This document shows, in pieces, positions 1 through 15,918 of a DNA stretch of 15,918 bases (its first letter is position 1; each line of letters starts with the position of its first letter). The translations under genes were made by a program, and so were the position numbers. The notes beneath the pieces were generated by a model that was not told where the DNA came from, did no database searches, and was given only the letters and a program-made list of their open reading frames with translations. Source of the stretch: PVC group bacterium (GTDB lineage Bacteria; GCA-001730085; JADFSZ01); assembly GCA_022560555.1 (NCBI GenBank), contig JADFSZ010000016.1, positions 1 through 15,918 on the forward strand, written 5' to 3'.

Positions 1-360
1 TTAAGAAGCGAAGGTCCTTTAGTGCCAGACTGGTTTTATTGGTTATTTAAAAAGAACTATGAGCTAGATATGCGATCGGTAGCTAATTCAATAAGCGATT
101 TAAAACCAGACTAATTTATTATTTAAATCTAGGCAAACCCTTCAGCACTTTGTCAAAGGCCTCTCCTTCGCTAAAGCTTCGAAGAGCAAGCTTGAAAAGA
201 ATTTGTGGGCGAAAAAATTTATTAAAAAGATCCTTTATTCCCCAAACGAAATTGCCTTAAATCTTTATTATCAAACAGCTTTTGACAACCCTTCCGATTC
301 ACTCCCGGCCAGAGGCTGCCCCCGCCCAGCCACTGGCCGAAATTCCAGTTCCACAGCTTT

Positions 361-394
361 AAAAAATGACAGCCCTATCAATATTGATAGGGCT
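361..394 (-). terminator. Rho-independent terminator downstream of the tRNA
   Basis: A perfect 24-nt palindrome, AGCCCTATCAAT|ATTGATAGGGCT (371..394), begins 12 nt after the tRNA 3' end. On the minus strand it is followed by GTCA and then TTTTTT (366..361). Confidence 0.6.
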
Positions 395-406
395 AATCAT
401 CATGAA

Positions 407-698
407 TGGCTCCCCCGGCAAGACTCGAACTTGCGACATCATGGTTACGATCTGACTCTAATTTCTTAGAGAGTCGGACTTTCTCTTTACCCGTTCACAA
501 TGAGTGAAGTAGGGTAGCGGGTGTAAAGTCTCTGCACTTGCCCTTCACAGTTTGTTAACCATGAATGCTAGCTCAGGATTGCCTTGGCCGTTGTCAGCTT
601 TAGGTTTCCCTGAATTAGCCCGCTTTTCATCTCAGTGTTTCCACTAAGAGCTGCTAACTTGTAACAGCCACGCGCTCTACCAACTGAGCTACAGGGGA
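407..698 (-). tRNA. tRNA-Asn(GUU), interrupted by a group I intron; exons 698..664 and 447..407
   Basis: Exon 1 is TCCCCTG TA GCTC AGTTGGTA GAGC G CGTGG CTGT. Exon 2 is TAA CCATG ATGTC GCAAG TTCGAGT CTTGC CGGGGGA G CCA. Joined, they give a 76-nt canonical cloverleaf. It has a 7-bp acceptor stem (one U-G), a 4-bp D stem and a 5-bp anticodon stem (one G-U). The anticodon loop is CU-GUU-AA, with a 5-nt variable loop, a TTCGAGT T-loop, discriminator G and an encoded CCA. From memory, the overall layout parallels E. coli tRNA-Asn. Confidence 0.9.
448..663 (-). ncRNA. Group I self-splicing intron (IC3-like), 216 nt, no ORF
   Basis: The intron starts UACAAGUUAGCAGC. GCAGC (654..650) pairs with exon GCUGU, with the U.G wobble at the 5' splice site (P1). 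The adjacent GUUA (658..655) pairs with the first 3'-exon bases UAAC (P10). The intron ends AGAUCG, with omega-G at 448. The core is readable by eye: P2 UCUUAGUG-GAAA-CACUGAGA; P3 GCGGG/CCCGC; P4 UCAGG/CCUGA around GGGAAACCUAAAG; P6 UUCAUGG/CUGUGAA; GUGCAGAGACU (P7 5'); P8 ACCC..UUCAC-UCAUU-GUGAA..GGGU; GUAAAGAGAAAGUCC (J8/7 and P7 3'); P9 GACUCU/AGAGUC. From memory, these blocks match the conserved strings of the Anabaena tRNA-Leu(UAA) and Azoarcus tRNA-Ile introns. Confidence 0.85.
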
Positions 699-729
699 AT
701 GATTTTATAAACAAATTTGATTTTCAAAG

Positions 730-758
730 ATCATATAATTCAAAAGCTTTTATATCAA
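730..758 (-). promoter_or_regulatory. Candidate sigma70-type promoter for the tRNA
   Basis: The minus strand reads TTGATA (758..753), a 17-nt spacer, then TATGAT (735..730). This lies about 30 nt upstream of the mature tRNA 5' end. The call rests on pattern match only, in AT-rich DNA. Confidence 0.35.
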
Positions 759-762
759 CTAA

Positions 763-926
763 GCTATGCCGAATGAAGCTGCCCGAGATGCAATGCTTCG
801 GCATCCTGTGCCGAATGAAGTTTTCTAGGACTGTTACTCTTCGGCATCCCGAAGCATTCCCCAAGCTGTTGCCTCATTCGGGAAAGTATCCTGCCCTAAA
901 CCGCTACATTCGGGACAGGGGAATAA
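763..926. repeat. Direct-repeat unit 1, 3' flank of the GIY-YIG gene; overlaps its last 7 codons plus stop
   Basis: Segment 763..806 matches 1193..1236 at 39 of 44 positions. Segment 907..926 (cattcgggacaggggaataa) is identical to 1260..1279. Internally the unit holds three tandem hairpin modules: ATGCCGAA-N23-TTCGGCAT (766..804), GTGCCGAA-N24-TTCGGCAT (808..847) and TCCCGAA-N23-TTCGGGA (847..883). Confidence 0.75.
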
Positions 927-1173
927 TACGATTACCTTGAATTAATTTTTCAATGAACGAATGACTTTTTTTCTTTTTAATCCATAATTCGGCTTTTCGT
1001 GCTTTACTTCGATTTTCATAAGTCTTCTTAAAAACAATTTTGATCTCTGCGTTGCGTTTTCCAAAAGCAGTCCTTTGTTTAGAATGATCGCATAATCTGC
1101 GATCTAAGTTGTTCGTTTCCCCAACGTAAAACTTCCCTGAAACAGCACTTTTTAATATGTAAAGATAATGCAT
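904..1173 (-). CDS. Small free-standing GIY-YIG (URI-domain) nuclease, YhbQ/UPF0213-like
   Basis: The 89-aa ORF carries YILKS..GKFYVGETNNLDRRLxxH, which gives the GIY and YIG strands plus the conserved Arg. It also carries ..ARKAELWIKKKK, the conserved Glu helix, laid out as in short YhbQ-type proteins. There is no extra DNA-binding domain. Confidence 0.85.
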   Translation of the reverse strand: MHYLYILKSAVSGKFYVGETNNLDRRLCDHSKQRTAFGKRNAEIKIVFKKTYENRSKARKAELWIKKKKSHSFIEKLIQGNRIIPLSRM

Positions 1174-1192
1174 CTGAAAGATGCCTTTATTG

Positions 1193-1279
1193 GCTATGCC
1201 GAAGGAAGCAGCCCAAGAAGCAATTCTTCGGCATCCCGAGGGCCCCCATGGGGCCTCTTCATTCGGGACAGGGGAATAA
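1193..1279. repeat. Direct-repeat unit 2, 5' flank of the GIY-YIG gene
   Basis: Same orientation as unit 1. It contains module ATGCCGAA-N23-TTCGGCAT (1196..1234) and module TCCCGAG-N21-TTCGGGA (1234..1268). The second module has an inner GGCCCC-ATG-GGGCC hairpin. The unit ends with the identical 20-mer at 1260..1279. Confidence 0.75.
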
Positions 1280-1318
1280 AATATTTATAAGATCATTTAA
1301 CCAATAAGGTTAGCGCAG

Positions 1319-1347
1319 ATAGTATAATAAACCCCTCGTGAAGTCAA
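1319..1347 (-). promoter_or_regulatory. Candidate promoter reading into repeat unit 2 and the GIY-YIG gene
   Basis: The minus strand reads TTGACT (1347..1342), a 17-nt spacer, then TACTAT (1324..1319). Pattern match only. Confidence 0.3.
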
Positions 1348-1370
1348 GGGTTTTATAATAAGATGCCGGA

Positions 1371-1946
1371 ATGGAAAATATCCAGATAAAAAAGGCCTTC
1401 TCCCAGGCTGATTTTCCGCAAGAGCCGCTGCCGGAAATGGCTTTTGTCGGCCGTAGCAATGTGGGGAAGTCTTCCCTTATTAATTTTGTATTTCGCCAAA
1501 AGAATTTATGTCCGATAAGTAAAACACCCGGCAAAACACGTTCCGTCAATTTTTATACGATCAACCACAAATTTCGCATTGTGGATCTTCCCGGATATGG
1601 GTACGCAAAAATATCGAAAAGTATTCATCAAACTTGGCCGGATATGATAAAAGAGTATTTCGAGCATCAGCTCAACATCACCGCTATTTTTTTCTTGGTC
1701 GATTCGCGACGGGATATCACGCGTGAGGATCTTGTATTATTCGAATGGCTTTGTCAGTACACAGACTCCATCTATATCGTCATCACCAAAACGGATAAAA
1801 TAAATCAAAAGGAAAAAAGCCAACTTACTCGCCGTATTGATAAATTTACGGAAAATACAGTTGCTAGCAAAAATATCATTTATGTCTCAATAAAATCTCA
1901 GGAAAGTCGAAAAGTGCTTTTAGATGCTATGAATCAGCATCTATGA
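1371..1946 (+). CDS. engB: Ribosome-biogenesis GTPase EngB/YsxC
   Basis: 191 aa. It has the G1 motif GRSNVGKSSLIN, PGKT (G2), DLPGYG (G3) and TKTDK (G4). The length is typical of EngB. Confidence 0.9.
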   Translation: MENIQIKKAFSQADFPQEPLPEMAFVGRSNVGKSSLINFVFRQKNLCPISKTPGKTRSVNFYTINHKFRIVDLPGYGYAKISKSIHQTWPDMIKEYFEHQLNITAIFFLVDSRRDITREDLVLFEWLCQYTDSIYIVITKTDKINQKEKSQLTRRIDKFTENTVASKNIIYVSIKSQESRKVLLDAMNQHL

Positions 1947-2019
1947 CGTAATACTGTTTAATAATCCGACAACTTGAGGGCAGAAATGAAATATTCTATA
2001 TGTAAGAATCAGTTATTGC

Positions 2020-2047
2020 TTGCGTTATAAAAATAATTTAGTATAAT
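2020..2047 (+). promoter_or_regulatory. Candidate sigma70-type promoter for the TPR gene
   Basis: TTGCGT (2020..2025), a 16-nt spacer, then TATAAT (2042..2047). This lies about 50 nt upstream of the ATG at 2096. Confidence 0.35.
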
Positions 2048-2095
2048 ATATTTTCGAATTTGATTGCATGGGGAAAACAAAGCAGGGGAGAAAGT

Positions 2096-2935
2096 ATGAC
2101 CGCTAGGGGCAGGGGGATAGGTCTGGCTTTATGTGTAGCGATGATTTTATCGTACACCTTAGTATGGGCAAGTGAAGGTCAGGAGACGGATAAATACTTA
2201 TTGTCAGGGGATCAACATTATGAAAGCTTTGACAATAAATCTGCCCTTGATATGTACCGGAAAGCCTATGAGCTCAATCCGGATAGTTTTAAAACCCTTC
2301 TAAAGTTAACCCGCACTCTTATTGATGTCGGAGAAGATCTGAATTCCAAAGAATCAGAAGCGTATTATGAAGAAGCAGTTAAGTATTCCGAGCTCCTGAA
2401 AGAGAATTTTCCGGAAAGCCCTTACACCTACGCTTGCCTCGCGTCCAGTTACGGCTACCTAGCTATATTCCGCGGGGGCAAAGAAAAAATCCGTCTATCA
2501 AACAATGTGACAGAAAACGCCTACAAAGCGATTGCATTGGATCCCGATTACGAAGTTCCCTATATTGTTTTAGGAACCTATTATCGCGAAGTGGCCAACT
2601 TATCACCTTTTCTACGCGTATTCGCGGAAATGTTTCTGGGAGATGTCCCCAATGGCTCGCATGATGATTCCATTGAATGTCTTAAGAAAGCTCTTCAGAT
2701 CAGACCGGACTCAGTCTACACCGTTACTGAGTTAGCTAAAACTTATGCTTCTATGCGCAAATATGACTCAGCCATGGCTTCGCTTCGTAATGTGTTGAAA
2801 ATGTCCGTCGTGGATCACTTGGATCCGAGACTGCGGCAAGAAGCAGATGAAAAAATTTTGGTCCTTAAAAGAAAACTCAGCCGTCGACTTGCTCGCGGCA
2901 ACAACAAATTCCGACGCTACTCCGGTGCAAATTAA
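2096..2935 (+). CDS. Secreted tetratricopeptide-repeat (TPR-like) protein
   Basis: I chose the ATG at 2096 because it is preceded by GGGGAG, rather than the TTG at 2060. The N-terminus MTARGRGIGLALCVAMILSYTLVWA|SEG looks like a Sec signal peptide. TPR-like helices follow (ALDMYRKAYELNPD.., ALQIRPDSVYTVTELAKTYASMRKYDSA..). The specific function is unknown. Confidence 0.6.
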   Translation: MTARGRGIGLALCVAMILSYTLVWASEGQETDKYLLSGDQHYESFDNKSALDMYRKAYELNPDSFKTLLKLTRTLIDVGEDLNSKESEAYYEEAVKYSELLKENFPESPYTYACLASSYGYLAIFRGGKEKIRLSNNVTENAYKAIALDPDYEVPYIVLGTYYREVANLSPFLRVFAEMFLGDVPNGSHDDSIECLKKALQIRPDSVYTVTELAKTYASMRKYDSAMASLRNVLKMSVVDHLDPRLRQEADEKILVLKRKLSRRLARGNNKFRRYSGAN

Positions 2936-2980
2936 TTCTTACCTAAGAAAACCGCTCATTAAACAATCCCTTGTACTTTT

Positions 2981-3790
2981 ATGATTCTCCCTCTCTTACT
3001 TCTTTTTGGAGGAGTTTTTACCGGGATCTCCTCAGGTCTTTTAGGGATCGGAGGGGGGACCATTCTTGTTCCATTACAATACTGGGCCTTATCACAATAT
3101 TCAATCACAGGTGATATAGCGATGCGTATCGCTCTTGGAACGAGTTTGCTTATAATATTTCCCACAGTCATTGCCGGCACCATCAAGCATTCTAGAATGG
3201 GGGCTGTTGTATGGCGAGTCAGTCTCGTCCTTGGTATCACGGGCGCCCTTGGGAGTGCCATAGGCGGGATGGCCGCCGCGCATTTGCCTGATTTAATTCT
3301 CAAGAGAATTTTTTCAGTCATTGTTTTTTTTGCGGCTTTTCGTATGCTTTTTCAAATGCCATCTAAAGAGACACGAAGTTTTACGTTTAAAACCAGTGTA
3401 TTTCTCGGCCTTATTCTTTGCGGCCTTTGTGCCGGTGTTATCTCGGGTCTTGTCGGTATCGGAGGGGGACTGATTATTGTGCCGCTCTTAGTCATGACGT
3501 TTCATTTTGATATTCATAAAGCCATTGGGACATCAACCGCTACGATTCCTTTTATGATTTCCGGAGGAATTATCGCGTATTTGATCGAAGGAATTAAAAT
3601 CAAAGAAAGCCTGCCGCCCTATTCATTTGGCTATTTGAATCTTGCCCTATTTGCACTATTGGTCATAACAACAATTCCGGGTGCTTATTGGGGCGCCCAT
3701 CTTACGCATAAGCTTCCTAAAAATGTTCTTCGAAAGGGTTTTTCTATTCTTTTGTTTCTCATTGGTCTCAAAATGTCCAATCTCATCTAA
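2981..3790 (+). CDS. TauE/SafE (DUF81) family anion/sulfite exporter-type permease
   Basis: 269 aa and polytopic. The characteristic duplicated motif GxxSGLxGIGGGxIxVPL occurs in both halves (GISSGLLGIGGGTILVPL and GVISGLVGIGGGLIIVPL). Confidence 0.85.
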   Translation: MILPLLLLFGGVFTGISSGLLGIGGGTILVPLQYWALSQYSITGDIAMRIALGTSLLIIFPTVIAGTIKHSRMGAVVWRVSLVLGITGALGSAIGGMAAAHLPDLILKRIFSVIVFFAAFRMLFQMPSKETRSFTFKTSVFLGLILCGLCAGVISGLVGIGGGLIIVPLLVMTFHFDIHKAIGTSTATIPFMISGGIIAYLIEGIKIKESLPPYSFGYLNLALFALLVITTIPGAYWGAHLTHKLPKNVLRKGFSILLFLIGLKMSNLI

Positions 3791-3967
3791 AATGCGATAT
3801 TGAAACTCGAATGTACTTTTGGCCCCATAATTTTTCGCAACCACTACATGATCAAGAAGTTATCAATGATATTTTGGTCTGGTAATTTTTGAGATTTGTG
3901 TTAATATATTTTGCTTATATATATCTTTAATGTTATCAATACTATACTGCAAATTATGAGGCCCTTG

Positions 3968-5461
3968 ATGATTCAAATGGCTCAACGTATGTCGATTCTT
4001 CTTTTGATTCTCATCGTTCTATCCGTGGGGAATGTTGCTAACAGCGAAGAGCGTATTGGTAAACTTTCAATTGACGAAACAGTAGAGATTGGCATTTTGA
4101 ACAATATACGTGTCAAGGTGGCAAGGCTCGAACAGGATTTAGCAGGCCTGGATCTTAAAATTGAGCGATCAATTTTTGATACGGAAGCCTGGTTTGAAAT
4201 TAATTGGAGGCGCGACAAACGAGCATCGATCAATAGCATCGGCGGTTCACGCGTCACAGACCAAAATTATAACATCGGCATCGATAAAAAAATCCCCACC
4301 GGAGCCGATATTTCCCTGTCATTCAGAAATCAGGATTTAGATACATCGTCGCCATTTTTCCCGATAGATCCCGCTTTTGTATCGGATATGGAAGCCTCTA
4401 TTACCCAGCCCTTACTGAAAAATATCGGGGGCATACAGGATAAAGCCCCGATTCGTATTTCTGAAATTGAAATCGATCGAATCGACATAGTCACGCAGGA
4501 TACGATCGAAGAAGTCATCGCTGAAATCAAGTTATCCTATTGGGATCTTGTTTTTGCGCAAGAAACGCTTAAGGCTCAAAAGGAAATTTTAGAAAAGGCG
4601 CAACAGCTTCTGGAGTTTAATATCGAAAATCGAAAATCAGGTCTGGCAGAGGATGTCGATATTTACGCAAGCGAGGCCAATACCGAAAGACATATGAACA
4701 ATGTTCTTGTTGCCCAAAATGAGCTTGTTACGGCCATTGAAACACTTAAATTAAAAATGAACTACCCGTATTTTTCAAGAATCGTTCCAACGGAGGAATT
4801 GTCCTATAAAAGTGTTTTTTTAGACCAAGATACCATCATGAGGAATGCGATTAAAAATCGCCGGGACTATATTACGAAACGGCTCCAAATTGAACAGGCC
4901 GATATTGATGTCCACATGAAGAAAAACAGTCGGTGGCCGCAAATGGATTTAATCGCCACCTTTAACGCGAACGGATTAAAGTCGAATTACCCGGACGCGG
5001 TCGCGGAAATGGCCGTAGCCTCAAATCCTTCCTACTTTCTTGGCGTGGAATTTCGGTTTCCATTAGCGAACACAAAGGCCAAAGCGCAATATCAATCGTC
5101 CCTGCTTGAAAAGGCAAGATTAATCCTCGAGTTTCGGCAGCTCGAAAAAGACATTGCTTTTGAAGTAGATGATGTAGTGCGGGCTGTATTGACCAATTCT
5201 GCTCAAGCCGGAAAACGTATCCGCATCGAAGAGCTTGAAAGTAAAAAACTCGAGGAGGAAGACCGCAATTACCGCTTAGGTCGATCCAACAGCAATATCA
5301 TTATTGACTATCAAGATGATTTGATCGAAGCGCGACTTGCAAAAATTGAAGCCCTCATTGATCTGGAAAAATCTCTTGTGAATCTGGATCGATCAAGGAA
5401 TATCCTTTTTGACCAGTATTTTCAATCTCATATCATTAGCCAGCTCGGAAACACAGAATGA
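3968..5461 (+). CDS. TolC-like outer-membrane efflux factor (OEP family)
   Basis: The open frame runs from 3911. I prefer the ATG at 3968, which has GAGG 6 nt upstream; 3956, 3977 and 3989 are also possible. It has a signal-like N-terminus (MSILLLILIVLSVGNVANS). Long coiled-coil segments and beta segments in a two-repeat arrangement are typical of OEP proteins. The stop overlaps the RND start (ATGA). Confidence 0.8.
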   Translation: MIQMAQRMSILLLILIVLSVGNVANSEERIGKLSIDETVEIGILNNIRVKVARLEQDLAGLDLKIERSIFDTEAWFEINWRRDKRASINSIGGSRVTDQNYNIGIDKKIPTGADISLSFRNQDLDTSSPFFPIDPAFVSDMEASITQPLLKNIGGIQDKAPIRISEIEIDRIDIVTQDTIEEVIAEIKLSYWDLVFAQETLKAQKEILEKAQQLLEFNIENRKSGLAEDVDIYASEANTERHMNNVLVAQNELVTAIETLKLKMNYPYFSRIVPTEELSYKSVFLDQDTIMRNAIKNRRDYITKRLQIEQADIDVHMKKNSRWPQMDLIATFNANGLKSNYPDAVAEMAVASNPSYFLGVEFRFPLANTKAKAQYQSSLLEKARLILEFRQLEKDIAFEVDDVVRAVLTNSAQAGKRIRIEELESKKLEEEDRNYRLGRSNSNIIIDYQDDLIEARLAKIEALIDLEKSLVNLDRSRNILFDQYFQSHIISQLGNTE

Positions 5462-8400
5462 ATTTAATCCAATTTTCCATCCGTAATCGTCTGTTTTTCA
5501 ATTTATTGACTTTTTTTCTCATCATAGCCGGTATTCTCACGGCCCTCAAAATGAAAAGAGAAGCTTTCCCGAACGTTCAATATGATATTGTTTCTATCAC
5601 AACGTCCTACCAGGGAGCCTCCCCCGCGGAAGTTGAAAAACTTGTTACCATCCCATTAGAAGAAAAGCTCATTGAAGTTGACGATATTAAAGAAATGTTA
5701 TCCGTCTCTTCCGAGGGGATTTCAGTCATCACCATGACACTGGACCCGGACGCGCCTGATAAGGACCGTGTTGTTAATGATATCCAAACAGCTGTTGATA
5801 ACACGAATGATTTGCCTGACGATCTTGAAGACGATCCTATCGTCAAAGAATTTAACACAAGAGACAGGCCCGCGATTCAAATATCTCTTTCCGGAAATCT
5901 TGATGAGCACGATCTTCAGAAATACGCAGAAATATTGGAGGATCGTATTCTTGATATTGAGGGCGTCGCGCGCATTAACCGTTCAGGTTGGCGCGAAAAA
6001 GAAATCTGGGTCGAAGCTGATCCGGACAAACTTGATGAGTATCATTTTTCACTTGAAGACATTATCGTCGCCCTTAGAAACCGTAACCTGAATTTGCCCG
6101 GAGGTACGATCAAAAAGGACCGCGAAGAATTTCTCGTGCGCACCGTCGGTGAATTTGAAACCTCAGATGAAGTGCGAAAAGTCATTGTCAGGGCGAATGA
6201 TCAGGGCAACTGGGTAGAGGTGGGTGATCTCGCGCGTGTCATCGACACTTTTGAAGATGAAGATATTATTCATAAAACAAACGGAACACGGTCCATCAAC
6301 CTTCAGGTCGTAAAGAGGGGGTCGGGAGATGTGATTCGTGTTGTGAACGCGATTAGAGTCGTTTTAGACGAATTTAAGGAACAAGTCCCAACAGAACTCA
6401 AGGTTTCAATATACGATGATATTTCGTTCTACGTAAAGCGGCGTTTGAACGTTCTGCTTAATAACGGAATCTACGGAGTGTTTTTTGTTCTGATATGCCT
6501 CATGCTATTTTTGCGTCCTTCGGTCGCCTTGGCAACCGCGTTTGGGATCCCTTTCACGATTTTAGCCGCTATCATGGTTATGTCACTTTTGGGCCTTACC
6601 ATTAATCTTCTTTCTATGTTTGGTCTTATTATTGTCCTTGGGATGATTGTCGATGACGCGATTGTTGTCGGCGAAAATTCTTACCGTTTGATTGAAGAGG
6701 GATTAGAGCCCGAGGAAGCCGTCATAAAGGGGGCCACAGCTATGCTCAAGCCCGTCACCACTACGATCCTGACAACCATTGTTGTGTTTCTTCCCTTGAT
6801 GTTTATGACGGGAATATTCGGACAGTTTATCCGTGCCATACCTCAGGTTGTGATTATCGTCTTAGTCTTGTCCTTGTTTGAAGCCTTTTTTATTCTCCCT
6901 TCACATATTATCGATTTTGTGGGGATGAACAGAAAAGGTAAAGGATCGTCACTGAAAAGCAAATGGATAAAAAAGTTCATGTTCCCGTTTCATACTTTCT
7001 CTTCGGCACGTAATGCTCTGGGTCGCCGATGTGCTCAAAAGTACGAGACATTGCTTATTTGGTCCGTCAAAAAGCGTTATTTATTGTTCTTGCTCATGAT
7101 AATGATGCTTGTGGGGTCAGTTGTATTTCAAAAGAAATTTATGAAAACAATTTTATTTCCAAAACGTGGTATTGAAATATTTTCGGTTAAAGCCAAAGCT
7201 CCGGTTGGTACGGCTCTGAAACTCACCGCTGAGCAGCTCTCTCTTATTGAAAAAGCGATAGAAGGTCTTCCGAAAAATGAGATTGACACGTATGTGACCA
7301 CTGTCGGTCTGATGAGTGATGATGGGCGCTCGATGGAACGTGGTAGTCATGTTGGCCAAATTGTTGTGTACTTGACGCCACCCGCGGAACGAGTGCGGAA
7401 GGCCGACGAGATTATAGCGGATCTTAAAACAAAAGTGAAAAATCACGATTTTTTTGATCATTTGACCTTTTCTCAAATGGGCGGTGGCCCTCCGGTCGGA
7501 AAGCCTGTGGCGGCAAAAATTAGAGGAAAGTCGTTTGATGAATTGTTAGCCGTTGCCGAGAGGATTAAATCGGAATTGAGTAACATGAATGGAGTCATCG
7601 ATATTGAGGACGATTATAACGAGGGGAAGGGTGAGTACCGCGTTATTGTTAATGAAAAGGAAGCTCTGAGGACCGGCCTTTCTGTTCAACAGATTGCCCA
7701 AAGTGTCCGAAATATGTTTGATGGAGGCATCGCGACAACCATCAGAAAGGGGAAAGAAGAAATTGATGTTGTTGTGCGATTTCCTGAGCATTTAAGACAG
7801 AATCCCTCCAATTTTGAGAAATTACTGATCCCTAACGAAAAGGGAAATTTAATTCCGTTTTATAGCGTGGCCAAAATAGAACAGGCCACCGGGTTGATGA
7901 GTATCAAACACTACGATCGAAAGAAAGTTGTGACTGTAAGTGCAGAAATAGATGATGAAATTACGTCCTCCATGATTGTCAACACTACACTCCAGGAGAA
8001 ATCCATAAATATTCTTCGTGAATATCCGAATGTGCTCATTAAATTCGGAGGGGAAAATGAGGATACACAAGAATCGCTCGAAAGCTTGCGTCACGCGTTT
8101 GTTATTGCGTTGATTATGGTCTTTTTGATCTTAGCCACAACATTCAATTCTCTTTTACAACCAGCTATTGTCATATTAGCGATTCCGTTTGGATTTGTTG
8201 GAGTCGTTTTTGCTCTCTATTTTCACGGTGAACCATTCAGCTTCCTTGCCTTTCTCGGTATGGTTGGATTGTCCGGTGTTGTCATTAATGATTCTATCAT
8301 TTTAGTTGATTACATCAATCAGCTAAGAAAACAAGGATTGTCCCTTTTTGATGCCGTTATCCAAGGAGGCAAAACACGCTTAAGACCTGTCGTCTTAACA

Positions 8401-8574
8401 ACACTCACAACCATTATCGGGCTGGCTCCAGTCGCGTATGGATTGGGTGGGTTGGATCCTTTTTTACGACCCATGGCCATTACGATTAGCTGGGGACTCG
8501 CTTTTGGTACCATTATCATTCTCGGATTAGTTCCCTGTCTTTATTTCACGTTTGCGGGAGCCTCAAATGATTAG
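5458..8574 (+). CDS. RND efflux transporter permease, AcrB/CzcA-like
   Basis: 1038 aa, with a 12-TM RND layout and two large periplasmic loops. The TM4 motif is GMIVDDAIVV. The N-terminus FSIRNRLFFNLLTFFLIIAG..FPNV is typical of the family. Confidence 0.92.
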   Translation: MNLIQFSIRNRLFFNLLTFFLIIAGILTALKMKREAFPNVQYDIVSITTSYQGASPAEVEKLVTIPLEEKLIEVDDIKEMLSVSSEGISVITMTLDPDAPDKDRVVNDIQTAVDNTNDLPDDLEDDPIVKEFNTRDRPAIQISLSGNLDEHDLQKYAEILEDRILDIEGVARINRSGWREKEIWVEADPDKLDEYHFSLEDIIVALRNRNLNLPGGTIKKDREEFLVRTVGEFETSDEVRKVIVRANDQGNWVEVGDLARVIDTFEDEDIIHKTNGTRSINLQVVKRGSGDVIRVVNAIRVVLDEFKEQVPTELKVSIYDDISFYVKRRLNVLLNNGIYGVFFVLICLMLFLRPSVALATAFGIPFTILAAIMVMSLLGLTINLLSMFGLIIVLGMIVDDAIVVGENSYRLIEEGLEPEEAVIKGATAMLKPVTTTILTTIVVFLPLMFMTGIFGQFIRAIPQVVIIVLVLSLFEAFFILPSHIIDFVGMNRKGKGSSLKSKWIKKFMFPFHTFSSARNALGRRCAQKYETLLIWSVKKRYLLFLLMIMMLVGSVVFQKKFMKTILFPKRGIEIFSVKAKAPVGTALKLTAEQLSLIEKAIEGLPKNEIDTYVTTVGLMSDDGRSMERGSHVGQIVVYLTPPAERVRKADEIIADLKTKVKNHDFFDHLTFSQMGGGPPVGKPVAAKIRGKSFDELLAVAERIKSELSNMNGVIDIEDDYNEGKGEYRVIVNEKEALRTGLSVQQIAQSVRNMFDGGIATTIRKGKEEIDVVVRFPEHLRQNPSNFEKLLIPNEKGNLIPFYSVAKIEQATGLMSIKHYDRKKVVTVSAEIDDEITSSMIVNTTLQEKSINILREYPNVLIKFGGENEDTQESLESLRHAFVIALIMVFLILATTFNSLLQPAIVILAIPFGFVGVVFALYFHGEPFSFLAFLGMVGLSGVVINDSIILVDYINQLRKQGLSLFDAVIQGGKTRLRPVVLTTLTTIIGLAPVAYGLGGLDPFLRPMAITISWGLAFGTIIILGLVPCLYFTFAGASND

Positions 8575-10258
8575 AATCGCTCTCGCGCAAATAAATTCTT
8601 GTGTTGGGGATCTTAAAAACAACTACTATCGAATTGCCCGGTCTATCGCGCTTGCGAAGAGCCGGGGAGCCCAGCTTGTTATTTTTCCCGAAATGGCCAC
8701 AACAGGTTATCCTCCCGAAGATTTGTTATTTAAAAAACATTTTACGGATGAGGTAAGTGAAATTAACAAAAAAATCGCGCATCTCTCGAATGGGATCTGT
8801 GTTATCGTCGGAACCATAGAAATGTCCGGACATCAGAAACCTTTTGATAGTGCTTTGATTTGCGCGAACAAAAAAATTCTCGGAGCCTATCATAAAGTGT
8901 GTTTGCCGAATTACGGTGTCTTTGATGAAAAGCGTCATTTCACCGCGGGTACGACCCCTTTAGTTCTTGTATTGAACGGTCTCTCGATTGGGCTAACGAT
9001 CTGTGAAGATATCTGGCATGATGACGGACCATTAAATCGCCTTCTTGATAAACTTTCATTGATTATTAATCTTAGCAGTTCGCCCTACACAACGACAAAA
9101 TATAAAGAGCGATTGAGGATCTTAAAAAAAAGAGCTCTGAAATATAAAGCGGATATTTTTTATGTCAATATGATCGGTGGACAGGATGAGCTTTTATTTG
9201 ACGGCCGTAGTCAGGTGATTACGAAACAGGGGAAAGTCGCGGCTGAAGCGGCTTTCTTTGAAGAAGATTTGCTTCTTTATGACTGTCTGATGAAACCACG
9301 CAAAAAGGACTCGAAAAGATCAAAGCAGCCAAAAATAAAATATGTCATATTAAACACTGTTATGGCTCCGGGGTCTAAACCCGTACGTAAACAAAAAGCC
9401 AAGAAAATTCCTCTCATTGAAGAAATTTATACGGCCTTAAAAATAGGCGTTCATGATTACGCGTCAAAGAACTCATTTCAAAAAGTGCTTATCGGTTTGT
9501 CCGGCGGCATCGATTCTGCCCTGACGGCACTTGTTGCCTGTGACGCTTTAGGACGTGAAAACGTTGTCTGCGTCACTATGCCTTCGAAATATTCATCGAA
9601 AGGGACTAAAAAAGATGCTAAAATATTAGCGAATCGTTTGGGTGCGAGAGTCATAGAAATCCCTATTCAAAATATATTCCATAAGTTTATCGTTGATTTA
9701 AGTCCGGTTTTCAAGAATATGCCGTCTGATAGTACCGAGGAAAATATTCAGGCCAGAATACGGGGGGTATTGCTTATGGCACTGTCAAACAAATTTGGTT
9801 GGCTTGTGCTGTCCACCGGAAACAAAAGCGAAACATCCTGCGGGTATTCAACATTGTACGGGGATATGGCCGGAGGATTGAATGTTCTTAAAGATATATA
9901 CAAAACAACTGTTTATGATCTCGCGCGTTGGCGCAATGAGAGAGATAAAAAGCCTCTTATCCCCGGAGGTATTTTTAAAAGAATGCCCTCGGCGGAGTTA
10001 AGACCAAACCAAAAAGATCAAGACACTTTACCCGCTTATCCGCTCTTAGACAAGATATTGAAGTGGTATATCGAAGAGAAACTCAGCGGCGCGAAGATTA
10101 TTAAAAAGGGATTTGATCGTACCGTGGTTAATCGTGTCATTCATATGGTTGAGACAAGTGAGCATAAACGCAGGCAAGCTCCACCGGGTATCAAAATCAC
10201 AAACGTTGCTTTTGGCCGGGATCGAAGATTTCCGATAACAAACCGCTATCGCGGTTAA
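8567..10258 (+). CDS. nadE: Glutamine-dependent NAD+ synthetase
   Basis: The start is taken at ATG 8567 (MIRIALAQINSCVGDL), which overlaps the RND stop by 8 nt. The N-terminal nitrilase/CN-hydrolase domain has FPEMATTGY, YHKVCLPNYGVFDE and LTICEDIW. The C-terminal domain carries the SGGIDS ATP-pyrophosphatase motif. Confidence 0.92.
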   Translation: MIRIALAQINSCVGDLKNNYYRIARSIALAKSRGAQLVIFPEMATTGYPPEDLLFKKHFTDEVSEINKKIAHLSNGICVIVGTIEMSGHQKPFDSALICANKKILGAYHKVCLPNYGVFDEKRHFTAGTTPLVLVLNGLSIGLTICEDIWHDDGPLNRLLDKLSLIINLSSSPYTTTKYKERLRILKKRALKYKADIFYVNMIGGQDELLFDGRSQVITKQGKVAAEAAFFEEDLLLYDCLMKPRKKDSKRSKQPKIKYVILNTVMAPGSKPVRKQKAKKIPLIEEIYTALKIGVHDYASKNSFQKVLIGLSGGIDSALTALVACDALGRENVVCVTMPSKYSSKGTKKDAKILANRLGARVIEIPIQNIFHKFIVDLSPVFKNMPSDSTEENIQARIRGVLLMALSNKFGWLVLSTGNKSETSCGYSTLYGDMAGGLNVLKDIYKTTVYDLARWRNERDKKPLIPGGIFKRMPSAELRPNQKDQDTLPAYPLLDKILKWYIEEKLSGAKIIKKGFDRTVVNRVIHMVETSEHKRRQAPPGIKITNVAFGRDRRFPITNRYRG

Positions 10259-10277
10259 TAGACATGAGGCATGTGAT

Positions 10278-11267
10278 ATGAATAAAGTGCGTAAACGAAT
10301 TTTGAGTGGCATGAGACCGACAGGCCGGCTTCACATCGGGCATCTCCTGGGCGCGCTGGAAAACTGGGTTAAATACCAAGATGAGTATGACTGTTTTTAT
10401 ATGGTGGCTGATTGGCACGCTCTTATGAGTGAATATGAAAAACCGGATGCGACACGTCAAAATATTTATGATTGTGTCGCGGATTGGCTTGCTTTCGGAG
10501 TCGATACAAGTAAAAGCACTGTATTTGTTCAGTCCGATGTGCCGGAGCATCTTGAGCTGTATATGATGTTGTCTTGTATAACGCCTTTACCGTGGCTTGA
10601 GAGGTGTCCGACGTACAAGGAACAGCTCAAAGAGATCAAAGGACGTGATTTGTTTACGTACGCGTTTTTAGGTTATCCGGCTCTTCAAGCCGCAGATATT
10701 ATGCTCTATAAAGCGAATATTGTTCCTGTCGGAAAAGACCAATTGCCTCATCTGGAATTGACACGGGAAATTTGCCGGAGATTTAACCATTTATACAAAA
10801 CGGATGTGCTTATTGAACCTCAGGCCATGCTGACGAAAACATCAAAATTGCTTGGAATTGATAATAGAAAAATGTCTAAAAGTTATGGAAACACCATTGC
10901 TCTTTCGGATGAACCGGACGTTATTATTAAAAAGACGAAAAAAATGATTACAGATCCCCAAAGGATCAAAATGGATGACCCCGGACATCCCGAAGTCTGC
11001 AATGTGTATTCCTATTATAATGTCTTTGCGCCTGAGCAATCCAAAGAGGTTTACGATTGGTGCACAGGTGCGAAAAAGGGATGCACGGAATGCAAATCCA
11101 TCATGGCAGATGTTCTCATTAAAAGACTTGAAGAGGGCCAAAAAGCACGAAAAGAGATTGTCAGGGATAAAAAAACCATTCAAAACATCCTGAAAAACGG
11201 CGCCGAAAAGGCGCGTGATATCGCAGGAAAAACCATGAAAGAAGTCAAAGAGGCTGTCGGACTATGA
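10278..11267 (+). CDS. trpS: Tryptophanyl-tRNA synthetase
   Basis: 329 aa, with class I signatures GRLHIGH (HIGH) and KMSKS. The N-terminus SGMRPTG is typical of TrpRS. It carries a four-Cys cluster motif (see findings). Confidence 0.95.
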   Translation: MNKVRKRILSGMRPTGRLHIGHLLGALENWVKYQDEYDCFYMVADWHALMSEYEKPDATRQNIYDCVADWLAFGVDTSKSTVFVQSDVPEHLELYMMLSCITPLPWLERCPTYKEQLKEIKGRDLFTYAFLGYPALQAADIMLYKANIVPVGKDQLPHLELTREICRRFNHLYKTDVLIEPQAMLTKTSKLLGIDNRKMSKSYGNTIALSDEPDVIIKKTKKMITDPQRIKMDDPGHPEVCNVYSYYNVFAPEQSKEVYDWCTGAKKGCTECKSIMADVLIKRLEEGQKARKEIVRDKKTIQNILKNGAEKARDIAGKTMKEVKEAVGL

Positions 11268-11980
11268 GCTATAAAGTAGATTTGCCGATATTTGAGGGTC
11301 CTTTGGATTTGCTGCTTCATTTGATCAAAAAAGACGAAATCAACATCTATGATATTCCCATTTCACAGATCACGAAACAATACATGGAATATATCGGAAT
11401 GATGGAAATTCTGGATATCAATATCGCCGGTGAATTTTTGGTTATGGCTGCGACCCTGATGCATATAAAGTCAAAGATGCTTTTGCCTGCTCCGGACACG
11501 GATGAGGATGCGATTGATCCCAGAGAAGAACTTGTCCTGCAGCTTTTAGAGTACAAACGCTTCAAAGAGGTTGCCGGCCGCCTTCAGCAAATGGAAGAAG
11601 TCCAGAGTCATTTTTACAAACGGAACTTTCTGGATGAAGTTGAAAACCCGGATGAAGATGGGTTTATTCATGATGTCGATATTTTTGATCTCATGAGTGC
11701 CTTTCAGGGCATTTTGGAAAATCTGCCGAAGGAGACTGATTATACGATAGAAAAAGATACAATGACCGTGACAGATATGATTCTTGAAATTATGGGTCTG
11801 CTTAAACACTATGAAACGCTGCTATTCGCCTCCTTGTTTAAGAAATGTCCTTCAAAGGTTGTTGCCGTAACTGTTTTTTTGGCTATGCTTGAATTGATAA
11901 AGATGAGACGTGTTTCTGTGAGACAGGATAAAACGTTTGCTGATGTTGCTATTTTCAGAGGGGAGAAATATGAACGATGA
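11264..11980 (+). CDS. scpA: Segregation and condensation protein A (kleisin)
   Basis: 238 aa. The N-terminus FEGPLDLLLHLIKKDEINIYDIPISQIT is the hallmark ScpA motif. The start overlaps the trpS stop (ATGA). Confidence 0.9.
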   Translation: MSYKVDLPIFEGPLDLLLHLIKKDEINIYDIPISQITKQYMEYIGMMEILDINIAGEFLVMAATLMHIKSKMLLPAPDTDEDAIDPREELVLQLLEYKRFKEVAGRLQQMEEVQSHFYKRNFLDEVENPDEDGFIHDVDIFDLMSAFQGILENLPKETDYTIEKDTMTVTDMILEIMGLLKHYETLLFASLFKKCPSKVVAVTVFLAMLELIKMRRVSVRQDKTFADVAIFRGEKYER

Positions 11981-12905
11981 GATAAAGACGAACCATCAGA
12001 ATGATCAAGATTTACAAAATCATGAGTCCGCTGAAGATGCGGGGGCATTGTCAGGATCCGAAGAAAATCTAGCTAAGAATCTGGAAGACAAACAAGTGTC
12101 CGCTCAAGCAGATGATGAAACGGATGTTTCTTTGGGTGAGACGGATGATTCTGAATTGACAAATGAGGAAAGGGCATTAAAACAAGAAGCTCTTGAGGAA
12201 CTCACGGCTCCGAATATTAAACACATTATTGAAGGCTTGTTATTTGTGAGCGATGAGCCTGTGACCATGGACAAATTCAAGCAGGTGCTAGGGGCTCGTA
12301 CAAAACCCCAAGTCGTCCGTGATTTTATCGCTGAGCTTAAAGAGGAATATGATGAAGCCAGTAGAGGGTTTATGATCATTGAAGTGGCCAATGGTTTTCA
12401 AATGGCCACACGCGCTGAATATGCCCATTGGTTGACAAAGCTATACAAAGGAAAGAAAGAGCGCTTTTTGTCAAAATCCTCATTAGAAACTCTTTCAATC
12501 GTAGCGTATCGGCAAACCATTACCCGCGCGGAAATTGAAGCCATCCGGGGTGTCAATGTTGATGGCGTTATTAAAACACTCCTTGATCGTAATTTAATTA
12601 AAATCGTCGGTAAAAAAGAAGTTCCGGGTCGTCCCATGCTGTATGGGACAACAAAACGTTTTCTTGAGTATTTTGGTCTAAAAGCATTGGAGGACTTGCC
12701 GGGATTGCCTGATAGTGATCCCGAGGAGGAGAAAAAAATCCGTGAATCTCTTCGCCGGGGAGATCAAATGGATGATGAAGATAAGGGGCTTCGTGAGCAA
12801 CAGCCCATTGTTGAAGATTACGAAGAAACTTTGAGTGAGGAAGACCAAGAAAATACTTCCGCCCAAACGTCAAATATTGAAGAGGATAGTAAATCGGACG
12901 GATAG
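11970..12905 (+). CDS. scpB: Segregation and condensation protein B, with acidic N- and C-terminal extensions
   Basis: I chose the ATG at 11970, preceded by GGGGAG, which overlaps scpA by 11 nt. The core IEGLLFVSDEPVTMDKF...ETLSIVAYRQTITRAEIEAIRGV...GRPMLYGTTKRFLEYFGL is typical of ScpB winged-helix repeats. Confidence 0.85.
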   Translation: MNDEIKTNHQNDQDLQNHESAEDAGALSGSEENLAKNLEDKQVSAQADDETDVSLGETDDSELTNEERALKQEALEELTAPNIKHIIEGLLFVSDEPVTMDKFKQVLGARTKPQVVRDFIAELKEEYDEASRGFMIIEVANGFQMATRAEYAHWLTKLYKGKKERFLSKSSLETLSIVAYRQTITRAEIEAIRGVNVDGVIKTLLDRNLIKIVGKKEVPGRPMLYGTTKRFLEYFGLKALEDLPGLPDSDPEEEKKIRESLRRGDQMDDEDKGLREQQPIVEDYEETLSEEDQENTSAQTSNIEEDSKSDG

Positions 12906-12926
12906 TATTTAAGGAGGGAGAACATT

Positions 12927-13988
12927 ATGAGCATTCATAAAAAGAGGGTTCAGATTGATAAAATTGATGATGATATTTTAAAAATTATCAACAAAAGAGC
13001 TAAATTAGTGCAGGATATTGCGCGAATCAAGCATGACAAAAAAGGAAAATTTTACGTTCCAAGCCGTGAACATAACATCTATAAACGGCTCAAGAAAAAC
13101 AATAAAGGTCCTCTTTCTCAAAAGGCTGTCAATGCTATATTCCGCGAAATAATGTCCGCGTCCTTGGCTCTGGAAAATCCTTTGCTCATATCCTTTATGG
13201 GGCCGCCGGCTAGTTTTACGCACTTGGCCGCTCAGGAAAAATTCGGAAGTTCATTGGATTATGTCGAAGAGAAGACCATCACGGATGTTTTTGACAGCGT
13301 TGAAAAGTCCCGAAGTGATTATGGGGTTGTGCCTATCGAAAACAGCACGGAAGGGACTGTCACGCATACACTGGATATGTTTATTGAATCGGATCTTCGA
13401 ATCTGTTCTGAACTCCTATTTCAAATTGAGCACAATCTATTATCTAAGTATCCACTGAAGCAGCTCAAAAGGATTTACTCTAATCCGCAGGTATTCGGGC
13501 AGTGCCGCTTATGGCTGGAAGCCCATTGTCCCGGGGTGGAATTGATTGAGAGCACGAGCACAACACAAGCCGCTCAAATTGCCTCAAAAGAGGCTAAAAG
13601 CGCGGCTATTGCAAGTCGATTGGCCGCACGGCAATATAAACTTCCTATTCTTAGGGCCACAATTCAGGACAAGGTGGATAATGTGACTCGATTCTTAGTC
13701 ATTGGTAAACAGGAAGTGGATCCGACGGGACACGACAAAACATCGATTCTGTTTTCTGTCAAAGACCGTGTAGGTGTTTTGCATTCGATGCTGGCCCCTT
13801 TCCGCAAAGCGAAAATAAATCTCACAAAGATTGAATCAAGGCCGACAAGAAAGAAAAAGTGGGAATATGTCTTTTTCGTCGATTTCATTGGGCATGAAAA
13901 AGACCAATCTATCCAAAGAGCATTGCGAGAGCTGGAAAAGAGCTGCCTTATGCTGAAAATTTTAGGTTCATACCCTACCACCACGTAA
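12927..13988 (+). CDS. pheA: Bifunctional chorismate mutase / prephenate dehydratase (P-protein)
   Basis: 353 aa, preceded by a strong RBS (AAGGAGGG). It has an N-terminal chorismate mutase helix region (IDKIDDDILKIINKRAKL), a PDT domain (YGVVPIENSTEGTV, NVTRFLVI) and a C-terminal ACT domain (ESRPTRKKKWEYVFFVD). Confidence 0.9.
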   Translation: MSIHKKRVQIDKIDDDILKIINKRAKLVQDIARIKHDKKGKFYVPSREHNIYKRLKKNNKGPLSQKAVNAIFREIMSASLALENPLLISFMGPPASFTHLAAQEKFGSSLDYVEEKTITDVFDSVEKSRSDYGVVPIENSTEGTVTHTLDMFIESDLRICSELLFQIEHNLLSKYPLKQLKRIYSNPQVFGQCRLWLEAHCPGVELIESTSTTQAAQIASKEAKSAAIASRLAARQYKLPILRATIQDKVDNVTRFLVIGKQEVDPTGHDKTSILFSVKDRVGVLHSMLAPFRKAKINLTKIESRPTRKKKWEYVFFVDFIGHEKDQSIQRALRELEKSCLMLKILGSYPTTT

Positions 13989-14014
13989 TCCGATAATTTT
14001 ACAAGGCTTTCCAC

Positions 14015-15136
14015 ATGTTAAAAAGGCTTATGAATAAAAATTTCTTAAATTTTAAGCCTTATGAGCCGGGGAAGCCTATTGATGAAGTGTCACGTGAGTT
14101 AAAAATTCGTAATATCATCAAACTAGCTTCAAACGAGAATCCGTTTGGACCTTCGCCCAAGGCTGTCCAAGCAGCTAAAAGGGCTCTTCTAAGCTCACAT
14201 GTCTATCCTGACGGAAGCTGCTATCATCTACAAAAGAAACTTGCGTCAAAGCTTGGTGTGAAGCCGGGCAATATTATCTTTGGCAATGGCTCGAATGAAC
14301 TTGTTGAGCTCATTATGAGTGTTTTTGTCGGAAAAAATGAAAATATCATCATTTCCCGGCACGCGTTTGTTGTCTATCGTTTGTGCGCGAAACAAAAAAA
14401 TATCAAATTTATTGAAGCGCCGATGCTGAATTATACACATGACCTTAAGTTCATGGCCAAGGCCGTGACGAAAAAAACAAAACTTATTTTCGTTGCCAAC
14501 CCCAATAATCCTACGGGAACTATCAATACGGCCGGGGAACTAGATCAATTTATTCAATCATTGCCGGGGGATGTGATCCTTGTTGTCGATGAAGCCTATT
14601 GTGAATTTGTTCAAAGCAAACAGTATCCGAAGACACTTCGGTATATTCGTTCAAGAAAAAATATCATACTCCTTCGTACTTTTTCAAAAATATATGGTTT
14701 GGCCGGTCTTCGTATCGGATACGCAATTGGAAGCGAGAGGCTTGTTAAACCCCTTCATTTAGCCAGACAACCGTTTAATGTGAACAGTATCGCGCAGATC
14801 GCGGCTAGCGCCGCTATTGACGACAACGCGTTTGTCAGAAAAACACTTTTGAATAATAAAACGCAAATGGATTATCTTGTCTGTGAACTTGAAAAATTAG
14901 ACCTTAAGGTCATACCAAGTCAGGCTAATTTTATTCTCATTAATGTTCGACAAAACGGCAGACGCGTATTTAAAAGACTGATGTCGCGCGGTGTGATAGT
15001 ACGGCCAATGGATGAGTACGGATTCTCAAATATGATTCGAGTTACAGTCGGGTTAGTAAACCAAAATAAAAAGTTTATCAGAGCTCTGAAACAAGTATTG
15101 AAGGATTGTACAGATAGAAAGGGAAGGCTGTTATGA
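14015..15136 (+). CDS. hisC: Histidinol-phosphate / aromatic aminotransferase (class II PLP aminotransferase)
   Basis: 373 aa. Motifs include LASNENPFGPSP, NPNNPTG and FSKIYGLAGLRIGY (the PLP lysine). Confidence 0.88.
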   Translation: MLKRLMNKNFLNFKPYEPGKPIDEVSRELKIRNIIKLASNENPFGPSPKAVQAAKRALLSSHVYPDGSCYHLQKKLASKLGVKPGNIIFGNGSNELVELIMSVFVGKNENIIISRHAFVVYRLCAKQKNIKFIEAPMLNYTHDLKFMAKAVTKKTKLIFVANPNNPTGTINTAGELDQFIQSLPGDVILVVDEAYCEFVQSKQYPKTLRYIRSRKNIILLRTFSKIYGLAGLRIGYAIGSERLVKPLHLARQPFNVNSIAQIAASAAIDDNAFVRKTLLNNKTQMDYLVCELEKLDLKVIPSQANFILINVRQNGRRVFKRLMSRGVIVRPMDEYGFSNMIRVTVGLVNQNKKFIRALKQVLKDCTDRKGRLL

Positions 15137-15918
15137 ATGTTCTGGTTGTCGGCAGCGGAGGACGTGAACACACATTTGTTTGGAAACTTTATCAAAGCAA
15201 AAAAGTCAAAAAGATTTTTGCGGCTCCCGGAAACGCGGGTATGACCGCTCATGCAACATGTGTTTCGATTCAAGCGGATGATATACAAGGGCTTCTTAAA
15301 TTTGCGAAGGATAACATGATTGACATTACGATTGTCGGGCCTGAGTTGCCGTTGACATTAGGAATTGTTGATGAATTCCAAAAAAACAATTTACGCATAT
15401 TTGGTCCATCCAAAGCGGCCGCACAGCTTGAGGGGAGCAAAGTATTTTCCAAAGTCTTTATGAGTAAATACGGAATTCCAACGGCTCCATATGAGGTTTT
15501 TGATGATGTTGACGATGCACGGGTCTATATAGAAAAAGAAGCCTACCCTCTAGTGATTAAGGCTGACGGTTTAGCGGCCGGCAAGGGTGTTTATATCTGC
15601 ATGGGTAAGGCTGAGTCTCTCTCGGCGCTTGAAGAAATTATGGTGAAAAAAACATTTGGCGATGCCGGGGCACGAATTATTGTTGAGGAATGTTTGATGG
15701 GGCAAGAGGTCTCTATATTAGCTTTTTGTGACGGGAATACTGTAAAGATGATGGAGACAAGCCAAGATCACAAAAGGATTTTTAATAACGATGAAGGGCC
15801 CAATACCGGCGGCATGGGGGCCTACAGCCCGGCCGATTTGATTGATGACGCACAAATGAAGGAGATTTACGATCACGTTCTTGTTCCGGTTCTGGAAGGC
15901 ATGAAAGTCGAAGAATCA
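15133..15918 (+). CDS. purD: Phosphoribosylamine-glycine ligase, 5' partial (runs off the window)
   Basis: This frame is absent from the ORF track because it has no stop. My manual translation from ATG 15133 gives 262 codons with no stop. It reads MNVLVVGSGGREHTFVWKL..FAAPGNAGM..LVIKADGLAAGKGV..SQDHKRIFNNDEGPNTGGMGAYSPA, which are classic PurD motifs. The start overlaps the hisC stop (ATGA). Confidence 0.92.
   Translation, partial: MNVLVVGSGGREHTFVWKLYQSKKVKKIFAAPGNAGMTAHATCVSIQADDIQGLLKFAKDNMIDITIVGPELPLTLGIVDEFQKNNLRIFGPSKAAAQLEGSKVFSKVFMSKYGIPTAPYEVFDDVDDARVYIEKEAYPLVIKADGLAAGKGVYICMGKAESLSALEEIMVKKTFGDAGARIIVEECLMGQEVSILAFCDGNTVKMMETSQDHKRIFNNDEGPNTGGMGAYSPADLIDDAQMKEIYDHVLVPVLEGMKVEES

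Follow-up and report, generated by a model that had tools for sequence, protein, structure and literature searches.

In the group I intron database to which Williams refers (bioRxiv 2020, doi 10.1101/2020.01.27.920355), the four classical tRNA classes of group I introns carry the label IC3. The same preprint lists a class "Asn.4Ug" with the seed Pam37.Asn.4Ug; it is purely computational, and the clade to which the intron described here belongs (Omnitrophota, Planctomycetes, Melainabacteria) is absent from its text. Short "group I introns" were reported for cyanobacterial Arg, Gly and Lys tRNAs, with Asn absent (Mohanta et al., 2017), and the tRNAscan-SE 2.0 paper mentions fMet and Ile2 introns and no others. 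Literature searches for tRNA-Asn together with group I introns returned just mitochondrial, chloroplast or unrelated papers, those including Omnitrophota returned nothing relevant, and nothing was found on the smallest group I intron. An earlier note on this DNA, made from the letters alone, had stated that no characterised tRNA-Asn host was known. This holds for splicing experiments, of which there are none in the searched literature, but not for the host itself, which was listed as Asn.4Ug in 2020 and is extended here by 67 more species.

The DNA analyzed here (in the following, the window) comprises an entire contig of 15.9 kb (15,918 nt) from the metagenome-assembled genome (MAG) of an uncultured PVC-group bacterium, which is closest to Omnitrophota according to homology searches. 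Default ARAGORN called zero tRNAs in the entire window, which means that a standard annotation would overlook the tRNA-Asn gene. When the exons 698..664 (35 nt) and 447..407 (41 nt) of the minus strand are joined, ARAGORN detects a 76-nt tRNA-Asn(GUU), as had been proposed for these "flawless" exons, and this is the sole recognisable tRNA gene of the contig. The spliced product forms a cloverleaf with a 7-bp acceptor stem including one U.G pair, contains G34, U35, U36 and the discriminator G73, and has an encoded CCA. G34, U35, U36 and G73 are the identity elements of tRNA-Asn known from work on E. coli. The 5' exon is 89-100% identical to annotated phage tRNA-Asn genes in a blastn search; in cultured-phage records the 5' exon alone was matched and no homologue of the intron was found. 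Judged from its sequence, the locus is very probably a functional tRNA-Asn(GUU) gene whose U35 and U36 are separated by an IC3-like group I intron of 216 nt without an ORF. All features are listed in Table 1.

Table 1. Features of the tRNA-Asn locus and its surroundings (positions refer to the window).
Feature	Position	Strand	Basis
Terminator-like hairpin (intrinsic type), 11 bp, followed by a T run, 12 nt past the tRNA 3' end	370..395	-	terminator scan; putative function
tRNA-Asn 3' exon, U36 to A76 including G73 and CCA	407..447	-	ARAGORN on spliced sequence
Group I intron, 216 nt, without ORF	448..663	-	Rfam RF00028 match, same-site homologues and covariation
3' tail UCAGAUCG, last base omega-G (448)	448..455	-	G in 60/60 complete homologues
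P9 hairpin CUCUAA-GAAA-UUAGAG, GNRA loop L9	456..471	-	compensatory changes in 5/6 pairs
J8/7 (AAGAGA) and P7 3' strand (AAGUCC)	476..487	-	nearly invariant in alignment A1; matches Rfam consensus AAGAUAUAGUC
P8 hairpin UACCC..UUCAC-UCAUU-GUGAA..GGGUA	488..516	-	basal pairs compensatory 3/4; MFE
P7 5' strand G-A(bulge)-GACUU with AAGUCC at 481..476; G-binding helix, pseudoknotted with P3	526..532	-	alignment
P6/P6a: GCU (572..570) with AGU (538..536)	536..572	-	columns 139-177 covary, U-A 18 / C-G 8
P4-P5-P5a domain	573..613	-	P4 invariant; P5 compensatory in 3/4 pairs; MFE
P3 5' strand GCGGG with CCCGC at 521..517	619..623	-	both-sided changes in 4/5 pairs; 100% of cells paired
P2 hairpin UCUUAGUG-GAAA-CACUGAGA, 8 bp, GNRA loop L2	630..649	-	MFE; 7/7 aligned pairs compensatory
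Internal guide sequence GUUAGCAGC	650..658	-	read directly off the sequence
tRNA-Asn 5' exon, positions 1-35, ends G34 U35, U-1 = 664	664..698	-	ARAGORN on spliced sequence
Promoter-like site TTGATA-17-TATGAT, ~32 nt upstream of the tRNA 5' end	730..758	-	consensus scan, 10/12 matches; putative function
Stand-alone 89-aa GIY-YIG ORF, upstream of the tRNA, same strand	904..1173	-	Pfam PF01541, E = 1.7e-12

The insert was compared with the Rfam model RF00028 (Intron_gpI), which matched 673..455 (-) over its full length (1-253) with 83.8 bits (E = 1.8e-20). The catalytic core P3-P8 is thus recognised above the curated gathering score of 50. The MFE fold of the single sequence contains P1, P2, P3, P4, P5 and P8 and has a z value of -3.8, with 0 of 200 shuffled sequences being equally stable. 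The guide pairs with both exons. P1 is formed by UAGCAGC (656..650) and GCUGU|UA (668..662), where the wobble U664.G654 defines the 5' splice site and is U.G in 25 of 25 aligned homologues, and P10 consists of 4 bp between GUUA (658..655) and UAAC (447..444), is contiguous with P1 and invariant in alignment A1. The 3' end is the omega-G (G448), a base found in every complete homologue, and 35|36 is the sole junction that combines U-1, omega-G and a 7-nt anticodon loop. All statements of the earlier note at the sequence level were confirmed, among them the group I identity of the insert, the wobble in P1, the contiguous guide, the terminal omega-G and the splice point between U35 and U36.

The intron mode of ARAGORN, which was run on the unspliced sequence, placed the insert at 33/34 and called a tRNA-Thr(CGU). 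This register was rejected as a program artefact, since the intron would then lack the omega-G and end in U. The intron had also been described as compact and ORF-less, and the list of open reading frames contains no meaningful entry within its 216 nt: neither an ORF of at least 50 aa nor a family match was found in 448..663, and the intron does not belong to the endonuclease-carrying mobile introns. An 88-aa plus-strand ORF (203..469) that extends across the 3' exon into the intron has no family match and was judged spurious because its tblastn matches only reflect the conservation of the tRNA and intron DNA.

Within the P4-P5-P5a domain, P4 is formed by UCAGGG (613..608) and UCCUGA (578..573) and encloses P5 (CCU/AGG) and P5a (GCUG-ACAA-CGGC). 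P6a is a long hairpin, UUCAUGGUU-AACA-AACUGUGAA, at 565..544 in the MFE fold. For P7, five pairs are invariant and one covaries (U-A 15, A-U 10). Outside the tRNA, the terminator-like hairpin contains a perfect inverted repeat (371-394).

GTDB species genomes were scanned with a sequence pattern that fixes part of P1 and the guide, resulting in 69 matches. Two of these are false, namely a non-tRNA match in Actinomycetota and one in a "Methanosarcinales" MAG where the intron is absent. The other 67 are additional tRNA-Asn genes that an intron interrupts at the same position, and they represent at least 67 other species; this answers the question of the earlier note whether relatives share the site. 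Most hosts belong to Omnitrophota, Clostridia, Planctomycetes and CPR, and Melainabacteria occur as well. The same architecture was also found in six metagenome contigs and three viral contigs. In 60 of the 67 genes the intron is complete, with a size of 184-624 nt and the omega-G in all cases. The Rfam gathering score was reached by 25 of 32 related loci tested, and the homologues score 56.6-94.4 bits, a range that includes the intron of the window.

In an alignment of 26 homologues, 98.7% of the cells of P1-P9 are able to pair, compared to 32-48% when the partners are slid. Compensatory changes were detected in 24 of 47 pairs, including the pseudoknot of P3 (4/5) and P7 (1/6), and none of 500 shuffles attains such values, so that the helices P2-P9 and the P3/P7 pseudoknot are backed by covariation. 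P1, P4 and most of P7 are uninformative in this respect since they never vary among the homologues; for P1, the invariance of its columns is partly due to the search pattern, which demanded them. The core strings CAAUCCUGAGC, GUGCAGAGACU and AGUCC are invariant in the alignment. As the closest homologue still differs at ~24% of the core positions, the activity of the window copy is suggested by its own intact core rather than by tested relatives of near-identical sequence.

Some relatives carry endonuclease ORFs. In three of them, an insert of ~400 nt is located in P6, and the one insert ORF that was scanned belongs to PF11645 (PD-(D/E)XK, E = 9e-20). In two others, an HNH-like ORF lies in the loop of P1. 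The presence of such homing-endonuclease ORFs indicates that the intron family is mobile. These sequence comparisons place the intron in an old family that is widespread at the tRNA-Asn site and mobile on occasion. In the usual cycle, the homing-endonuclease gene is lost once the intron is fixed, and the ORF-less state of the window intron is consistent with a loss of the endonuclease after fixation.

Direct repeats, among them copies of the tRNA 5' end, flank the GIY-YIG ORF next to the tRNA gene. Homologues of this ORF were found at 8 of 72 intron loci, where they always immediately precede the split tRNA-Asn. This arrangement would fit a "collaborative homing" pair, in which the GIY-YIG protein cuts intron-less tRNA-Asn alleles and the repair copies the endonuclease gene together with the tRNA and its intron; cyanophage psbA with F-CphI and T4 mobE are reportedly precedents. 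However, the gene is absent at most intron-containing loci. Furthermore, a survey from the protein side, carried out with a four-sequence subset alignment because the first alignment was too divergent, revealed that the GIY-YIG gene adjoins a co-oriented, intron-less tRNA, on its immediate 5' side, in 64 of 71 evaluable metagenome loci (~90%). These tRNAs are of many isotypes (Pro, Val, Ala, Asp, His, Gly and others) and include seven intron-less tRNA-Asn. The linkage is therefore one to tRNA genes and not to the intron, the ORF belongs to a tRNA-gene-linked family and probably stands outside the intron system, and collaborative homing was largely rejected and is regarded as very unlikely. It also seems quite improbable that the locus is a hitherto undescribed mobile cassette, with a free-standing endonuclease that targets tRNA genes and, at tRNA-Asn, either co-mobilises the ORF-less intron or is blocked by it; this would be the counterpart of collaborative homing on a bacterial chromosome. 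The seven intron-less tRNA-Asn genes in similar GIY-YIG contexts bear on another reading as well, namely a tRNA pseudogene in which the intron persists as a decayed relic incapable of splicing, while an intron-less tRNA-Asn elsewhere serves Asn decoding. In some Clostridia (three loci), the intron copy is indeed accompanied by an intron-less tRNA-Asn(GUU) ~1.8 kb away, which indicates redundancy of tRNA-Asn in these hosts, and the inspectable part of the window genome is this one 15.9-kb contig. Against decay, the U.G pair, the guide, P3/P7, J8/7 and the omega-G are all intact, both exons are flawless, the score of 83.8 bits lies within that of the homologues, and the compensatory changes across the family point to selection for the fold. 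In addition, none of the scanned loci of Omnitrophota and Planctomycetes has a second tRNA-Asn within 8 kb, and a relic is considered highly improbable.

A chimera of a tRNA-Asn gene and an unrelated group I intron, arisen by assembly or binning, has to be considered for any contig from a MAG, and seven homologous contigs end in or beside the intron, which suggests that assemblers struggle at this locus. Yet the guide is complementary to both exons, which is unexpected for a random chimera, this co-adaptation of exons and intron is conserved, and the same arrangement was assembled independently in all the species and the metagenome and viral contigs described above, leaving an artefact with a practically negligible probability. 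With the fold being genuine, splicing in vivo could still need a protein cofactor or chaperone, as it does for many organellar group I introns, or it could be regulated by GTP or Mg2+ levels and thereby gate the tRNA-Asn supply. At no more than 216 nt, the intron has few peripheral stabilising elements, and sequence inspection revealed that P5 and P8 are without the canonical 11-nt GAAA receptors of Azoarcus. On the other hand, all tested bacterial tRNA introns of the same architecture (Anabaena Leu, Azoarcus Ile, Agrobacterium Arg and Synechocystis fMet) self-splice in vitro to our knowledge. For the Azoarcus intron, self-splicing at 37 °C is described in a cryo-EM paper from 2026 (PMC13168695). 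Moreover, no conserved protein gene is specifically tied to the intron, as the neighbouring GIY-YIG family is tied to tRNA genes in general, and a requirement for a cofactor or such gating is considered unlikely.

For the preferred reading, a functional tRNA-Asn gene split by a group I intron, the following course is proposed on the basis of the established group I pathway. A single transcript would extend from the promoter-like site (~758-730) to the terminator-like hairpin (395-370). The intron would fold into P2-P9 with the P3/P7 pseudoknot, probably clamped by the GNRA loops L2 and L9 as in Azoarcus, although these contacts are drawn by analogy only, since P5 and P8 are without the Azoarcus-type canonical 11-nt tetraloop receptors. 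The guide UAGCAGC would draw G31-U35 of the 5' exon into P1, for which the upper end of the anticodon stem has to open, and the U35.G wobble would mark the 5' splice site. An exogenous guanosine bound in P7 would then attack after U35. Subsequently, GUUA of the guide would align U36-C39 of the 3' exon in P10, the omega-G (448) would take the place of the exogenous guanosine, and an attack by the U35 3'-OH after the omega-G would ligate the exons into the 76-nt tRNA. The anticodon G34-U35-U36 would be present only once splicing is done, and modifications of Q34 and position 37 would be possible only after splicing, because G34-U35 are locked in P1.

The tRNA-Asn host and the insertion site are already known from the table of the 2020 preprint, and the window adds a well-supported member. 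The gain is modest and consists of a clade-level description (Omnitrophota, Planctomycetes, Melainabacteria, Clostridia, CPR) for a class known from one line of that table. As standard tRNA finders miss the gene, genomes of these phyla would seem to be without tRNA-Asn, which lowers tRNA-based MAG quality scores and misleads decoding inferences. Should the organism have no tRNA-Asn gene besides the split one, it would rely on ribozyme catalysis for all of its Asn decoding. The scores of very compact family members (184-196 nt) are still those of full-length group I introns, and these members could serve as minimal ribozyme models beside Azoarcus.

With respect to known classes, the window intron belongs to Asn.4Ug by its loop CUGU|UAA, U-1 and the omega-G. 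Both share the host tRNA-Asn(GUU) and the site after the fourth nucleotide of the anticodon loop (35|36), and the Pam37 seed also has UAGCAGCC, the guide core in common with the window. Nevertheless, this seed represents another lineage: it is 276 nt long, has additional helices after P2 and within P7-P3, is ~52% identical to the window intron in a crude alignment and reaches 44 bits against the profile of the family. The profile comparison covered 18 of the 26 seeds of the Williams alignment; MAFFT identities to these 18 published seeds were uninformative (42-55% for all), and profile scores were used instead. The second-best seed, Wba81.Asp.4Ug (57.8 bits), belongs to a class which, together with Tyr.4Ug (Mba143), is inserted at position 4, after C32-U33-G34-U35, in a tRNA with a GUN anticodon as in the window. 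Due to this common position-4 site in GUN tRNAs, their guides share the ...GCAG core that pairs with CUGU, whereas the tRNA and the pairing of the 3' exon (P10) differ.

The tRNA-Ile intron of Azoarcus resembles the window intron in being compact, ORF-less and located in the anticodon loop, in having P1-P10 without P5abc, GAAA loops on P2 and P9 and a bulged A in P7, and in a nearly identical J8/7-P7 string (AAGnnAnAGUCC). In contrast, it interrupts another tRNA at 36|37 ("Ile2.5Ug"), its P5 and P8 carry the canonical CCUAAG...UAUGG receptors that the window intron is without, and with 25.7 bits against the family profile its sequence similarity is low. It is a proven self-splicer, whereas the window intron is a predicted one. 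Its size of 205 nt (PMC13168695), compared to 216 nt, agrees with the claim that the window intron is near the minimal end of the class.

The best seed was that of the classical tRNA-Leu(UAA) intron, Sel1.Leu.3Ug (58.7 bits). This IC3 intron (Leu.3Ug) likewise splits the anticodon (U34|A35) and shares the strings CAAUCCUGAGC and GGUGCAGAGACU with the window, but differs in tRNA, splice position and guide, occurs in Cyanobacteria and plastids and typically has ~240-250 nt. The lack of P5abc, the presence of P2, the short P9, the host site in a tRNA anticodon loop and Leu.3Ug as the best seed support the assignment of the intron to the bacterial tRNA-intron, IC3-like type, in line with the resemblance that had been noticed in its core.

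The tRNA-Asn(GUU) gene described in the earlier note as split inside its anticodon by a compact, ORF-less group I intron is indeed organized in this way, and both the observation and its structural interpretation are correct. The sole Rfam match in the window, RF00028 (Intron_gpI) at 673..455 on the minus strand, spans the full model and lies with 83.8 bits (E = 1.8e-20) above the gathering score of 50. The joined exons result in the flawless 76-nt tRNA that had been claimed, for which ARAGORN predicts a regular cloverleaf with a G discriminator and an encoded CCA; no tRNA was called in the unspliced window at default settings. In its intron mode, ARAGORN proposed register 33/34 and a Thr-CGU anticodon, which was dropped because the last intron nucleotide would be U. 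The 35/36 junction alone offers U at -1 and G at omega together with an anticodon loop of 7 nt, which confirms the proposed splice point between U35 and U36. The U.G wobble in P1 and the terminal omega-G were recovered as well, and GUUAGCAGC forms a single contiguous guide to both exons, as it pairs in P1 and in P10. No credible ORF could be found within the intron. An 88-aa ORF at 203..469 (+) with a TTG start, antisense to the 3′ part of the intron, the 3′ exon and the terminator, was rejected as likely spurious, since it has no Pfam match and its tblastn matches only mirror the conservation of the tRNA and intron DNA.

Features of the split tRNA-Asn gene, its surroundings and homologous loci (L numbers)
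Feature	Position	Strand	Sequence or remark
tRNA-Asn 5′ exon	698..664	-	TCCCCTGTAGCTCAGTTGGTAGAGCGCGTGGCTGT
tRNA-Asn 3′ exon	447..407	-	TAACCATGATGTCGCAAGTTCGAGTCTTGCCGGGGGAGCCA
Intron	663..448	-	216 nt
P1	668..662 with 656..650	-	GCUGU/UA with UAGCAGC; U664.G654 wobble at splice site
P10	658..655 with 447..444	-	GUUA with UAAC of 3′ exon
P2	649..630	-	UCUUAGUG-GAAA-CACUGAGA
P3	623..619 with 521..517	-	GCGGG with CCCGC
P4		-	UCAGGG with UCCUGA
P5/P5a	604..582	-	
P6 and long P6a	572..536	-	
P7	532..526 with 481..476	-	G-A(bulge)-GACUU with AAGUCC
P8	516..488	-	
J8/7		-	AAGAGA
P9	471..456	-	CUCUAA-GAAA-UUAGAG
Intron 3′ tail		-	UCAGAUCG; omega-G = 448
Promoter-like site	758-730	-	upstream of the split gene
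Terminator-like hairpin	395-370	-	strong; downstream of the split gene
GIY-YIG ORF	904..1173	-	89 aa, stand-alone domain; upstream of tRNA-Asn, same strand
Compact tRNA-Asn introns	L003:492-686; L005:3162-3360; L001:6221-6421; L054:541-744; L027:5449-5655		
Intron loci with GIY-YIG homologue	window, L004, L011, L012, L019, L031, L035, L049		

P1, P2, P3, P4, P5 and P8 were recovered unaided in the single-sequence minimum free energy fold (z = -3.8), as were P1-P5, P8 and P9 by RNAalifold on an alignment of 26 compact homologues. Covariation was counted on the canonical structure, to which the P7 pseudoknot and helix P6 had been added. Standard pairs occupy 98.7% of 1220 cells, compared with 32-48% for partners slid by 1-3 columns. 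Changes on both sides occur in 24 of 47 pairs and in 198 cells, versus 54 ± 8 cells in shuffles, and none of 500 shuffles attained the observed value of any measure. The compensatory changes are found mostly in P2, P3, P5, P8 and P9, with one covarying pair each in P6 and P7; no variation was seen in P1, P4 or most of P7 across the 26 homologues. This is strong evidence for family-wide selection on the fold. P1 engages tRNA nucleotides 31-35 and P10 nucleotides 36-39, so that the precursor can form them only if the anticodon stem opens at its top, which is also the case in the Azoarcus pre-tRNA (PMC13168695). The intron is very probably splicing-competent in vivo and would follow the usual group I mechanism.

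The search for relatives covered one genome per GTDB species and looked for the guide core downstream of a tRNA-Asn 5′ exon (pattern GTAGAGCNNNNGGCTGTN{3,18}TTAGCRGC), which yielded 69 loci including two chance matches. In 60 loci, excision of 184-624 nt between U35 and U36 again results in tRNA-Asn(GUU) (ARAGORN), and the last intron nucleotide is G in all 60; seven further loci with the same P1-P2-P3 start are truncated by the contig or locus end, giving 67 relatives with an intron at this site. L022, L024, L031, L037, L047, L059 and L065 end inside the intron or just past its start. According to the record titles, the hosts are 23 Omnitrophota, 17 Clostridia, 8 Planctomycetes, 5 'Gammaproteobacteria' MAGs, 4 Magasanikbacteria (CPR), 3 Deltaproteobacteria, 2 Melainabacteria, 1 Spirochaetia, 1 Bacteroidetes and 3 unclassified. 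The same arrangement is present on 3 IMG/VR viral contigs and 6 metagenome contigs. Among these, guides outside the search pattern occur (e.g., GAGCAGC in L077), so that 67 is a lower bound. The Rfam gathering score was attained by 17 of 20 loci in a first batch and by 8 of 12 in a second, comprising 3 viral contigs (1 attaining it), 5 metagenome loci (4) and 4 compact GTDB introns, all scored as full-length. Near the intron-bearing tRNA-Asn, Rfam also matches part of a group II intron (D1-D4) at the edge of one locus (L009:1-47, -) and, about 100 nt past the tRNA of another, a fluoride riboswitch (L015:2930-2993, +); both are probably unrelated neighbours.

The TrpRS of the window is identical to an NCBI protein from a PVC group bacterium, and the matches that rank next come from Candidatus Omnitrophota (64-68% identity). 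The remaining genes are of a normal chromosomal kind (EngB-type GTPase, TauE, OEP/AcrB efflux, NadE, ScpA/B, PheA). No second tRNA-Asn was found within 8 kb in the Omnitrophota and Planctomycetes loci. In three Clostridia MAGs (L007, L023, L045), a tRNA-Asn(GUU) without intron follows the split gene at a distance of about 1.8 kb and makes it redundant.

Distance clustering on profile columns resulted in three main clades: CPR/'Gamma', Clostridia, and a mixed clade of Omnitrophota, Planctomycetes, Deltaproteobacteria, Melainabacteria and Spirochaetia. The latter holds the window intron, which differs from its nearest relatives at 24% of core positions. The interleaving of phyla inside this clade suggests horizontal transfer or binning noise. 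The introns of three 'Gammaproteobacteria' MAGs (L013, L038, L057) cluster with those of three Magasanikbacteria (L048, L050, L068) and have almost identical termini, which points to either recent horizontal transfer or mislabelled or mis-binned contigs. A P6 insert of about 400 nt is present in two IMG/VR viral contigs (L070, L072) and a Romboutsia MAG (L008); the ORF of L070 matches PD-(D/E)XK family PF11645 (E = 9e-20), the Pfam family of I-Ssp6803I. Two metagenome loci (L108, L140) carry an HNH-like ORF (..CANCHREIH) within the P1 loop. On viral contigs the intron-bearing tRNA-Asn sits inside tRNA arrays, and tRNA-Asn genes without the intron were seen in otherwise similar contexts. These states conform to the familiar cycle in which an intron is gained, loses its endonuclease and is finally lost itself; the window copy represents the ORF-less stage.

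In the intron loci, GIY-YIG homologues occur solely directly upstream of tRNA-Asn (8/8), and a free-standing homing endonuclease was therefore first suspected. This is contradicted by a scan of metagenomes that started from the protein (L073-L152): in 64 of 71 evaluable loci, the GIY-YIG family (~80-90 aa) lies directly 5′ of a co-oriented tRNA gene, and its partners (Pro, Val, Asn, Asp, His, Ala, Gly, Ile, Lys) are nearly all intron-less. GIY-YIG is thus linked to tRNA genes and not to the intron. The ORF of some loci continues directly into the 5′ end of the tRNA; in L096 and L136 it has the same tRNA on either side. Direct repeats surround the ORF in the window (763-806/1193-1236, 901-926/1254-1279, also 691-703) and hold the tRNA-Asn 5′ end with its leader (ATTCCCCTGT) in two additional copies; the 205 nt between ORF and tRNA are filled by several palindromic TGCCGAATGAAG units. 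This layout resembles that of an insertion which duplicated its target. No description of a tRNA-linked GIY-YIG family was found in the searched literature, and the cassette may merit separate study.

The four classical hosts named in the earlier note agree with the literature, with introns at 34/35 in Leu-UAA, 33/34 in fMet and 36/37 in Arg-CCU and Ile-CAU. By scanning 80,413 bacterial genomes, Williams (bioRxiv 2020, 10.1101/2020.01.27.920355) extended the list to 21 settings, and the seed alignment contains Pam37.Asn.4Ug as well as Tyr.4Ug, Asp.4Ug and Lys.4Ug. The window intron exactly fits the definition of Asn.4Ug (tRNA-Asn, intron past the 4th loop nucleotide, U-1, omega-G). The view in the earlier note that no characterised tRNA-Asn host is known holds in part: no paper testing a tRNA-Asn intron experimentally was found in the searched literature, but host and site were already published. 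This pairing is thus no novelty, and several uncultured phyla have it commonly; in practical terms, a systematic annotation gap is exposed, and Asn decoding may depend on a ribozyme. The Pam37 intron is larger and represents another lineage, with a crude identity of 52%; it reached 44 bits against the family profile, which was scored against 18 of the 26 seeds. The best-scoring published seed is the classical tRNA-Leu intron (58.7 bits), followed by Asp.4Ug (57.8 bits); the Azoarcus intron reached 25.7 bits. Homologous introns of 184, 188, 190, 193 and 196 nt are still matched by Rfam's group I model over its full length (76-91 bits). These five are shorter than the Azoarcus intron (205 nt), a frequent minimal model, and indicate how small natural group I introns may be.
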